IMG/VR virus record: IMGVR_UViG_3300043652_000015
Span: 1-57,431 of that record
DNA length: 57,431 bases
Source: a virus
Lineage: Duplodnaviria > Caudoviricetes
Strand: one strand, 5' to 3'
Below the pieces are notes generated by a model. That model was not told where the DNA came from and searched no databases. It saw only the letters and a program-made list of their open reading frames with translations. Position numbers and translations under genes: made by a program. How positions within the stretch are numbered: position 1 is the stretch's first letter; each line of letters begins with the position of its first letter. Positions 1 to 57,431 of the stretch are shown here, piece after piece.

Positions 1-121
1 AGAAATCGCCCTTCGGTACGGGTTGCCAAGCCCGTCAGCCCTCCCCCTGAGCCGCTGACCTGCACCTTCTCATTTGCCACGCCCCCGCGCCCTGGTGGCG
101 TGTCAGACCCTGGAGGTCGCC

Positions 122-550
122 ATGGGCACACGAGGACCCATCCCGAAGCGTTCCGAGGAGCGCCGCCGTACCAACAAGCCCACCGACGCAGAGCCCGTGA
201 AGGCCCCTACTGGCACTGAGGTGCTGTGGCCGGAGCCCGACATGGACTGGCACGACCTGGCGAGCGACTGGTACATGTCGCTCCAGGATTCAGGCCAGTC
301 CGTCTTCTATCAGCAGTCCGACGTGATGGTGGCCCGCTACCTCGCCGAGGCCATGTCGAGGAACCTTCAGGCTTCCCGGTTCTCCGCCCAGCTCTTCGCC
401 GCGGTGATGGCCGGCATGACCGAGCTCCTGACGACCGAGGGTGCGCGGCGCCGTGTGCGGGTCGAGCTGGAGCGCGCGCCGGCGGTTCAGCAGGCACCGG
501 TCGGCGTGACGGCGATCGCGGACTATCGTCGTGACCTCACCGGAGGCTGA
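122..550 (+). CDS. Terminase small subunit
   Basis: ATG at 122 after GGAGG (111-115); MGTRGPIPKRSEERRR N-terminus typical of actinophage TerS; directly precedes TerL. Confidence 0.85.
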   Translation: MGTRGPIPKRSEERRRTNKPTDAEPVKAPTGTEVLWPEPDMDWHDLASDWYMSLQDSGQSVFYQQSDVMVARYLAEAMSRNLQASRFSAQLFAAVMAGMTELLTTEGARRRVRVELERAPAVQQAPVGVTAIADYRRDLTGG

Positions 551-2270
551 CGGTCCGCAGGGGCCTGTCGTTCCGTTCACGATCGGCCCGACGTGGCAGC
601 GGGACGAAGACGGCCGGTTCGTCCTGCCGTCGTTCACGCTCGGCTGGCAGGCCTTGTCGTGGACGGCGACGTACCTGCAGCACAGCCTGGGCAAGCCGTG
701 GCGCTACACCAACGAGCAGGCCCGGCTGACCCTGTGGTGGTACGCGGTCGATCCGGTCACCGGCCAGTTCATCTGGCGTGACGGGGTTGTCCAGCGCCTC
801 AAGGGCTGGGGCAAGGACCCGCTCGTGGCCACCTGGTCGGCGTTCGAGTTCGTCGGACCGTGCCGACCCAGCGATGAGATTGCCGAGGAGGGCAACGAGT
901 GGGGTGTACCAGCCGGGCAGCCGCTCGGGATGCAGCACCCGCAGGCCTGGGTGCAGATCGCCGCGGTGTCGCAGGACCAGACCCGGAACACGATGACGCT
1001 GTTCCCGTCGCTGCTGACGAAGCGGGCGATCCAGGAGTTCAGCATCGACCTCGGCAAGGAGATCATCTACGCCGACAAGGGCCGCGCCCGGGTCGAGGCC
1101 GTGACGTCATCACCGCGGGCCCTGGAGGGTGGGCGGCCGACGTTCACGAGCCTGGGCGAGACGCACCACTGGTTGGAGTCGAACTCGGGGCACGAGATGG
1201 CCGCGGTCATCGAGCGCAACGCCACCAAGTCCGCGGACGGCTCGTCCCGGACCCTGGCGAACACCAACGCGTTCGAGCCCGGCGAGGACTCAGTCGCCGA
1301 GCGCACCCGGGACGCGTTCGAGACCGTCCAGGCCGGGCGCGCGGTCGACACGGGACTGTTCTACGACACCCTTGAGGCCCCGGCTGAGGCGAAGCTCACT
1401 GAGGCGTGGCTGCGGCCGACGTTGGAGGCGGTCCGCGGGGATTCGTCGTGGTTGAACATCGACCGGATCATGAAGTCGATCCTGGACCCGCGCAACCCGC
1501 CGTCCCGGTCGCGCCGCTTCTGGTTCAACCAGGTCGTGGCAGCCGAGGACTCGTGGATGGCCCGGTACGAATGGGATGCCTGCGCGAATCCCGCGATGGA
1601 GCTTGCCGACGGCGACCAGATCGTCATGTTCCTGGACTGCTCAAAGTCGAACGACGCCACCGGGCTTGCGGCTTGCCGCATGTCCGACGGCCTGGTCGTG
1701 ACGCTCGGGGTATGGCAGCGGCCCTCTCACCTGCACGCCGACGACCTGTGGAATGTGCCGCGCGAGCAGGTCGACGGTGTGGTGGAGAACGCCTTCGCCC
1801 GCTTCAAGGTGCTGGGGTTCTTCGCCGACCCGGGGTCGGGCGCGGATGACGACGGTGAGGCGTACTGGGACCCGTTCTTGGAGAAGTGGTCGCAGGCCTT
1901 CGGCAAGAAGCTCCTGGTCCACGCCGTGACGATGGGCGCGAAGCGGCAGGCGGTGCGCTGGGACATGCGCGACAGGCGCCGGCAGGAGCAGTTCACCGCG
2001 GCGGTGAAGTTCACCTACGAGGACATCCTCGAACGCCGCTTGGTCCATGACGGTCACAAGGTCATGCGGCAGCACGTGATCAACGCTCACCGGCGCACGA
2101 ATGCCTGGGGCATCACGATCGGCAAGGAGCACCGTGCATCGTCTCGCAAGGTCGACTTGGCGGTCTGCATGATCGGCGCCCGAATGCTTCGCCGTCAGGT
2201 CCTGAACAGCAGCGAGTACAGCAAGAAGAAGACGGTTCGCGGCAAGGGACGGGTGGTGGTGATGCGATGA
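531..2270 (+). CDS. Terminase large subunit
   Basis: Walker A-like RLKGWGKDP, VQIAAVSQDQT, Walker B-like LGETHHW, nuclease motifs FLDCSKSNDAT and KVDLAV. Confidence 0.95.
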   Translation: MTSPEADGPQGPVVPFTIGPTWQRDEDGRFVLPSFTLGWQALSWTATYLQHSLGKPWRYTNEQARLTLWWYAVDPVTGQFIWRDGVVQRLKGWGKDPLVATWSAFEFVGPCRPSDEIAEEGNEWGVPAGQPLGMQHPQAWVQIAAVSQDQTRNTMTLFPSLLTKRAIQEFSIDLGKEIIYADKGRARVEAVTSSPRALEGGRPTFTSLGETHHWLESNSGHEMAAVIERNATKSADGSSRTLANTNAFEPGEDSVAERTRDAFETVQAGRAVDTGLFYDTLEAPAEAKLTEAWLRPTLEAVRGDSSWLNIDRIMKSILDPRNPPSRSRRFWFNQVVAAEDSWMARYEWDACANPAMELADGDQIVMFLDCSKSNDATGLAACRMSDGLVVTLGVWQRPSHLHADDLWNVPREQVDGVVENAFARFKVLGFFADPGSGADDDGEAYWDPFLEKWSQAFGKKLLVHAVTMGAKRQAVRWDMRDRRRQEQFTAAVKFTYEDILERRLVHDGHKVMRQHVINAHRRTNAWGITIGKEHRASSRKVDLAVCMIGARMLRRQVLNSSEYSKKKTVRGKGRVVVMR

Positions 2271-3724
2271 CGACTGCCTATGACCCGCAGGCTCCTGAGC
2301 TGCTGGAGTTGCTGTCCCTGTCGGACGACGAGTTGGCGATCATCAGTGTGCTGCGGCAGCAGTTGCTGTCGGAGCGGTGGCACCTGGAGTTGAAGGACGC
2401 GTACTTCAACGGCGAGCAGTTGGTGCGCGACCTGGGGATCAGCATCCCGCCGCAGTTGAAGGGGCTGCATACGGTCATCGGGTGGCCGCGGATCGGCGTG
2501 GAGGCGTTGGAGCAGCGCCTGGACTTGGATGCGTTCCGGTGGGCGGACGGGTCGGATTCTTCGGATCTGATGGCGGTGACGTCGGCGAATGACTTGTTCG
2601 ATGAGTCGTCGTTGGCGCATACGGATGCGCTGATCTACGGCAGGTCGCTGATCACGGTGGGGTCGGGTGACTGCGGCGGTGATGACTGCCCGGCGCTGGT
2701 GAGTATCGAGTCGCCGTTGGACATGGCGGTGCTGTGGGATGCGCGGTCGCGGACGGTGCTGGCTGCTCTGCGGGAGTGCCGCCCGGATCTGTTGGCGCCG
2801 GAGTTGGTCGACGACCGGATGATCGTGCTGTACCTGCCGGACCAGACCATTCAGGCGGTCCCGGCGGACTCGGGTGTCGGCTGGATCGTCGTGGACCGGG
2901 ACATGCACGGCCTCGGCGTGGTGCCGGTGGTGCGGATGTCGAACCGGCAGCGTGCGGGTGACCGTGTGGGCCGGTCGGAGATCACCGCCGATGTCATGTC
3001 GATCACGGATGCGGCGTGCCGCAGGTTGATGGGCATCGAGGTCGCGGCGGAGTTCTTCGGCGCGCCGCAACGCTACATCTTGGGTGCGACCGAGGAGGCG
3101 TTCCAGGACGCGGAGGGCAACGCCAAGTCGGCGTGGGAGACGTATATCGGGCGGATGCTGGCGCTGGAGCGGGACGAGGACGGGAACATCCCGGAGGTCG
3201 GCCAGTTCGCGGCGCATGACCCGTCCGGCCAGACGAAGATCATCGACTTGTATGCCCGGATCATGGCGACGCAGCTTGGTCTGCCGCCGCACATGCTGGG
3301 CTACACCTCGGACAACCCGGCGTCGGCGGACGCGATCCGTTCCTCCGAAGGCATGCTGATCAAGAAGGCCGAGCGGCGTCAGCGCAGGTTCGGTGCGTCG
3401 TGGGTGCAGGCGATGCGCTTGGCACTGTGGGTGCAGAACGGTGAGCCGCCCGACAAGCAGAAGGTCATCGAGCCGATCTGGCGCAACGCCGCCACCCCGA
3501 CCGTCGCGGCGTCCACGGATGCCGCGGTGAAGCTCGTGACGGCGAACATCCTCCCGGCAGAGTCCGACATCACGCTGCAGATGGTGGGGCTGACGCAGTC
3601 GCAGATCATGCAGGTGCAGGCTGACCGGAAGCGCCTGGGTGGCCAGCAGGCTGCGGCGGCGATTCTGGCGCGGCTGGATGGTCTTCAGCAGATAGGCAAC
3701 GTTGATGCCGCAGCCGGTAACTGA
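2267..3724 (+). CDS. Portal protein (SPP1 Gp6-like)
   Basis: 485 aa after TerL with ATGA overlap; GWPRIGVEALEQRL, GRSEIT, EFFGAPQRYILG, NPASADAI motifs. Confidence 0.93.
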   Translation: MTTAYDPQAPELLELLSLSDDELAIISVLRQQLLSERWHLELKDAYFNGEQLVRDLGISIPPQLKGLHTVIGWPRIGVEALEQRLDLDAFRWADGSDSSDLMAVTSANDLFDESSLAHTDALIYGRSLITVGSGDCGGDDCPALVSIESPLDMAVLWDARSRTVLAALRECRPDLLAPELVDDRMIVLYLPDQTIQAVPADSGVGWIVVDRDMHGLGVVPVVRMSNRQRAGDRVGRSEITADVMSITDAACRRLMGIEVAAEFFGAPQRYILGATEEAFQDAEGNAKSAWETYIGRMLALERDEDGNIPEVGQFAAHDPSGQTKIIDLYARIMATQLGLPPHMLGYTSDNPASADAIRSSEGMLIKKAERRQRRFGASWVQAMRLALWVQNGEPPDKQKVIEPIWRNAATPTVAASTDAAVKLVTANILPAESDITLQMVGLTQSQIMQVQADRKRLGGQQAAAAILARLDGLQQIGNVDAAAGN

Positions 3725-5606
3725 CGGGTCGGCAAGTGCCGCGCAGGCGCGTGCAGCGCAGGCGGGGCTGACGAAGCTCCTGGCGAGGGATATGCAGGCG
3801 CTCCGGAAGCTGATCGTGCCTTCGCGGATGCAGCAGACGGTGCCGCAGTGGATCCTCGCCGTCCGGGCCCTGGTGGGCCAGTACAGCAAGGCGTCGTCGT
3901 CGCTGGCGGCGGACTACTACGACGCGGAACGGGTGGCTTCGCGGGTGACGGGCCGGTTCACTGTGCCGTTGCTGGATCCGCCGTCGGATGAGCAGATCGA
4001 GGCGTCGCTGCGGTGGGCCACGAAGGACCTGTGGCCCCGTGATCCGGATGATCCGGCGACGACTCCGGTGCAGAAGCTGCCGTTGGAGCAGCGCCTGGAC
4101 GCGGCGGAGGTCAAGTCGGAGGCGGTGGCGCAGAAGCTGGTGACCGACACCGGTCGCGGAACGGTGCGCAGAGCCGTCCAGAGCGACCGGACGGCCGTCG
4201 GCTACGCGCGGGCCGCAGCGCTGGGGGCCTGCGCCTTCTGCCGACTCATGGCCAGCCGAGGCATGGTTTTCAAGTCGGCCGAATCGGCAGGACGGAACGC
4301 CAATAGCCAGTTCAGCGGCAACGACAGCACCGTGAAGTTCCACGACAACTGCGTCCCGGCCGGGACGCTAGTCGATGGGCCTGCCGCTGAAGTTGGCTAC
4401 CGACGGTACTACGAGGGGGAAATGCTGGTCATTGGCACTGCCGCTGGCCATGAGCTTTCCATCACCCCGAATCACCCGGTACTGACGGACCGAGGCTGGG
4501 TTCCGGCTGGCCTGCTGAGCCCAGGTGATCACGTACTCAGCAGCCTCGATGCACAAGGGAGCTCTCTTCAGGTCCCAGATGAAGAGCATGTGCCATCCCG
4601 CATCGAGGATGTATGGGGTGCGCTGAGCGTGCTCGGTCTTGTAGGCGTGCCAGTTGCCCCCGAGGACTTCCACGGCGACGGGGCCGACGGCGAAGTCCAT
4701 GTTGTACGAGCCGACGGCCTTCTGTGGCGTCACTCGGATGCCTGGGCCCTGGAGGTACTTGCCGAACTGGAACTCTCGCTCGCTTGCGTGCGCGAGAGTC
4801 TGTTCACGCTGCTGGGCTCGTCGGAAGAGCTCGCTGGCCGGGGCCTTGCGACCACGAACGGCATCGTGCGCGGCCTCTGTGAGTTGGAGTCGCTCCTCCT
4901 CGCTGAGCTGGGCAAGCCGGTTGGTCTGAGCGTCGCTGCGCCCGCGTATTGGCGCCTCGGCTTCGACGAGTACGCGGCGGATCACGCCGCGTGCGATCTC
5001 GAAGCGCGCGGCGAGAGCGAGTTCGCTCTCGCCTTGAAGGTAGGCAGCGACGATTTCAGCGGAGGGGAGATCGGCCTTCTGGCTGCGGGCGCTGATCCCC
5101 CGTTTGCTCAGCTCCCTGCACAGCACCGAGGTGCTGACGCCGCATTCGGCGTAGACCTCAGCGCCGTTCTTGCCTGCCAGATAGAGCGCGACCGCCCGGT
5201 CGAGCTTGGCGGTGGTAGTGCGGTAGGGGCGCCTCGGTTCGATCCCCCGGTCCCTTACGGCTCGGTGGATGGTCCCGGCGCTTATGCCGAGTTGGGCCGA
5301 GACCTGGGCGAACGTCTTGCCGGTCGCGTACAGCGCGACCGCATCGTCGAGGTCCGCCGGATTGATTTTGTTGGCGATGTCTACAACCTCCAGACGGCTC
5401 AAGGCTGGTACCGAGCCGATGGGGTAATTGTATCAAATTGCCACTGCCAATTGATCCCGGTCTTCAAGGGTCAGAAGTTCAACCTGTCCCCGCAGGCCGC
5501 AGAGTGGGCCCGCATCTACGAGGAGTACGCCGCCCCGTACTCGGGTGACCAGTTGAACCGCTTCCGGCAGGCCTTGGCCGCTCACGGGCACACGCCCGTC
5601 CTCTGA
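3705..5606 (+). CDS. MuF-like minor head / capsid maturation protein, interrupted by an intein
   Basis: Between portal and scaffold; GYAR..ACAFCRLMASRG; the H-D-N-/C-H-C motif is restored after removing 4350-5438 (spliced product ~270 aa). Confidence 0.85.
   Translation: MPQPVTDGSASAAQARAAQAGLTKLLARDMQALRKLIVPSRMQQTVPQWILAVRALVGQYSKASSSLAADYYDAERVASRVTGRFTVPLLDPPSDEQIEASLRWATKDLWPRDPDDPATTPVQKLPLEQRLDAAEVKSEAVAQKLVTDTGRGTVRRAVQSDRTAVGYARAAALGACAFCRLMASRGMVFKSAESAGRNANSQFSGNDSTVKFHDNCVPAGTLVDGPAAEVGYRRYYEGEMLVIGTAAGHELSITPNHPVLTDRGWVPAGLLSPGDHVLSSLDAQGSSLQVPDEEHVPSRIEDVWGALSVLGLVGVPVAPEDFHGDGADGEVHVVRADGLLWRHSDAWALEVLAELELSLACVRESLFTLLGSSEELAGRGLATTNGIVRGLCELESLLLAELGKPVGLSVAAPAYWRLGFDEYAADHAACDLEARGESEFALALKVGSDDFSGGEIGLLAAGADPPFAQLPAQHRGADAAFGVDLSAVLACQIERDRPVELGGGSAVGAPRFDPPVPYGSVDGPGAYAELGRDLGERLAGRVQRDRIVEVRRIDFVGDVYNLQTAQGWYRADGVIVSNCHCQLIPVFKGQKFNLSPQAAEWARIYEEYAAPYSGDQLNRFRQALAAHGHTPVL
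4368..5378 (-). CDS. Antisense, intein-nested HTH-repeat + Vsr/DUF559-like endonuclease (putative homing endonuclease); start uncertain (ATC 5378 or TTG 5402)
   Basis: Three HTH-like repeats (AVALYATGKTFAQVSAQLGISAGTIHRAV; AVALYLAGKNGAEVYAECGVSTSVL; IVAAYLQGESELALAARFEIARGVIRRVL), then ASERE..QKAVGSYNMDFAVGPVAVEVLGGNWH..R..ILDAGWHMLFIW. Confidence 0.85.
   Translation of the reverse strand: MANKINPADLDDAVALYATGKTFAQVSAQLGISAGTIHRAVRDRGIEPRRPYRTTTAKLDRAVALYLAGKNGAEVYAECGVSTSVLCRELSKRGISARSQKADLPSAEIVAAYLQGESELALAARFEIARGVIRRVLVEAEAPIRGRSDAQTNRLAQLSEEERLQLTEAAHDAVRGRKAPASELFRRAQQREQTLAHASEREFQFGKYLQGPGIRVTPQKAVGSYNMDFAVGPVAVEVLGGNWHAYKTEHAQRTPYILDAGWHMLFIWDLKRAPLCIEAAEYVITWAQQASRNPASVRQYRVIRGDGKLMASGSANDQHFPLVVPSVANFSGRPID
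5427..5435 (-). promoter_or_regulatory. Putative extended -10 promoter (TGATACAAT) for the antisense nuclease
   Basis: Reverse complement of ATTGTATCA; AT-rich codons GTA ATT GTA TCA AAT in a high-GC genome; about 35 nt upstream of a minus-strand GGAGG. Confidence 0.55.
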
Positions 5607-5674
5607 CTTTCTGACCCCTTTCCCTGGCCGCCCTGGTGGCGGCCTTTTCCATGCCCCAGGAGGGCCGCTTCGCC

Positions 5675-6322
5675 ATGCCCGAGAACACCGAGACCGACAC
5701 GCAGACCGAGACCGAGGACACCACCACCACCGAGGTGGAGGAGACGGCCGAGGAGCAGGGCGCGGAGGTTGCCGAGTCCGCTGAGCAGGCCCAGGAGGCC
5801 GAGGAGCAGACGGAGAAGCCGTTCGACCGCGCCCAGGCCGAGGCGAAGATCCGCAAGGCGAACTCGGAGGCCCAGAACCTCCGCAAGCGCCTGAAGGAGC
5901 TGGAGCCGAAGGCCGCCGAGCTGCAGCGCATCAAGGACGCCGAGAAGTCCGACACGGAGCGCCTGAGCGACCAGTTGACGGCCGCGAACGAGCGCATCGC
6001 GAAGACCCGCACGGCCCTGGCGAAGAGCCAGGTCCAGAAGCTCGCCGGGGCCACGTTCGCGGACCCGGAGGACGCGGTCACCGCCCTGGATCTCGACTCC
6101 TACATCGACGACGAGGGCGAGATCGACGAGGCCGCGATCGAGGCGGACCTGACGGACCTCCTCGCACGAAAGCCGCACTGGGCCCGTGCCCAGCCTGTGC
6201 AGCCCCAGGAGGGCGCGCGGCGGCCCGCACCGGATCGCACTCAGGCGTCCGGCGCCAACAAGACCCGACCCGCCAACCCGGCTGACGAGTTCTCCGGGTG
6301 GCTGAAGTCGCAGCTCAAGTAG
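5675..6322 (+). CDS. Capsid scaffolding protein
   Basis: Acidic N-terminus, coiled coil KIRKANSEAQNLRKRLKE, C-terminal PAPDRTQAS; precedes capsid. Confidence 0.85.
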   Translation: MPENTETDTQTETEDTTTTEVEETAEEQGAEVAESAEQAQEAEEQTEKPFDRAQAEAKIRKANSEAQNLRKRLKELEPKAAELQRIKDAEKSDTERLSDQLTAANERIAKTRTALAKSQVQKLAGATFADPEDAVTALDLDSYIDDEGEIDEAAIEADLTDLLARKPHWARAQPVQPQEGARRPAPDRTQASGANKTRPANPADEFSGWLKSQLK

Positions 6323-6342
6323 CTGCCGAAAGCGAGTACACC

Positions 6343-7296
6343 GTGGCTACTGCCGCAATCAAGCTGTCCGACCTCAACGCATCACTCCTGCCGCCGAACA
6401 TCACGGCCCCGATCTTCGAGAAGTCCGTGGAGCAGTCCGCGGTGATGTCGCTGGCCCGGCCGGCGCCGCTGTCGATCGACGCGACGACGGTCATCCCGAT
6501 CCCGATGGACGTCCCGACGGCGGACTGGGTCGGCTCGGCCCAGCGGAAGCCGCTGAGCTCGGGTGGTATCGACATCAAGTCGATGTCGGCGAAGAAGCTC
6601 GCCGTGCTGATCCCGGTCTCGGAAGAGGTCGCGATGACGAACGCGGCGGGCCTGTACGCGCAGCTGCAGCGCGACCTGCCGACCGCGTTCGCCCGGGCGT
6701 TCGACATGGCGGCGATCCACGGCAAGACCATGCGCGGGGCGACCGGCCCGTTCGGTGACTACCTGGCGATGACGACGAACACCATCGCCCTGGGTACCGC
6801 CAGCCAGTCGACGGGTGGGATCTGGAAGGACTTCGTCGCCGGGATGGCGGAGGTCGTCGACGACGACTGGGACTACACCGGCACCGTCGCCGACCACCGG
6901 CTGAAGCCGCTGCTGCTCCAGGCCACGGACACCACGGGTCGGCCGATCCTGGTCGACACCACGATCCCGGGCACGCAGATGGCCGCAGCTGGCACGCTGA
7001 TCGGCGAGCCGCTGGCGTACTCCCGCAGCGTGTCGGGCAAGCAGCGGCGTCAGTCGTCGAGCACCGACTCGGGTCTGCGGGCGGTGGGCGGGGACTGGTC
7101 GCAGGCGGCCTACGGCGTCGGCATGGACATCACCGTGCGGATCAGCAAGGAAGCCACCTACATCGACGAGGACGGCGGCGTCCACAGCGCGTTCCAGGAG
7201 AACCTGGTGCTGCTGCTCGCGGAGGCGTACTACGGGTACGTGCAGGGTGACGCGCAGGCGTTCGTGACCTACACCGGCACTCCGAGCGGGTCCTGA
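6343..7296 (+). CDS. Major capsid protein (HK97 fold)
   Basis: GTG 6343; KKLAVLIPVSEE, AFARAFDMAAIHG, DTTGRPIL, GDWSQ, FQENLVLLLAE. Confidence 0.93.
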   Translation: MATAAIKLSDLNASLLPPNITAPIFEKSVEQSAVMSLARPAPLSIDATTVIPIPMDVPTADWVGSAQRKPLSSGGIDIKSMSAKKLAVLIPVSEEVAMTNAAGLYAQLQRDLPTAFARAFDMAAIHGKTMRGATGPFGDYLAMTTNTIALGTASQSTGGIWKDFVAGMAEVVDDDWDYTGTVADHRLKPLLLQATDTTGRPILVDTTIPGTQMAAAGTLIGEPLAYSRSVSGKQRRQSSSTDSGLRAVGGDWSQAAYGVGMDITVRISKEATYIDEDGGVHSAFQENLVLLLAEAYYGYVQGDAQAFVTYTGTPSGS

Positions 7297-8330
7297 TGGT
7301 GGCCGTCCCGGCTTCCGCGCCGGGCGGGACGGCCAAGCCGCGAAGGATCATCGCCCGGGTGCATGCCGCACCGCCGGAGCACAATGCCGGGGCCGAGCAC
7401 ATGCTGATGTCGATGCTGCGGCCCCTGGTGGGTCGCGGCCACGACGTGCAGGTGTGGCTGTCCCGGTACGGCAAGGCGACCAAGGCCTACGAGTACCAGG
7501 GCGTGAAGGTCGTCCCTCTGCCCGCCCGCCTGGACTTCTCCCTGGCGGTGCGCCGCGCCGATGTGCTGGTCTCGCACCTGGAGTGCGTTCCGGCTACGGC
7601 GTCTTTGGCCCGCGGGTACGGCAAGCCGCTGGTGGTGGTGTGCCACAACACGCACAGGCCTTCGTTCCGTGACATGGCTGCTGGTGGTACGTCGCTGGCG
7701 GTGTACAACTCGCTGTGGATGCAGGCGGAGGCGGAGCTGTTCTTCGCCGAGTACCCGCAGGGTGTTCGCCCGGGCAGCACCCTGGTGGTGCGTCCGCCGG
7801 TGTTCGCCGAGGAGTACGCGACCAAGCCGGGCGACTGCGTGACGTTGATCAACTGCTACACCGAGAAGGGTGGTCACACTCTGGAGCGCCTGGCCCGGCG
7901 CATGCCGGACGTCAAGTTCCTGGGTGTGCGCGGTGCTTACGGTGAGCAGGTGCTTCCGGATCTTCCGAACGTGGAGATCCTCGACCACGTCCCGGGTGAT
8001 CAGATGCGGGAGCGGGTGTATGCCCGCACGAAGGTCCTGATCATGCCGTCCTCCTACGAGTCGTGGGGCCGGGTCGGGGCTGAGGCCTTGGCCTCCGGTA
8101 TCCCCGTCGTGGCCCACCCGACGCCGGGTCTGACGGAGTCCCTGGCCAGTGGCGGGATCTTCGTGGAGCGCGAGGACATCGCCGGGCACGAACTGGTGCT
8201 CCGGAAACTCCTGGGCTCCACGTCCGAGTACCGGCTCGCGTCGAAGCGGGCCCTGGCCCGCAGCGCCGAGCTCGACCCCTCCGATGAGCTGGCCGCCTGG
8301 TGCGGCACGGTGGAGGCCCTGGCCCGATAG
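7296..8330 (+). CDS. Glycosyltransferase, GT-B / GT4-like
   Basis: HNAGAEH, GHDVQV, EKGG, MPSSYESWGRVGAEALASGIPVV (EX7E); TGATG-coupled to the capsid stop. Confidence 0.9.
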   Translation: MVAVPASAPGGTAKPRRIIARVHAAPPEHNAGAEHMLMSMLRPLVGRGHDVQVWLSRYGKATKAYEYQGVKVVPLPARLDFSLAVRRADVLVSHLECVPATASLARGYGKPLVVVCHNTHRPSFRDMAAGGTSLAVYNSLWMQAEAELFFAEYPQGVRPGSTLVVRPPVFAEEYATKPGDCVTLINCYTEKGGHTLERLARRMPDVKFLGVRGAYGEQVLPDLPNVEILDHVPGDQMRERVYARTKVLIMPSSYESWGRVGAEALASGIPVVAHPTPGLTESLASGGIFVEREDIAGHELVLRKLLGSTSEYRLASKRALARSAELDPSDELAAWCGTVEALAR

Positions 8331-8340
8331 GAGGCTGACG

Positions 8341-8751
8341 ATGACGTTCACCCCTCCGACCGCCGAGGATCTGGCCCTGTTCCTGGGGCTGGACGAGATC
8401 AACGGGAACCGGGCCGACCTGCTGATCGAGCAGGCCACCGCCCTGGCCCTGGGCATTGTTTCGCCCCTGCCCGATGGTGCGTCGGCGGTGATCCTGGCCG
8501 TTGCCGGGCGGGCGTACACCAATCCGACGTCGGCTTCGTACCAGACGATCGGCCCGATGTCGGTGCAGACGACGCAGCCGGGCGGCCTGTACCTGTCCAA
8601 GACCGACCGTGCGGCCCTGAAGTCCATGGCCGGGCGCGGCGGTGCGTTCACTGTTGACCCGACGCCGGCGACTGCTGACCCGTGGGCGTCGTACCCCGTC
8701 GGGGACTGCGACCCGCTCTTGGAGTGGGAACCGGGCTGGGGGGTCATCTGA
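8341..8751 (+). CDS. Head-to-tail adaptor
   Basis: ATG after GGAGG; RAYTNP..QTIGP..GGLYLSKTDRAAL..GAFTVD motif; position in head-tail module. Confidence 0.8.
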   Translation: MTFTPPTAEDLALFLGLDEINGNRADLLIEQATALALGIVSPLPDGASAVILAVAGRAYTNPTSASYQTIGPMSVQTTQPGGLYLSKTDRAALKSMAGRGGAFTVDPTPATADPWASYPVGDCDPLLEWEPGWGVI

Positions 8752-9113
8752 TGGTCTGGCCACTGCCCCACGGTGAGACCGTGACGCTCCTTCGTGCCGG
8801 CGAGTCGCCCGGCCGTGACGCCGCGGGGATCCCGATTCCCGGCGGCGTCGACGAGATCCCCGTCCCTCAGTGCGTGGTGACGCCCCGCGAGGAGTTGCCG
8901 GCCCCGGGTGGGCCGCAGCAGCAGGGCCGCGACACCGTCATCAAGGGCTGGACGGTGTACGCGCCGCCGGGGACGGTGGTGCTGACGACGGACCGGGTTC
9001 GGATCCGCGGCACGGTCTTCGATGTCACGGGCGAGGCCGGTGATTGGGGCCGGTCGCCGTTCACCGGTGTGCGTGGTCCGGTGCAGTTCTCGGCGGACCG
9101 GATCACGGGTTGA
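8751..9113 (+). CDS. Head-to-tail stopper / head closure
   Basis: ETVTLLR, TVYAPPG..DRVRIRG..V.GE..W.SPFTG. Confidence 0.8.
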   Translation: MVWPLPHGETVTLLRAGESPGRDAAGIPIPGGVDEIPVPQCVVTPREELPAPGGPQQQGRDTVIKGWTVYAPPGTVVLTTDRVRIRGTVFDVTGEAGDWGRSPFTGVRGPVQFSADRITG

Positions 9114-9552
9114 TCAGTCTGGCTTTCGCTGTTGTGTATTCGTCGGCGGTCAGCGCCCCGGTGGCGTGAAGGTCGGCGAGCTGCTGAAGCTGCGCGGCGA
9201 GGTTGCTTCCGTGGGTAGGCGGCGGGCTTGAGATCGCGTTCTGGACCGCATCTCGGAGGGTGGCGAAGCCTGGTTCCTGTTCCCTGGTGAACAGGATCGA
9301 GTTCTCGTCGTTCCTCGCTTGGGGCACTTGCTTGCCGCGCCCGGAGTTGCGCTCGATTCCACCCGGGAGGGTGAACTGCAGGAATCCTGACGTCAGCCGC
9401 CCGGCTGGCTTCCACTGCACGGCGGTGATGCTGGTGACGGGGATGGTCTTCGTTCCGATGCCCTGCGGTGCAACGCCCATGCGCCGCCTGCGGGTGATGG
9501 TGACGGTCTGTCCGTCGAACGTGACGGTCGTGTTGATGTTGCTGGCTTCCAT
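9103..9552 (-). CDS. DUF4429-like + SHOCT domain protein (reverse-oriented insertion)
   Basis: ATG 9552 after AAGGAG; KTIPVTSITAVQWKPAG..GFLQF..DENSILF; C-terminal QLQQLADLHATGALTADEYTTAKARL. Confidence 0.8.
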   Translation of the reverse strand: MEASNINTTVTFDGQTVTITRRRRMGVAPQGIGTKTIPVTSITAVQWKPAGRLTSGFLQFTLPGGIERNSGRGKQVPQARNDENSILFTREQEPGFATLRDAVQNAISSPPPTHGSNLAAQLQQLADLHATGALTADEYTTAKARLINP

Positions 9553-9583
9553 GGTGGCTCCTTGCCGTAGGTGGGTGATCGTA

Positions 9584-9919
9584 GTGGCGGCTTCGTTCAA
9601 GCTGTCGAAGAAGGGTGTCGGGGAGCTCTTGAAGTCCGGGGAGATCGCTGCGGAGATGCTGCGCCGTGCGGAGGCCATCGAGGCGGTCGCGGTGGCGAGG
9701 TCCCCGGTGGGCGGGGTCGGGGATCCGCATCCGGGTCAGTACAAGGCGTCCTGGGGCACGAAGTCCGGGCTGGGCGGTTACAAGGGCAAGCGGGACCGTG
9801 CGATCGCGACGGTGTTCAACACCGCCGGGCATGCCCGGTTCGTCGAGTACGGCAACGAGCACTACGGCGGCCACCATGTGCTGCTGCGGGCGGCCGAGAT
9901 CGGGGGCCGCGATGGCTGA
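9584..9919 (+). CDS. Tail completion / neck protein (HK97 gp10-like)
   Basis: GTG 9584; SPVG..HPGQYKASW..HARFVEYG..HHVLLRAA. Confidence 0.75.
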   Translation: MAASFKLSKKGVGELLKSGEIAAEMLRRAEAIEAVAVARSPVGGVGDPHPGQYKASWGTKSGLGGYKGKRDRAIATVFNTAGHARFVEYGNEHYGGHHVLLRAAEIGGRDG

Positions 9920-10301
9920 CTGGCCTGATGTCGAGGTCGTCCTCGTCGCAGCCCTGGGTGCGGAGTTCACCGGCGCGACGGTGTCGACCGAAACGGGCAA
10001 CGACCTGCTGGACCTGCTGCCGTTCATCAAGGTCGAGCGGTCCGGCGGTGGCGACGACGGGTTCCGCCTGGACCGGCCCCTGGTCGACATCGACGTCTAC
10101 GCGGCCTCCCGCCTGGAAGCGACGGCCCTGGCCGAGCAGATCCGCACGTTCGTGCTGCGGACGCTGCGCGGCTCCACCACTCACGGTGCGGCTATCGGGC
10201 GCACCAGCACGGTGTCCGCTCCTGCGAACCGCCCCTACGACAACACCGGGCTGCGCCGCTGCGGCGCTACCTACGAGCTGTTCCTGCACCCGGTCTCCTG
10301 A
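9912..10301 (+). CDS. Tail terminator
   Basis: PDVEVVL..LPFIKVERSGG..VDIDVYA..RRCGATY; precedes tail tube gene. Confidence 0.8.
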   Translation: MADWPDVEVVLVAALGAEFTGATVSTETGNDLLDLLPFIKVERSGGGDDGFRLDRPLVDIDVYAASRLEATALAEQIRTFVLRTLRGSTTHGAAIGRTSTVSAPANRPYDNTGLRRCGATYELFLHPVS

Positions 10302-10378
10302 CCGGTCGGGCCCGCGCCGGACCCAACCCCACTTGACCCCGCCATGTGCGGGGTCTTCGCATGTCTGGAGACCTGCAG

Positions 10379-10966
10379 ATGACCACAATCACGCGTGCAT
10401 CCGATCTCGCCATTGTCGGTGCTAATGGGGGTGGCTGGACAGCTCCCGTCGGCACCACTGGTCCGACGGACCCGGCGATCCAGCCCGTCGACCCGTGGGC
10501 GGCCTTCGGGGCGATCTCGGACGACGGCCTCGTCAACGGCGTCTCCGAGGACTCCACCGACTTCACCCCGTGGGGCCTCACCAGCCCGTTCCGCACGGTC
10601 GTCACCAAGAGCCTCAAGACGTTCAAGGCCACCCTGTGGGAGACCGCGAACCCGGTCGCCCTGTCGCTGATGTACCGGCTGCCCGTCGACAGCTTCGTCG
10701 CCGACGTGGGCGGCCTGACGACCTACGCCGAGACCGGCAGCCCGAGCCCGGACCGCCGGGCGTTCTGGTTCGTCGTCATGGACGGCGAGACCATGCGCGG
10801 CTTCTACGTGCCGCAGGGCGAGGTGTCCGACCGGTCCGACGTGACGTTCAAGAACGACACCATGTCCGGGTTCGAGCTGACGATCACCGCGTACCCCGAC
10901 GAGGCCGGGAACACCGTCTACCACATCGACCGCCTGCCGGAATCCGGTGGCGGCGGCGACTCCTGA
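10379..10966 (+). CDS. Major tail (tube) protein
   Basis: GAISDDGL..TPWG, LWET, PQGEVSDRSDVTFK..FELTITAYPD. Confidence 0.9.
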   Translation: MTTITRASDLAIVGANGGGWTAPVGTTGPTDPAIQPVDPWAAFGAISDDGLVNGVSEDSTDFTPWGLTSPFRTVVTKSLKTFKATLWETANPVALSLMYRLPVDSFVADVGGLTTYAETGSPSPDRRAFWFVVMDGETMRGFYVPQGEVSDRSDVTFKNDTMSGFELTITAYPDEAGNTVYHIDRLPESGGGGDS

Positions 10967-11076
10967 CCGGGTCGCCCCATTGACTGGTGGGCGGTCCGCC
11001 CTGGCGCGGGCCCGGACCGCCCACCACCCCTTTCCATCCTGTTGCCCGCGCCGATCCCAGAGAGGCCCACGCCACC

Positions 11077-11574
11077 ATGAGCAACACCAGGAACCGCAGT
11101 TCCCGCAGCACCGCACAGTCCCGGGCGGCTGCCGCCGCAGCGTCGCGCCGCGAAGCCATGCCCGCCCGCGACCGCACCCGGCCGCCGCTGCCCGAGCCCC
11201 TGGACCTGAGCGCCGACGAGGAACTGGACACCGACGACCAGGGCGACGACGAGGACCGCGAGGACGTGTCCCCGGCGCGCGCGCAGGAGATCGAGGCCGA
11301 CGGGTACGTCGGCGCGTCCCTGTGCGGGCGCCTGGTCCGCATCAAGCCCCCGGCGTCGTGGCCGCAGTCCTGGAACCGGCTCCTGCGGGTAGGGGCGAAC
11401 GACGAGTTCGTGGACCTGGCAATGCACCCCGACGACGTCGACGCCTACTACGAACTGGACCCCACGAACGAGGAGATGGGCCAGTACATCGCCGACGCCG
11501 GAGAACTCTCCGGTGAGAGCCTGGGGAAATCGCGTGGACCCAACAGGTCCTCGCGGAGCACGCGGAGGCGCTAG
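11077..11574 (+). CDS. Tail assembly chaperone (short form)
   Basis: Between tail tube and tape measure; contains GESLGK slippery region. Confidence 0.8.
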   Translation: MSNTRNRSSRSTAQSRAAAAAASRREAMPARDRTRPPLPEPLDLSADEELDTDDQGDDEDREDVSPARAQEIEADGYVGASLCGRLVRIKPPASWPQSWNRLLRVGANDEFVDLAMHPDDVDAYYELDPTNEEMGQYIADAGELSGESLGKSRGPNRSSRSTRRR

Positions 11575-11951
11575 AAGCCGACCTCGCACGCTACTTCCAC
11601 CGGGATCTGCTGGACGTCCACCGGCGGCGGATGTCGTGGCGCACCCTGCGGATCCTGATTGAGCGCCTGCCGCCGGAGTCCGCGACGATGACGGCCCTCA
11701 GGCTGCTGTCACCCGCCGACCCCTCCGTGCGCGCCGACCCGGAGGCCGGCCGCTGGTCGCATGTGGAGATGCTCCTGGCGGCGCTGGTCGATGAGACGCG
11801 CCGCAACGGCTACATCTTGCTGCGCGTCAACGGCGACAAGCAGACGAAGCCTCCCAAGCCCGTGCCGCGTCCGGGTGTCACGTCTTCCGCGCGGCCCGGG
11901 CCGCTGTCCCCACAGGCCGCTGAGCGCCTGTTCAAGCTCATGCACGGTTAA
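11523..11951 (+). CDS. Tail assembly chaperone -1 frameshift extension
   Basis: GGGGAAA at 11523-11529; -1 frame open from 11523 and reads EALEADLARYFHRDLLD..MSWR..LPPESAT. Confidence 0.8.
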   Translation, partial: GEIAWTQQVLAEHAEALEADLARYFHRDLLDVHRRRMSWRTLRILIERLPPESATMTALRLLSPADPSVRADPEAGRWSHVEMLLAALVDETRRNGYILLRVNGDKQTKPPKPVPRPGVTSSARPGPLSPQAAERLFKLMHG

Positions 11952-11965
11952 GGGGGCGGTCGGTC

Positions 11966-14900
11966 ATGCCCATCAGTGTCGGTACGGTCAGCGTCGATGT
12001 CATCCCGAACACCCAGGGCATCTACGCCAGGCTGAAGGGCCCGCTCGTCGCCGCGGGCGACAGGGCCGGCTCGGATGCGGGCAAGGTCGCGGGTGACCGG
12101 TTCGGTGCTGCGATGGCGGGCAATGTGCCGACCAGTATCGGCACGGCCATCGGGCGCCAGATCGGGCAGACGATCGGCCAGCAGGTCGCTTCGGCGATCA
12201 GCTCGGCGATCGTCAACGGTGTGCAGGGCGGTGGCCGGCAGGCCACTGCTCCTGCCGCGCGTGGCGGTGACTCCACGGCTGGGGCTTTCGCGCGGGCCAT
12301 GCGCGCCCGCCTCGAAGAGGCTTTCCGGTCCATGCCGAAGCTCAACATCAACATCGGGGACACCGGTGTCGATGCGGAGCTGGCGCGGATCCGGGCCCGG
12401 ATCGAGACGCTGGCGAACAAGCGCATCGGCATCGACATCGACGCCGCCGACGCCGACACGCAGATCGAGGCCATCGAAGCTGACCTGATCCGGGTCAGTA
12501 CCTACCACCCGAACATTGCGGTACGCGCGGATGCCGCGACCGCCCTGGCCCAGCTGGCAGCTGTGCGCGAGGAGATCGCCCGCCTGTCGGCCACCCCGGG
12601 CGTGATCCGCCTGGAGACGGACGGCGCGTTCGGTGCGAAACTCCGCGCGCAGGTCGCAGCCGCACAGGCGTCCCTGCCGGAGATCAACGTCACCGCGACG
12701 ACAGACGACGCTTCGGCCCGGGTCGCCGCCCTGCGGGCACAGCTGTCGACCCTGGCGAACGCCCGGGTGGGCATCGACATCGACGCCGAGACCGCCCTGA
12801 GCAAGATCGCCGCGATCCGGGCGGCCCTGCTGGAGGTCGCGGCCAGCAACGCCACGATCGACGTGCGCCTGGACGCCAGCCGGGCCGCCGAGGAGCTCGC
12901 CGCCGTCTCCGCTGAGGCCGAGGCGCTGACAGCGAAGAACTACCGGATCAACGTCAGCGTCGACACTGCGGGCGCACAGGGTGCCCTGTTCGTCCTGGCT
13001 ATCCAGCTCGGCGCCCTGGCTGCGATTCAGGCCGGCCCGATCCTGGCGGCGGGTATCGGCGGGATTGCGGCGGCGGCGGTGGGTGCTGCTGCGGGTGTGG
13101 GTGTGTTGGCGGCGGTGGCGATTCCGGCGATCAGCAGTATCAAGAACGTGCTGTCGCTTCAGACGGCAGCGCAGCAGCAGTCGACGTCGGCGACGAACGC
13201 CGGGGCGAATGCGGCGGTGCAGGCGCAGCAGAAGGCCGAGCAGTTGGCGGGCGCGGAGCAGGCGTTGGCGTCGGCGCAGCGCAACGGTGCGGTGCAGGTC
13301 AAGCAGGCCGAGCAGGCGTTGACGCAGGCCCAGCAGGCGGAGACTCAGGCCCAGCAGGCGCTGACGCAGGCCCGGAAGGATGCGGCGGCGCAGCTGGAGG
13401 ACCTGAACAACAACCTGACGGACGCGCAGCTGTCGCAGCGGCAGGCGGTCCTGGCGGTCACTGATGCCCAGGCGCAGCTGACGGCGGACAAGAAGGCCGG
13501 GGCGAAGGTCAGTGCGGAGCAGCTGGCGAAGGACCAATTGGCGTATGACCAGGCGGTGCAGGCGCTGAAGGAGCAGCAGCTCCAGACGCAGCGCCTGCAG
13601 GTCCAGACGACGGCGGCGAACAAGGCCGGTGTGGCCGGTTCGGCGACGGTGGTTCAGGCGGAGCAGCAGGTCGTCACGGCGAAGCAGGACGTGTCGGACA
13701 AGACCGCGGCGGTTGCCCAGGCGCAGGCGCAGGCGGCGGATGCGATCGCGTCCGCTGAGCGGCAGATCGCTTCGGCGCAGTTGTCGACGGCGAGTTCCGC
13801 GAGCACTGCGGAGACGGCGCAGCAGAAGTACCTGGACGCCCTGGACAAGCTGTCGCCGTCGGCGCGGGTGCTGCTGAAGGCGTACCTGGACCTGAAGAAG
13901 GGCTTCCTGGGCTGGTCGGCTTCGTTGCAGCCGACGGTGCTGCCGTTGTTCACCCGTGCGGTGGATGGGCTGTCGGGGTCGTTGGTGAAGTTCTCTCCGC
14001 TGGTCGTGGCGGCTGCGGGTGGTGTGCAGACTCTGGAGGACAGGGTCTCCCGGTCGGTGAAGTCGCCGTTCTGGCAGGGCTTCCTGGCGGATCTGACGGG
14101 TTCGGTGAGCCCGGCGATCGTCGGGCTCGGTACTGCTTTCGGGCATATCTTCACCGGGCTGGCGGGTGTGATCGACGCGTTCCTGCCGCATATGGCTGGG
14201 ATCTCGTCGACGATGGACCGGATCACTGGCCGGTTCGCGAAGTTCGGTACGAGTCTCAAGGTCAGCCCGGCTTTTCAGGCGTTCCTGGACTATGTGAACC
14301 GCACGGGGCCCGGGCTCGCCCGGGTGCTGGGGCAGATCTTCACGGCGCTGGGTCATGTGTCGGAGGCGCTGGCTCCGATCGCCGGACCGCTCCTGAAGAT
14401 CGTCGGTGGTTTGGCGCAGTTCGTCGGCTGGCTGGCGCAGGTCAACCCGGGGCTGCTTCAGGGCCTCTATCTGGCCGTGCTCACCTTCAAGGCGCTACAG
14501 CTCGGCCTGATCCTCGTCGAGGGGGCGATCTGGGCCTACAACATCGCCGTGGGCATCGCCACGATCTTCACGGGCGGGTGGGCCGCAGCGGTCCAGGCGA
14601 CCGGGATCGTGCCGCTGATCGAGGGCATCATCGCTGTGATCGCCCTGCTGGTCATCGGCGTGATCTACGCCTACAACCACTTCACGTGGTTCCGCGACAC
14701 GGTGAACGCGGTGTGGCACGCCATCGCGACGGCGGCGCTGTGGCTGTGGAACGTCGTCCTCAAGCCGACGTTCGATGCCCTGGTCTTGGTCTTCAGCGCG
14801 GTGGCCACGGCGGCGACTTGGCTGTGGCGGAACGTCCTCGTTCCGGTGTTCAACGGGATCGTCCTGGCGGGCAAGATCCTCATCGCGGTCCTCGCGGTCG

Positions 14901-16546
14901 TGGTCTTCGCACCCCTGCTGATCCTCTTCCACGTGCTCGAAGCGGTCGCGCTGTGGCTGTGGCACCAGGCGATCGAGCCTGCTTTCCGGGGCATCGCGTG
15001 GCTGGCGAACTGGCTGTGGACCAATGCGATCAAGCCCGTGTTCGGGTTCATCGCCACCCAGGCCAGGATCCTGGGCGCGGTCGGGACGTGGCTGTGGAAG
15101 AACGCCCTGAAGCCCGCGTTCGACGGCATCGGGTTCGTGGCGACGTGGCTGTGGAAGCAGGCGATCAAACCGGCGTTCGACCAGATCGCCTCGATCGCCT
15201 CGTGGCTGTGGACCCACGGCCTCAAACCGCAGTTCGACCTGATCAAGACCGGGATCGGCCTGGTCGGAGACGCCTTCGGGAAGGCCAAGGACTTCATCGC
15301 GAAGGTCTGGGGCCAGGTCGAGGGCGTCGCGAAGAAGCCCGTCAACTTCATCATCAAGTCCGTGTACACCGACGGCATCAAGGCCGTGTGGGACAAGGTC
15401 GCGGACTTCGTCAAACTGCCCCACCTGCCCATCGCCCCGAAGCTGTTGGCAGCCGGCGGCACCATCGGCAACGGCTTCGGCCCGGCAACCCCGGGGGTCT
15501 ACAGCAGGCCCACGGCGATCGTCGGCGAAGGCAACCCGGCATGGCCCGAGTACGTCATCCCGACGGACCCGAAGTACCGGGGACGGGCGCAGGCCCTGCA
15601 CCAGGCGGCCGGCACGAAGCTCATGGCGTCCGGCGGGATCCTCGGCGGTGTCGAGAGCTTCCTCGGATCCGCCGTCAACGGGGCCAAGACGGTCGGCAGC
15701 AAGGCCTGGAACGGCATCACCGACCTGGGGGACATCTTCCTGCACCCCACGTCGATCTGGTCGAAGCTGTCCGCGCCGCTCCGCAAGCTCATCGACCAGG
15801 TCGGGAACTTCCCCTTCGCGAAGCAGGTCGGAAGCATTCCCACGAAGATGCTGACCGGCCTGGGCACGAAGATCACCGACTTTGTGACCGGCGGGGGAGG
15901 CGGCGCCTCGGGCAGCGTCGGGGCAGCCCTGGCCTGGGCGCGCTCACAGGCAGGCAAGCCCTACCAGTGGGGCGGAGTCGGCAACCCGTCGTGGGACTGC
16001 TCCGGGTTCATGGGCGGCATCGAAAGCGCCCTCCTCGGCCGGAACCCCGACCGGCGCCTGTTCACGACCTACGCGTTCCAGGGCTCCAACGCCCCGGCCG
16101 GCTGGGCCCTGAACGCCGCCTCGCCGTTCCGTGTCGGTGTGACCAATGCCGGTGTGGGTCACATGGCGGGGACGATCGGGGGCGTCAACGTGGAATCCCA
16201 GGGCGACCTGGGTGTCCTCGTGGGGCCGCGGGCCCGCGGGTGGAGCAACTCGCTGTTCGGCGAGCACTACGGCTATGTCGGGAAGTACGACGCGGGCGGG
16301 TACCTGCCGACGGGGATGTCGACGGTCTTCAACGGCACCGGTTCCCCGGAGCCGATCCTGACGACCGCGCAGTGGGACGCGATCACCGGCACGGCCACCG
16401 CGCCGATGGGGCCGATGTCGTTCGAGGGTGACCTGCGGCTCGACTCCGGGGAGTTCCTCGGACGGGTCCGCGGCGAGGCCCAGCAGGTCGTCAACACCAC
16501 GCTCACACGTGTCCGGGACCGCGCCGCAGCTGGCGCGAAGAACTAG
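11966..16546 (+). CDS. Tape measure protein with C-terminal NlpC/P60-like domain
   Basis: 1526 aa, Ala-rich coiled coil, repeated WLW..KP.F units; GKPYQWGG..WDCSGF..GHMA near the C-terminus. Confidence 0.95.
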   Translation: MPISVGTVSVDVIPNTQGIYARLKGPLVAAGDRAGSDAGKVAGDRFGAAMAGNVPTSIGTAIGRQIGQTIGQQVASAISSAIVNGVQGGGRQATAPAARGGDSTAGAFARAMRARLEEAFRSMPKLNINIGDTGVDAELARIRARIETLANKRIGIDIDAADADTQIEAIEADLIRVSTYHPNIAVRADAATALAQLAAVREEIARLSATPGVIRLETDGAFGAKLRAQVAAAQASLPEINVTATTDDASARVAALRAQLSTLANARVGIDIDAETALSKIAAIRAALLEVAASNATIDVRLDASRAAEELAAVSAEAEALTAKNYRINVSVDTAGAQGALFVLAIQLGALAAIQAGPILAAGIGGIAAAAVGAAAGVGVLAAVAIPAISSIKNVLSLQTAAQQQSTSATNAGANAAVQAQQKAEQLAGAEQALASAQRNGAVQVKQAEQALTQAQQAETQAQQALTQARKDAAAQLEDLNNNLTDAQLSQRQAVLAVTDAQAQLTADKKAGAKVSAEQLAKDQLAYDQAVQALKEQQLQTQRLQVQTTAANKAGVAGSATVVQAEQQVVTAKQDVSDKTAAVAQAQAQAADAIASAERQIASAQLSTASSASTAETAQQKYLDALDKLSPSARVLLKAYLDLKKGFLGWSASLQPTVLPLFTRAVDGLSGSLVKFSPLVVAAAGGVQTLEDRVSRSVKSPFWQGFLADLTGSVSPAIVGLGTAFGHIFTGLAGVIDAFLPHMAGISSTMDRITGRFAKFGTSLKVSPAFQAFLDYVNRTGPGLARVLGQIFTALGHVSEALAPIAGPLLKIVGGLAQFVGWLAQVNPGLLQGLYLAVLTFKALQLGLILVEGAIWAYNIAVGIATIFTGGWAAAVQATGIVPLIEGIIAVIALLVIGVIYAYNHFTWFRDTVNAVWHAIATAALWLWNVVLKPTFDALVLVFSAVATAATWLWRNVLVPVFNGIVLAGKILIAVLAVVVFAPLLILFHVLEAVALWLWHQAIEPAFRGIAWLANWLWTNAIKPVFGFIATQARILGAVGTWLWKNALKPAFDGIGFVATWLWKQAIKPAFDQIASIASWLWTHGLKPQFDLIKTGIGLVGDAFGKAKDFIAKVWGQVEGVAKKPVNFIIKSVYTDGIKAVWDKVADFVKLPHLPIAPKLLAAGGTIGNGFGPATPGVYSRPTAIVGEGNPAWPEYVIPTDPKYRGRAQALHQAAGTKLMASGGILGGVESFLGSAVNGAKTVGSKAWNGITDLGDIFLHPTSIWSKLSAPLRKLIDQVGNFPFAKQVGSIPTKMLTGLGTKITDFVTGGGGGASGSVGAALAWARSQAGKPYQWGGVGNPSWDCSGFMGGIESALLGRNPDRRLFTTYAFQGSNAPAGWALNAASPFRVGVTNAGVGHMAGTIGGVNVESQGDLGVLVGPRARGWSNSLFGEHYGYVGKYDAGGYLPTGMSTVFNGTGSPEPILTTAQWDAITGTATAPMGPMSFEGDLRLDSGEFLGRVRGEAQQVVNTTLTRVRDRAAAGAKN

Positions 16547-16555
16547 GAGACCGGC

Positions 16556-17434
16556 ATGCCGATGATCGTGGATCCCAGCGCACCTGAGGTCACCCCTGCG
16601 GACCCGGCGGTCAGCCCGGACGGCTGGCTGACGGCCACGGTCGACGGGACCTGGGCCGGGGTGTTCCTGCGCTACGACGCCACCGTTGGTACCCCGTATG
16701 GGTCGGCGGCGGATGTGCGGCACGTGGCCATCACGCGCACCGACCCCGGTGCGGTCGCGGTGCCTGTGCGGTCGGCCGATACGGCGTGGGCTGTGGGCGG
16801 CACGGGGGTGGCCTACGACTCGGAGGCGCCGCTGGGGGTGGCTGTCGCCTACACGGCCACCCCGGTCCTGGTCAACGGAACGGTCGGCCCGGCGTCGTCC
16901 CTGTCGGTCACCGTGCCCGCTCCGGCGTCGCGCCTGGCAGATGTGTGGGTCAAGTCGCTTGAGGCTCTCGGCAGTTCGGTCCTGGTTACGGTCACGGCGT
17001 GGCCGCAGTTGGCGTTCGCGTCGCGGCACGACACCGCGACGGTCCTCGGATCGGCGTTCTCGGCGGTGGCACTGGATGTGTATTCGGCGCCGACGTCGAG
17101 CATCACGATCCAGGCGGAGGGTGATGCGATCGAGGCGCTGCGGGCGCTGCTGGCGTCGCCTCAGGTGCTGCTGCTGCAGACCGTCCCCGGGTACCACCGC
17201 CCGGACGCCTACGTGGTGATGGGCGATGTCACCGAGGACATGCAGAGCACCCCGGACCAGCCGCGCACGTTCATCGCCGCCGTGATGCAGGTCGAGCGCC
17301 CCGACACGGCCGGGCAGCCGCTGGGCCTGCCCGGGTGGTCCTGGGATGCCGTGGCGGCCGAGTTCGCGACCTGGGATGCGGTCACGGGCTCCTACGCCTC
17401 GTTTGCTTCGCTGGCCCTCAACGGGGCCCTGTAG
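16556..17434 (+). CDS. Minor tail protein (distal tail-like)
   Basis: First gene after tape measure; YDSEAPLG, VWVKS, LLLQT. Confidence 0.7.
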   Translation: MPMIVDPSAPEVTPADPAVSPDGWLTATVDGTWAGVFLRYDATVGTPYGSAADVRHVAITRTDPGAVAVPVRSADTAWAVGGTGVAYDSEAPLGVAVAYTATPVLVNGTVGPASSLSVTVPAPASRLADVWVKSLEALGSSVLVTVTAWPQLAFASRHDTATVLGSAFSAVALDVYSAPTSSITIQAEGDAIEALRALLASPQVLLLQTVPGYHRPDAYVVMGDVTEDMQSTPDQPRTFIAAVMQVERPDTAGQPLGLPGWSWDAVAAEFATWDAVTGSYASFASLALNGAL

Positions 17435-18579
17435 TGCTGGCGCACGCCTACTCGTTGGCGGCGCTGCGGCAGGCGATCCGGCGCCCGGTGGCGGCGGACT
17501 GGTCCAACGACGGCGGCGACACCTGGTCTCCGCTGCGGGTGTCGACGGGGACGGTGACGGCCGACCGCACCGCGGACGTGCGGTACGCGGCGAGCCTGAC
17601 GGTGGTCGGCGCCCAGTACGGGGGCCGGGCGGGCATCAACAGCATCAGCACGCTGGTGCGGATCCGGCAGGGCATCCAGGTGCCCCGCAGCGACGTCGAA
17701 TGGATCCCCGCGGGGACGTACACGGTCGACAAGCCCTCCCGCACCCGCACCGGTGTGACGATGAGCCTCCTCGGCCTGGAGGACGTCATCCGCGGCGCCG
17801 CGTTCCCTGCGCCTCGGACGGTGGGCCCGGACTCGGCGCGCTCCGTCGTCGGGACCCTGGTGGGCGAGGCCCTGCCGACGACACCGATCGCCTGGCAGCC
17901 GGGCATCGACCCGGGGACTAGCATCCCGGGGTTCGTCGTGGACGCCGACCGCTGGGCCGCACTGTCGTCGGGCACAGACACGGCCGGTGTCTCCACCGGG
18001 GTCGCGCAGGCCCTGGCCGGTGAGATCTGGGCGGACGCGCGCGGCATCATCGTCGTGGGCCCCGTCCCGACGCTCGACGACCCTGTGGTGTGGATGGCCC
18101 CCTACGGCACCGCCGTGGTGTCCGTGTCGCAGGACCAGTCCTCCGAGGGCGTCTACAACCTGTGGTCGGTCACCGGTGACACCGGGTCGGGTGCGGCCAC
18201 CGTCGGCCCGGCCTACGCCTGGGACTCCGACCCCAACTCGTTGACCTACGCCGGACCCGACCCCGTCGGCGACCCCCTCGCCCCGCAGCGCCTGGGCCTG
18301 CCCTGGGTGCGGGTGCGGACCAACCGCGTCTCCTCGGCGCTGGCCACCAGCCAGCAGCAGGCCGACGCCATGGCCCGGGCCGGCCTGGCCGGTTCGCTGG
18401 GTATCCAGGCGTCGCTGTCCATGGCGGCGGTGTGCCACCCGGCGCTGGAGCCCGGTGACGTCATCGCGGTCGAGGTCACCCCGGGCGAGTGGGAGACCCA
18501 CATCATCGACTCCCTGTCGTTCACGCTCGGTTCCGCGTCGATGACCTGCACGACCCGGACAACGGCCAGGAGGCTGTGA
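17434..18579 (+). CDS. Minor tail protein (baseplate hub-like)
   Basis: GTG overlapping upstream TAG; GTVTADRTADVR, EWIPAGTY, HPALEPGDVI. Confidence 0.7.
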   Translation: MLAHAYSLAALRQAIRRPVAADWSNDGGDTWSPLRVSTGTVTADRTADVRYAASLTVVGAQYGGRAGINSISTLVRIRQGIQVPRSDVEWIPAGTYTVDKPSRTRTGVTMSLLGLEDVIRGAAFPAPRTVGPDSARSVVGTLVGEALPTTPIAWQPGIDPGTSIPGFVVDADRWAALSSGTDTAGVSTGVAQALAGEIWADARGIIVVGPVPTLDDPVVWMAPYGTAVVSVSQDQSSEGVYNLWSVTGDTGSGAATVGPAYAWDSDPNSLTYAGPDPVGDPLAPQRLGLPWVRVRTNRVSSALATSQQQADAMARAGLAGSLGIQASLSMAAVCHPALEPGDVIAVEVTPGEWETHIIDSLSFTLGSASMTCTTRTTARRL

Positions 18580-19466
18580 TGGCGGACATCGCCGACCTGC
18601 TCGGCAAGGACCTCGCCCGGGCCGCGGCAGCGTCTTCGGGTGGTTTGACGACGGTCGGGGCGCAGGTCGTGGACCTGACGGACGACGGCGGCGTGAACAT
18701 CATGCTCGCTGGGGCGCTGCTGCTGGATGTGCCGTGCGCGGACTCCTACCGCGACCGTGTGGCGGGTGACTGGGTTGCGGTGCGCCAGGGGTCGCAGCCG
18801 GTGGTGCTGTGGCGCCTGGGTGCGGACCCGGCCACTGGTGCGGCGGCGGATCAGGCTGTGTCTGCGCTCACCTGGGGTACTGCGGCGCCGGGTGCGGGGT
18901 GGCAGTCCGTCACCCAATTGTATGTGCGGGCGGATGCGTCGGGTGTGGGCCAGTTGTACGCACAGCTCGGCACGGTGACTAACCCGTCGCCGCCGGATCC
19001 GGGCCCGGGCAGTGCCACGGTGGGCGCCAATGATGCCGGTTCGTGGCGGGGCGGGTCCCCGGACACGTACCACTCGAACCCGACGCAGGGCGACTGGACG
19101 GGTGGCGGTGACCTGCGGGGCGGCTGGTTCTACGGCACGAAGATCGCGTCGGCGTGCTCGGGGCGCACGGTCGCGTCAATGTCGGTCACGGTGGCGCGCC
19201 GCCGGGGTAGCGGTGTCAACGCCAAGCGCCCGGTGCATTTCTACCTCCACAACTTCACCGCCGCACCCGGTGGCCAGTTGACGCTCGGCGACGGCCCCCA
19301 GGAGCTGATCTCGCTGTCCGTCGGCGCGCAGGGCACGGCGGCGCTTCCGGCTTCGTGGCGCACGGCACTGGCAGCGGGTACCGCCCGGGGCTTGGCGATC
19401 GCGGCCAGCGGCTCGGCGGACTACGCCTCCTTCACCGGCGGCACCATCAAGATCACTTTCTCGTAG
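18579..19466 (+). CDS. Minor tail protein
   Basis: ATG after AGGAGG; Gly/Trp-rich, QGDW..GGWFYG. Confidence 0.7.
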   Translation: MADIADLLGKDLARAAAASSGGLTTVGAQVVDLTDDGGVNIMLAGALLLDVPCADSYRDRVAGDWVAVRQGSQPVVLWRLGADPATGAAADQAVSALTWGTAAPGAGWQSVTQLYVRADASGVGQLYAQLGTVTNPSPPDPGPGSATVGANDAGSWRGGSPDTYHSNPTQGDWTGGGDLRGGWFYGTKIASACSGRTVASMSVTVARRRGSGVNAKRPVHFYLHNFTAAPGGQLTLGDGPQELISLSVGAQGTAALPASWRTALAAGTARGLAIAASGSADYASFTGGTIKITFS

Positions 19467-19474
19467 GGAGTCCT

Positions 19475-20110
19475 GTGACCAGCATCGGATACGCCCACAT
19501 CCCCGTCCCGGCCGGGGGTGTGGGCCCGGACGCCCCGGCGGCATTCGCTGCCATGGCCACCGCCCTGGACCCGCACCTCCTCCAGAACGTCACCGACTCC
19601 GGCGACCGCGACAGCACCCTGAGCGGGGCACCTGCGCACACCGTCGCCGTGGCGCCCGACGGCAGCATGTGGGTCAAGGTCAGCGACTCCGACAACACGT
19701 GGATCACCGTCTGGGAGCCGAACCCCACCTGGCAGGCCGTCAGCCTGCCGTCCGGGTTCGCGTCCGTGGGGCCCGACCCCAAGGCGCGGATCATGCCGAA
19801 CGGTCAGGTGTTCCTGCGCGGCCGCATCGGCAAGGTCGACTCGTCGCTGATCGTCGGCGTGGGCGGCATCGCGATCGGCACCGTCCCCAGTGCGGCCATC
19901 CCGGCCCAGCTCGGCGGCTTCGCCGGTACCGCGTCGCTCGGCGGCGATGCGATGACCGGCGCCGGCCGCGTCGAGATCTTCCCCACCGGGACGTCGTCGG
20001 GCATCGGCGACGACGGGTCGATCGTCTGGTGGTCGCAGGACGGTTCCCAGGACTCCGGGACCGTCGGTGTGTCCTGGGTGGACATTTCTGGCAACTACTG
20101 GCTCGACTGA
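19475..20110 (+). CDS. Minor tail protein
   Basis: GTG after GGGAG; within tail module; VFLRGRI beta-rich C-terminus. Confidence 0.6.
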   Translation: MTSIGYAHIPVPAGGVGPDAPAAFAAMATALDPHLLQNVTDSGDRDSTLSGAPAHTVAVAPDGSMWVKVSDSDNTWITVWEPNPTWQAVSLPSGFASVGPDPKARIMPNGQVFLRGRIGKVDSSLIVGVGGIAIGTVPSAAIPAQLGGFAGTASLGGDAMTGAGRVEIFPTGTSSGIGDDGSIVWWSQDGSQDSGTVGVSWVDISGNYWLD

Positions 20111-20121
20111 CGGGGGCTGCT

Positions 20122-22623
20122 GTGACCTGGTACACCTTCGGCGGTCGGCCTGACGCCGTCCTGACCGACACTGCGGGCAACGTCGTCCCGAACTGGCCGC
20201 TGACCGTCAAGGTCGCCGGCACGGGCGCGGTCGTCACCGCGCTGTTCGAGGCCAACCACACCACCCCGATCGCGCAACTGCGCTCCAATGCCGCCGGGAC
20301 TTTCCCTCCGGGGGCGATCCGGACCTTCGCGATCGAGGACGTCCGCGCGATCACATACCTGTACCTGGACGCGTCCAGCAACCCGGTGACCTGGTACGAG
20401 GAAGCGCGCGAGGTCGGCACGAGCGCTCTGGACGCCTCCGTGACGGCCACCGCCGCCGCGGCGGACGCCGCAGCAGCGGCGGCCGCCGCGCAGGCCACCG
20501 CCGATGCGGCCCTGGCCAGTTCGGGCCTGGAGAGCTGGTACTCGGCCACCGCCTACGGCGCCGTCGGGAACGGCACCGCTGACGACGTCCTCGCGATCCA
20601 GGCAGCCCTGGACGATGCGGCCGCGGCTGGCGGCGGCACTGTGGTCCTGGCGGCGGGGAAGACGTTCGCGGTGTCGACGTTCCTGGTGGCACTGGACCAT
20701 GTGACGATCTACGCCTACGGGGCGACGGTCCGGTCCCGGGCCAACTCGGGGCTGCTCCGGAACTTCACCGACACGGAACTGTTCAACGGCTACGCGGGCC
20801 ACTCGCACATCACCGTCCTCGGCGGAGTCTGGGACGGCAACGCGTTCGACGGCACGCACGGCACGGTGACGTCCGAGACCGACGTGATGAACTTCGTCCA
20901 CGGCACGGACATCACCGTCCGCGACGCCAGGATCCTCAACACCTCGACCGCGCACGCCCTGGAGTTCAACTCCGTCGATGGCGGCCGGGCGATCAACTGC
21001 CGCTTCGAGGGCTTCCAGGACAACAGCTCCGGCAGTGTGCGGCAGTTCTCCGAGGCCGTCCAGATCGACATCGCGAAGTCCGGGTCCGCGTCGATCGGGA
21101 ACTTCGACAACGCCGCGTCGAAGAACATCGTCGTCCAGGGCTGCTACTTCGGGCCCTCGGACCGGTGCGGGGTCTTCGGGCGCGCAGTCGGGTCGCACAC
21201 CATCGCGTCGGCCACCTACTACGACAGCATCCAGATCCTCGGGAACCGCATCGACGGCACCATCCAGGAGGGCATCCACGGCTACGGGTGGCGGCACGTC
21301 GTCATCGCCGACAACATCATCACCGCCACCGGCCTGGACGGCATCAACCTCACCGTCCCCGACCCTGCCTCGGCCGGGTATGCGCTGACGGCGCACAGCA
21401 TGGCCATCAAGGGCAACACGGTCGACTCCCCGACGACGGGTCCCGGCATCCGGGTGCTGGGCTTCCTGACGGCCAAGATGGGCGCGGTCAGTATCACCGG
21501 CAACACTGTGAAGAACGCCGGCTCGGTCGGGCTGCACGCGGAGCAGTGCACCGCGCCGATCATTGCCGGGAACACGGTGGAGACGACCACTACGACCGGG
21601 ATCTACGGGCACGTCTCCGACGATGCCACCGTCACCGGGAACACCGTCCGCAACGCCGGGTCGAACGCCATCAACCTTTCCGGGTGCAGGGGCGGCACCG
21701 TCGCCGGCAACACCGTCGACACGACCGGATCCAACTTCGGGGTCTTCGCCGGGCTCGCGGCGGACGGCACCACGGCCTCCCAGGACCTGGTCATCACCGG
21801 CAACAAGATCAGCAAGGCGTTCGGGGCCGGAATCAGGCTGTCGACGTCGACGACGGGCTGCCTGGTGGCGGGCAACCAGGTCCGCAAGGACGGCGGGTCG
21901 ACCAGCAACGGGATCACGCTCGCGGCCTCCGCTACCGGTGCGGTGGTCCTCGACAACGACTTCTCCGGCAACTCCTGGTCGGCGGCGACCGCCATGCTGG
22001 TATCGACCGCGAACCCGATCACCGGCATGGGCGGCATGACGGCCCTGCCCGGGTCGAACCTGTGCGACGCGGACCTGACCGCGCTGACACCCCTGGAGGC
22101 GGCGCTGCGCCCGCCGGGGCGGTTCGAGACCACCAGCAGGCTGCGCTGCGGAACCACGTCGACCCCGGCATCCGGGACGCTGTACCTGGTGCCGATCTGG
22201 CTGCCCGCCGGGTTCCCCGTCGCCCACCTCGCGTTCGTGTCGGCCAACGCCGCCACCTCCCCGACGCACTGGTGGTTCACCCTGCACGACGCCAACCGGG
22301 TGGCGCTGGCCCGCACCGCCGACCAGACCACGACGGCGTGGGCCGGGAGTACGCAGAAGTCCCTGGCGATCGCGCAGGCCACCGCCGGGACGGCGACGTC
22401 GTACACCACGACGTACACCGGCCTGCACCACATCGGGTTCTGCTACACGGGGTCGGCCCTGACCCTGATGTCCGAGGGGACGCTGTCGCAGCAGGGCGAC
22501 GTGGCCCCGGCCTATGGGGCGTCCAGTACCGGGCAGACCACGCCGCCGACCGTCACCGGCGGCGCCTTCACGGCTGCTGCGCCGAGCGGGGCCGCGATCT
22601 CGGCCTACGCCTTCGCCAGCTGA
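20122..22623 (+). CDS. Tailspike / receptor-binding protein with pectate-lyase-like parallel beta-helix
   Basis: AYGAVGNGTADDVLAIQAALD..GGGTVVL followed by many (I/V)xGNxV/I repeats. Confidence 0.85.
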   Translation: MTWYTFGGRPDAVLTDTAGNVVPNWPLTVKVAGTGAVVTALFEANHTTPIAQLRSNAAGTFPPGAIRTFAIEDVRAITYLYLDASSNPVTWYEEAREVGTSALDASVTATAAAADAAAAAAAAQATADAALASSGLESWYSATAYGAVGNGTADDVLAIQAALDDAAAAGGGTVVLAAGKTFAVSTFLVALDHVTIYAYGATVRSRANSGLLRNFTDTELFNGYAGHSHITVLGGVWDGNAFDGTHGTVTSETDVMNFVHGTDITVRDARILNTSTAHALEFNSVDGGRAINCRFEGFQDNSSGSVRQFSEAVQIDIAKSGSASIGNFDNAASKNIVVQGCYFGPSDRCGVFGRAVGSHTIASATYYDSIQILGNRIDGTIQEGIHGYGWRHVVIADNIITATGLDGINLTVPDPASAGYALTAHSMAIKGNTVDSPTTGPGIRVLGFLTAKMGAVSITGNTVKNAGSVGLHAEQCTAPIIAGNTVETTTTTGIYGHVSDDATVTGNTVRNAGSNAINLSGCRGGTVAGNTVDTTGSNFGVFAGLAADGTTASQDLVITGNKISKAFGAGIRLSTSTTGCLVAGNQVRKDGGSTSNGITLAASATGAVVLDNDFSGNSWSAATAMLVSTANPITGMGGMTALPGSNLCDADLTALTPLEAALRPPGRFETTSRLRCGTTSTPASGTLYLVPIWLPAGFPVAHLAFVSANAATSPTHWWFTLHDANRVALARTADQTTTAWAGSTQKSLAIAQATAGTATSYTTTYTGLHHIGFCYTGSALTLMSEGTLSQQGDVAPAYGASSTGQTTPPTVTGGAFTAAAPSGAAISAYAFAS

Positions 22624-22646
22624 CCAGCCACGATCGGGAGTCCATC

Positions 22647-22910
22647 ATGCCCATTGCTTCCCCCGTCGAGGACTTCGGCGGTGCGTACTTCGCGCTGACC
22701 ATCAGGAGCGTTGCCGAGTTCGGGGGCCCGTCGGACGCCTATCCCGTCAGGCTCGATGCCGTCATCGGGGTCGACGGCGGTCACGGCTTCGACACCGGTG
22801 TCCCCGAGTTGGTGCAGGGTCTGGTGGACCTGATCGACGGGGACCCGGCGTGGATCTGCACGGCGGTGCGGACCCACGCCGTCACCGAGTCGATGACGGC
22901 GACTGCCTGA
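22647..22910 (+). CDS. Hypothetical protein (87 aa)
   Basis: ATG after GGGAG; fills the gap after the tailspike. Confidence 0.55.
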   Translation: MPIASPVEDFGGAYFALTIRSVAEFGGPSDAYPVRLDAVIGVDGGHGFDTGVPELVQGLVDLIDGDPAWICTAVRTHAVTESMTATA

Positions 22911-22974
22911 CCCCACCTCGCCCCGCGCTACCTGGTGCGGGGTTTCGCCTTGTCCAGCAGAAACGGATCTCCTC

Positions 22975-23289
22975 ATGCAGGTTCATCTCACTCTCGCGTA
23001 CTGGCTCGGCCTGCTCGTCACGCTGGGTCTGCCGATCCTGGTCGGTCTGGTGACCACGAAGGTCACCTCCGCCGGCGTGAAGTCGGTGCTGTTGCTGGCC
23101 CTGTCCGCGGCGAACGGGTTCCTCGTCGAGTTGGCGCACCCGGGTCCCGGGTACAGCGTCGGTACGGCGGCGGTCCTGACGCTGGTCGGTTTCGGTACGG
23201 CGGTGGCGCTGCACTTCGGCCTGTACAAGCCGACCGGTGTGTCGGCGCGGGCGCAGGCCCTCGGTGCGAAGCCCGCGCAGAGCACCTGA
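22975..23289 (+). CDS. Holin
   Basis: 104 aa with three hydrophobic segments; LPILVGLVT..KSVLLLALS..HFGLYKP. Confidence 0.75.
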   Translation: MQVHLTLAYWLGLLVTLGLPILVGLVTTKVTSAGVKSVLLLALSAANGFLVELAHPGPGYSVGTAAVLTLVGFGTAVALHFGLYKPTGVSARAQALGAKPAQST

Positions 23290-23325
23290 TCGACCTGATC
23301 CACCTACGCACCAGAGGGGGCGGCG

Positions 23326-23697
23326 TTGGCTGATGAGGTCACCCTCGGGGAAGTTCACCGCGGTTTGCGGGAGCACGAGCAGCGCAGTGCGGACCAGCAT
23401 CGTGCTTTGGATGAGCGGATCACGAGTCTGGCGGCGCAGTCGGTGTCGGCTGCGGTGTATCAGGCGGATCAGCGGGCGACGGTGGAGATGGCCCGGCGTC
23501 TGGAGCGTGATCACGGTGAGGATGTGCGGAAGCTGCGCGAGGATGTGATCAATCCGGCGTTGGTGAGGATTGAGACGTTGGAGAAGCGCCCGGTGCCGAC
23601 GATGACGTTCGGTAAGTGGATCGCGTTGGCGGGTGCGATCACGGGGTTTCTGACGGTGATTGTGGCGGCGTGGGCCGTGACGAAGGGGGCAGCGTGA
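23326..23697 (+). CDS. Coiled-coil protein with C-terminal TM helix (lysis cassette)
   Basis: TTG start; EVTLGEVHRGL; C-terminal WIALAGAITGFLTVIVAAWAV. Confidence 0.65.
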   Translation: MADEVTLGEVHRGLREHEQRSADQHRALDERITSLAAQSVSAAVYQADQRATVEMARRLERDHGEDVRKLREDVINPALVRIETLEKRPVPTMTFGKWIALAGAITGFLTVIVAAWAVTKGAA

Positions 23698-24446
23698 GCG
23701 TTCCTCCGTCTCGTCCGCGTCGCCTGCGCCTGCCGATGGCGGTGCAGTTGGCTGGCCTGTTGCTGTTCCTGTTGGGGTGCGCGTTCATTGTGGTCCAGTT
23801 GCTGTCGCTCAGGTCGACGGTGAATTCTCAGCAGGCGTCGCAGCAGGCGCAGTCGACGGCGATCAGCAAGCTCAGTACGGCGTTGGATCAGACTCGCACG
23901 CAGTTGCAGCAGCATGGTGTGACTCCGAAGGCCCCGCCGGCGACGACGATCGTCAAGGATGTGCCGGGTGCTGCGGGTGCGTCGGTGGTCGGGCCTCAGG
24001 GTCCTGCGGGTCCGGCTGGTGCGTCGCCGGATGTGCAGGCGATTGCCCAGCTGGTCCTGTCGATGATCCACCCGTCTGCTGGTCCGGCGGGTCCGGCTGG
24101 TGCGGTCGGGCCGGCTGGTCCGGCGGGTGCTGACTCGACTGTTCCGGGCCCGGCGGGTGCCGCAGGTGCCGCAGGCCAGGACGGCAAGGACGGATCGGAC
24201 GGGGCTCAGGGCGGCACGGGTCCGGCGCCGTCGGGTTGGACGTTCACGGCGGCTGACGGCACGGTCTACGACTGCACCCCGGATGCCGCGGGGAGCTCGC
24301 ATTACACCTGCCAGGCCGAGTCGGGTACGGGTCCGCAGCCTCCGTCGGATCCGGCCCCGCTGCCGTCGCAGTCTGCTGTGGCGTCGTCGCGGCAGGCTGA
24401 GCACCGCCCTGTGGCGGCGGTGTCGACGGGCCCCGGGCGGCCGTGA
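23694..24446 (+). CDS. Membrane-anchored collagen-like (Gly-X-Y) protein
   Basis: GTGA overlap; N-terminal TM, Gln-rich coil, GPQGPAGPAG / GQDGKDGSDGAQG repeats, Cys pair. Confidence 0.75.
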   Translation: MSVPPSRPRRLRLPMAVQLAGLLLFLLGCAFIVVQLLSLRSTVNSQQASQQAQSTAISKLSTALDQTRTQLQQHGVTPKAPPATTIVKDVPGAAGASVVGPQGPAGPAGASPDVQAIAQLVLSMIHPSAGPAGPAGAVGPAGPAGADSTVPGPAGAAGAAGQDGKDGSDGAQGGTGPAPSGWTFTAADGTVYDCTPDAAGSSHYTCQAESGTGPQPPSDPAPLPSQSAVASSRQAEHRPVAAVSTGPGRP

Positions 24447-24545
24447 GTTCCAGCCGCCCGCCCCAACCTTGAATTTCCCTCGCCCTTCTCAAGCCCCCGC
24501 GCATTCCGCCGGGGGCTTCTCCATGCCCTCACCGAGGAGACCCTC

Positions 24546-25259
24546 ATGTCTGTCACTCAGGCGTTCCGCCTTCTCCCGGAGCACCCGGACAACCCGTACC
24601 GGCTCGGCCGCCACCAGATGCACGACACCCTGGTCCCCGAGCTCGAAGCCGTGGTGGACTTCCTGGAGCCGATCCTCGACGTCGCCCACGAGGAGTTCGA
24701 GGACCCGTTCGACCAGGGCAAGGTCGGCGACTGCACCATGAACGCCGGGTACGGCTGCATGGTCACCGCCCCGTTCGGCAAGCCCGGCGCCAGTGTCACC
24801 CAGGACACGATCCTGACCGGGTACAAGCTGGAGACCCGCCTCGACGACTCCCAGATCCCCGGGCACTACCCGCCCGACGACACCGGGTCCACTGGCGCCT
24901 GGTCGATGCGGGTCCTGGAGAAGCTGGGGCTCATCAAGACCTGGCATCACACCCGGGTCCTGCACGCCGCCCTGCGGCTGCTGAACAAGGGCCCGATCAG
25001 CATCGGGATCCCGTGGTACCAGTCGTTCTTCACCCCGGACGCGGACGGCACGATCCACCTGATCGAGTCCTCCGGGCAGGCTGGTGGGCACCAGATCTGC
25101 GTCGTCGCGAACGACACCAAGAAGCGCCGCATCCGGATCCGGAACTCCTGGGGTACCGGCTGGGGCGACAACGGCCACTGCTGGCTGTCCTGGGACGACT
25201 TCGGCCGTCTGCTGGAACTCGGCGGCGACGTCGTCCAGCCCGTCGCCCTGGGGGTCTGA
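24546..25259 (+). CDS. Papain-like (C1 family) cysteine peptidase
   Basis: DQGKVGDCTMNA (oxyanion Q, catalytic C), GGHQICVV (H), IRNSWGTGWGDNG (N). Confidence 0.88.
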   Translation: MSVTQAFRLLPEHPDNPYRLGRHQMHDTLVPELEAVVDFLEPILDVAHEEFEDPFDQGKVGDCTMNAGYGCMVTAPFGKPGASVTQDTILTGYKLETRLDDSQIPGHYPPDDTGSTGAWSMRVLEKLGLIKTWHHTRVLHAALRLLNKGPISIGIPWYQSFFTPDADGTIHLIESSGQAGGHQICVVANDTKKRRIRIRNSWGTGWGDNGHCWLSWDDFGRLLELGGDVVQPVALGV

Positions 25260-26149
25260 TGGGTATCAACGGCCAGGACTGGGCTTCCTATCAGTCGGAC
25301 GCACCGTCCACGACGGGCCTGTCCTTCGCGTTCACGAAGGTCACGCAGGGGACCGGGTACGTCAACCCGAAGTGGGTCGCCCAGCGCGCCCACGCCAAGG
25401 CCAACGGCCTGGTCTGGGGCGGCTACCACTACCCCGACATGGGCAACACGGTCGCCAGCGAGGCGGACTGGTTCCTCAAGCAGGTCACCTTCGTGCCCGG
25501 CGACCTCGTGGTCCTCGACTGGGAGGGCTACGACACCGCGAACAAGGCGGTCCCGAAGGCCAAGCAGGCGGCCTACAAGGAGGCCTGGCTGCGGTACGTC
25601 AAGGCCCGGCTCCCGCACAACCCGATCGGCATGTACTGCAACACGGACTACTGGCGGAACGTCGACACCACCGGCTACTACGGCGACTTCCTGTGGATCG
25701 CCACCGCCGACCTGCCCGCCGGCAAGCCCGGGATCACCGCCCCGTGGCTGTTCCACCAGTACTCGGCCTCCACGGTCGACAAGGACTTCTGCCACCTGGC
25801 CAGCACGGCCGCGCTCCGGACGTGGGCGCTCACTTTCTCGGAGGAAGACATGCCACTGACCGCAGCCGATGTGAAGACCATCGCGAGCACGGACAACATT
25901 TTCGCGGCGCCGCCGGACGCGGCGGACATCAAGACCAACCCGTTCTGGACTCTGGCGTCGCACGTGCAGGACCAGACGGCGCGGATCCGGGCGACGCAGA
26001 AGACGGTGGCGGCGCTGGTGGCGACGGTGCAGACTCTCGCGGGCCAGCTCGGCAAGGATGTCGATACGGCTGCGGTGGTCGCGGCGGTGGAGGCTGCGAT
26101 CGCGACGGCCGTCATTCACGTCGAGGTCGACAGCGGCCCGGCGAAGTAG
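25259..26149 (+). CDS. Endolysin, GH25 muramidase
   Basis: GQDWASYQ, FAFTKVTQGTGYVNP, GGYHY, VLDWE, LWIA, FHQYS. Confidence 0.92.
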   Translation: MGINGQDWASYQSDAPSTTGLSFAFTKVTQGTGYVNPKWVAQRAHAKANGLVWGGYHYPDMGNTVASEADWFLKQVTFVPGDLVVLDWEGYDTANKAVPKAKQAAYKEAWLRYVKARLPHNPIGMYCNTDYWRNVDTTGYYGDFLWIATADLPAGKPGITAPWLFHQYSASTVDKDFCHLASTAALRTWALTFSEEDMPLTAADVKTIASTDNIFAAPPDAADIKTNPFWTLASHVQDQTARIRATQKTVAALVATVQTLAGQLGKDVDTAAVVAAVEAAIATAVIHVEVDSGPAK

Positions 26150-26165
26150 CGGCAGCGTGCGTGTT

Positions 26166-26189
26166 CGGCCCCTGCTTCGGCAGGGGCCG
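26166..26189 (+). terminator. Stem-loop terminator after endolysin
   Basis: CGGCCCCTGC-TTCG-GCAGGGGCCG perfect 10-bp stem, followed by TTCT. Confidence 0.75.
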
Positions 26190-26666
26190 TTCTGCTGTTC
26201 CCGGCGCTATCCTGGTCGTGGATGGCATCGTTCCTGCGGAGGCTCCGCAGACACCTGGCGGCGACGGCCGCCATCCAACTCAACTACCCATTCGGGCTTC
26301 GGCCCTTGCCGGGCGGTCAGCAGCTTCTGCTGGCCGCCCCGTTGCCGCCGTCACTGGTCTCCGGACCGGTGACGGCGGCTTCTTTGCGTTCACGCTCTGC
26401 AACTGTGACGCCGGTCGCCACCCTGCGCAGTGGTGCACGATCGGCAACGATCGCCCCTGGTAGCAACGGGTTTGACGTTCCGCCAGTAGTCTCCGGGTGT
26501 CGCCACGGAGCGTAAGATTGTTCTACCGGCTCGACGCCGGACAAACTTCAGCCCCTGCAAGGAGCTTGCGACTCCCCAGGGGCTACGGCCCAAAGGATCA
26601 CGACTCCTTGGACACCACCAATGTACCGAGCCTCTGCCTGTGTTGCTACCTGGCGGAGGCGGCCCG

Positions 26667-27503
26667 GTGAAGACGATCTGCACGATGCCGCCCGAGGGCT
26701 GGGTGCCCATCTCGAACGCCACCGCCCGTAGCCGGAAGCTCAGTTGGCGCGCCAAGGGCCTGCTGCTGGACTTCCTCAGCCACAAGGACGGCTACGTCAT
26801 CACCTTCGACAGGCTGATGGCCATGGCCAAGGCAGAAGGCGACCCGGACGTCGAAGGCCCGCACGCCATGCGCCGCGCCCTGCAGGAGTTGGAGCGCAAG
26901 GGCTACATCGTCCGCCTCCGCCACAACTACCTCGACGAGGAGACCGGGCGGGCCCGGTGGCGAACGGAGACGCTCGCGAGCGACGACCCGACAGCCCCCG
27001 CGCTCCGAGATGCGGAAATTCCGACCCCCGGTGGTTCCGTCCTTCGGACCGTCCGGGACTCGGAGGATCCGCATGTCATTAAGAACACGGGTTTCCATAA
27101 GACTGGCGAAGAAGACGGGCTGGCTAAACATGACGCGACATTCGCTGCCGCTCATGTCGGCCAGCAAGCCAGCCGCGATTTGCCCAACCGAGTCGGCGCG
27201 CTCTACGAGCAGGCCAACGAGCTCGACGACGACCAGGTCCGGCGTCATCTGCTGGCGTTCGAGAAGAAGCGCAAGCGGATCTACCGGGACTGCCGGAACA
27301 AGGCCATCGACCAGCTCGGCCGCGAGGACCCGGACACGCTGGAGGCTCCCGATGGCCATCGGTACGTGGACCTGTTGAGCTTCAAGTACGCCCTGCAGCA
27401 CTACGGCCGGGATCCTGAGGTGCAGTTGCCGATGTGGTTGACGACGTTCCCGAGGACGAGGGCTCAGCGAAGTTCCGTAGGTTCCGTCCGGTCAGCGTCT
27501 TGA
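26667..27503 (+). CDS. Winged-HTH protein resembling replication-initiator N-termini
   Basis: GTG after GGAGG; VPISNATARSRKLSWRAKGLL..LSHKDG..RRALQELERKGYI. Confidence 0.65.
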   Translation: MKTICTMPPEGWVPISNATARSRKLSWRAKGLLLDFLSHKDGYVITFDRLMAMAKAEGDPDVEGPHAMRRALQELERKGYIVRLRHNYLDEETGRARWRTETLASDDPTAPALRDAEIPTPGGSVLRTVRDSEDPHVIKNTGFHKTGEEDGLAKHDATFAAAHVGQQASRDLPNRVGALYEQANELDDDQVRRHLLAFEKKRKRIYRDCRNKAIDQLGREDPDTLEAPDGHRYVDLLSFKYALQHYGRDPEVQLPMWLTTFPRTRAQRSSVGSVRSAS

Positions 27504-27513
27504 AGGAGATCCC

Positions 27514-27786
27514 ATGTCCGTGATCCGCCACGCCCTGATGCCCGTCTTCGCAGTCGGGCGCGCCATCGTCCTCAACGGGGAGATCAGCACCACGGCTCGG
27601 CTGCTCTACGTCCTGATGCTGGCGACCGTGGATCTGGACGATGCTCCCGACGTGGCCGCGCTCCTCGGCCTTGAGGAGTCGGCTCTCGCGCCGTTCCTGG
27701 ATGAGTTGGTCCGTGCGGGCGTCGTCGAATTCCAGAGCGTCGGCACGGACATCGTCGCGTCGGTTCAGGAGCTGGCTCGCGGCTGA
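27514..27786 (+). CDS. Small winged-HTH-like protein
   Basis: ATG after AAGGAG; ISTTARLLYVLM..VAALLGL..LDELVRAGVV. Confidence 0.55.
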   Translation: MSVIRHALMPVFAVGRAIVLNGEISTTARLLYVLMLATVDLDDAPDVAALLGLEESALAPFLDELVRAGVVEFQSVGTDIVASVQELARG

Positions 27787-27797
27787 CCCGGATGCCC

Positions 27798-28025
27798 TCA
27801 CGCAGCCGTCAGCACGGGCGCGGGGTCGTCCTCAGCCTCACGCCCACGGGCAGCATCCCGGGCGGCCACAGCCCCCATGTACCGGTCGACGAGCAGGTTG
27901 TACGCCGCACGGTCCACCACGCTCAGACGGCCGCCCGGAACCCCGGCCAGGAACCCGCGTATCGCCGTGTTCGCCCGGTCCACGGCACGCTGAAGGTCCG
28001 GGCGGGAAGGCGGGGCAGACGGCAT
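27798..28025 (-). CDS. Hypothetical protein (75 aa)
   Basis: ORF downstream of the flavoprotein, convergent with 27786. Confidence 0.55.
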   Translation of the reverse strand: MPSAPPSRPDLQRAVDRANTAIRGFLAGVPGGRLSVVDRAAYNLLVDRYMGAVAARDAARGREAEDDPAPVLTAA

Positions 28026-28058
28026 AGCAACATCATCCCAGCAGCACAGGCGCCGCCG

Positions 28059-28610
28059 TCACCCGGCAGCCCCGCCTGCCGCCCGCAGCACCGCAGCCAG
28101 GGCCAGCGACCACGGGTATGCCTTCGGATCACCCTGCCCCGGCAGGTTCGGCACGAAGCCGCCCTCGCCGAGCAGCACCTCCACCCCGGCGCCGCGCAGG
28201 CCCGTGACACTGCGGTCGAACTGCGGGTGGGCAAGGAACGCCGCGTTGACGCACGGCATCGTCACCAGCGGAATGCCCTTGCCGATCGCCTCCGCCGCAA
28301 AGCCCACCGTGAAACATGTGGTCAACCCGAGCGCCCACGAGTTGATCGTGTTGAACGTCGCCGGGGCCACCAGCACCGCCGACGCCACCGGCCACACATC
28401 CGGCCGCCCGGGAAGCTTGTACTCGCTGCGGACCGGATGCCCCGTCAGCGCCTCCAAGGCCGGAAGGTCGCCGGCGAGCCAGCGGGCGGCGGTCGGCGTC
28501 AACCCGAGGCACACATCCCACCCGTCCGCCCGGGCCCGCTCCACGACGGCGGCAATGTCGAAGACCGGCGGGGCGGCGGAACCGAACAGGTACAGCACAC
28601 GATCAGGCAT
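28059..28610 (-). CDS. Flavoprotein (HFCD / CoaBC-EpiD-like family)
   Basis: VLYLFGSAAP, TPTAARW, VLVAPATFNTINSWALG, PCVN..HP. Confidence 0.85.
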   Translation of the reverse strand: MPDRVLYLFGSAAPPVFDIAAVVERARADGWDVCLGLTPTAARWLAGDLPALEALTGHPVRSEYKLPGRPDVWPVASAVLVAPATFNTINSWALGLTTCFTVGFAAEAIGKGIPLVTMPCVNAAFLAHPQFDRSVTGLRGAGVEVLLGEGGFVPNLPGQGDPKAYPWSLALAAVLRAAGGAAG

Positions 28611-28741
28611 GCCGACCACCCAACCCCACGTGCTGCGGGCATGCAACCGCCCCCGCCGCCGGAGCCGTGGGGGCGAATGCAGTTCCCTGACCATGCAGGC
28701 CGGGTACCGTTCCAGATGACTAGTCAGGAACGGGGTCAATT

Positions 28742-29926
28742 ATGCCCAATGCAGACGATGAACACACCGGGCAGCGCGTAGCCCGCATCCGGAAACTCCG
28801 CCACTTCACCCAGCAGGGACTGGCCGCCGCCGCGAGCGTGTCCGCGAGCATGGTCACCCAGGTCGAGCGCGGCAAGAAGCAGCCCAGCCCGGCGCTCCTC
28901 GCAGCCCTCGCGCGCGCCCTGTCCGTCCCCGTCACCGAGCTCGCCGGGCAACCGTTCCTCGCCGAGCTCCAGCAGGACCAGCTCGACGGGCTGATCAACC
29001 CGATCCGGGAATCCCTCGACGTGTACGACCTCGGCCCGGACCCCGACATCCAGCCCCGCACCCTCGACGAGCTCGTCGACGCCGCCGACCGCATGTGCGC
29101 CCTCGTGCGCGCCACCGACCTGCGGACCGCCGCCGCTGAACTCCCCGGGCTGATCCAGGAGATGACGACCAGCGCCCACCTGAAGCCCACCGACCGCTCC
29201 TGGTCCGCCCTGGCGTCCGCGTACCGGTCGGCCTACGACGTTTCCACGAAGCTCGGGTTCCACGACCTTGCCTCGATCGCCCTGGACCGCATGGCCTGGG
29301 CCGCAGAACGCGCCTCCGACCCCGCGATGGCCGGGGTACGGCAGTACCTGCGCGCCCTGGGCTACCTGCGGGCCGGGCAGTACCGCACCGGTCGCAGGCT
29401 CGCCGAGATCGGCCAGCAGACCGCGGCCCTCGCCGACCCCGGCCGCTCCCGCGACGCCGTCACCGGGCAGCTGCACTTGGGCGCGGCGGTCCTGGCCGCC
29501 CGGGACAAGGACGGCGACACCGCCCTGGGTCACATCGACGCCGCCGCGCGCATCGCCGACATCACCGGGGAAGCCACCAGGATCCACTGGCTGACATTCG
29601 GGCCCACCAACGTTGCCGTCCACCACGCGAGCATCCTCGTCGACCAGGACCTCTACGCGCAGGCCCTGACCGTCGCCAGGACCATTCGGGTGCCGGAGGA
29701 CTGGCCGGCGTCGCGGGCTTCGCACCACCGGGCTGAGATCGCCCGGGCGCAGCTGTGGACGGGGCGCACGGATGCGGCGTTCCGGAACCTGCTGGAGGCG
29801 CGGCGTCTGGCACCGCAGCAGACCCGGTACAGCCCGACGGTGCGGGACACGGTGACGGGGCTGTTGTCGGCGAAGCGTGCGGCGCCTGACACGTTGGCGA
29901 ACTTCGCGGCCTGGGTCGGCATGTGA
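28742..29926 (+). CDS. XRE-family HTH regulator with long helical-repeat (TPR-like) C-terminus
   Basis: RKLRHFTQQGLAAAASVSASMVTQVERG; FGPTNVAVH; L..ARRLAPQQTRY. Confidence 0.85.
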   Translation: MPNADDEHTGQRVARIRKLRHFTQQGLAAAASVSASMVTQVERGKKQPSPALLAALARALSVPVTELAGQPFLAELQQDQLDGLINPIRESLDVYDLGPDPDIQPRTLDELVDAADRMCALVRATDLRTAAAELPGLIQEMTTSAHLKPTDRSWSALASAYRSAYDVSTKLGFHDLASIALDRMAWAAERASDPAMAGVRQYLRALGYLRAGQYRTGRRLAEIGQQTAALADPGRSRDAVTGQLHLGAAVLAARDKDGDTALGHIDAAARIADITGEATRIHWLTFGPTNVAVHHASILVDQDLYAQALTVARTIRVPEDWPASRASHHRAEIARAQLWTGRTDAAFRNLLEARRLAPQQTRYSPTVRDTVTGLLSAKRAAPDTLANFAAWVGM

Positions 29927-29946
29927 GCTGGTGGCGGGCTGTCAAG

Positions 29947-29970
29947 AACTAACACCGGACAGTGTTAGTT
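29947..29970. promoter_or_regulatory. Perfect inverted repeat, putative operator
   Basis: AACTAACAC-N6-GTGTTAGTT, AT-rich, between the XRE gene and the next operon. Confidence 0.65.
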
Positions 29971-30028
29971 ACGGCCCTTGGACGCGATCACTCTGTGACT
30001 GTGGGCAACAGTCAAAGAGGAGAGCGCC

Positions 30029-30442
30029 ATGAAGACGGAGCCGCGCTACTGGCCGGTGTGGATGCCACCGGCGCAGACGATCAGCGCTGTGCCTGCCGGG
30101 CGCTGGTGGGATGCGGTCGTCGTGCCGCAGACGTTGGGCCTTGACGTTCTCCAGTTCCTCGACGAGGTGTCCGGGCATTGCCCGGGGCCGGTGATCTGGG
30201 AGCCGCACTCGCAGCGCCCGCGCCTGTACTTCCTCGTCGCTGCGGGGACGGCTGCTGGCTGGGATGTTCCGGGGGTCGTCGCGCTCGGCGTGACGGCATA
30301 CGTGGGTGTCCCGGGGGCGACGACGCTGGAGCCTCCCGGGCCGCATTGGCTGTGCCCGCCGGACCCTGACGACCCTGAGGGTCTGGTCGATGCTGTTGCG
30401 CTGCGTGAGGCCCTGCTGAGGGCTGTCGGGGCAGCATCATGA
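30029..30442 (+). CDS. Hypothetical protein (degenerate prim-pol-like actinomycete family)
   Basis: AGRWWDAVVVP..GPVI..LYFLV..W..VPG..HWL. Confidence 0.6.
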   Translation: MKTEPRYWPVWMPPAQTISAVPAGRWWDAVVVPQTLGLDVLQFLDEVSGHCPGPVIWEPHSQRPRLYFLVAAGTAAGWDVPGVVALGVTAYVGVPGATTLEPPGPHWLCPPDPDDPEGLVDAVALREALLRAVGAAS

Positions 30443-30804
30443 CGGCGCTGCTGGATTCCGCCACCGTCGAGGCCGGGCATGCCTGGGACGCCCTGCGGAT
30501 ACCCGAACCCTGGGGCGGGACCCTGTACGACGTCCTGGCCGCCCACGAGGGTGACCGGGTCCGGCTCGGCGGGGTGATCCTGTCGACCCGCTCCGGCTGC
30601 ACGTACTGGCTCATCCCGACCGGCAGCGCCCCGGAGCAGTGGCCCGACGGGTGCCGGCTCCTCACACGCGGCAGCTGGGTCACGCTGCCCGCAAGGGGCA
30701 TCAACCGGGCCTCCGCCCACTGGCTCCACCACCCCCACCCCCAGCAGCTCACCGGCGCCGTGTGGCTTGCCGCGGCACTCGACACCACCCGGAGAGCAGC
30801 ATGA
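30439..30804 (+). CDS. Hypothetical protein, paralog of 30029-30442
   Basis: AGHAWDALRIP..GGVI..YWLIP..W..LPA..HWL; ATGA overlap. Confidence 0.6.
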   Translation: MTALLDSATVEAGHAWDALRIPEPWGGTLYDVLAAHEGDRVRLGGVILSTRSGCTYWLIPTGSAPEQWPDGCRLLTRGSWVTLPARGINRASAHWLHHPHPQQLTGAVWLAAALDTTRRAA

Positions 30805-31229
30805 GTACCGCCGTGCAGGGCAGGGCGTGCGACTACTGCCCCGAGACGACCACGGGGCCGCTGCGGGGTGAGCGCGGCGGGAAACGCGCCGCACAGGACC
30901 ACCCCCGGTGCTACGACCGGCTTCTCGCCGACCTTGCTGCCGCTGAGACCGCCATGCGTACTGCCCGCGTCGAAGCCCGCGTCAAAGCGCTGCGCACCGG
31001 GGTACTCCACCTCGACGACCAGACCCTGATAGACGCCCAGGCCTGGACCCCGCCCGGGGCGTGCGACGAATGCCACGACACCGCACCCACCGTGCTCCTC
31101 GGCAACACCACCCGGTGGTGCCGGGCCTGCGTCGGCGTGTACCTCACCCTCACCCGCGCCCAAGCCGAAGACCACGGCAGAGGGCGCCCCCACACACCTG
31201 CACTGCCCGGGAGCCACCATGACCACTGA
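30801..31229 (+). CDS. Cys-rich hypothetical protein
   Basis: ATGA overlap; CDYC, HPRC, CDEC, CRAC. Confidence 0.55.
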   Translation: MSTAVQGRACDYCPETTTGPLRGERGGKRAAQDHPRCYDRLLADLAAAETAMRTARVEARVKALRTGVLHLDDQTLIDAQAWTPPGACDECHDTAPTVLLGNTTRWCRACVGVYLTLTRAQAEDHGRGRPHTPALPGSHHDH

Positions 31230-31404
31230 GCAGACCGCCCCCGGCCACTGCCGCCACTGCGGGCGTTACGGGCAGGCGCAGCACGTCGTCGTCGAAAACC
31301 CCGGGGCATCCGGCGCCGGCGCGACCGTCGTGCAGTGCCCGCAACCGTGCCGTCGGCCCACGTTGCGGCGTCGGGCGTCGGAGCCGCGGACGTATCCGGC
31401 GTGA
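31219..31404 (+). CDS. Small CxxC protein
   Basis: ATG after GGGAG; CRHC..CPQPC. Confidence 0.45.
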   Translation: MTTEQTAPGHCRHCGRYGQAQHVVVENPGASGAGATVVQCPQPCRRPTLRRRASEPRTYPA

Positions 31405-31540
31405 CCACCGGTCAACCCGGGGCGGTACACGGTTACGGAATCCGCAGGTCAGTGCGAGGCGGGGGGCGTGCGGTGGTCAGGCCCACGCCGGTTGAATGCA
31501 CCACGCAACGGTTCACTGGGAGTGAACTACCGGTAGCGAT

Positions 31541-31837
31541 TCATGGCGGATCGGCGGGCGATTCGCCACCGCCGTCGATACCCTCGTCGCTGTGAGACCG
31601 ATCGTCAGCAAGCAGCCAGGCCACGGGCACCCCGAGGGCGTCGGCGACGTCCAAGAGGGTGTCGAGAGTGATGCCGACCTGGCCACTCTCCATCTCGATG
31701 ACGGTGCGCCTGTCCACCCCGTACCACTCGCCGAGGCGCTGCTGGGAGAGGTTGCGGCGTAGGCGGAGACTCCGAATCCGCTCTGCGACCTGCCTCCGGC
31801 GCTCGATCGTCTCCGGGCGAGTGGATCTATATGGCAC
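31541..31837 (-). CDS. XRE-family HTH protein
   Basis: RIRSLRLRRNLSQQRLGEWYGVDRRTVIEMESG..LDTLLDVADALGVP. Confidence 0.85.
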   Translation of the reverse strand: MPYRSTRPETIERRRQVAERIRSLRLRRNLSQQRLGEWYGVDRRTVIEMESGQVGITLDTLLDVADALGVPVAWLLADDRSHSDEGIDGGGESPADPP

Positions 31838-32077
31838 CCCTGCAACGCTGATGGGATCATGATCGGATGTCTGTACGTCTAGCCTCACATTTTTGGATCA
31901 TGGGAACCTTGAGGTCAGAGCCGCACACTCATAAGGTCGCATGCATGTTCGATTTACCGGTCAGCTGACCACCACCCAGACCGGCCGCGTCACCTCGCTC
32001 CCCAGTGCCCGGGATGCCCGACGCACACGGCACTCGCCGCGATACACCCCCTGTACCGTCCCGACCGGAGCACCGCC

Positions 32078-32374
32078 TTGAACGACAACCACCCGCCGGA
32101 AACCGGTCGCGAACTAGGCCCGCTCAGCGAGGGCCAGGAAATGCGCCTGAGGATCGCCGCCCGGAACCTCCAAGAGTTCCAACAGAGCAATCTCGGCACG
32201 GCCGCACCAGCCGTTGCCGTACAGACCGCCCAACGGCTCGCCGCTACAGTCAGTGACCTCATGTCCCTGGTCCATGACCTCACGCAGAGGCTCGGCCGCG
32301 AGGAGACCGCGCAGCCGACAGAAGCGCCGGCCCGCGATTCAGCGCGAGGACGCTCGCGGACCCAGCATGACTAG
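32078..32374 (+). CDS. Hypothetical protein
   Basis: TTG after GGAG; convergent with the integrase. Confidence 0.45.
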   Translation: MNDNHPPETGRELGPLSEGQEMRLRIAARNLQEFQQSNLGTAAPAVAVQTAQRLAATVSDLMSLVHDLTQRLGREETAQPTEAPARDSARGRSRTQHD

Positions 32375-32449
32375 CTGCGATTCTTCCGAGCCATTGGGAC
32401 CGCTGTTACCTGATAGCGGCTCTAAAAAGTATCGCCGATCTTGCTGGGT

Positions 32450-32483
32450 TGCTCAGAGACCGTTCCCCCGTGGCCTCTGAGCA
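32450..32483. terminator. Hairpin at integrase 3' end (possible bidirectional terminator)
   Basis: TGCTCAGAG...CTCTGAGCA inverted repeat between convergent genes. Confidence 0.5.
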
Positions 32484-32485
32484 GC

Positions 32486-34048
32486 TCAGCTGGGTCGGCG
32501 ATTTTGCGTTTCCCATGCCGGAGTCACCGTCAGATTGCCGTCCGCGTCGACGACCGCACGGTCGATGACCTGCCGCAACAGCGCGTTCTTCTCGGCGGGC
32601 TCCAGCGTGGGCCACTCCGCCACCAGGCCTATGGCCACGCGCACGGCCGCTGCCCGTTCGGCCTCCTCGGCATGCGAGTCCCGTTCAACGGCCAGCAGCT
32701 TCGCCGCCGCCTCCTTCTCGCGACGGAGATCACTGAGAGTGATCCGGAACTCCTCTTCGAGGCTGCCCTCGGGGTCGTCGTCGGCCGCAAGGGCGTAGGC
32801 CCGCAGGTGCCGCTTGATGGCCCGCTCCAGGCGCTGAACGTCCCGCTCCGCGTTCTCCCGGGCCCGGTCCGCATCAACCCTCTGCGCAGGGACGACATCC
32901 GCGACCGGCGCGTGGTCGATCTCAGCGGCAAGCCGCATCACCCAGTCGAGCACCTTCTGCTCCATGTCGACGCGCCTATGCTTCGGCGCGTCGCATACGG
33001 CGGGCCCCCGGTCCCGACTGATGGAGCAGGCCATCCAGTGGCGCCCCATCTCCCCGCCCACGTAGGCGTATGAGCCCCGGCACGGGCACTTCAGGAGCCC
33101 GCTGAGCGGGTACGCGGCCTTCCGCGCCCGCGGCGGTGCCGCCCGGATGAAACTGCGGCGCCGCAGGTACTGCAGCCAGAGGCTCCCGGCGATGATCGGC
33201 GGGTGCCCGTACTTCGGGTCGGACGGGCGCAGGTAGATGTGCTCGGGGCAGTCGCTGTTGTACGGGGCAACGGTGCAGAGCGGGTTGTGGACTCGCAGGT
33301 AGCCGGCGGCGAAGCCGGAGTCGAGGAACCGGCGGACGCTCGTGTTGCCCCATGGGCGCCCCTGGGCATTGGGGATCCGGGCCCCGTTGAGCCAGTGGGC
33401 CAGCACGGAGAACCCGGCCCCGGCGACGTAGCGCTGGTACAGGCTGATGACGACGTCTTCCAACTCCGGGACGGGGACGTACTTCTCGTCCTGGACGCGG
33501 AAGCCGCCGTCAGGCAGGGGGATGACGCGCGGGTGCCAGGTGTACCCGAAACGCTTGCCGCCTTGGGCTGGGAGGCCGTGCTGGCGGCGCCACTCGTGGG
33601 TTTCTTTCCACTGCTCGCCCGCGCGGTCGGACTCGAAGGCACCGAACTCCATGAGCATGCCGCGCTGGAAGCGGCCCATCGCGGTGCGGGCGTCGACTTG
33701 TTCGGTGGCGGACTGGAGTTGGCCGCCTGCGATCTCGACGCGTTGGATGTTGACGGCGTTGCCGTAGCGGTCGCGGCCGAAGCGGGAGTATTTCCAGACG
33801 CCGATCTCGCGGGCGACACCGGACTCGACCATCGCGATGGCCTTCATGATCTTGCGTTTGAAGTTCCGGCCGGTGGCGTCGAGGTCTTCGACCCAGTCGA
33901 TGATGCGGCGGTCGTTGCGCTTGGCCCAGTCCTCGATGGACTTGCGCTGCAGCTCCGGGGAGATCATCTCCTCGCGGGCCATGCTGACGCGGATGTAGCC
34001 GATCGCGGCTATGGGCGCCTGGTCGGTTGGGGTGCTCACGTCTGCCAC
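32486..34048 (-). CDS. int: Large serine recombinase (integrase)
   Basis: GYIRVS catalytic Ser, SPELQR, WKYSRFGR, recombinase domain, Zn ribbon YPLSGLLKCPC..C, coiled coil. Confidence 0.95.
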   Translation of the reverse strand: MADVSTPTDQAPIAAIGYIRVSMAREEMISPELQRKSIEDWAKRNDRRIIDWVEDLDATGRNFKRKIMKAIAMVESGVAREIGVWKYSRFGRDRYGNAVNIQRVEIAGGQLQSATEQVDARTAMGRFQRGMLMEFGAFESDRAGEQWKETHEWRRQHGLPAQGGKRFGYTWHPRVIPLPDGGFRVQDEKYVPVPELEDVVISLYQRYVAGAGFSVLAHWLNGARIPNAQGRPWGNTSVRRFLDSGFAAGYLRVHNPLCTVAPYNSDCPEHIYLRPSDPKYGHPPIIAGSLWLQYLRRRSFIRAAPPRARKAAYPLSGLLKCPCRGSYAYVGGEMGRHWMACSISRDRGPAVCDAPKHRRVDMEQKVLDWVMRLAAEIDHAPVADVVPAQRVDADRARENAERDVQRLERAIKRHLRAYALAADDDPEGSLEEEFRITLSDLRREKEAAAKLLAVERDSHAEEAERAAAVRVAIGLVAEWPTLEPAEKNALLRQVIDRAVVDADGNLTVTPAWETQNRRPS

Positions 34049-34065
34049 CGCATCCCTTGGGCTGG

Positions 34066-34659
34066 TCAGTGCTCGTTGGCGCGGGGGGCCGGGTCGTCCT
34101 TGCCATGTGCGCGCGCAAATGGCAGGTGAATGACGACCGCATCACCGGGGGCGTCGTCGATAAATCCACGCTGGGCGTGGGCGAGGCCCTTCGCGTAGGC
34201 GTTGGCCTCGATCTCGGCCCTGGCGTTTTCGAACTCCAGCTGCATCACGTCACGCTCGAACTGAAGCTCCTTCTGATCGCTCTCACGTTCGAGTTGCGCT
34301 TTTTCGTCTCTTTTCCGATCGTTCACATCGCTCTCACGACACAGACGCTCAGATTCCTGATCGAGCGCCGCGCGGGCCGCGTACAACTGCCCACGCTCCC
34401 GGTCCAGTTCCTCGTGCTCCCCCTGGAGGCTCCGCTGCTTGACCATAGAGCGGCAGAGCAGCAGGATCACCCCGGCCAGCAGGGAGCCGATGAAGACCGT
34501 CGTGCCCTGGTCGGAGACGTTGGTCTCCCCGTGCGCGAGGCCGAATCCGGTCATCGCGCCACCCGTGACGACCCCGGTGATCGCCATGATTCCGATGATG
34601 CCCCCGAAGAATCTGCGCACGCGCGTCCCCGTTCTATCTCTCAGCTGCCGCACCCCCAT
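34066..34659 (-). CDS. Membrane protein (2 TM + coiled coil)
   Basis: FFGGIIGIMAITGVV and VFIGSLLAGVILLLC hydrophobic segments, then a charged coil. Confidence 0.65.
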   Translation of the reverse strand: MGVRQLRDRTGTRVRRFFGGIIGIMAITGVVTGGAMTGFGLAHGETNVSDQGTTVFIGSLLAGVILLLCRSMVKQRSLQGEHEELDRERGQLYAARAALDQESERLCRESDVNDRKRDEKAQLERESDQKELQFERDVMQLEFENARAEIEANAYAKGLAHAQRGFIDDAPGDAVVIHLPFARAHGKDDPAPRANEH

Positions 34660-35089
34660 CGAGCTCACCCTGGCCGTCCTCAAGCTTGCGTGCAGCAGCG
34701 ATCGCAGCAGCGATGACGGCCCGATTTCCTGGATTGCGGATTGCCAGATCATCAAGGGCCTGGGTGGGAGTGATGGGACGCGATCGTACCTTCGGGTCGT
34801 TGATCTCCGTCAGAGATTCGGCAGAAATGATTCCGGAATCGACAAGAAACTCTCTGAGGCGAACACCGATGAGGTCTGCGAGAGGCTCGAAGAACTCGGG
34901 GCTCGGCATGGCGTCACCGTCGATCCACCGGCTGACGGTGCTCTTGGATACGCCCACGCGTTTAGCGACCGCGACTCTGGCGCCCCCTCGGAGCGAGTCG
35001 ATGTCGTAGCCGGCGCCTCGGAGGGAGTCGGAGAAGTATGCACCGAACCGTTGGACCCTTGTTGTCATGTCTGCGCCTTCGCTGGCCAT
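34634..35089 (-). CDS. Immunity repressor (XRE HTH)
   Basis: VAKRVGVSKSTVSRWIDGDAMP..LADLIGV; divergent from the Cro-like gene; start 35089 (possibly leaderless) or 35068. Confidence 0.8.
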   Translation of the reverse strand: MASEGADMTTRVQRFGAYFSDSLRGAGYDIDSLRGGARVAVAKRVGVSKSTVSRWIDGDAMPSPEFFEPLADLIGVRLREFLVDSGIISAESLTEINDPKVRSRPITPTQALDDLAIRNPGNRAVIAAAIAAARKLEDGQGELDGGAAAER

Positions 35090-35130
35090 GTTTTTCACGT
35101 TAGCGGTTCGAGTCCCGCTCGTGACTATGG

Positions 35131-35320
35131 TTCCACGCGCGGAACCTAGCGACCAGTCCACCACAGTGACCCCAGTCCTGCGAGTGATTCATGTGACGAT
35201 TCGCCACCCTCCTGGCCAGCCTGCGGAACGAATCTAAGTAGCAACCTCGGAACTTGTTGCAAGTGCGGAACCAGTGCGCTACGTTGGTTCCAGAGGCGGA
35301 ACTTAGCCCGCCTCTGGAAC
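35131..35320. promoter_or_regulatory. Genetic switch: repeated 16-bp operators (GTTCC-N6-GGAAC-like) and rightward promoter
   Basis: Sites at 35131, 35238, 35256, 35287 and a partial one at 35305; TTGCAA-N17-TACGTT at 35257-35285. Confidence 0.7.
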
Positions 35321-35333
35321 CAGGAGGTGATCC

Positions 35334-35546
35334 ATGGAACCCCTGATCAACGCAGACAAGCTCCGCGCCGCCGCCGCCCTCATCGGCGACAAGACGGACT
35401 ACAGCATCCACAAGCGCACCGGGCTCTCGAAGAGCACCATCTCGCGCATCCTCAACGGCAAGGTCGAACCCAAGGTCTCCACCGTCGACATGCTCGGCCA
35501 GCCCTACGGACTCAAGTTCGACGACCTTCGAGCCACCGCCGCATGA
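35334..35546 (+). CDS. Cro-like HTH protein
   Basis: ATG after AGGAGG; IHKRTGLSKSTISRILNGKVEP. Confidence 0.8.
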   Translation: MEPLINADKLRAAAALIGDKTDYSIHKRTGLSKSTISRILNGKVEPKVSTVDMLGQPYGLKFDDLRATAA

Positions 35547-35758
35547 CCCGCGACGAAGCCATCCAGGGCGCGGCAATGGTGCTGGAGCAGGCCCGCGCCC
35601 GGCGCGACGCCCAGACGCCACACGAAGCCGCGAAGGCCGCCTGGTACCGGGGCCACCCGCTCGGATCAATCGAAGCCCTTGAGGCTCTGATCATCCGTCA
35701 GCGCGAACAGGCACTCACCCGGCAGGCGGCCGAGCAGGACCACGAGGCCGCCGCCTAG
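35543..35758 (+). CDS. Hypothetical protein
   Basis: ATGA overlap with the Cro-like gene. Confidence 0.55.
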   Translation: MTRDEAIQGAAMVLEQARARRDAQTPHEAAKAAWYRGHPLGSIEALEALIIRQREQALTRQAAEQDHEAAA

Positions 35759-35825
35759 CCACCAAAAAGGCCCGACCGCACAACCCCGCTGGATCACGAT
35801 CCGCACCATCCGAAAGCAGACCGCC

Positions 35826-36572
35826 ATGCACGAGCTCGTCCTCATCGAGTCGCGGACCGCGCGACAGGAGTACGCCACACAGGTCGACGTCCTCGACCGG
35901 GCGAAGGCGGTCTCCACCCTCAGCGACAACCTCCACGTGACGACCGAGCACGTCGCCGCGTACTTCGACACGGACCTCGAAGCCATCAAGTCACTCGTCA
36001 AGGACAACCGCGACGAGTTGGGGAGCAACGGCTACGCGGTTCTGGAGGGTGCTCCACTGAGGTCCTTCAAGGACCTCTGTGGGATGCAGTCGCGGGCCCG
36101 ATCACTGGCGCTCTTCGACCGCCGAACCCTGCTGAACGTCGCGATGCTGCTGACGCAGTCCGAGGTGGCCCGCGCAGTTCGCCGGTATCTCCTCGACCGC
36201 GAGCAGGCCGTCCGCGACCTGGAGGCTACTGCGCTCCAGCGTCGTGAGCCCGGGGCCCCGATCACGTGGACGTTCGACGAGTCCGTGGCGATCATCCGGC
36301 AGCGGTACGGCCTGGACTGGTCCGTCGCGGACTTCCGCCGCCTGCTTCGTCAGGCAGGTGTCCTCAAGCAGACCAGCGCCCCGAAGGCGGCATTCAAGCT
36401 CTCGTTCTGGCACACGGGTTGCGCCTACGAGGTCCGTCCGGACTCCCTGCCGCTGCTGACGCACCGCGCATTCCGGGTCAGCCAGGAGCTGGCCGACTTC
36501 CCCGGCATTCAGATGCGCCTCGAACTGGAGGGCTTCGGTCAGGGGCTGCCCGCCCTGGCGCCGACGGCCTGA
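35826..36572 (+). CDS. Antirepressor-like DNA-binding protein (ORF6N/KilA-N-like)
   Basis: TTEHVAAYF..NRDEL..G; LALFDRRTLLNVAMLLTQSEVARAVRRYLLD. Confidence 0.65.
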   Translation: MHELVLIESRTARQEYATQVDVLDRAKAVSTLSDNLHVTTEHVAAYFDTDLEAIKSLVKDNRDELGSNGYAVLEGAPLRSFKDLCGMQSRARSLALFDRRTLLNVAMLLTQSEVARAVRRYLLDREQAVRDLEATALQRREPGAPITWTFDESVAIIRQRYGLDWSVADFRRLLRQAGVLKQTSAPKAAFKLSFWHTGCAYEVRPDSLPLLTHRAFRVSQELADFPGIQMRLELEGFGQGLPALAPTA

Positions 36573-36668
36573 TTTGCCACCTGAACGAAATCGGGCCGCC
36601 ACCCGGGAGGGCTATCCCAGGCAAGCGGCCCTGATCACCACCCACCACACCGTTGAAGGAAGTGGACA

Positions 36669-37025
36669 GTGACTGACACCCAGCCTACCCAGTACCAGCC
36701 CGGCACCCGCCGCAAGGTGACGCCGTCGAACGCCCCGCAGCGCGGCCCGGCCCTGGCCCTTGTGGCCCTGCTCTCCGAGCACAAGGACTTGCCGGCGATC
36801 GAGTGGGGCCTGACGTCCGAGGGGCACCTGTTCGGTACGGCGCATGACCCGGTCGCGTTCGCGGCTTACGCCGAGGTTCTCGGCGGGAAGCCGATGGGGC
36901 CGATCCAGTTCAAGTCGCCGTCGGGTGGCTTCGGGACGTGCGACCAGTTGTTCGCGACCTGGCAGGACGTCGAGTTCAGCCTCGCGGGCCTGTACTCGAC
37001 GCACCCGGGCCAGGTGGCGGCATGA
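36669..37025 (+). CDS. Hypothetical protein
   Basis: GTG after GAAGGA; early operon. Confidence 0.55.
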   Translation: MTDTQPTQYQPGTRRKVTPSNAPQRGPALALVALLSEHKDLPAIEWGLTSEGHLFGTAHDPVAFAAYAEVLGGKPMGPIQFKSPSGGFGTCDQLFATWQDVEFSLAGLYSTHPGQVAA

Positions 37026-37192
37026 CCACCCCCTTGCGGGCCCCGCTGCCTGCCGCTGAGTCTCCGTTGTCGCAGTTCGACCGGTTCATCGCGGAGGGGG
37101 ACCACGACCCGGAGTTGGACCACTGGTGCCCGTGGCTGCTCGCGGAGTACGCGGCGTGGCGGCTGGAGCAGACCGAGGGCGGCCAGCGATGA
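37022..37192 (+). CDS. Hypothetical protein
   Basis: ATGA overlaps on both sides. Confidence 0.5.
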   Translation: MTTPLRAPLPAAESPLSQFDRFIAEGDHDPELDHWCPWLLAEYAAWRLEQTEGGQR

Positions 37193-37305
37193 CGAACCTC
37201 ACGACGTTCGACCAGATCATGTTCGGCCTGTCCATCGCACTCGGCCTCGCCGCCGTGGTGATCTTCACGGTTCTCGCGGTCCGCGAGTCGGAGCGTGGAC
37301 GATGA
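37189..37305 (+). CDS. Small single-TM protein (38 aa, not in ORF track)
   Basis: MTNLTTFDQIMFGLSIALGLAAVVIFTVLAVRESERGR; ATGA overlaps at both ends. Confidence 0.55.
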   Translation: MTNLTTFDQIMFGLSIALGLAAVVIFTVLAVRESERGR

Positions 37306-37718
37306 CCGCCCGCGTGCACGTTGCCCCCGACGCCCAGTGGTTTCGCGTCGCCCTGACCGTCCCTGCCGACATCGTCGCCGGGACGGACCTCCTCGACCAG
37401 TTGGCTGCCGCGTTCGCCGAGGACCCAGTCCGGATCGCCGCCCAACTGCTGGCCCTGCACGAGCTGAACGGGCAGGTCGCCGCCGATGTCGAGGCGGGCC
37501 ATGAGCACTCCGCCGAGCACGCATCGGGTCACGCCGACCTCGTCCGCAACGCCCTCGCCGAGGACCTCCCCCTGGACGTGACGGTCCGCCTCGACGAGCA
37601 GGAAGCCCGCGACCTTTCATCGGCCGCCCTCACCTCGGCCCGGCGCGTGTTCTCCGCCCGCGGCGCCGCCGGCTACGACCCCGCCCGCAAGGCCACACCG
37701 CTGAGGAGCGTCGCATGA
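37302..37718 (+). CDS. Hypothetical protein
   Basis: Coupled ORF in early operon. Confidence 0.55.
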   Translation: MTARVHVAPDAQWFRVALTVPADIVAGTDLLDQLAAAFAEDPVRIAAQLLALHELNGQVAADVEAGHEHSAEHASGHADLVRNALAEDLPLDVTVRLDEQEARDLSSAALTSARRVFSARGAAGYDPARKATPLRSVA

Positions 37719-38146
37719 GCACCCCCATGGGCGAGGACCGCCTCGCCGAGATCGAGTCCGTGCAGCTCGGTGAGTGGTACGCCGGTGAGTGGCGCACCGA
37801 GTACGTCGAGGGTGACGGCGACGAGCCTGCCTACTACCGGGTGAAGTCGGCCGAGGGTCAGACCCTGGCCACGCTGCCGGATTGGGCGGGGCCGATCGCA
37901 ACGCTGCTCGCCGACGCCCACGAGTCGGTCCCGGAGCTGCTGGCCGAGGTCACCCGTCAGCGGAAGGTCATCCTGCGCCTGACGGGCGGCGCCGACGCCG
38001 GGATCCAGCGGGTGCGCCTGCACAAGTCCGAGGCGGGCGACTGGCGGGTGCGCTGGATGCTCGACGGGCGCCGCAAGGCCAAGACGTTCGACACCGAGAC
38101 CGAGGCGCAGGACTGGGCCAAGCAGCTCAAGGCGGGCGCCCTGTGA
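37715..38146 (+). CDS. Hypothetical protein with C-terminal AP2/Arm-like beta-sheet motif
   Basis: WRVRWMLDGRRKAKTFDTETEAQDW. Confidence 0.55.
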   Translation: MSTPMGEDRLAEIESVQLGEWYAGEWRTEYVEGDGDEPAYYRVKSAEGQTLATLPDWAGPIATLLADAHESVPELLAEVTRQRKVILRLTGGADAGIQRVRLHKSEAGDWRVRWMLDGRRKAKTFDTETEAQDWAKQLKAGAL

Positions 38147-39018
38147 CCGCGATCCTCGATACCCCGACGCAGCTCCAGCTCACCGGTTTCGCCCCGGGTG
38201 TCCACCAGATCCCCGCCGACCTGTACCACGCCCAGACCGATGTCCTGTCGTCGTCGGGTGCCCGGCTGCTGATCAACCCGTCGTGTCCGGCGAAGTTCCG
38301 GCAGGCCATGGACTTCCCGCAGCCGGCCAGGAAGACGTTCGACATGGGGACCGCGGCTCACCGCGAGGTGCTGGGTGACGGCCCGGACCTGGTCGTCGTC
38401 GACGCGAAGTTGTGGAACACCGACGCGATCCGGGCCGAGGTCGCCGACATTCGGGCCGAGGGCGGGGTGCCGCTCAAGCGCGGCGAGTACGACACCGTCC
38501 AGGCCATGGCGACGGCACTGCGCCGGCACCCGCTCGCAGCGAAGCTGTTCGACCCGTCGAAAGGCCGCCCGGAGCAGTCGCTGTTCTGGCAGGACGAGCG
38601 GACCGGTGTGCAGTGCCGGGCCCGGCTCGACTGGCTGCGCGAGACCGACGGCGGCCGGATGTTGTGCCCGGAGTACAAGTCCGCCAATGACGCCTCGACG
38701 AAGGCGTTCAACCGGGCGGTCGCGGACTACGGCTACCACCAGCAGGACGAGTGGAACAGCGACGGCATCCGCCAGTTGAAGATCGCCGACGACGTGCAGT
38801 TCCTGTTCGTGATTCAGGAGAAGACGCCCCCCTACCTGGTCAATGTCGTGCAGTTGCTGCCGACGTGGCTGGTCATGGCCGAGGCCCGCAACGCCCGGGC
38901 CAGGGAGACCTTCAAGGCGTGCATGGAATCCGGCGAGTGGCCGGGATACGAGCAAGAGATCCAGCAGGTCACGCCGCCGACCTGGCTGGAGACCGAACAC
39001 GAGCGCGAGTACTCGTGA
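38143..39018 (+). CDS. RecE / exonuclease VIII-like PD-(D/E)XK exonuclease
   Basis: LSSSGAR..P, GTAAH, EQSLFWQD..CRARLDWL, EYKS, YGYHQQ, QEKTPPY. Confidence 0.85.
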   Translation: MTAILDTPTQLQLTGFAPGVHQIPADLYHAQTDVLSSSGARLLINPSCPAKFRQAMDFPQPARKTFDMGTAAHREVLGDGPDLVVVDAKLWNTDAIRAEVADIRAEGGVPLKRGEYDTVQAMATALRRHPLAAKLFDPSKGRPEQSLFWQDERTGVQCRARLDWLRETDGGRMLCPEYKSANDASTKAFNRAVADYGYHQQDEWNSDGIRQLKIADDVQFLFVIQEKTPPYLVNVVQLLPTWLVMAEARNARARETFKACMESGEWPGYEQEIQQVTPPTWLETEHEREYS

Positions 39019-39053
39019 CCGCCCCACCCAACCCTCAGACGAAGGACCTTCCC

Positions 39054-39983
39054 ATGGCCGAGCTCGCGATTCCCGAGCAGCAGTACTCCCCCGCCGTCCC
39101 GGACGTGCAGGAGCCGCGCGTCGTCCGGCAGGCCTCGCTGGCCGTCTGGGCCCAGGAGGCCGACGTGGCCTTCCGGCTGGCCGAACAGCTCGCCAAGACC
39201 TCGTTCGTCCCGGCCACGATGAAGGGCAACGTCGACAACATCACCGCCTGCCTCCTCGCCGGCAACGAGCTGGGCCTGCCACCGATGGCCGCCCTGAAGT
39301 CCATGGACGTCATCCACGGCGTCGTGGGCCTGCGGGCGCACGCCATGCGCGGACTCGTCCAGTCGCACGGCCACGAGATCGAGATCATCGAGTCGACCGC
39401 CACCGTGTGCCAGATCCGCGGACGCCGGAAGGGCACCGAGGACTGGCAGACCAGCGTCTGGACGATCGGCCGGGCGCAGCTGGCCGGGTACGCGGCGAAG
39501 AACGCGATGTACCGGACCGTTCCGACGGACATGCTCGCGGCCCGGTCCACGGGCGAGGTGTGCCGGTGGATCGCCTCCGACGTGCTCCACGGCGTCCCGT
39601 ACAACACGGACGAGCTGCGGGACATCGAGCCGAAGACCACCACGGTTCGGGTCGGTGCCCCGGTGACGGCCGCCGAGATCCTCGGTACCCCGCCGGCCCC
39701 GATGCCCGAGCTGACCCAGGCCGCACCGGACGAGGGCGACGGCGACGGCGAGGTGACCGACGGCGAGTTCGTCGACGAGCCCACCCCGGACGCCCTGCCG
39801 CTGACCGGGTGGCAGACGGCCTGGCGTGAGATCGGTGTGATCGCCGTCCGGCTCGGCTGGACCGAGGACAAGGCCAAGGCGGAATACGCGGACAAGTTCC
39901 CGAACGTGCCGCTCGACCAGTCCACCGTCGACGACCTCGGCGAGTTCGCCACGCACCTGCTCACGCTGGACGGTGCCGAATGA
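39054..39983 (+). CDS. RecT-like single-strand annealing protein
   Basis: Follows RecE; TSFVP..GNELGLPPMAAL..VIHG, WTIGRAQLAG, P.DMLAAR. Confidence 0.75.
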   Translation: MAELAIPEQQYSPAVPDVQEPRVVRQASLAVWAQEADVAFRLAEQLAKTSFVPATMKGNVDNITACLLAGNELGLPPMAALKSMDVIHGVVGLRAHAMRGLVQSHGHEIEIIESTATVCQIRGRRKGTEDWQTSVWTIGRAQLAGYAAKNAMYRTVPTDMLAARSTGEVCRWIASDVLHGVPYNTDELRDIEPKTTTVRVGAPVTAAEILGTPPAPMPELTQAAPDEGDGDGEVTDGEFVDEPTPDALPLTGWQTAWREIGVIAVRLGWTEDKAKAEYADKFPNVPLDQSTVDDLGEFATHLLTLDGAE

Positions 39984-40684
39984 GCATCAACCACCTCTCC
40001 CAGGCCGAGCGGTACCTGTCCTATGCGTCGTGGTTCAAGGGCACCGGCCCCGACGCGGTGTTCACGAACCCGGAGTCGGCGGCGATCCTCGCGACGCTGG
40101 CCAACGCCCATGCCGCGCTGGCGCACCTGCCGGAGCAGCAGGTCAACGGCCAGGAGCAGCTACGCGAGACCCAGCGGGACCTGGCGTTGACGCAGCGCGT
40201 TGTCGGCGAGGTCATCGCCGACGCCCTGATCGACGGCCACGACGCGGCACAGCAGGCCGTCCACAGCCTGGCCTACGCGCTGAAGTCGCGCTACGTCGGC
40301 GTCGAGGCGCAGATCGAAGCCCGCATGGAGGTCCGGGGTCACACCTACGACCCGGACGGGCCGCCGCCGGTCTACATCGCCGAGGCCGAGCCTCCCGCCA
40401 GGCCGACCGGTGACGACCTCGCGCAGGCGGCGTTCCGGAGCCTGGCAGCGAGGTACCGCGACGTGATTGCCGAGTTCATCGCGGGCGAGTTGACGTCCTC
40501 GGTGGACGGCCGGTGGTGCGTGGCGCAGGAGTTCTCCACGCTGCTCGACGGCCTGGGCCTGAACGTCGACGACGCGGTCGACCAGCGCCTCGACTCCACC
40601 GACATGGGCCAGTTGGCCCGGAAGCGGCCCTCGGTTCGATACCCGCACCTGGGTGACCCGTGGACGGACGAGCCCCCGTTCTGA
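39980..40684 (+). CDS. Hypothetical protein
   Basis: ATGA overlap; C-terminal DEPPF tail reminiscent of SSB C-termini. Confidence 0.55.
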   Translation: MSINHLSQAERYLSYASWFKGTGPDAVFTNPESAAILATLANAHAALAHLPEQQVNGQEQLRETQRDLALTQRVVGEVIADALIDGHDAAQQAVHSLAYALKSRYVGVEAQIEARMEVRGHTYDPDGPPPVYIAEAEPPARPTGDDLAQAAFRSLAARYRDVIAEFIAGELTSSVDGRWCVAQEFSTLLDGLGLNVDDAVDQRLDSTDMGQLARKRPSVRYPHLGDPWTDEPPF

Positions 40685-40688
40685 CGCC

Positions 40689-40720
40689 GGTGGCCCCGGT
40701 CCGCCGAGACCGGGGCCACC
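40689..40720 (+). terminator. Stem-loop
   Basis: GGTGGCCCCGGTC-N6-GACCGGGGCCACC perfect 13-bp stem right after a stop codon. Confidence 0.55.
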
Positions 40721-40751
40721 CCGAACCACCAACTACAGCTTGGAGTTTCTC

Positions 40752-41615
40752 ATGGTCAGCACCACCCTCGCGTTCCCCGACGACGAGTCCCCGTTCGACT
40801 CAATCAAGCGAGTGCGCCCGGACGGCTCGGAGTACTGGACCGCCCGCGAACTCGTCCCCCTGCTCGGCTACTTCAAGTGGGAACGCGTCCCCGCCGTCAT
40901 CGCCCGCGCCGAAGCCGCGGCCGGCAACAGCGGTCATGACCCGGCCGACCATTTTCGACCCTCCTCGCAGATGGTCCCGATCGGCTCCGGCGCCAGCCGC
41001 GAACTCGACGACTACGAGCTGACCCGATACGGGGCCTACCTCGTGGCCATGAACGGCGACCCGAGGAAGCCGAAGGTCGCCGCGGCTCAGACGTACTTCG
41101 CCGTCAAGACGCACGAGGCCGAGATCCGTCCGACCGCAGCGTTGGAGGACCAGCTCGCGCTCGCCCTGCGGCTGATCGCCGCCAAGGACCAGATCAACGC
41201 GCTCACCGTGTCGCACGCCGACCTGGCGCAGCGGGTCGCCGACCTGGAGCCGAAGGCGGAGGGCTACGACGATCTGATCGCGGCGGAGGGCTGCTTCGAC
41301 ATGAGCGCCGTCGCGAAGATCCTCTCCCCTGCGACAGGGACCATCGGCCGCACCCGGCTCCTGAACCTCCTGCGCGGCATGGGGATCATCCTGCAGGGCT
41401 CGACGCTGCCGGAGCAGAAGTACATCGAGCGCGGGTACTTCCAGGTCCGCACGGACATCGTGAACGGCAAGGCCGTCGCCTCGACGGTGGCCACGCCGAA
41501 GGGCCTGCGCTGGCTCCAGTTCGAGCTGCGCGAGGACCGGCCGACGCTGGCCCACCGCACGCAGCCGAACGTGGTGCAGCTTCCGCAGCAGCAGGACCGC
41601 CGGGAGCTCGGATGA
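40752..41615 (+). CDS. Antirepressor (BRO/DinD-like N-terminus, KilAC/ANT C-terminus)
   Basis: SPFDSIK..EYWTAREL..LGY..W; LTRYGAYLVAMNGDPRKP..AQTYFA; EPKA..IGRTRL..PEQKYIERGYF..TPKG. Confidence 0.85.
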   Translation: MVSTTLAFPDDESPFDSIKRVRPDGSEYWTARELVPLLGYFKWERVPAVIARAEAAAGNSGHDPADHFRPSSQMVPIGSGASRELDDYELTRYGAYLVAMNGDPRKPKVAAAQTYFAVKTHEAEIRPTAALEDQLALALRLIAAKDQINALTVSHADLAQRVADLEPKAEGYDDLIAAEGCFDMSAVAKILSPATGTIGRTRLLNLLRGMGIILQGSTLPEQKYIERGYFQVRTDIVNGKAVASTVATPKGLRWLQFELREDRPTLAHRTQPNVVQLPQQQDRRELG

Positions 41616-41731
41616 TCCTCGCCGCCTTGGCCGCTGCCCCGTTCGCCTGGGCTGCCGCTTCCCTGCTGGTCCTGCTCGTCGCCGCCGCCGTGCGCGGCAT
41701 CCGCAACCACCGTGCGCCCGAGGAGGGCTGA
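41612..41731 (+). CDS. Small hydrophobic protein (39 aa, not in ORF track)
   Basis: MILAALAAAPFAWAAASLLVLLVAAAVRGIRNH..; overlaps both neighbours. Confidence 0.45.
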   Translation: MILAALAAAPFAWAAASLLVLLVAAAVRGIRNHRAPEEG

Positions 41732-41952
41732 TGTTCAACGCGAAGAAGCGCGAGATCGAGCGCCTCCAGGCCACCGTCGATGTCTACGGCGAGCGCCTGG
41801 GCGAGCACCACGACTCCATGGGCTCCTGCGAGGAAGCCCGGATCGCACTCCAGGAGTCGCGGAACGCCCTCAAGGCCCGCGTGTCCGAGCTGGAGAAGAA
41901 GCTCATCGCCGTCGGCCATGCCGCGTCCAAGGTGCCGGAGGGCGGGTCATGA
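41731..41952 (+). CDS. Small coiled-coil protein
   Basis: ATG after GGAGG. Confidence 0.55.
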   Translation: MFNAKKREIERLQATVDVYGERLGEHHDSMGSCEEARIALQESRNALKARVSELEKKLIAVGHAASKVPEGGS

Positions 41953-42653
41953 CCTGGACCATGCGCCGAGCCGGCTGGGATACCGAGACGACTGGCACCA
42001 CCGCGGACGACCGCATCGTGACCGCCGCCGTGGTGTTCGCGGGTGGCGGGAAGCCGGACCTGACGTTCACCTGGCTGATCAACTCCGGTAAGGCCAGCCA
42101 CCCGAAGGCCGTCGAGACCCACGGCATCACTGACGAGCGGCAGGTCGCCGAGGGCCAGGATCCGAAGGTCGCCCTCGACGACATCGCAAGCAAGCTGGTC
42201 GCGGCCCTGGACTACGGCATGCCGGTCGCCGGGTTCAATGTGCCGTTCGACTGGTCGATGCTCGACCGCGACCTGGCCCGCAACGGCCTCCCGTCGATGG
42301 CTGAGCGCCTGACCCGGCCGCTGACCGGTCTGGTCGACGGGCTGCTGCTGGACCGCGTCGTCGACAAGTACCGGTCGGGGCCGCGCAATCTGACGGCGGC
42401 CTGCGCGCACTACGGCGTGGTGCTGGAGAACGCGCACACCGCCGATGCGGACGCGTGGGCTGCACTGCGGGTCACGGATCGGATCGTTGAGCGGTACCCG
42501 CTGGTCCGGGAGATGGACGCGGCGGATCTCTTCGCCGCGCAGGTCGGCTGGTACGCGGCCTGGGCTGAGGGCTTCGAGGCGTACAAGCGCAAGACGGACC
42601 CGACTGTGGTCATCCCGCGCGAGTGGCCGCTGACGCCGGCGGTCGCCCCGTGA
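41949..42653 (+). CDS. DnaQ-like DEDDh 3'-5' exonuclease
   Basis: WDTETTG, HGIT, FNVPFD, AHTADADA. Confidence 0.9.
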   Translation: MTWTMRRAGWDTETTGTTADDRIVTAAVVFAGGGKPDLTFTWLINSGKASHPKAVETHGITDERQVAEGQDPKVALDDIASKLVAALDYGMPVAGFNVPFDWSMLDRDLARNGLPSMAERLTRPLTGLVDGLLLDRVVDKYRSGPRNLTAACAHYGVVLENAHTADADAWAALRVTDRIVERYPLVREMDAADLFAAQVGWYAAWAEGFEAYKRKTDPTVVIPREWPLTPAVAP

Positions 42654-42830
42654 CTCGTCTCCTGCGGCTGCTGGCCCGCCGTCGCCCGCCCGCCCCGGTG
42701 GTCCCGCCTCCGCGTGGCCTGCTGACCGCCCAGTGGCACCTCCGCAAGCCCTGACCACTCCCGCCCGCCGCGTGGCCGGGCACGCCCACCGCCGGGTCAC
42801 ACCGGCCGCACCACCCACAAGGAGCACACC

Positions 42831-43007
42831 GTGAGCACCCTCACCGCACCCCGGACGGTCGACCAGATCAGGGACGACATCCGCCGCTACACCGAACGCC
42901 TGAACGTCAACTGCGTCATGGCGAGCACCCATTGGTACAACGAGACCATCGCCAAGCGCGACGCCGCCTACACGGAGCTGGCCACACTGCGGGCAGGTGC
43001 CCGATGA
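42831..43007 (+). CDS. Hypothetical protein (58 aa, not in ORF track)
   Basis: GTG after AAGGAG; ATGA overlap with the next gene. Confidence 0.5.
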   Translation: MSTLTAPRTVDQIRDDIRRYTERLNVNCVMASTHWYNETIAKRDAAYTELATLRAGAR

Positions 43008-43411
43008 GCGGCACGAAGGCCACCCGCCAGCAGGCAGCCCGGATCACCCGCCTCCTGGCCCAGTGCGAGCACGCGCACGGGTTCCGCTTCGAGGTCCCCG
43101 GCGCCCCGTCGATCACCGTCCACGTCGAACCCGACGGCATGGGCCACTGGGCGGTGTTCCGCTTCGGCTGGCAGCAGCCCGTGACCCTCGGCGTCGACGG
43201 CTGGGTGCCGGTCGCCGAGGTCCCCGTGGCCGAGCAGTTCCGCTGGTCGGTCGCCGAAGCCCTCGACCAGGCCCCCGCACTCCTCGACACCGAGCAGGCT
43301 GCCCACGCCGCGTGGCAGCAGCAGCACGAGCAGGCGAGGCGCGCCGGCCAGCTCGCTGCGGTCGTCGACGAGCTCCTCGATCCGGCCCGGGTGGCGGTGG
43401 GCTCGTGCTGA
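43004..43411 (+). CDS. Hypothetical protein
   Basis: Coupled ORF. Confidence 0.55.
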   Translation: MSGTKATRQQAARITRLLAQCEHAHGFRFEVPGAPSITVHVEPDGMGHWAVFRFGWQQPVTLGVDGWVPVAEVPVAEQFRWSVAEALDQAPALLDTEQAAHAAWQQQHEQARRAGQLAAVVDELLDPARVAVGSC

Positions 43412-44109
43412 ACATTCGCCTCAACCTCACGTCGCTGTTCCGTGGCCCGGGGAAGCGCCGGCTGCCGGATGCCCTTCCGACGGCGCGGGCCCGGATCACC
43501 GAGCTGGAGGCCGCAGCGGTCACCGCCGAGGCCGAGCACGCCAAGGAGATCACGGAGGTTCGCAAGGCCCTGCACCACGGCGCCCAGCAGTTCAACGCCC
43601 TGGTCGAGGACCGGAAGCTGCTGCTGCGGGCCTACGAGTGGAACGTTGCCGAGGTCAAGCGCCTGAACCAGATCCTCGACGCCACGGACGGGCAGCCCAC
43701 CACGGCGGTCCCCGCACTCGCGGACGAGCCGGACAGTTTCACCGCCGTCCCCGACCCGGCACCGGTCCCGGACTTCCGGATCAGCGACGTCCCGCCGGGC
43801 CCGACCGGTGAGGCGGCGGACGTCAACGCCTGGACGCAGCAGGTCGACGTGCGGGCCTTCCGGCAGGGCTGGGTGGCCGCACCCAACGCAGGCCCGGTGC
43901 ATGTGCCGTGGGGTGTCGGCGGGCCATCCACACGCCCGCCGCTGCCCGACGAGGCGGTCACGGAACGCCTGTCCGCGATCACCGCCGTACAGCCGCTCTG
44001 GCAGTCCGTACCCGTGACGGTCGACCTCACGAAGGCCGTCGAACTGTCCCCCGTCACCGGCAGCCGGGCCCGCGAGTCCGTCCACGCCGCCGTCGGAGGT
44101 GCCGCATGA
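43405..44109 (+). CDS. Hypothetical protein (coiled coil, Pro-rich tail)
   Basis: Coupled ORF. Confidence 0.5.
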   Translation: MLNIRLNLTSLFRGPGKRRLPDALPTARARITELEAAAVTAEAEHAKEITEVRKALHHGAQQFNALVEDRKLLLRAYEWNVAEVKRLNQILDATDGQPTTAVPALADEPDSFTAVPDPAPVPDFRISDVPPGPTGEAADVNAWTQQVDVRAFRQGWVAAPNAGPVHVPWGVGGPSTRPPLPDEAVTERLSAITAVQPLWQSVPVTVDLTKAVELSPVTGSRARESVHAAVGGAA

Positions 44110-44226
44110 GACGCCTCTGGTGCCGGCTCACCGCCTGGCTCCACCTCGACCCCGAGCTCATCGAGTCCATCGGCGACTGCCCCGAACCCAACTGACCAAC
44201 CCGTTGCTACCCGAGAGGAGCCCCCA

Positions 44227-44976
44227 GTGCCCCAGTCCACGAAGAGCGCGGTCAACCAGGTCATCGAGGAGCCATTCCTCGGCGAGCTCCAGAAGCTGCG
44301 CGCCGACCGCGACCCGCGCCTGCCGATCGTCCTCAAGGTCGCCAACCTGAACGGCTGGACCTACCAGGCACTCGGCGACGCCATCGGCATCACCCGAGAG
44401 GGAGTCCGACAGAAGATCACACGGGCCGGGCTGGACCCGCATGGGGTGCTCCCCGAGATCCCTCTCGCCCCCCGCCGGACGGTGGCGTCGCCCAAGGCTC
44501 CCAAGGCTCGACTGCGCGTCAAGCCCGAGGTCGCGGATCGCCTGTACGAGATGTGGCTTGTCGCCAGCACCGTCAATGGGCGCACTCCTGCGGATGCTCC
44601 AGAGCGGAAGGTCAGCGAGGAGTACACCGCGCTCCTCGCTGCCCTTGTCGATCAAGGTGTGGCCGTCAAGGAGATCGGGCGGGCAATCGGCATCAACCGC
44701 ACAGGCATCAACGCTCGCCTCGCCCGTCACGGATACCGACCTGCCAGCCCATCGCAGGCCCACAACACCTACAAGGGCCAGCCCACAAAGTCGGGCGAGC
44801 AGACCGAATGCAAGTGGGGCCACCCGCTATCGGGCGACAACCTCCGCATCGTCTCCACCACCGGAATGCGGGCGTGTCGGGCCTGTGGGCGCCGACGCAG
44901 CAGTGAGTACAACGCCCGCAAGCGCGCCAAAGCCGGGCTCGGAGTCCCACGCCCATACCGCCGCAAGACCACCTGA
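44227..44976 (+). CDS. Double-HTH protein with C-terminal Cys/His motif
   Basis: WTYQALGDAIGITREGVRQ; VAVKEIGRAIGINRTGINARL; CKWGH..N..RACRAC. Confidence 0.65.
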   Translation: MPQSTKSAVNQVIEEPFLGELQKLRADRDPRLPIVLKVANLNGWTYQALGDAIGITREGVRQKITRAGLDPHGVLPEIPLAPRRTVASPKAPKARLRVKPEVADRLYEMWLVASTVNGRTPADAPERKVSEEYTALLAALVDQGVAVKEIGRAIGINRTGINARLARHGYRPASPSQAHNTYKGQPTKSGEQTECKWGHPLSGDNLRIVSTTGMRACRACGRRRSSEYNARKRAKAGLGVPRPYRRKTT

Positions 44977-44992
44977 CCTGACCCATCCCTGT

Positions 44993-45020
44993 GGCCGCGG
45001 GGTTCAGCGACCCCGCGGCC
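44993..45020 (+). terminator. Stem-loop
   Basis: GGCCGCGGGGT-N6-ACCCCGCGGCC. Confidence 0.5.
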
Positions 45021-45037
45021 CACCACCGGAGACCCCG

Positions 45038-45178
45038 ATGACCATCCAGGACACCGTCAACGCGTTCATCATCTTCCACCCCGTCCGCACCAACGCCCTG
45101 ATCCTCGCCGACGCCTGCGCCGCCCTCGGCTTCTTCGCTGCCGCGATCTGGCTCCACGTCACCGAGGACCGCACATGA
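45038..45178 (+). CDS. Small TM protein
   Basis: ATG after GGAG; one hydrophobic helix. Confidence 0.45.
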   Translation: MTIQDTVNAFIIFHPVRTNALILADACAALGFFAAAIWLHVTEDRT

Positions 45179-45351
45179 TCCGCCGACTGATCAACGCACT
45201 CCTCGCCGCCGACCGCATCGCCGAAGCCCGCCGCGTCTACGACCAGCAGAACGCCGCCCTCGACGCCAAAGAAGCCCGCGACGAAGCCGAGATCGCAGCC
45301 CTCGAAGCGCTCCTGACGCTCGACCTCGCGGAACCGAGGAACACCCGATGA
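45175..45351 (+). CDS. Hypothetical protein (58 aa, not in ORF track)
   Basis: ATGA overlaps on both sides. Confidence 0.5.
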   Translation: MIRRLINALLAADRIAEARRVYDQQNAALDAKEARDEAEIAALEALLTLDLAEPRNTR

Positions 45352-45578
45352 GCCGCCAAGCCATCCCGCCCGCAGCCGAACGCCTCGGCCCGCGCGAAAC
45401 CAGCCCCGGCCAGCAAGCCGCCGCCACCCGCACCGTCCTCCGCCACGCCGTCAGCGAGGAGGACGCCGACCAGCTGCTCTACGAAATCGGACTACTCCCC
45501 GACCCGCTCGCCCTCAAGCGCAATCCGAAAGCACCCCACAAAGTCGCCGCCGACCAGGCCAGGAAGGACCAGCCATGA
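45348..45578 (+). CDS. Hypothetical protein
   Basis: Coupled ORF. Confidence 0.5.
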   Translation: MSRQAIPPAAERLGPRETSPGQQAAATRTVLRHAVSEEDADQLLYEIGLLPDPLALKRNPKAPHKVAADQARKDQP

Positions 45579-45696
45579 TCACCGCCTGCATCGTCGGAGG
45601 ACTCTTCGCCGCATGGTTCCTCGCCGCCTGCATCGCCGGACCGTTCATCGGCCGGTGCATCCGGCGCGGACGCGGACCCCAGGGCGGAGGACAGAA

Positions 45697-46014
45697 GTGA
45701 CCACACTCACCCGACCCCTGGGCCAGCCCGCCACCCCGACCTGGCGTGCTGAGGCTGTCTGCTCCGGCGTTGATGGCGACATCTGGTTCCCCGCCGGCTA
45801 CCTCAAAGCCCCCGACCTCGCCCAAGCCGCCACCGCCATCAGCATCTGCCGGACCTGCCCCGTCCAGCGCGCCTGCCTCGAAGACGCCCTCACCCACGAG
45901 GCCGGCGCACAGGCCAACCACCGGTATGGCATCCGCGGCGGGGCCACACCCGGCGAACGCTTCAACATCTACCGGGCCCGGACCCGCCGCAGCCAGAGCA
46001 GGAGGGCGGCATGA
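45697..46014 (+). CDS. WhiB-family transcription factor
   Basis: W..AVC..D.WFP..AISICRTCPVQRAC..YGIRGG..ER; four Cys. Confidence 0.9.
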   Translation: MTTLTRPLGQPATPTWRAEAVCSGVDGDIWFPAGYLKAPDLAQAATAISICRTCPVQRACLEDALTHEAGAQANHRYGIRGGATPGERFNIYRARTRRSQSRRAA

Positions 46015-46868
46015 ACAGCACCCTGTCCGGCGCCTACCACCGCAACTGCCGCTGCCCGCGCTGCTACGAAGGCCACGCCACCTGGGTCCGCGAACGCCGC
46101 CACGCACTCGCCGACGGAACCTGGCAGCCCTGGACCTGCGACCTCCAGCCCGCACTGGACCACCTCCAGCACCTCCACGACAGCGGACTGACCTGGACCC
46201 ACATCGCCCGCCTCGCCGGCGTCCACCGGTCCCAGGTCAGCAAGATCCGCACCAGCCGCGAGTTCGTCCGTCCCGCGCTCGTCGCCCAACTCCTAGCCGT
46301 GCAGCCAACGTTCGCCCGACTCCCCGCCGGTGCACCCGTCCCCGCCGAAGGAACACGCCGCCGCATCCAGGCACTACGAGCCATCGGCTGGACCAGCCAG
46401 GCCATCGCCGCCATTGCGGGGCTGTCGGTGCGGACCCTCAACAAGGTCCTCGCGGACGGCAACGCCCTCGCCGGCACGGTCAAACGCCTCGCGGAACTCT
46501 ACGACGACCTCCACGACCAGGACCCCGCCCAGTACGGCATTAGCGCCGTGACCATCGAACGCGGCATCCGATACGCCAAGCGACGCCACTGGGCCATGCC
46601 AACCGGGTGGACCGACATCGACACCGACACCAAGCCAAACCTGCGGCTCCGGACCCCCTACTACGCGAAGCCGAAGCCCGGCGACCGCGGCCAGAGCGTC
46701 ATCGACGACACCGCTGAGCTCGCCGCCCTCGGCCTCACCCGGGCTGTGATCGCGGAACGGGTCGGTATCGCCTGGAACTCCATCGAGGTGACGCACGTGC
46801 GTGCTGGCGTCGCGCTACCCGTCCAGCTCCGGCAAGAGCATGCCTCCGAGTCGGCGGTGGCGGCCTGA
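46011..46868 (+). CDS. Multi-HTH DNA-binding protein with N-terminal CRCxxC
   Basis: CRCPRC; GLTWTHIARLAGV; RRIQALRAIGWT..IAAIAGL; LTRAVIAERVGI. Confidence 0.65.
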   Translation: MNSTLSGAYHRNCRCPRCYEGHATWVRERRHALADGTWQPWTCDLQPALDHLQHLHDSGLTWTHIARLAGVHRSQVSKIRTSREFVRPALVAQLLAVQPTFARLPAGAPVPAEGTRRRIQALRAIGWTSQAIAAIAGLSVRTLNKVLADGNALAGTVKRLAELYDDLHDQDPAQYGISAVTIERGIRYAKRRHWAMPTGWTDIDTDTKPNLRLRTPYYAKPKPGDRGQSVIDDTAELAALGLTRAVIAERVGIAWNSIEVTHVRAGVALPVQLRQEHASESAVAA

Positions 46869-47065
46869 TGGGCTCCAAGGACACACGTGCGCTCCTGCGC
46901 CGACTCCGCAAACAGGGCTTCGCGATACGCCTCGCCGGGTCCGGCCACTACATGGTCACGGGCCTGACGGGGGCGGTCGTGACCGTCGCAGCGACACCCC
47001 GCGGCGGTCGTCGCAGCCTCCTCAACGCCCGGGCAGATCTCCGCCGCATCGGGGCCCGGTTATGA
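46868..47065 (+). CDS. HicA-like small basic protein
   Basis: LLRRLRKQGF..GSGHY.V..VTV..TP. Confidence 0.6.
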   Translation: MGSKDTRALLRRLRKQGFAIRLAGSGHYMVTGLTGAVVTVAATPRGGRRSLLNARADLRRIGARL

Positions 47066-47256
47066 GCGACGACATGTCGCCCGCTCTCCTCACCGAACCC
47101 CGCTGCCGGTGGAACACGGCAGCGGGACGGTGCGGGGCCCCTTCGAGGCCCTACCCGGTCGGCCAGCGATGCGACGAGCACTCGCCATGGGGGCTCGCCG
47201 GGCAGCCGGAACCACTCACGCCAACGCAGATCGCACAACGACAGGAGCAGCAGTGA
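47062..47256 (+). CDS. Small Cys/His protein
   Basis: C..C..RPYPVGQRCDEHSP; ATGA/GTGA overlaps. Confidence 0.5.
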   Translation: MSDDMSPALLTEPRCRWNTAAGRCGAPSRPYPVGQRCDEHSPWGLAGQPEPLTPTQIAQRQEQQ

Positions 47257-47897
47257 TCGCCGCTATCGAGACCAGGTACGCCGGATGCCGGTTCCGGTCG
47301 CGCCTCGAAGCCCGCTGGGCCGTCTTCTTCGACACCCTCGGGACGAAGTGGGAATACGAGCCGCAGGGCTACGTCGTCGGACCCAACAAGACGCCCTACC
47401 TCCCAGACTTCTGGCTGCCCAAGGAGAAGGTCTGGGTCGAAGTCAAGGGAAGCGAAGAACAGCTCGATGTCGGGCTGACGGTAGACGCAGCCCTGCCCTG
47501 GGATGGTCTGCCGGACACCGGAAACGAACAGTCCGAGTACAAGATCAGGCTTCTCGTCCTCGGGCCCATCGGCTCCATGAAGCGCGTCCTTGACGGGACA
47601 GGGAAGACCGTCGGATACAGCGGCCCCACCCATTCGGTCCTGACATTCCGCAAGGGAGATCTCTTCCAGGGCACTGCGTACTTCACGCGCAGTGGCCTGG
47701 AGGTCCAACCCGAAGGTGGGCTGGTGGCGAACGACAGCGGCCATATCTGGTGGGACACCCACCGGCAAGACTGGGGTGCCCTCGTCAGTGGCGGCGGCTA
47801 CATCACAGACCCTGGCGTCGAGGTCGACATGCCGGTCGCCGAAGCCTTCCGCTCGGCCCGCTCCGCCCGGTTCGAGCACGGGGAGAGCGGCGCATGA
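47253..47897 (+). CDS. PD-(D/E)XK-like nuclease
   Basis: FRSRLEARWAVFFD..WEYEPQG..YLPDFWLP..WVEVKG. Confidence 0.75.
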   Translation: MIAAIETRYAGCRFRSRLEARWAVFFDTLGTKWEYEPQGYVVGPNKTPYLPDFWLPKEKVWVEVKGSEEQLDVGLTVDAALPWDGLPDTGNEQSEYKIRLLVLGPIGSMKRVLDGTGKTVGYSGPTHSVLTFRKGDLFQGTAYFTRSGLEVQPEGGLVANDSGHIWWDTHRQDWGALVSGGGYITDPGVEVDMPVAEAFRSARSARFEHGESGA

Positions 47898-48718
47898 ACA
47901 ACCTGCACCCGCTCCCGACCGCCAACGGCATCGTCATCGTGACCCCGGCGATGGCGAAGAACTGGCTGGAGCACCGCAACGTCGAGCGCCAACGCACCTA
48001 CTCGCACCACAAGGCCAACCAGTGGGCGATCGAGATGCGCGCCGACCGCTGGAAGACCACCCACCAGGGCATCGCATTCGACTGGGACGGATTCCTCCTC
48101 GACGGACAACACCGCCTCGGCGCCATCGTCCTCGTCGGCAGGCCCGTCGCCCTGGACATCCGCGTCGGCTGCGACCCCGACACATTCGATGTCCTCGACA
48201 CCGGCCACAAGCGCACCGCAAACCAGATGATCCACCACCCGCACGCCAAGCTCATGACCTCCGCCGCCCGCTACCTCGGCACGATCGACGGCAGCCTGAA
48301 CAGCAGCGTCACCGCAGGCGGCGTCTACGCGAAAAGCACCACGATCGCCGAGCTGCTGCAGGTCGTTGCGAACTGGGCCGAGCTGGGAACGTTCGCGGCC
48401 TCCGCGCAGCACGTCCGAGTCAAATCGCAGATCCTCGCAGCCCCGCACCTCGCGGTCCTCGCCCAGGCGTCGCGGACGCAGTACGCCGACCGGATCCCGG
48501 CATGGCTCGACGGCCTCGCCTACGGGGAGAACCTGACCGGCCTCGACTCGCGCCTGCACCTGCGGAACCGGTTCGCGAAGGAACGCCGCGCACTGACCAG
48601 CGCCCAGGGCCTGTCCTACGGGCTGGTCGTCACCGCCTGGAACTCCTACGTACAGGACCAGCAGATGGGTGTCTTGCGGGTCCGCGGCGAGGACCACATG
48701 CCGGAGGTCGTGCAGTGA
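47894..48718 (+). CDS. ParB/Srx-like protein with DGQHR motif
   Basis: VTPAMAKNWL..N..QR..W..THQGIAFD..LLDGQHRL. Confidence 0.7.
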   Translation: MNNLHPLPTANGIVIVTPAMAKNWLEHRNVERQRTYSHHKANQWAIEMRADRWKTTHQGIAFDWDGFLLDGQHRLGAIVLVGRPVALDIRVGCDPDTFDVLDTGHKRTANQMIHHPHAKLMTSAARYLGTIDGSLNSSVTAGGVYAKSTTIAELLQVVANWAELGTFAASAQHVRVKSQILAAPHLAVLAQASRTQYADRIPAWLDGLAYGENLTGLDSRLHLRNRFAKERRALTSAQGLSYGLVVTAWNSYVQDQQMGVLRVRGEDHMPEVVQ

Positions 48719-48726
48719 GCGGGCGG

Positions 48727-48939
48727 TCAGCCGGCGGGGTGCTCGGCGAGCAGCTTGAGCGCACGGTCGTAGAAGTCCGGCGTCACGACGTAGACCCGGC
48801 GCTCTCCGCGCTCGGTGAAGGCACCCACGGTGCCGCCCCAGCGGACGTCGCGGATCAGCGAGGTCAGCAGGGCACGGGCGTCAGTCATCGACACCTCGGC
48901 AACGCCGTCTTCCGCGATCTGAATGCCCTTGTCAGCCAT
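48727..48939 (-). CDS. Phd/YefM antitoxin-like DNA-binding protein
   Basis: EVSMTDARALLTSLI..V..FTERG..VYVV; TACACT ends 6 nt before the ATG (leaderless-like). Confidence 0.6.
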   Translation of the reverse strand: MADKGIQIAEDGVAEVSMTDARALLTSLIRDVRWGGTVGAFTERGERRVYVVTPDFYDRALKLLAEHPAG

Positions 48940-49066
48940 GGCAAGAGTGTAAGTCATGGTCAATCTCTCCAATCTGTCCAATCTTTAAAGTAGTATGGCA
49001 GTGCGCGCCGGCACTGCATAGGCCGCCCATCTCGTCACGTCCCGTGCCACCGAAAGAAGTCGCTCA

Positions 49067-49912
49067 ATGCCATGGTTCAAGATCGATGACGGGTTCCACT
49101 GCCACCCCAAGGTGCTGGCAGCGGGCACGGCCGCCGTCGGTCTCTACGTCCGCTGCGGTTCATGGGCGGCACAGCAGGCGAGCGACGGCGTCGTACCCAA
49201 GCAGGTCGCCCGCATGTACGGGACCGCTCGGATGATCCGGGCTCTGATCGACGTCGGCCTGTGGCATGAAAACGGACATGGGTGCGAGTCGTGCCCCCAA
49301 CTCGATGCCAACTCATATGCGATTCATCAATTTTTGGAACGCAACCCGAGTCGAGTTGCCATCGAGTTGGACCGTCAAGCGAAGACGGAAAGGCAACAAC
49401 GCTGGCGTGATGCCAAGCGGAAGTCGCAGGCCAAGGAGGGTGACGACTTCGCTGTAGACGGTGATGTAGACGCGTCTACATGGCCACCTCACGACGAGCA
49501 CGGCGACGCTGACCCCCCCCCGACCCACCCCGACCCGTCCCCAACTACTACTTCTTCTGTCGAAGAAGCAGGAGCAGAGGACGAACAGGCGCCGGTCCGA
49601 GCCGACGTCGAACGGGTCTGCCGGCACCTCGCTGACCGCATCGAAGCCAACGGATCACCGCGTCCCACGATCACCGTGAAGTGGCGTACCGAAGCCCGCC
49701 TTCTCCTGGACAAGGACAAGCGCACCGTCGAGCAGGTCATCCGCGCCATCGACTGGTGCCAGAACGACGCCTTCTGGAAAGCCAACGTGTTGTCCATGCC
49801 GACGCTGCGTAAGAAGTACGACCAGCTACGGCTCAAGGCCCAGGCCGAGCAGCAGAGCGGCCGAACTGCCAGGCCGACCAGCGACCCGAGCAGCGAATGG
49901 ATGCACTCATGA
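49067..49912 (+). CDS. Replication initiator protein
   Basis: MPWFKIDDGFHCHPKV..AVGLY..DG.VP; C-terminal IDWCQNDAFWKANVLS..LRKKYDQL; precedes helicase. Confidence 0.8.
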   Translation: MPWFKIDDGFHCHPKVLAAGTAAVGLYVRCGSWAAQQASDGVVPKQVARMYGTARMIRALIDVGLWHENGHGCESCPQLDANSYAIHQFLERNPSRVAIELDRQAKTERQQRWRDAKRKSQAKEGDDFAVDGDVDASTWPPHDEHGDADPPPTHPDPSPTTTSSVEEAGAEDEQAPVRADVERVCRHLADRIEANGSPRPTITVKWRTEARLLLDKDKRTVEQVIRAIDWCQNDAFWKANVLSMPTLRKKYDQLRLKAQAEQQSGRTARPTSDPSSEWMHS

Positions 49913-51189
49913 CCGCCCCCGACGACATCTCCGCCATCGAACGCATGGCCCCGCACGACATTCAAGCCGAACAGGCCATCCTCGGCGCCTGCCTCATCTC
50001 CGGCCGGGTAGCCCGCGAAGCCGTCGACACCCTCGACCCCGTCGACTTCTACAGGCCCGGCCACGGCGCGATCCTCGCCGCCATCAAAACCATGATCGGA
50101 AACGGTCAGCCAGTCGACTCCCGCACCCTCACCGCCCACCTCGAAAAGACCGGGCTCCTCGCCCGCGTCGGCGGATTCGTCTACATCTCCCAACTCGTAG
50201 ACGCCGTACCCACCGCCGCCAACGCCGAGTGGTACACCCACATCGTCCTCGGGCACGCCCTACGCCGCGGCCTCGTCGAAGTCGGCACCCGCATCGCCGC
50301 CATGGGCTTCAACCCCGGAGACGGCGAAGCCCACGAACTCGCCGAACGCGCCGTCGCCATGGTCCGCGAAGTCCGCGACCGCGGACGCGACACCGCCGAC
50401 ATGCCCGTCATGGACCTCCACGACTTCCTCGCCGTCGAAGAAACCTTCGACTGGCTCATCCCCGGGCTGATCGAACGCGGCGACCGCCTGATCCTCACGG
50501 CAACGGAAGGCGGAGGAAAGTCCACGCTCATCCGCCAGATGGCAGTCTGCGGCGCCGCCGGACTCCACCCCTTCACCCACAAGCCCATCGACCCGTTCAC
50601 CGTCCTCCTCCTGGACTGCGAGAACGGCGAAAGCATGACCCGCCGCAAGCTCGCCCCCCTCACCGGCATCGCCGCACAGTTCTCCCGACCCGTCCCCCGC
50701 AGCCGGTTCTTCATCGAATGCCAGCCCGCCGGAGTCGACCTCACCCGCGCCAGGGACCGCGCCTGGCTCCTACGCAGGGTCGAGAAGACCATGCCGCAAA
50801 TGCTCGTCATCGGACCGATCTACCGGCTCCACGCAGGCAACCCCAACGACGAAGAGCTCGCCCGCAAAGTCTCCGCCGTCATCGACGAAGCCCGCGCGAT
50901 CTCCGGCTGCTGCGTCGTCATGGAAGCCCACGCCCCGCACAACAACGGCTTCTCCCAGCACCGCAACATGCGCCCCGCCGGCTCCTCGCTCTGGATGCGC
51001 TGGCCCGAATTCGGGTACGGCCTGCGCCCCGTCGAAGACGAAGCCACCGCCGTCAAGGACTGGGGCCGCCTCCTCGTCCCGTGGCGCGGCGCCCGCGACG
51101 AACGTGACTGGCCCACCCACCTCAGGAAGGGCGACCACTGGCCCTGGGTCAGCTACCAGCCCAACGGCCCGAACGGAGAATGCTGGTGA
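49909..51189 (+). CDS. Replicative helicase (DnaB N-terminus + RecA/AAA_25-type ATPase)
   Basis: PHDIQAEQAILG..DFYRPGH; Walker A ATEGGGKST; RPAGSS.W. Confidence 0.85.
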   Translation: MTAPDDISAIERMAPHDIQAEQAILGACLISGRVAREAVDTLDPVDFYRPGHGAILAAIKTMIGNGQPVDSRTLTAHLEKTGLLARVGGFVYISQLVDAVPTAANAEWYTHIVLGHALRRGLVEVGTRIAAMGFNPGDGEAHELAERAVAMVREVRDRGRDTADMPVMDLHDFLAVEETFDWLIPGLIERGDRLILTATEGGGKSTLIRQMAVCGAAGLHPFTHKPIDPFTVLLLDCENGESMTRRKLAPLTGIAAQFSRPVPRSRFFIECQPAGVDLTRARDRAWLLRRVEKTMPQMLVIGPIYRLHAGNPNDEELARKVSAVIDEARAISGCCVVMEAHAPHNNGFSQHRNMRPAGSSLWMRWPEFGYGLRPVEDEATAVKDWGRLLVPWRGARDERDWPTHLRKGDHWPWVSYQPNGPNGECW

Positions 51190-51914
51190 GCATCCAACAC
51201 ATCCGCCGCTGCGTACCCGTCGGCGAGATCACCGAGGTCTACACCCAGCAGCACCTCGTCCGCTGCCAGCACGCAGCCGGCGACCCCGCCGCCCTCGCCG
51301 GAGACATGACCATCGAGGCGCTCCCCACCTGGTTCGGCGGCACCACGTTCCGCTCCAAGCTCGAAGCCGACTGGGCCGCCACCCTCGACAGCCTCAACAT
51401 TCGCTGGCAGTACGAACCACAGACGATCACGCTCCCCTCCGGCACCACGTACATCCCCGACTTCTGGCTCCCCGACATCGGCACCTGGCTCGAAGCCAAA
51501 GGCACCGGCGTACCCCGCATCGAGAAAGCCATAGAACTCGGCCAGACCCTCGCCTGCCACTGCGAAGACCAGTGCGCCTGCGACTGGCCCGGCGGCCAAC
51601 TCGTCCTCGTCGGCCACCCCGCCAAGCCCTACGACGCCTACGCCGACCCCACCAACCGGTACGCCTCCCACCGGGTCCTTCGCAACCGCAACCGGCGCCA
51701 CCACGGACACCCGAACTGGTCCACCACCACCGGTCGCACCGCATGGCTCACCCGCTGCCTCGACTGCAACCGCGGCGGATGGTTCACCTCCCCGCAATGC
51801 CGGGCCTGCCGCGGACCACTCGCAGGAACCCACGGCTACTCATCCGGTGACGCCGAGCTGGAGTTCGTCAACGCCTCCTGCCGGTCAGCCATCGAGCACG
51901 AAGCGGCTTCCTGA
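51186..51914 (+). CDS. PD-(D/E)XK-like nuclease with Cys clusters (paralog of 47253-47897)
   Basis: FRSKLEADWA..WQYEPQ..YIPDFWLP..WLEAKG; CLDC, CRAC. Confidence 0.7.
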   Translation: MSIQHIRRCVPVGEITEVYTQQHLVRCQHAAGDPAALAGDMTIEALPTWFGGTTFRSKLEADWAATLDSLNIRWQYEPQTITLPSGTTYIPDFWLPDIGTWLEAKGTGVPRIEKAIELGQTLACHCEDQCACDWPGGQLVLVGHPAKPYDAYADPTNRYASHRVLRNRNRRHHGHPNWSTTTGRTAWLTRCLDCNRGGWFTSPQCRACRGPLAGTHGYSSGDAELEFVNASCRSAIEHEAAS

Positions 51915-51999
51915 GCCTGCCGTCGGCCCGACCCGCCGCCTCCCGCCCGCAGGACCAGCCCGCCGCCCCACAACGAACGCCGCCAGCAAGGAGAACCCG

Positions 52000-52425
52000 A
52001 TGATCGTCACCGCCGCCGAGATGGCCATGCGCCGCGCCCTGCGCGAAGCCGCACCCCTCGCCAAGGTCCGCCTGAACGACCAGCAGACCGCGATCCTCGC
52101 CCGGGCCTGCGCCCGCATCCCCGCCACGAGCCGGCCGCCGGTCGATGCCCGCGGTACGGCGGCCACCAGGCCGAAGCCGACTGCTGTGCGTCCGCTGGTG
52201 GCGTTGTCGACGGGTGACTTGCGGGTGTTGCGGATGCTGGCGGCGGGGCGGGAGAACAGCGAGATCGCGTTCGAGATGCACGTCTCGGAGCACGGGGTGA
52301 AGACCCGGCTGGTGCGGATCTACGGGGTGTTGAAGGCGCGGAACAGGGCGCAGGCGGTTGCGTTGGGGTATGAGCTCGGGTTGCTGGGTTCGGTGGCTGA
52401 GGATGCGGCGGGGGTGTCGGGATGA
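52000..52425 (+). CDS. LuxR-type HTH protein
   Basis: LSTGDLRVLRMLAAGRENSEIAFEMHVSEHGVKT..IYGVLKARNRAQAV. Confidence 0.85.
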   Translation: MIVTAAEMAMRRALREAAPLAKVRLNDQQTAILARACARIPATSRPPVDARGTAATRPKPTAVRPLVALSTGDLRVLRMLAAGRENSEIAFEMHVSEHGVKTRLVRIYGVLKARNRAQAVALGYELGLLGSVAEDAAGVSG

Positions 52426-52552
52426 GCCGCCTTGCCGCCGCCGCGCCGGGTCCTGCCACCCCTGAGCGCCCCGTAGCCCTTCTGTGGACGCGGGGAGCCG
52501 CCCCCGCCCCTGCGCGCCGCTACGGGCCCTCTGAGGCGTTCGGGGTTTTCCG

Positions 52553-52871
52553 GTGACCGGCCAGTGCCCCGGCTGCGGCGAGCAGCGCACGTTGACGTCG
52601 AAGCGGCTCATCAAGGCGCACTCCATCCCGGGCGGCCAACTGTGCCCCGGCACCGGCCACGCGCCGGGCTGCCCGAAGCCCGCACTCGGCCCGTGCCCGA
52701 CCCCGACGAAGGTCCGCTTCGCGACCCTCGAAGCCGCTGAGCGCCGGGCGCCGGGCGATGGGCCGGCCTGCGATAGCCGGGCTGGTGCTGCGGACCTACG
52801 AGTGCCTGCCGGGGTGCGGCTGGTGGCATTGGACGAGCCTGCTGGTGCAGCGCCCGGGGGTGTCCCGGTGA
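52553..52871 (+). pseudogene. Zn-finger-like gene frameshifted by a 7-bp duplication
   Basis: CPTPTKVRFAT in one frame continues as YECLPGCGWWHWTS in the +1 frame; CGCCGGG repeated at 52742-52755. Confidence 0.6.
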
Positions 52872-53083
52872 CCCGCCGTCACTCCCCGGAGTTCCTTGCG
52901 GAGATCACCCGCCAGTTCAACGCCCACGTCGACGCGGACTGGCCGCCGGTCCGGGCGATCGCGGTGTCCTACGGCGTCGAGCAGGAGTCGGCGGCGAGGT
53001 GGGTGCGGGAGTGCCGGGCGGCGGGGCATGTCCTGGAACCTGCGGGCGGGCTGCGGCACCACTGGGCGGGTGAGCGGCGGTGA
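52868..53083 (+). CDS. Small HTH-like protein
   Basis: GTG at 52868; PPVRAIAVSYGV..AARWVRECR. Confidence 0.55.
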   Translation: MTRRHSPEFLAEITRQFNAHVDADWPPVRAIAVSYGVEQESAARWVRECRAAGHVLEPAGGLRHHWAGERR

Positions 53084-53322
53084 GCGCCGAGCTGGCCCTG
53101 TCGGCCTGGGCCCCGGGTGATCCGACGATGGACGGCTACGTGCCCCCGGTCGGCGTCCATGTCGTGTGCGTCCGCGACCACGACGACGAGACCCGGTGCG
53201 GCGTCGTCGACGACAACCGGTGCGGGCTGTTCCTGACGGGCTGCGACGGGCGCAAGGTCGTGCTCACGGCCGCGCTGTGGTGGGTTCGGGCGACGTTCGA
53301 CTGTGCGGACGGTGCACTGTGA
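53080..53322 (+). CDS. Hypothetical protein
   Basis: GTGA overlap. Confidence 0.45.
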   Translation: MSAELALSAWAPGDPTMDGYVPPVGVHVVCVRDHDDETRCGVVDDNRCGLFLTGCDGRKVVLTAALWWVRATFDCADGAL

Positions 53323-53387
53323 CCCGCCCCTGGACGTGCAGAAGCGCCGCCGGGACCACGGGGCAGGCGGACACGAGGGTCGGGCGG

Positions 53388-53927
53388 CTACTCGGCGGGG
53401 AGCTCGACCTTCCGGTTGATGAAGGCGTCGTTCGCGAGGACGTAGGGCAGGTATGTCGGGAGCGTGCTGGCGAACAGCCTGCGGGACTTGCGCGCCCACT
53501 CGGGATGGTCCTGCTGCACCTGCTCAACCATGGCCTTGACCTGCGCGGGAGTGAGTCGGCGAATCTGAGGCTCAAGGCCGAGCTCGACCGGAAGGTGCGG
53601 GATGAAGCCGGGCATCGGCTGCTCGGACGGTCCGGGGCGCGCCGAAGCTTGGGCCGCGCCAGCCTCGGCAAGGACTCGCTCGCGGGCCTTCTGGGTGCGG
53701 GCCTGGTACGCGGGGTCGGCCTGGATGCCGTTCTCGCGAGCGAGTTTGCGGACGTAGGCGGATGTCCAGTCGGCGCGGCGGGCGATGTCGGCGGGCTTGG
53801 CGTTGGGCTCTCGGAGGGCGTCGATGACCAGCTCGGTCAGGGCGGCCCGGGACTTGGCTGCGGCGTCGGTGGCGCGCTTGTAGCGGGCGGCCTCGGCCTT
53901 GATGAGGTCGTTCTCGTCGCTGCTCAT
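53388..53927 (-). CDS. HTH-containing regulator
   Basis: AKPADIARRADWTSAYVRKLARENGI. Confidence 0.65.
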   Translation of the reverse strand: MSSDENDLIKAEAARYKRATDAAAKSRAALTELVIDALREPNAKPADIARRADWTSAYVRKLARENGIQADPAYQARTQKARERVLAEAGAAQASARPGPSEQPMPGFIPHLPVELGLEPQIRRLTPAQVKAMVEQVQQDHPEWARKSRRLFASTLPTYLPYVLANDAFINRKVELPAE

Positions 53928-53965
53928 GCTTCGCAGGGTACCGCGATGAGGGTTCGCTGTGAACT

Positions 53966-54019
53966 AGCGCAGTCAATGTGCGCAACTGACTTGCGCTCAC
54001 GAGCTGCGCACCCTACCTT
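53966..54019. promoter_or_regulatory. Divergent control region with palindrome and rightward promoter
   Basis: AGCGCAGTCA-N11-TGACTTGCGCT; TTGCGC-N17-TACCTT at 53991-54019. Confidence 0.5.
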
Positions 54020-54071
54020 GGATATCAGACAGCGCTACCGAGTAGCGATGAACGATCCAAGGGAGACCACC

Positions 54072-54467
54072 GTGAACGCCACCGCCCGGAACCTGATCCG
54101 CCGCCTGACCGCCGCGATCCGCACCGCCGTCCAGGTCTCCCGCGCCGCCCGCTACATGGCCCTGAACGGCCCGCTCCAGGAGCAGCTGAACAGCGGCCTC
54201 CTCATCCAGGGGTCCACCTACCTGCGGACCCTGGGCCTCAACGACGGTGGCGTCTCCTCGTTCCGCTCCCACTACGGCAAGAAGGTCAAGGCCGCCTACC
54301 GGGACAACAACAACGGCCGGACCCCGCTGATGGCCTGGGTCCAGATCGACGGCCGCTGGATGCACGTCTGCGTCTACCACCCCGCCGACCCCGCCCTCCG
54401 CACCGGAGTTGCCGCGTACCCCCGGCTCGCCGACACCGTCCGCAGCGCCTTCGCGGAGGCGGCCTAA
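54072..54467 (+). CDS. Hypothetical protein
   Basis: GTG after AAGGGAG; strongly biased codon usage. Confidence 0.6.
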   Translation: MNATARNLIRRLTAAIRTAVQVSRAARYMALNGPLQEQLNSGLLIQGSTYLRTLGLNDGGVSSFRSHYGKKVKAAYRDNNNGRTPLMAWVQIDGRWMHVCVYHPADPALRTGVAAYPRLADTVRSAFAEAA

Positions 54468-54524
54468 GACCGACTTCAGCGTCCTCGCCGCCAGCCCGCA
54501 CACAACCGCCTCGAAGGAGCCCGC

Positions 54525-54915
54525 CGTGACCAGCACCCTCCCCGCCGTCACCACCAAGAAGATCTGCTTCACCTGCTCATCTCTGGCCACCCACCGCATG
54601 GACCGCGAGAACACCACCCCGGTCTTCGCCTGCGACAACTGCACCCGCAGCTGGCGCGAGGACGCCGAAGGGTGCGGCTTCGCCATTGAGGAGATCGCGA
54701 CCGCCAACGCCAAGCCGAGCCCCGAGCAGGACAAGGGCTTCGACTTCGAGCCCCGCATCGCGGCCGACATGCCGATCTGGGCCCGGCTGCTGCTCATCCG
54801 ACACGGCATCCCGTTCGCCGCGGTCAGCAGCTTCCGCATCGCGCCCGGTGAGGCGCTCGCCGAGATCACCGCGAACGGGTGCACCAGCTACCTGCACCGC
54901 CGCTGGTCCGCCTGA
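54525..54915 (+). CDS. CxxC-containing hypothetical protein
   Basis: GTG after AAGGAG; CFTC, CDNC. Confidence 0.55.
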
Positions 54916-54981
54916 CCTCCACCCGCCAGCGCGAGCCCGCCGACCACTCCCACCCCGACACCGACCACTGAGAGGCCCACC

Positions 54982-55359
54982 ATGCGCACCGTCTCCATCA
55001 CCGACGACGGCACCACCACCATCGAGCTCACCGACGCCGAAGCCCACGCGCTGCGGAACCAGCTCCCGCAGATCAGCGGCAGCCCCGTAGCCCACGAGTT
55101 GCAGCGGCACCTCGCGATGGGCCACGGCGAGATCGGCCACCAGCACACCGAGACCGGGTCCGCTGTCACCGTGGACGACCTCGCGCAGCTGATCCACGCC
55201 GCCGACGTACACGTCAACGACGGCGACTACCCCTCCTGGGATGACCTGTCCAAGACGCCCGGCCTCGGCCAGGACGACGTCCGCAAGGCCGCCCGGTGGC
55301 TCCTGCGACGCCTGACGATCACCCACCGCTTCCCCGCCGCCACGAAGGAGTCCCGATGA
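54982..55359 (+). CDS. Hypothetical protein
   Basis: ATG after GAGG. Confidence 0.55.
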   Translation: MRTVSITDDGTTTIELTDAEAHALRNQLPQISGSPVAHELQRHLAMGHGEIGHQHTETGSAVTVDDLAQLIHAADVHVNDGDYPSWDDLSKTPGLGQDDVRKAARWLLRRLTITHRFPAATKESR

Positions 55360-55547
55360 TCTGCCCGAACCCGGACTGCACCGGCGAGGAACTGGAGACC
55401 TTCGAGGTCGAGACCCGCTACGGCCTCCTCGGTTCCGGCCTGTGGGTCGACTGCCCCGACTGCGGCGCCTCGATCGAGATCGAGGTGCTGATCCTCGAAC
55501 CCCGCCGCAGCCTGTCCGACATCAACGGCGCCCCCACCCCTGCCTGA
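55356..55547 (+). CDS. Small Zn-ribbon-like protein
   Basis: CPNPDC..CPDCG; ATGA overlap. Confidence 0.55.
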   Translation: MICPNPDCTGEELETFEVETRYGLLGSGLWVDCPDCGASIEIEVLILEPRRSLSDINGAPTPA

Positions 55548-55587
55548 CTCTCGCCCCGCCGCCCGACCGAACCGAAAGGCACCCGCC

Positions 55588-55836
55588 GTGGCTGACCGTC
55601 TGACCGACCGCATGTCCACCACCCAGATCACCCACCTGGCCGCCCGCGTCACCGACAGCGCGCAGAGCATCGCCGAGGACCTGGCCCGGTTCGCCGCCCG
55701 CGCCGGTCAGGGCAAGTTCCTCGGCGATGAGGCCCGCACCCTGACCGAGGCGATGCTCCGGCTCACGTGGCAGGCGTCGCGCCTGGACGGGATGCGGGAG
55801 ATCGCCGAGCTGCACGCCGCCGAGGAGCAGTCATGA
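55588..55836 (+). CDS. Hypothetical protein
   Basis: GTG after GAAAGG. Confidence 0.5.
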   Translation: MADRLTDRMSTTQITHLAARVTDSAQSIAEDLARFAARAGQGKFLGDEARTLTEAMLRLTWQASRLDGMREIAELHAAEEQS

Positions 55837-56399
55837 CCGAGCCCCTGACCGACCGGCAGCTCGCCGCCATGCAGGCCCGCGAATCCGCTGCCACACCCCC
55901 GCCCTGGAACGCCGTCGACGCCACCGACGGCTTCGTGGCCCTGGTCCGGACCGACGGTGCGGACGCCCGGACTCTCGCCCGGGTTGCCGTGGCTGCTGAC
56001 GGCGAGTTCATGGCCCGGGCCCGGGCCGACATGCCCGCGCTCCTCGCCGAGGTGACCCGCCTCAGGACTGAGCTGGACCTGGCCCGCGAGGCCCGCCTGG
56101 AATGGTCCCGCATCGGCGACCACCCCGAACTCGCCCACTGGGCTGATTCCCTCGTCAGCGCCGACCTCACCCCGCACCCCGCCCACGCCTGCTGCAGCAC
56201 CACCACCGGGTACGAGGTCGCGATGCAGGTCGCCACCACCGACCAGCTCACCGACACCGCCACGGCCGAGCTGCTGGCCGAGCTGAAGGCGGCGTTCACC
56301 GCCACCGTGTGCCGCGTCCTCGGCCGCACCGACGTAGCCGCCCCCTCCTGCTCGTGCGGGGCGCGGCCCGTGCGCCAGGTCGGAAGCGCGGGCGAATAG
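55833..56399 (+). CDS. Hypothetical protein (Ead/Ea22-like N-terminal motif)
   Basis: AATPPPW..DGEFMARARADMPALLAEVTRLR. Confidence 0.55.
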   Translation: MTEPLTDRQLAAMQARESAATPPPWNAVDATDGFVALVRTDGADARTLARVAVAADGEFMARARADMPALLAEVTRLRTELDLAREARLEWSRIGDHPELAHWADSLVSADLTPHPAHACCSTTTGYEVAMQVATTDQLTDTATAELLAELKAAFTATVCRVLGRTDVAAPSCSCGARPVRQVGSAGE

Positions 56400-56441
56400 C
56401 CGGCCGACCAACCACCGCCCGTCAACTGACCAAGGAGCAGC

Positions 56442-56969
56442 ATGACCAGCACCGTCGCACCACCGCGCTGCACAGTCCGCACATGCACATGGAAACCCAC
56501 CGCGGCCGGCGCCCAGCCCTGGACTGAGGACACCCGCAACCAGGCACTCGCCGACCACCTCACCAGCGAGCACGACCAGCCCGTCACACCGTTCCTGGCC
56601 GGGATCCTCGCCAGCTCTGACCGGCTCGCCAACGACCTCAGCCTCGAAGGCGGTGACCTCATCGAGGCACGCGCCCTCGACGCTGCCCGCGAAGTCGGCC
56701 GGCCGCTCGGGCTCGGGGACGACGTGATCGACGCCGTGGCCGCGCCGCTCGTCCGCTGGCTTCGCGCAGACGAGCAGACCCGCCAGTACCTCAAGGGCAT
56801 CTACGAGCACGCCGCTGGCCAAGTCACGGCCATGCGCAAGCTCCACCGCCAGATGCGCGCCACGGACTTCGACAAGGCCCGGTGCTTCCACTGCCAGGAG
56901 CCGTGGCCCTGCACCGAAGCCCAGATCGCCTACAGCCTGCCGGCACCGGCCGGCGCCTCGGAGAGCTGA
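56442..56969 (+). CDS. Hypothetical protein with Cys/His motifs
   Basis: ATG after AAGGAG; LH..CFHCQEPWPCTE. Confidence 0.55.
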   Translation: MTSTVAPPRCTVRTCTWKPTAAGAQPWTEDTRNQALADHLTSEHDQPVTPFLAGILASSDRLANDLSLEGGDLIEARALDAAREVGRPLGLGDDVIDAVAAPLVRWLRADEQTRQYLKGIYEHAAGQVTAMRKLHRQMRATDFDKARCFHCQEPWPCTEAQIAYSLPAPAGASES

Positions 56970-56972
56970 CCC

Positions 56973-57251
56973 ATGAACACCAGCCCGCCCGTGACCACGT
57001 TCGCCGAGACCGCGGCCCTGTGGCACGTCATGAACGAGAACCGCGGCGAGGCCCGACGTATCGCCGTCGAGCTGCTGCCCAACGAGCGCGCCGAGTTCGT
57101 CGCCCAACTCGAAGAGCTCATCAGCATCCTCGGCGACCCGTGCCCGGAGTGCCGGCGCCTGATGCCGGACTCGCTGATGGTGACGCTGAACCCGATGGAC
57201 CCCGTGCTGCGCCGAACGATCTGCAAGGAATGCGCCGGCGAGCCCGTCTGA
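56973..57251 (+). CDS. Hypothetical protein with CxxC pairs
   Basis: CPEC, CKEC. Confidence 0.55.
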   Translation: MNTSPPVTTFAETAALWHVMNENRGEARRIAVELLPNERAEFVAQLEELISILGDPCPECRRLMPDSLMVTLNPMDPVLRRTICKECAGEPV

Positions 57252-57295
57252 CCGCCCGCCCCACCCCTGCCTTGACCACTGCCTGAGGAGTCCCG

Positions 57296-57431
57296 ATGCC
57301 CGCCCTGCTGTCACCGCTGCCGCCCGACGACTTCCGCAAGCGCTGGTCCGTCGCCGGCCACCCGAACCTGCAAGTCCAGGCGGAGTACGACGAGGAGTCT
57401 CACCGGCGTGCCCAGTTGCGCGGTTACTCCG
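57296..57431 (+). CDS. Partial hypothetical protein (runs off window)
   Basis: ATG after GAGGAG; frame open to the window end. Confidence 0.45.
   Translation, partial: MPALLSPLPPDDFRKRWSVAGHPNLQVQAEYDEESHRRAQLRGYS

Follow-up and report, generated by a model that had tools for sequence, protein, structure and literature searches.

A phage MuF-gene intein with a predicted homing endonuclease gene nested codon for codon on the opposite strand

Inteins associated with a homing endonuclease (HEN) gene on the opposite strand have been described before. Gosselin, Arsenault and Gogarten reported antisense VSR-like HENs inside full actinophage inteins (bioRxiv 10.1101/2025.01.02.630785), a preprint that also cites antisense LAGLIDADG HENs in inteins from Gorbalenya 1998 and Gogarten 2002. 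The prototype of the EDxHD homing endonucleases, with a composite motif of E, D, x, H and D, is I-Bth0305I (Taylor et al. 2011, PMC3239194). Here we analyzed a stretch of 57,431 nucleotides from a tailed-phage record in IMG/VR (IMGVR_UViG_3300043652_000015), referred to below as the window, in which a preliminary description had proposed an intein with a nested, in-register antisense gene for an HEN-type protein (HTH repeats followed by a Vsr/DUF559-type nuclease). Profile searches, structure models and frame-specific selection all uphold this composition. The accompanying suggestion that the arrangement was undescribed is contradicted by the antisense VSR-like HENs of the actinophage preprint. 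Overall, we conclude that the window very probably carries a mobile intein inserted into a MuF-like phage gene for head assembly, the predicted HEN being a separate opposite-strand gene in codon-for-codon register (Table 1).

The interrupted gene lies between a portal gene (SPP1_portal) and a capsid gene (Phage_capsid). Pfam VG15 matches residues 12-217 of its product (E 1.4e-44, Pfam scan), and the gene also matches phrog_193 and phrog_15127, both of the head and packaging category. The N-extein gave zero matches among phage records at E <= 1e-10 (tblastn). The portal gene is itself opposed by an in-register antisense ORF of 564 aa (2195-3889), the sequence of which looks like junk. The sequence hallmarks of a class 1 intein are found at the positions and in the frame first proposed for the 363-aa element: C1 (codon 4350-4352), T39-P-N-H42, N363 (5436-5438) and C+1 (5439-5441). 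Across 51 aligned intein relatives (A2), T39, N41 and H42 never vary and conservation of N363 is at least 90%; at the penultimate position the window has Ser and the family consensus His. Pfam Intein_splicing scores weakly on the window copy (21 bits vs a cut-off of 35.8); of 20 sampled host proteins, 6 score above that cut-off and 19 match at E <= 1e-3. The A2 family profile matches solved inteins, namely the Mtu RecA mini-intein 2IMZ (E 8.7e-9) and Pho RadA (E 2.5e-8). The AlphaFold model of the plus-strand intein has a mean pLDDT of 63.8, with 85-98 over the Hint lobes and less than 50 over residues 163-215 and 225-305 (the middle as a whole is mostly under 50-70), and no Pfam family matches the middle. 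A Hint domain on the plus strand, as predicted, is thus supported by both lobes and by the family profile, the Pfam score of the window's own copy being sub-threshold. Codon positions specified by the sense frame are frozen in the N-lobe (codon-entropy ratio 0.04-0.07). MuF-type proteins serve in head assembly and 155 of 156 related loci have kept the sense frame open, both of which suggest that the MuF intein splices.

Table 1. Positions of the host gene, the intein and the predicted antisense nuclease gene in the window.
Feature	Position	Strand	Basis or remark
MuF-like (Pfam VG15) head-morphogenesis / minor capsid precursor gene, intein-interrupted	3702..5606	+	ORF, 634 aa
N-extein, 216 aa, C-terminal end ..KFHDN	3702..4349	+	
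Intein, 363 aa, Cys1 ... Asn363 then Cys+1	4350..5438	+	ORF reading, splicing motifs
Hint N-lobe, blocks A and B, sense residues 1-66, T39-x-x-H42	4350..4547	+	AlphaFold pLDDT 91-97, residues 1-60
Sense-frame helix, residues 82-93 (..P-S-R-I-E-D-V..), constrained E86 and D87	4593..4628	+	Overlaps HEN residues 259-270 (minus)
15-nt doubly constrained core	4668..4682	both	Minus P241-V-A-V-E245 catalytic strand; plus F107-H-G-D-G111
Hint C-lobe, blocks F and G, sense residues ~326-363	5325..5438	+	pLDDT 85-98, residues 311-363
C-extein (CHCQ...) and stop codon	5439..5606	+	
Putative HEN ORF	4368..5402	-	344 codons from TTG 5402; 336 from conserved start 5378; TAG stop 4368-4370
Shine-Dalgarno-like GGAGG, 8 nt before conserved start	5387..5391	-	Plus strand: part of block F (..Y-N-L-Q..)
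Family's conserved start codon position	5376..5378	-	ATC (Ile) in window, not ATG/GTG/TTG
HTH unit 1, HEN residues 15-51	5250..5360	-	Pfam HTH_23 residues 21-51; helices 15-26, 31-38, 42-51
HTH unit 2, HEN residues 64-100	5103..5213	-	Helices 64-75, 80-87, 91-100
HTH unit 3, HEN residues 114-147	4962..5063	-	Pfam HTH_58 residues 115-158; helices 114-122, 127-133, 138-147
Helical linker, HEN residues 155-205	4788..4940	-	Helices 155-165, 168-182, 189-202, pLDDT 90-97
Vsr/DUF559-type nuclease core, HEN residues 206-300	4503..4787	-	Profile and Foldseek matches
Nuclease C-terminal tail, residues 301-344, antisense to Hint blocks A-B	4371..4502	-	pLDDT 85-95; strands 307-311, 317-322

On the opposite strand, sense EDFHGDG (4662-4682) was verified to be the reverse complement of PVAVEVL, and throughout the window copy the codon of sense residue i is, on the other strand, that of antisense residue 352 - i. 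That the minus frame encodes a real protein, as initially claimed, is borne out by curated HTH matches, a confident model, purifying selection and an open frame in relatives. The protein exceeds the Pfam cut-offs of HTH_23 (33.9 bits vs 24.6) and HTH_58 (29.9 bits vs 23.8), a profile of 53 HEN relatives matches the tandem-HTH protein 2LVS (E 1.7e-7), and the AlphaFold model, with a mean pLDDT of 91, comprises three HTH units, a helical linker and a nuclease core. The expected DUF559/Vsr-type nuclease is also indicated. The window copy is sub-threshold for the nuclease families themselves (MTES_1575, 20.5 bits vs 38.2, E 5e-4; DUF559, 14.5 vs 20.6, E 0.03); among the 53 relatives, MTES_1575 matches 35 and DUF559 16 at E <= 0.01. 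The profile of these relatives matches the DUF559 structure 3HRL (E 1.2e-5), with alignment of the Y-x-x-D-F ... V-E-x-x-G-G-x-W-H pattern. Foldseek searches with the minus-strand model returned I-Bth0305I (3R3P, probability 0.98-0.99), 3HRL (0.92) and Vsr (1VSR, 0.91); since the search was made with the entire multi-domain chain, no E-value was as low as 1e-3. The best match for the nuclease core was 3R3P (TM 0.55-0.57 normalised to the target, E 0.03), a match by fold comparison only, as 3R3P was absent at E <= 1 from the profile search of PDB sequences.

Candidate catalytic residues on the minus strand are D236 (4695-4697), E245 (4668-4670) and H252 (4647-4649). The HEN alignment (A1) shows no variation at D236 or E245 and at least 90% conservation of H252; all three occur together in 121 of 137 unique sequences. 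A further candidate of the EDxHD composite motif, E210, is Glu in 135 of 142 sequences. The final acidic position (D267 in the window), also recognizable as the 'ILD' position, is variable: Asp in 76 and Asn in 48 of approximately 140 sequences, with D, N, E or S encountered among relatives. Leu in place of the usual Asp of 'E-x-D-G' had been flagged as a weakness of the nuclease assignment; it is no defect, this position being Phe in 67 and Leu in 54 of the 136 aligned unique sequences.

We then considered how the nuclease gene might be expressed. The start column of 150 aligned sequences contains ATG in 81, GTG in 36 and TTG in 6, and GGAG or GAGG is found at positions -21 to -4 in 108. The closest HEN homologues are 336 aa long and begin with Met at this position. 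The window and its 99% twin (L013) have ATC instead; upstream of the other potential start, TTG at 5402, nothing resembling a Shine-Dalgarno sequence is seen, and a consensus scan of 4000-6000, a weak instrument for such an organism, found no sigma-70-like promoter on either strand. Since its conserved start is ATC, the window copy may have low expression or be just entering decay. It is possible, though we consider it rather unlikely, that the family is as described and that the nuclease gene of this copy is barely or no longer expressed, the copy standing early in the decay phase of the homing cycle and the intein being now vertically inherited. Such a scenario is favored by the unusual start in the window and its twin, as opposed to 123 of 150 relatives with ATG, GTG or TTG, by the Met of the closest homologues at this position and by the lack of a Shine-Dalgarno-like sequence before TTG 5402. 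Against it, the 344-codon ORF is intact with all three candidate catalytic residues, GGAGG is retained, and the comparison of the window with its relative L078 over the HTH units and linker gives a dN/dS of 0.32 in the antisense frame and 1.05 in the sense frame, albeit averaged over both lineages. ATT, ATC or ATA also stands at this position in seven further sequences of the alignment, 8 altogether, which suggests that the family may tolerate near-cognate starts. Codons of this type can initiate translation at low efficiency.

A second alternative accepts the minus-strand protein and denies it a role in homing, making it a DNA-binding regulator that has been domesticated, or an enzyme that nicks or repairs DNA, in the service of the phage. 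Three HTH units and a linker, a DNA-binding architecture found in regulators too, make up most of the protein, and the variability of the last acidic EDxHD residue is in line with such a role. The conservation of D236, E245 and H252 and the distribution of the gene point the other way, and we regard this explanation as improbable. In 155 of 156 loci the opposite frame has an in-register opening of intein size within which the gene lies. The 11 annotated nested loci are all MuF-type, as are 13 of 20 Pfam-scanned host proteins, at one insertion site; in those 13, Phage_Mu_F stops immediately ahead of the intein. The sole exception, a free-standing relative (L012) in Acinetobacter phage P1068 (OQ689089.1), adjoins an intein-less MuF gene, such that in the loci examined the HEN-family gene is always inside or beside the same target gene. 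Such confinement to one target across loci is the signature of a site-specific selfish nuclease. The free-standing gene is homologous to the window HEN (26.6% identity over 282 residues, E 8.6e-25). In contrast to the intein-interrupted gene of the window, the P1068 MuF gene is uninterrupted, with positions 1-110 of the 112-position Phage_Mu_F profile contiguous, and its nuclease gene is convergent with MuF, ending at the MuF stop codon, whereas the window HEN is nested. Opposite L012, 13 stops interrupt the frame along the ORF, 10 of them in the matched part; the opposite frame of the window is open. Carriage is also sporadic among close MuF relatives. In IMG/VR, 76 of 78 complete relatives of the window N-extein are intein-less and 2 carry the intein, and the three carriers, window included, require at least two gains or losses on the N-extein tree (a quick tree with SH-aLRT support only). 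Hosts of the family include phages of Salmonella, Escherichia, Klebsiella, Pseudomonas, Vibrio and Aggregatibacter. Gordonia phages were among the relatives found, and cultured examples are the E. coli phage Snoke and the Gordonia phages Malisha and Fosterous.

Under the homing interpretation, which we prefer, the MuF precursor would be translated through the spacer and then spliced to yield mature MuF, while the nuclease would be made from an antisense transcript via the GGAGG and start codon embedded in block F. It would bind the intein-less MuF allele and cut near the ..FHDN|CHC.. junction, and repair would copy the intein and the nuclease gene together.

The codon-for-codon register proved to be a general feature of the family. 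Both in-register frames are open in 155 of the 156 related loci, spanning 35-73% GC. In loci at 41-45% GC the nested frame is open, for example over 340 codons in Aaphi23, and the mean stop counts of the two remaining minus frames are 7.8 and 12.6. Read from the opposite strand in this register, a stop becomes TTA, CTA or TCA, so each gene needs only to do without two codons for Leu and one for Ser to stay open. The sense frames of 149 loci contain 12 such codons vs approximately 558 expected, in agreement with the earlier proposal that the sense frame is kept open. The nuclease frame has 1-2 stops within the tblastn match in 12 of 156 loci, where either some copies may be decaying or the match may extend beyond the ORF end. 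Loci L014-L156, found with alignment A1, were retrieved partly via a pattern shadowing Hint block B, which biases the set toward nested over free-standing genes.

Frame-specific selection was estimated from 21 independent pairs of loci. Over the HTH units and linker dN/dS is 0.36 in the antisense and 0.95 in the sense frame, and over the nuclease core 0.31 and 0.84 respectively; in each central region, 20 of 21 pairs show more variation at the antisense third codon position than at the first. The pattern is reversed over the splicing block upstream of the HEN start (antisense 2.03, sense 0.12). Open frames on both strands with purifying selection on the minus frame in the center, the outcome anticipated for homologues, are thus what we found. 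The length of the minus ORF alone is within chance for this part of the window, with its 61-68% GC; it is the curated HTH matches, the frames open in 155 of 156 loci including those at 41-45% GC and the frame-specific selection that take it beyond chance. Dismissal as a high-GC artefact, a long open antisense frame mirroring the conservation of the plus-strand protein, could appeal to that GC content, to the junk ORF opposite the portal gene and to BLASTP matches between relatives in both frames (in-register frames share the middle codon position, so each translation echoes the other), yet it has a negligible probability and is refuted by open frames at low GC, curated HTH matches and a pLDDT of 91, the 155 of 156 loci, substitutions concentrated at the minus third position and a free-standing homologue whose opposite frame is riddled with stops.

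Some segments appear constrained on both strands. The plus-frame middle had been regarded as a shadow translation; this holds for sense residues ~117-325, the only stretch where it is unconstrained, and fails for residues 67-116, which include conserved E86, D87 and F107-G111. The roughly 200 plus-frame codons between the Hint lobes are near-neutral at the protein level and never acquire a stop. Over HEN residues 286-344, which take in the tail opposite Hint blocks A-B, dN/dS is 0.59 antisense and 0.44 sense and second-position differences amount to just 6.8%, confirming the suspected constraint on both strands. The sense-frame helix that contains E86 and D87 aligns with the 'IPARVQALADAL' helix of 2IMZ, sense residues 81-90 have a pLDDT of 92, and synonymous sites are suppressed at HEN codons 265-266 (ratio 0.21-0.28). 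In the 15-nt core, GTC GCC GTG GAA is exact in 115 of 137 unique sequences vs 1.9% expected from pooled codon usage, and it is retained in loci at 41-45% GC; the free-standing L012 uses different synonymous codons for its catalytic strand. These frozen synonymous sites offer a concrete handle on mutual constraint between two overlapping proteins.

Whether intein and antisense nuclease form a co-adapted, truly dual-coding unit, beyond mere stacking, is in our view an evenly balanced question. In such a unit, approximately 110 codons at the 3' end of the nuclease gene and approximately 18 at its 5' end would be functional on both strands, the synonymous sites of V-A-V-E would be locked by the conserved plus-frame F-H-G-D-G, and the nuclease ribosome-binding site and start codon would be written into splicing block F. 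It would further be one design, always codon for codon, across MuF genes, many bacterial phyla and at least 550 IMG/VR stretches. F-H-G-D-G could be a structural anchor of the intein N-lobe or an intein-nuclease protein contact. The cost of the register is almost nil because each gene only avoids three codons. Dual coding would place two selfish functions on the two strands of one DNA stretch.

How does this element relate to known systems? By sequence, the closest family for the nuclease core is DUF559 (PF04480) / REase_MTES_1575 (PF18741), represented by 3HRL. These domains usually stand alone or are fused to other modules and are not known to occur antisense-nested in the manner of the window nuclease, and the 'E-x-D-G' Asp of DUF559 / MTES_1575 is replaced by Leu or Phe in the antisense-HEN family. 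With I-Bth0305I, as described in PMC3239194, the window HEN shares an N-terminal HTH-type DNA-binding region, a C-terminal Vsr-fold nuclease and equivalents of the Asp and His (D236 and H252). It differs in that I-Bth0305I is encoded in a group I intron of recA and has NUMOD-type repeats, whereas the window HEN has three HTH units and is nested in an intein. Its family also does not conserve the final acidic position of the I-Bth0305I composite motif.

Two other arrangements of intein and nuclease bear comparison. The dnaX intein of cyanobacteria, with an antisense or out-of-frame HEN (Gorbalenya 1998 and Gogarten 2002, as cited in the actinophage preprint; Phillips, DeSimone and Gogarten, bioRxiv 10.64898/2026.09.14.751524), likewise has its nuclease in a frame other than that of the intein, and dN/dS is purifying on the nuclease frame and relaxed on the intein frame as in the window. 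The dnaX system differs in its LAGLIDADG nuclease, host gene and cyanobacterial setting, and its nuclease lies, in the 2026 analysis, in the +2 frame of the same strand. The fractured genes of Dassa et al. (2009, PMC2677866) resemble our family in that a Vsr-related putative HEN accompanies phage inteins and has free-standing relatives. There, the host gene and its intein are divided between two ORFs that undergo trans-splicing, with the free-standing HEN between the halves, unlike the continuous window intein frame, which reads through the complement of the nuclease gene. A term search of that paper turned up no mention of antisense nesting.

The nearest match remains the actinophage inteins of bioRxiv 10.1101/2025.01.02.630785, and the window fits the type: a contiguous intein frame with a separate antisense ORF overlapping the splicing blocks, and an antisense product with a predicted Vsr-like fold opposite an in-frame middle in which the model shows no recognizable fold. 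Both have a full rather than split intein, minor capsid proteins are among the hosts in the preprint and the window host is likewise a minor capsid / MuF-like protein, and the in-frame middle is predicted to be unstructured in both. The preprint, in the part consulted, surveys PhagesDB actinophages only and holds no frame-specific selection test for the VSR-like type; the window is a metagenomic phage whose HEN ORF begins inside block F and ends across blocks A-B. The two-strand selfish element is real and widespread, and its basic arrangement is already in the 2025 preprint. What we add is a family extending far beyond actinophages in which the register is always codon for codon, and a free-standing relative beside an intein-less MuF gene. 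We also add a putative nuclease ribosome site and start codon inside block F, the start being ATC in the window, and frozen synonymous sites in the catalytic strand that encode plus-frame F-H-G-D-G. Rather than an actinophage curiosity, the arrangement constitutes a large family in phages of many phyla. Annotation that allows one gene per locus misses the nuclease, with the result that such inteins are taken for nuclease-less or degenerate. The 2004 genome paper of Methylococcus capsulatus judged its MuF intein in this way, and the antisense nuclease design may explain MuF inteins earlier judged to be without an endonuclease.

The MuF-like gene of the window is interrupted by an intein with blocks A, B, F and G, and the strand opposite this intein carries a putative homing endonuclease (HEN) ORF that runs codon-for-codon in register with it (a codon read as sense residue i is read as antisense residue j with i + j = 352). 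The coordinates and blocks that the preliminary description had assigned to the intein agree with the ORF and the sequence; its example of the register, sense EDFHGDG against antisense PVAVEVL at 4662-4682, holds, and the minus-strand ORF ends 18 nt inside the intein, where it had been placed. Directly 3' of the major capsid gene we noted a family-4 glycosyltransferase gene, an odd neighbour for a head module. A promoter scan of 4000-6000, uninformative for this type of organism, gave no promoter-like site and one terminator-like site, on the plus strand at 5626-5644. None of the 4 sequencing runs that contain the stretch is an RNA run.

Features of the intein locus in the window and the related gene pair of Acinetobacter phage P1068
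Feature	Position	Strand	Description
Antisense ORF opposite portal gene	2195-3889	-	564 aa, in register
Portal gene	2267-3724		late operon; SPP1_portal
MuF-like gene	3702-5606	+	634 aa; Pfam VG15, E 1.4e-44, residues 12-217
Intein	Cys 4350 to Asn 5436-5438, then Cys	+	363 aa; blocks A, B, F, G
Nuclease ORF	TTG 5402 to TAG 4368-4370	-	344 aa
Probable scaffold gene	between MuF-like and major capsid genes		late operon
Major capsid gene	6298-7296		late operon; Phage_capsid
Glycosyltransferase gene	7296-8330	+	Glyco_trans_1_4, E 1.3e-11; GT4-conflict, E 1.1e-7
P1068 free-standing nuclease homologue and MuF gene pair	1803-2738, 2732-3508	+, -	convergent, abutting

The minus-strand protein matched Pfam HTH_23 (33.9 bits, cut-off 24.6) and HTH_58 (29.9 bits, cut-off 23.8) and, weakly, MTES_1575 (E 5e-4) and DUF559 (E 0.03). 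With 53 homologues, AlphaFold modelled it at a mean pLDDT of 91 as three three-helix units followed by four linker helices and an alpha/beta core. A profile built from 53 relatives matched the DUF559 structure 3HRL (E 1.2e-5, with Y-x-x-D-F ... V-E ... G-G-x-W-H aligned) and, at its N-terminus, the tandem-HTH protein 2LVS (E 1.7e-7). I-Bth0305I (3R3P) was absent from this profile search of PDB sequences, the likeness to it being seen by fold comparison: Foldseek with the whole model returned 3R3P (probability 0.98-0.99), 3HRL (0.92) and Vsr (1VSR, 0.91), with E-values all >1e-3. Among the relatives, 35/53 matched MTES_1575, 16/53 DUF559 and 42/53 HTH_23, and some database copies already bear the name 'very-short-patch-repair endonuclease' from their source. 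D236 and E245 are invariant in the alignment with these 53 relatives and H252 is at least 90% conserved. The Asp usual in E-x-D-G is absent, as had been remarked, but its replacement by Leu is no oddity of the window, since this position is Phe or Leu family-wide.

The plus-frame intein, modelled with 51 homologues, reached a mean pLDDT of only 63.8: residues 1-60 scored 91-97, residues 311-363 scored 85-98, and the part between mostly fell below 50-70. Its sole Pfam match in the window copy was a weak one to Intein_splicing. These models and matches fit the division anticipated in the preliminary description, with a Hint domain on the plus strand and HTH plus DUF559/Vsr on the minus strand. 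We considered whether the plus frame itself could be the nuclease and rejected this reading, as its middle has no family match and low pLDDT and the DUF559-type pattern sits in the minus frame. The contiguous plus-strand string E-D-F-H-G-D looks like 'EDxHD' but is not that nuclease motif, which is described as a composite whose residues are widely separated along the chain (Taylor et al. 2011, PMC3239194).

We then turned to related loci. A tblastn search with the minus-strand protein matched 131 phage records, every one below 60% identity, from Gordonia, Salmonella, Escherichia, Aggregatibacter/Haemophilus, Pseudomonas, Klebsiella, Vibrio, Acinetobacter and other phages. Of 12 loci fetched, 11 have the match antisense inside a gene annotated as head-morphogenesis, MuF-like, minor-capsid or capsid-maturation; in one of them, phage Snoke, the annotation of the host gene mentions an intein. 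All 11 nested loci have both in-register frames open, over 340 codons at 42% GC in Aaphi23. Cultured phages with this arrangement include Snoke of E. coli (MK931441.1) and Malisha and Fosterous, which grow on Gordonia terrae. Prokaryote genome contigs yielded no locus when queried with a single nuclease protein and 64 loci when queried with the alignment. Together with the phage loci and those from IMG/VR, where confirmation of 596 candidate stretches left 550, of which the best 80 were kept, these made a set of 156. The in-register opposite frame was open over the whole match in 155 of the 156 (IMG/VR being represented by its best 80 of 550), and the other two minus frames held on average 7.8 and 12.6 stops. 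Sense TTA, CTA or TCA codons occurred 12 times inside the matched stretches of 149 loci, where the codon usage of the exteins would predict about 558.

The register was always codon-for-codon among nested loci. An in-register stop corresponds to TTA, CTA or TCA on the opposite strand, so that either protein can be freely encoded by synonymous choice, and we infer that this freedom is the reason for the universal register. In 12/156 loci (L006, L025, L045, L048, L050, L054, L083, L097, L100, L104, L115 and L149) the nuclease frame has one or two stops within the stretch matched by tblastn; either these nuclease genes are in decay or the match extends past the end of the ORF. Jersey-like Salmonella phages have a shorter nuclease ORF of 272 codons, without the first HTH units. 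The nuclease-in-intein family is large and reaches beyond actinophages.

Selection on the two frames was compared by Nei-Gojobori dN/dS over 21 independent pairs at 61-95% identity. The central minus frame, for which purifying selection had been predicted, gave an antisense dN/dS of 0.36 against 0.95 for sense in the HTH and linker region and 0.31 against 0.84 in the nuclease core. Upstream of the nuclease start, in blocks F/G, the values were 2.03 antisense and 0.12 sense, and in the tail overlapping Hint blocks A-B they were 0.59 and 0.44. The antisense third position was more variable than the first in 20/21 pairs in each central region. Between the window and locus L078 alone, the HTH and linker region gave 0.32 antisense and 1.05 sense. 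With a GC content of 61-68% in this stretch, the length of the minus-strand ORF alone is within chance. We nonetheless reject the view that it is a GC artefact, given frames that stay open at low GC, the domain matches, the confident model and the frame-specific dN/dS. The window itself has a shadow ORF of the GC-driven kind, antisense to the portal gene, with an Arg/Pro/His-rich, junk-like translation.

The nuclease and the splicing domain also share their ends. The start column of the nuclease is ATG, GTG or TTG in 123/150 aligned sequences and is preceded by GGAG/GAGG in 108/150, and these signals are the complement of intein block F (..Y-N-L-Q..). The window and its 99% twin, L013, have ATC at the start position; their nearest homologues have Met. 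The last ~59 codons of the nuclease lie across Hint blocks A-B. A scan of codon entropy over 143-144 unique nuclease ORFs, made at their conserved residues, showed free synonymous choice at nuclease residues 121-235, opposite sense residues 117-231 (ratio 0.85-1.04), and strong suppression opposite Hint block B (0.04-0.07), as expected. Choice was also strongly suppressed at codons 241-245 (0.09-0.35) and at codons 265-266 (0.21-0.28), the latter corresponding to sense E86 and D87. The E86/D87 helix has a pLDDT of 92 and can be aligned to a helix in the solved structure of the Mtu RecA mini-intein; it is therefore, on the model, probably part of the intein fold.

In the catalytic strand, V-A-V-E is encoded exactly as GTC GCC GTG GAA in 115/137 unique sequences, where pooled codon usage would predict 1.9%. 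The choice is kept in loci at 41-45% GC, and the free-standing P1068 gene uses other synonymous codons. Translated on the plus strand, the four codons give F-H-G-D; the F-H-G-D-G motif fell outside every solved-structure alignment obtained. The window N-extein ends in F-H-D-N, and we considered whether F-H-G-D might copy the target site; the likeness was taken as coincidence, N-extein ends varying among relatives. A 65-nt stretch, 4657-4721, shares 83-86% identity with Salmonella phage DNA among the matches listed, with at least 80 records in the 80-90% band, probably because of the double constraint of the catalytic strand.

Intein_splicing was found at E <= 1e-3 in 19/20 sampled host proteins, 6 of these 19 above the cut-off; one of the 20 had no Pfam match. 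Phage_Mu_F matched in 13/20 hosts and ended at about position 96-107 of the 112 in the profile, just before the intein. By these matches, members of the family from many phyla share a single insertion site in MuF-type proteins. Five of the 20 (L033, L039, L050, L108 and L128) are long proteins with a Phage_portal domain and the intein at the MuF end; where Phage_Mu_F also matched, after the portal domain (L039, L050, L108 and L128), they are portal-MuF fusions of ~950-1100 aa. The MuF-type host of L063, a Scytonema MAG contig (1307-4096, minus strand), has PT-HINT/Hint_2/Vint at 65-195 and Intein_splicing at 230-554, and these Hint-type regions may represent two inteins.

The window N-extein had no match among GenBank phages by tblastn at E <= 1e-10. 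Of its 80 closest relatives in IMG/VR (53-87% identity), 76 are without an intein, 2 are truncated and 2, the contigs of L013 and L078, are carriers. A quick maximum-likelihood tree, its branches supported by SH-aLRT only, requires at least 2 gains or losses for the three carriers, the window among them. Such sporadic carriage is consistent with homing, short of proof.

Acinetobacter phage P1068 (OQ689089.1) carries a free-standing homologue of the nuclease (E 8.6e-25), whose stop lies a few bases from that of an uninterrupted MuF gene. Its opposite frame holds 13 stops, and its tail (last 60 residues) scored at most ~21 bits by BLASTP against nested copies in either frame over 156 comparisons. 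The P1068 form could be an ancestor of the nested form or an escapee from it.

Overall, we found two conserved overlapping genes under complementary selection; the minus-strand product has a nuclease-type fold, the insertion site is fixed and carriage is sporadic. The observation in the preliminary description is correct and its interpretation essentially right. The MuF precursor would be spliced, and the nuclease would be translated from an antisense transcript, beginning at the start in block F. It would cut the empty ..FHDN|CHC.. allele, and repair would then copy the element.

The preliminary description knew of no account of such an arrangement, which is outdated. A survey of PhagesDB (Gosselin, Arsenault, Gogarten, bioRxiv 10.1101/2025.01.02.630785, version 2025-10-20) reports 63 inteins with non-canonical HENs, including an 'anti-sense VSR-like HEN' in full inteins; as a group, their hosts are DNA polymerase, minor capsid, TerL and thymidylate synthase. 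It cites antisense LAGLIDADG HENs in inteins (Gorbalenya 1998, Gogarten 2002) and Vsr-like HENs with split inteins (Dassa et al. 2009). Frame-specific dN/dS has been reported for an out-of-frame LAGLIDADG HEN in a dnaX intein (2026 preprint 10.64898/2026.09.14.751524). Phages with VSR-like HENs form clusters 60 and 91 of the survey, and the Gordonia phages found here may be among them. In Gordonia phages Angelicage, Affeca, Keitabear and Sedona we observed a Vsr-like antisense protein inside MuF-like genes (tblastn, E 6e-31 to 3e-6); the survey gives 'Angelicase, Affeca, Keitabear, and Sedona' as an endonuclease VII-like out-of-frame HEN intein cluster, which may reflect either different inteins in the same phages or a difference in classification. 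The protein F intein of a Methylococcus capsulatus Mu-like prophage was described as without recognizable endonuclease sequence (PMC517821), and an antisense nuclease may have been overlooked there. In build, the minus-strand protein resembles I-Bth0305I-type enzymes, with a DNA-binding repeat region and a Vsr-fold nuclease. The window element is a metagenomic member of the kind described in 2025, and the details added here, of moderate interest, are mainly that dual coding reaches deep into the catalytic strand and that the family is so broad.

Follow-up and report, generated by a model that had tools for sequence, protein, structure and literature searches.

How could a nuclease gene be expressed when it lies inside an intein and runs against the phage structural gene that carries the intein? 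Anti-sense VSR-like homing-endonuclease inteins have been described in the minor capsid proteins of actinobacteriophages (Gosselin, Arsenault and Gogarten, bioRxiv 10.1101/2025.01.02.630785), so the architecture itself, an antisense Vsr-like nuclease in a minor-capsid intein, is already known. How a nuclease gene pointing against the late structural operon comes to be expressed was left open; the main text of that 2025 preprint does not use the word "promoter" and describes no expression signals. The window analyzed here, a whole stretch of 57,431 nt of viral DNA, has in common with the published cases the type of host protein, the intein and an antisense ORF predicted to be Vsr-like (Table 1).

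Table 1. Features of the intein locus, with positions counted along the window.
Feature	Position	Strand	Remarks
MuF/VG15-like minor capsid (head morphogenesis) gene with intein	3702..5606	+	ORF and translation
N-extein	3702..4349	+	part of the MuF/VG15-like gene
C-extein	5439..5603	+	part of the MuF/VG15-like gene
Stop codon	5604..5606	+	part of the MuF/VG15-like gene
Intein, 363 aa	4350..5438	+	Cys1 TGC 4350-4352; block B T39-P-N-H42; end ...VIVSN
Block G codons GTA ATT GTA TCA AAT (V-I-V-S-N)	5424..5438	+	sequence and translation; GTA 5424-5426, ATT 5427-5429, GTA 5430-5432, TCA 5433-5435, AAT 5436-5438
+1 Cys of C-extein, TGC	5439..5441	+	Cys at +1 in 62 of 62 high-GC loci
TG of the predicted extended -10	5434..5435	-	antisense of Ser(-2) TCA
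Predicted -10 hexamer TACAAT	5427..5432	-	antisense of Ile(-4) ATT and Val(-3) GTA
Predicted transcript start, A at 5420	5419..5421	-	seventh base past the hexamer
TTG, first canonical start of the open frame in the window copy	5400..5402	-	no Shine-Dalgarno sequence upstream
Shine-Dalgarno GGAGG	5387..5391	-	antisense of block F Asn-Leu-Gln (AAC CTC CAG)
ATC at the aligned nuclease start position	5376..5378	-	antisense of Asp GAT; His CAT/CAC in homologs
Nuclease ORF, 344 aa	4368..5402	-	HTH repeats, then predicted Vsr/DUF559-like catalytic core; stop TAG is antisense of Leu CTA 4368-4370

The intein and the nuclease frame on its other strand

Residues 12-217 of the host gene matched the Pfam family VG15 (PF25310, E 1.4e-44), and homologous phage genes carry the annotations MuF-like, head morphogenesis or minor capsid. 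Megablast of the host gene against phage records gave no match, and a scan of viral contigs for close relatives returned a single copy (L003), which was identical. ORFs presumed from their position to encode the terminase and the portal protein precede the MuF/VG15-like gene. Third-position GC is 0.87 in the N-extein and 0.91 in the C-extein, and the GC content dips to 0.56 at 5325-5474, compared with 0.63-0.71 in most neighboring bins.

The intein opens with Cys1 directly after ...FHDN, as the first residue of block A, and its translation contains I-T39-P-N-H42-P, the Thr-x-x-His motif of block B. It ends with an Asn that is followed by the +1 Cys of the C-extein, as in class 1 inteins, and Asn occupied this place in all 121 aligned junctions. 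The penultimate residue of block G is Ser instead of His; among 100 non-redundant homologs, 39 have Ser at this position and 58 have His. Some inteins are known to do without the penultimate His of block G, and because of this the Ser is no bar to membership in class 1. Curated intein profiles scored below their cut-offs (PF14890, 18.8 bits vs 35.8; TIGR01445, 21.7 vs 24.5). Pieces of the Hint domain were matched at the N-terminal side in 128 and at the C-terminal side in 120 of 129 related loci, and the depositors annotated the homolog of E. coli phage Snoke as intein-containing. The intein frame is continuous with the host gene, open in the window copy and stop-free in 100/100 non-redundant loci. 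We classify the element as an intein, predicted to splice and to be mobile, whose host is a minor-capsid (MuF/VG15) gene of the phage.

The nuclease ORF (5402-4368) stays within the bounds of the intein and is read codon-on-codon antisense to it. This minus-strand ORF is a real gene, with 138 homologs at E<=1e-10, HTH domains above the Pfam cut-offs (HTH_23, 2.5e-8; HTH_58, 5.1e-7), a predicted fold and a GC-by-codon-position signature that switches to the minus strand within the intein. The Pfam families MTES_1575 (5.1e-4) and DUF559 remained below their own cut-offs. Foldseek matched the structural model (pLDDT 77.3) to I-Bth0305I (3r3p; prob 0.99, TM by target 0.59, E 0.033) and to Vsr (1vsr; prob 0.95, TM by target 0.55), in line with the Vsr and HHpred 3R3P matches given in bioRxiv 10.1101/2025.01.02.630785, and a PDB profile search gave 3hrl (E 0.0016). 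We take the protein to be a putative homing-type nuclease in which HTH repeats precede a predicted Vsr-like core; cleavage and homing are likewise predicted. The nested, opposite-strand arrangement was found in 128 of 129 related loci, and the codon-on-codon overlap with both frames stop-free was observed in 100/100 non-redundant loci. The nuclease ORF spans a median of 93% of the intein, blocks A, B and F included.

Block G of the window read on the minus strand

In extended -10 promoters (TGnTATAAT) of sigma-70-family holoenzymes, a TG stands one base upstream of the hexamer and no -35 is needed. A preliminary description of the window had claimed a near-consensus element of this type antisense to the last intein codons, described as AT-rich and atypical for this genome. 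Block G is in frame with ORF 3702-5606 (local reading ...ADGVIVSN followed by CHCQ), and five of its five codons do end in A or T, against the high third-position GC of the exteins. The minus-strand reading at 5435-5427 is TGATACAAT, that is TG-A-TACAAT, with T-12, A-11, T-7 and a TG at -15/-14, and it falls within the intein, so that the predicted promoter lies inside the boundaries of the element as had been proposed. The TG comes from the antisense (TGA) of the penultimate Ser codon, again as described. This TGA triplet doubles as the stop codon that bounds the nuclease frame on its upstream side.

The distance from the hexamer to GGAGG (5391-5387) is 35 nt, in agreement with the ~35 nt claimed, and that to the ancestral start position is 48 nt in the window. 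No two-hexamer sigma-70-type site was found within 3500-6500, which agrees with the earlier statement that there is no clear -35. TTGGCA in the antisense of the C-extein was considered as a -35 and rejected, as it lies just 12 nt from the hexamer.

Could such a reading arise by chance or from composition? A foreign intein of lower GC content, not yet adapted to its host, might yield it if the reversed strand of an Ile/Val-rich stretch simply resembles TAnnnT. On the two strands of the window together, a single TGNTACAAT is present, with 0.11 occurrences expected, and at least one occurrence somewhere was seen in 11 of 100 shuffles of the window. The local GC dip and a mild, general excess of third-position A/T in the intein interior (~0.3 vs 0.15) would also fit a chance origin. 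The looser TGNTANNNT has its sole occurrence in the 57 kb at this place, the expectation being 10.74 +/- 2.86. Hexamers with at least five of six matches to TATAAT including T1, A2 and T6 are found at only two places in the window, 5432-5427 and 18922-18917, both on the minus strand. The second, also TACAAT, lies inside the plus-strand ORF 18489-19466 without a TG and without an obvious minus-strand gene start nearby, and is probably due to chance. The comparison of homologs presented below bears on this question.

A transcript starting at 5420 would have a leader of ~41 nt to the ancestral start position and of 17 nt to the TTG at 5402. The RNA of 5420-5350 folded no better than its shuffles (z = -0.67; 50 of 200 shuffles equal), and we therefore do not propose a hairpin sequestering the Shine-Dalgarno sequence. 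Across 100 loci, a Shine-Dalgarno-like word lies 4-16 nt upstream of the aligned start codon in 74, and the start codon is ATG in 54, GTG in 26 and TTG in 4; the window is among the 16 without a canonical start. Since the ancestral start is ATC in the window, the gene behind the predicted promoter may be translated poorly or be in decay. One alternative is then that the -10 is real in the family and is a relic in the window copy, where the block F His has become Asp, translation is poor or decay is at an early stage, and the motif is kept by inertia. The departure from the canonical starts seen in 84/100 loci points in this direction, as does the only canonical start upstream (TTG 5402), which has no Shine-Dalgarno sequence. 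However, the nuclease ORF is otherwise full-length and 74% identical to that of the nearest relative found (L052), an independent sample (runs X2 and X3) yielded contigs of 95-99% similarity with the same ATC and motif, and initiation may be weak, independent of a Shine-Dalgarno sequence or at a near-cognate codon. We consider it unlikely that the window copy is such a relic.

Synonymous codon choice in homologous inteins

The test set consisted of 100 non-redundant homologous inteins, whose loci share ancestry, and in the null model synonymous codons were resampled with each locus's own extein usage in 2000 runs. An in-frame TANNNT antisense to block G was found in 80/100 loci, with 10.9 +/- 2.9 expected and a run maximum of 22; as the loci are homologous, these counts are not fully independent. 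At least five of six matches to TATAAT were present in 63/100 loci (6.7 expected) and the TG-extended motif in 35/100 (1.3 expected). From the lowest to the highest GC bin, TANNNT was found in 10/13, 19/25, 19/23 and 32/39 loci, against 4.1, 3.7, 1.6 and 1.5 expected. Clustering the loci at a nuclease identity of at least 50% gave 37 clusters; in 26 of them, the majority of members have the motif.

The Ile and Val residues of block G already fix A -11 and T -7, which leaves no more than one or two bases of each hexamer as free evidence. In the 62 high-GC loci, the deciding synonymous base is A at codon -3 in 61% and at codon -4 in 39%, with 5% expected at either codon. The codons +1 to +4 of the extein and the Asn(-1) codon are at expectation in these loci. 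Together with the TANNNT counts, the excess of A at codons -3 and -4 relative to their flanks indicates that the codons of block G are chosen under a DNA-level constraint of the kind that a -10 requires. The preliminary description had suggested that promoter function shaped block G and had pointed to synonymous-site conservation as a check: homologs do not freely use GC-rich codons there, and the suggestion gains support from the TANNNT counts and the A excess. An origin by chance or composition appears extremely unlikely given 80 loci with the motif where no resampling run exceeded 22, an excess limited to two codons, and conservation of the motif within clusters.

A scan by position from the junction gave two TANNNT peaks, one of 34 loci at +6 and one of 43 loci at +9, against a mean of 1.5 per position. 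The register follows the class of intein, +6 in Ser-Asn and +9 in Thr-His-Asn, 3 nt apart, and the His-Asn class draws its TG from a Thr codon (ACA) that lies deeper by one register. Val(-3) in the xVSN loci is encoded by GTA in 33 of 37 and by GTT in only one. The TG is variable: the Ser(-2) codons of the 39 Ser-Asn loci are TCA 17, TCT 8, TCG 6, TCC 6 and AGC 2, and the Thr(-3) codons are ACA 16, ACG 6, ACC 6 and ACT 4. The block G antisense of E. coli phage Snoke contains TGCTATAAT, and phage Aaphi23 has a perfect TGTTATAAT that is out of frame and 22 nt further in.

Codons ending in A or T might instead serve the sense strand: a cluster of rare codons at the intein's end would slow the ribosome and give the Hint domain time to fold ahead of the C-extein, and the -10 likeness would be a by-product. 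GTA, ATA, TCA, ACA, CTA and TTA are indeed rare in the top GC bin (0.2-5% of their codon families). The preference, however, is for A specifically and not for any rare choice, as the GTA and GTT counts illustrate, and the excess is also present in the low-GC bin (10/13 vs 4.1), where these codons are common. The shift in register between classes and the out-of-frame motif of Aaphi23 argue in the same direction, as do canonical inteins of Mycobacteriaceae: TANNNT was found in 2/29 distinct ones and third-base A at 0.10 at codons -3 and -4, in a control that covers few families and has fewer Ile residues. These control inteins were found with TIGR01443; a PF14890 search for them gave matches in 0/3 host genomes. 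We find the sense-strand explanation highly unlikely, and the extended -10 remains our preferred reading.

The downstream layout bears on what such a promoter would produce. In the 68 loci with both the motif and a start codon, the hexamer lies 42-48 nt from the aligned start, and the seventh base past the hexamer is a purine in 64. From the geometry alone, any transcript would be fully complementary to ~1 kb of the MuF mRNA, and the main product of a working promoter could be a modulatory antisense RNA acting on the minor-capsid mRNA and not a nuclease messenger. Yet a Shine-Dalgarno sequence in 74/100 loci, a start codon in 84/100 at a fixed spacing and a conserved ORF of 250-340 aa are the layout of an mRNA, making a mainly regulatory RNA very unlikely in our opinion.

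The motif is not universal. An in-frame TANNNT is absent in 20/100 loci that nevertheless have an intact nuclease ORF (median 284 aa vs 292.5 aa in motif-bearing loci), and therefore its presence does not track ORF integrity. L052 has TACGAC at the hexamer position, without T at -7, and no clear motif was seen in Gordonia phage Fosterous. As judged from their sequences, antisense Vsr-like nuclease inteins of many bacteria and phages keep the predicted -10 arrangement by means of unusual codons. The intein family extends far beyond actinophages, to phages of Salmonella, Escherichia, Pseudomonas, Klebsiella, Vibrio and Aggregatibacter and to prophages and MAGs of many phyla.

A model for nuclease expression and its implications

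The nuclease gene is oriented against the late structural operon and would therefore need expression signals of its own. The room for these within the element would be only ~60 nt, from the nuclease start to the C-terminus of the intein, and this stretch encodes the splice blocks F and G. We propose a model where the signals are placed, family-wide, in the synonymous positions of the block F and G codons. Read antisense, the Ile/Val-Val/Ile pair of block G and the Ser or Thr after it would provide the TG-extended -10 (here TGATACAAT, 5435-5427), the block F Asn-Leu would provide GGAGG, and the block F His codon (CAT/CAC) an ATG or GTG start. The sigma-70/sigma-A holoenzyme of the host would initiate ~7 nt past the hexamer, which places the minus-strand start of the window near 5420. 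Because an extended -10 is independent of a -35, the promoter would travel with the intein. The sequence of the element, its architecture and a family-wide synonymous constraint with -10 geometry are observations; that the antisense of block G is an extended -10 promoter for the antisense nuclease is, in our view, probable, and use by the polymerase, the start site and expression of the nuclease are what we infer from them.

A further step can be put forward only tentatively. Blocks F and G might form a complete, portable nuclease cassette and, in one large class, the penultimate His might have given way to Ser (TCA) under the demand of the promoter, because His codons (antisense GTG/ATG) cannot give TGn in that register, while the His class would have shifted the hexamer by one codon and recruited Thr ACA. 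The replacement of His by Ser to create the TG is a correlation, TCA being used in 17 of the 39 Ser-Asn loci.

The predicted element shares with extended -10 promoters the TG, T-12, A-11, T-7 and a workable distance to the Shine-Dalgarno sequence and start, and differs in being contained entirely in a protein-coding stretch on the other strand. The cyanobacterial DnaX intein likewise has a nuclease, an anti-sense or out-of-frame LAGLIDADG one (Gorbalenya 1998, as cited in bioRxiv 10.1101/2025.01.02.630785; bioRxiv 10.64898/2026.09.14.751524), whose frame or strand is not that of the splicing domain, and a Shine-Dalgarno sequence before the nuclease ORF is mentioned. That intein differs in nuclease family and host gene, and bioRxiv 10.64898/2026.09.14.751524 uses neither the word "promoter" nor the word "transcription". 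A related nuclease fold is found in the fractured genes, where free-standing Vsr-like (EDxHD) nucleases lie between split inteins (Dassa et al. 2009, PMC2677866), and in I-Bth0305I (Taylor et al. 2011, PMC3239194). Conserved nucleotide signals there, a late-promoter-like TATAAATA and ribosome-site hairpins, precede the nuclease ORFs. In the fractured genes the nuclease sits between two separate genes without a change of strand, and the signals are in non-coding or 3'-terminal sequence (PMC2677866), whereas here the intein is contiguous, the nuclease antisense and the predicted signals in the codons of blocks F and G. We found no description of a promoter inside an intein splice motif in the literature searched.

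If the -10, the Shine-Dalgarno sequence and the start are all contained in splice-motif codons, then the intein would be a self-contained mobile unit of ~1.1 kb in which nearly each base is under two or three codes. Such built-in signals would explain how the element can stay active on moving between phages whose hosts range from 38% to 74% GC, and would clearly exemplify synonymous sites under regulatory constraint. If the tentative reading of the Ser class were also true, a promoter on one strand would have reshaped an active-site motif on the other. For annotation, the antisense ORF in the MuF genes of many Salmonella, Escherichia, Pseudomonas and actinobacterial phages deserves a gene call.

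The minor-capsid gene, its intein and the antisense nuclease

The window (57,431 bases, 69% GC) holds a gene inside an intein inside a gene (table below). Residues 1-217 of the host protein match Pfam VG15 (E 1.4e-44), and its relatives among phage records carry the annotations MuF-like, head morphogenesis or minor capsid protein. The intein begins with CVPAGT..., carries T-P-N-H as block B, ends in ...VYNLQTAQGWYRADGVIVSN and is followed by Cys at +1; matches of curated intein profiles to it stay below their cut-offs. On the opposite strand, the HTH domains of the nuclease ORF exceed the Pfam cut-offs, its REase_MTES_1575 and DUF559 matches are weak, and its predicted structure (pLDDT 77.3) is similar to the homing endonuclease I-Bth0305I and to Vsr. 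This minus-strand ORF is a real gene, because the codon-position GC signature flips inside the intein, from 0.87-0.91 at plus-strand position 3 in the exteins to 0.77-0.85 at plus-strand position 1 (minus-strand position 3).

Features of the intein locus in the window
Feature	Position	Strand	Remark
Host ORF	3702-5606	+	downstream of two long ORFs placed where terminase and portal genes are expected
Intein, 363 aa	Cys 4350-4352 to Asn 5436-5438	+	interrupts the host protein
Nuclease ORF, 344 aa	5402-4368	-	exact codon-on-codon antisense to the intein
Hint blocks A and B	4350-4650	+	antisense crossed by nuclease residues about 251-344
Nuclease stop TAG	4368-4370	-	antisense of Leu CTA
Aligned start position	5376-5378	-	ATC
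Block F codons	5376-5393	+	antisense gives GGAGG (from Asn-Leu-Gln) and the aligned start position
GGAGG	5391-5387	-	
Next canonical start, TTG	5400-5402	-	without SD
Block G codons	5424-5438	+	GTA ATT GTA TCA AAT
Predicted extended -10	5435-5427	-	TGATACAAT
Terminator-like hairpin	5626-5644	+	GC-rich, then a T run, directly past the minor-capsid gene stop

A 151-nt freshwater metagenome contig (X4) agrees with the C-extein without mismatch over 5438-5560, beginning at the intein's last base, and its remaining 28 nt have no match in the compared stretch of the window; judged from this alignment, it could be an intein-less allele. At the other end of the intein, residues Y308, V310 and G313, which are invariant in the nuclease, mirror block B (T-P-N-H-P-V), and the apparent conservation of the nuclease C-terminus may therefore be partly imposed by the intein. 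The 2025 preprint 10.1101/2025.01.02.630785 describes antisense nuclease ORFs as usually located outside the splicing domain.

The architecture is widespread. A tblastn search with the nuclease matched 127 phage records (hosts including Salmonella 63, Gordonia 15, Pseudomonas 15, Klebsiella 8, Escherichia 6 and others). In every case the nuclease match and the MuF gene matched by the host protein lay on opposite strands. A search at protein level found 138 homologs (E<=1e-10). Pattern scans added 48 loci from bacterial genomes and MAGs across many phyla; they also found 482 loci in viral contigs, and 80 of these were retained. The N-terminal Hint piece lay opposite the nuclease strand in 128/129 loci and the C-terminal piece in 120/129; neither was matched in L051, and the C-terminal match was missing in eight others, several of them explained by a contig end.

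Codon choice in block G across homologs

The preliminary description had proposed that the five A/T-ending codons closing the intein read, on the minus strand, as an extended -10 motif pointing into the nuclease ORF, with 35 nt between the hexamer and GGAGG, no clear -35, and a TG provided by the TCA codon of a Ser that replaces the usual penultimate His. All of this was confirmed in the sequence. By chance, the exact word TGATACAAT would appear 0.11 times per window. The looser TGNTANNNT is seen only at this site, vs 10.7 +/- 2.9 in dinucleotide shuffles; extended -10 words look depleted in this genome, as measured against shuffles that ignore codon structure. TANNNT hexamers number only 49 across both strands of the 57 kb. 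The sole other TACAAT (18917-18922, minus strand) has no TG, lies within a long plus-strand ORF (18489-19466) and is probably there by chance.

It had also been suggested that synonymous sites of block G be compared among homologous inteins. We anchored 121 junctions at the terminal Asn (codon -1), removed one locus identical to the window (L003) and one with a short flank (L006), and merged sequences that shared 90% identity or more over 150 nt, leaving 100 loci with the window (58 His-Asn, 39 Ser-Asn, 3 with other ends). The last 8 intein residues were resampled synonymously in 2000 runs, using each locus's own extein codon usage smoothed with its GC bin. An in-frame TANNNT was observed in the block G antisense of 80/100 loci, vs 10.9 +/- 2.9 expected (maximum 22), a count that is not fully independent as the loci are akin to each other. 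At least 5/6 matches to TATAAT were found in 63/100 (6.7 expected) and the TG-extended form in 35/100 (1.3 expected). These results support the reading of this stretch as a putative promoter.

The excess holds at high GC and is local. Among the 39 highest-GC loci, 32 carried TANNNT (1.5 expected). Where GC was 0.63 or higher (62 loci), codon -3 ended in A at a frequency of 0.61 and codon -4 at 0.39, with 0.05 expected for each. Asn(-1) and the extein codons from +1 to +4 were at expectation, and the A/T excess in the remaining intein end was only mild. Val(-3) was GTA in 33/37 xVSN loci, and Leu at the deciding position was CTA or TTA, for instance in L112, L114, L034 and L116 (64-69% GC). In a frame-free scan, TANNNT peaked at two distances from the junction, +6 and +9, with 34 and 43 loci respectively, over a mean of 1.5 per position. 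The distance between hexamer and aligned start codon was 42-48 nt, the 7th base past the hexamer was a purine in 64/68 loci, and most members carried the motif in 26/37 clusters formed at >=50% nuclease identity. As a control, C-terminal intein matches were collected from 151 Mycobacteriaceae genomes, and the best 30 of them yielded 29 distinct block G sequences, representing few intein families. In these, codons -3 and -4 ended in A at a frequency of 0.10, and 2/29 carried TANNNT.

Movement and absence of the motif

In Ser-Asn inteins the hexamer lies over residues -3/-4 and Ser TCA gives the TG; in Thr-His-Asn inteins it lies over -4/-5 and Thr ACA gives the TG, often producing a perfect TGTTATAAT. 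The block G antisense of E. coli phage Snoke is TGCTATAAT. In phage Aaphi23 (L132, 1100-1260), block G (SVFVSN) reads TACAAA in antisense, which is not a -10, and a perfect TGTTATAAT stands out of frame, 22 nt deeper in the intein and 28 nt before the ATG. The motif thus moves yet keeps its sequence, which argues for its being functional rather than merely inherited.

Other observations count against the promoter reading. The in-frame motif is missing in 20/100 loci, whose nuclease ORFs are intact, among them the closest relative (L052, TACGAC); the named phage record of Gordonia phage Fosterous, which does not belong to the 100 loci, likewise showed no clear motif. Of the key bases in the hexamer, two out of three are already dictated by Ile and Val. 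The TG was found in about a third of loci only, and the link between Ser in place of His and the gain of a TG is a correlation.

Start signals in block F and relation to known elements

The nuclease start is the antisense of the block F His codon (CAT giving ATG, CAC giving GTG). An SD-like word preceded the aligned start in 74/100 loci, and 84 had one of three start codons (ATG 54, GTG 26, TTG 4). The window has ATC at this position because its intein carries Asp in place of the homologs' His, and the same letters occur in contigs 95-99% alike from another sample. TTG 5402, lacking an SD, is the sole canonical start left in the open frame; the nuclease of this copy may be weakly translated or starting to decay.

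The nested antisense-nuclease intein architecture is already known from 10.1101/2025.01.02.630785, which describes anti-sense VSR-like nucleases in actinophage minor-capsid inteins. 'Promoter' has 0 occurrences in its main text, as do 'promoter' and 'transcription' in the searched text of a 2026 DnaX intein preprint. In the literature searched, no description was found of a -10, SD and start codon encoded by splice-block codons. In all 100 loci the nuclease lies in the codon-on-codon antisense frame with the intein frame free of stops, its ORF covering a median of 93-96% of the intein, and beyond the -10 alone it is a whole predicted expression cassette, SD and start codon included, that overlaps the splice motifs.
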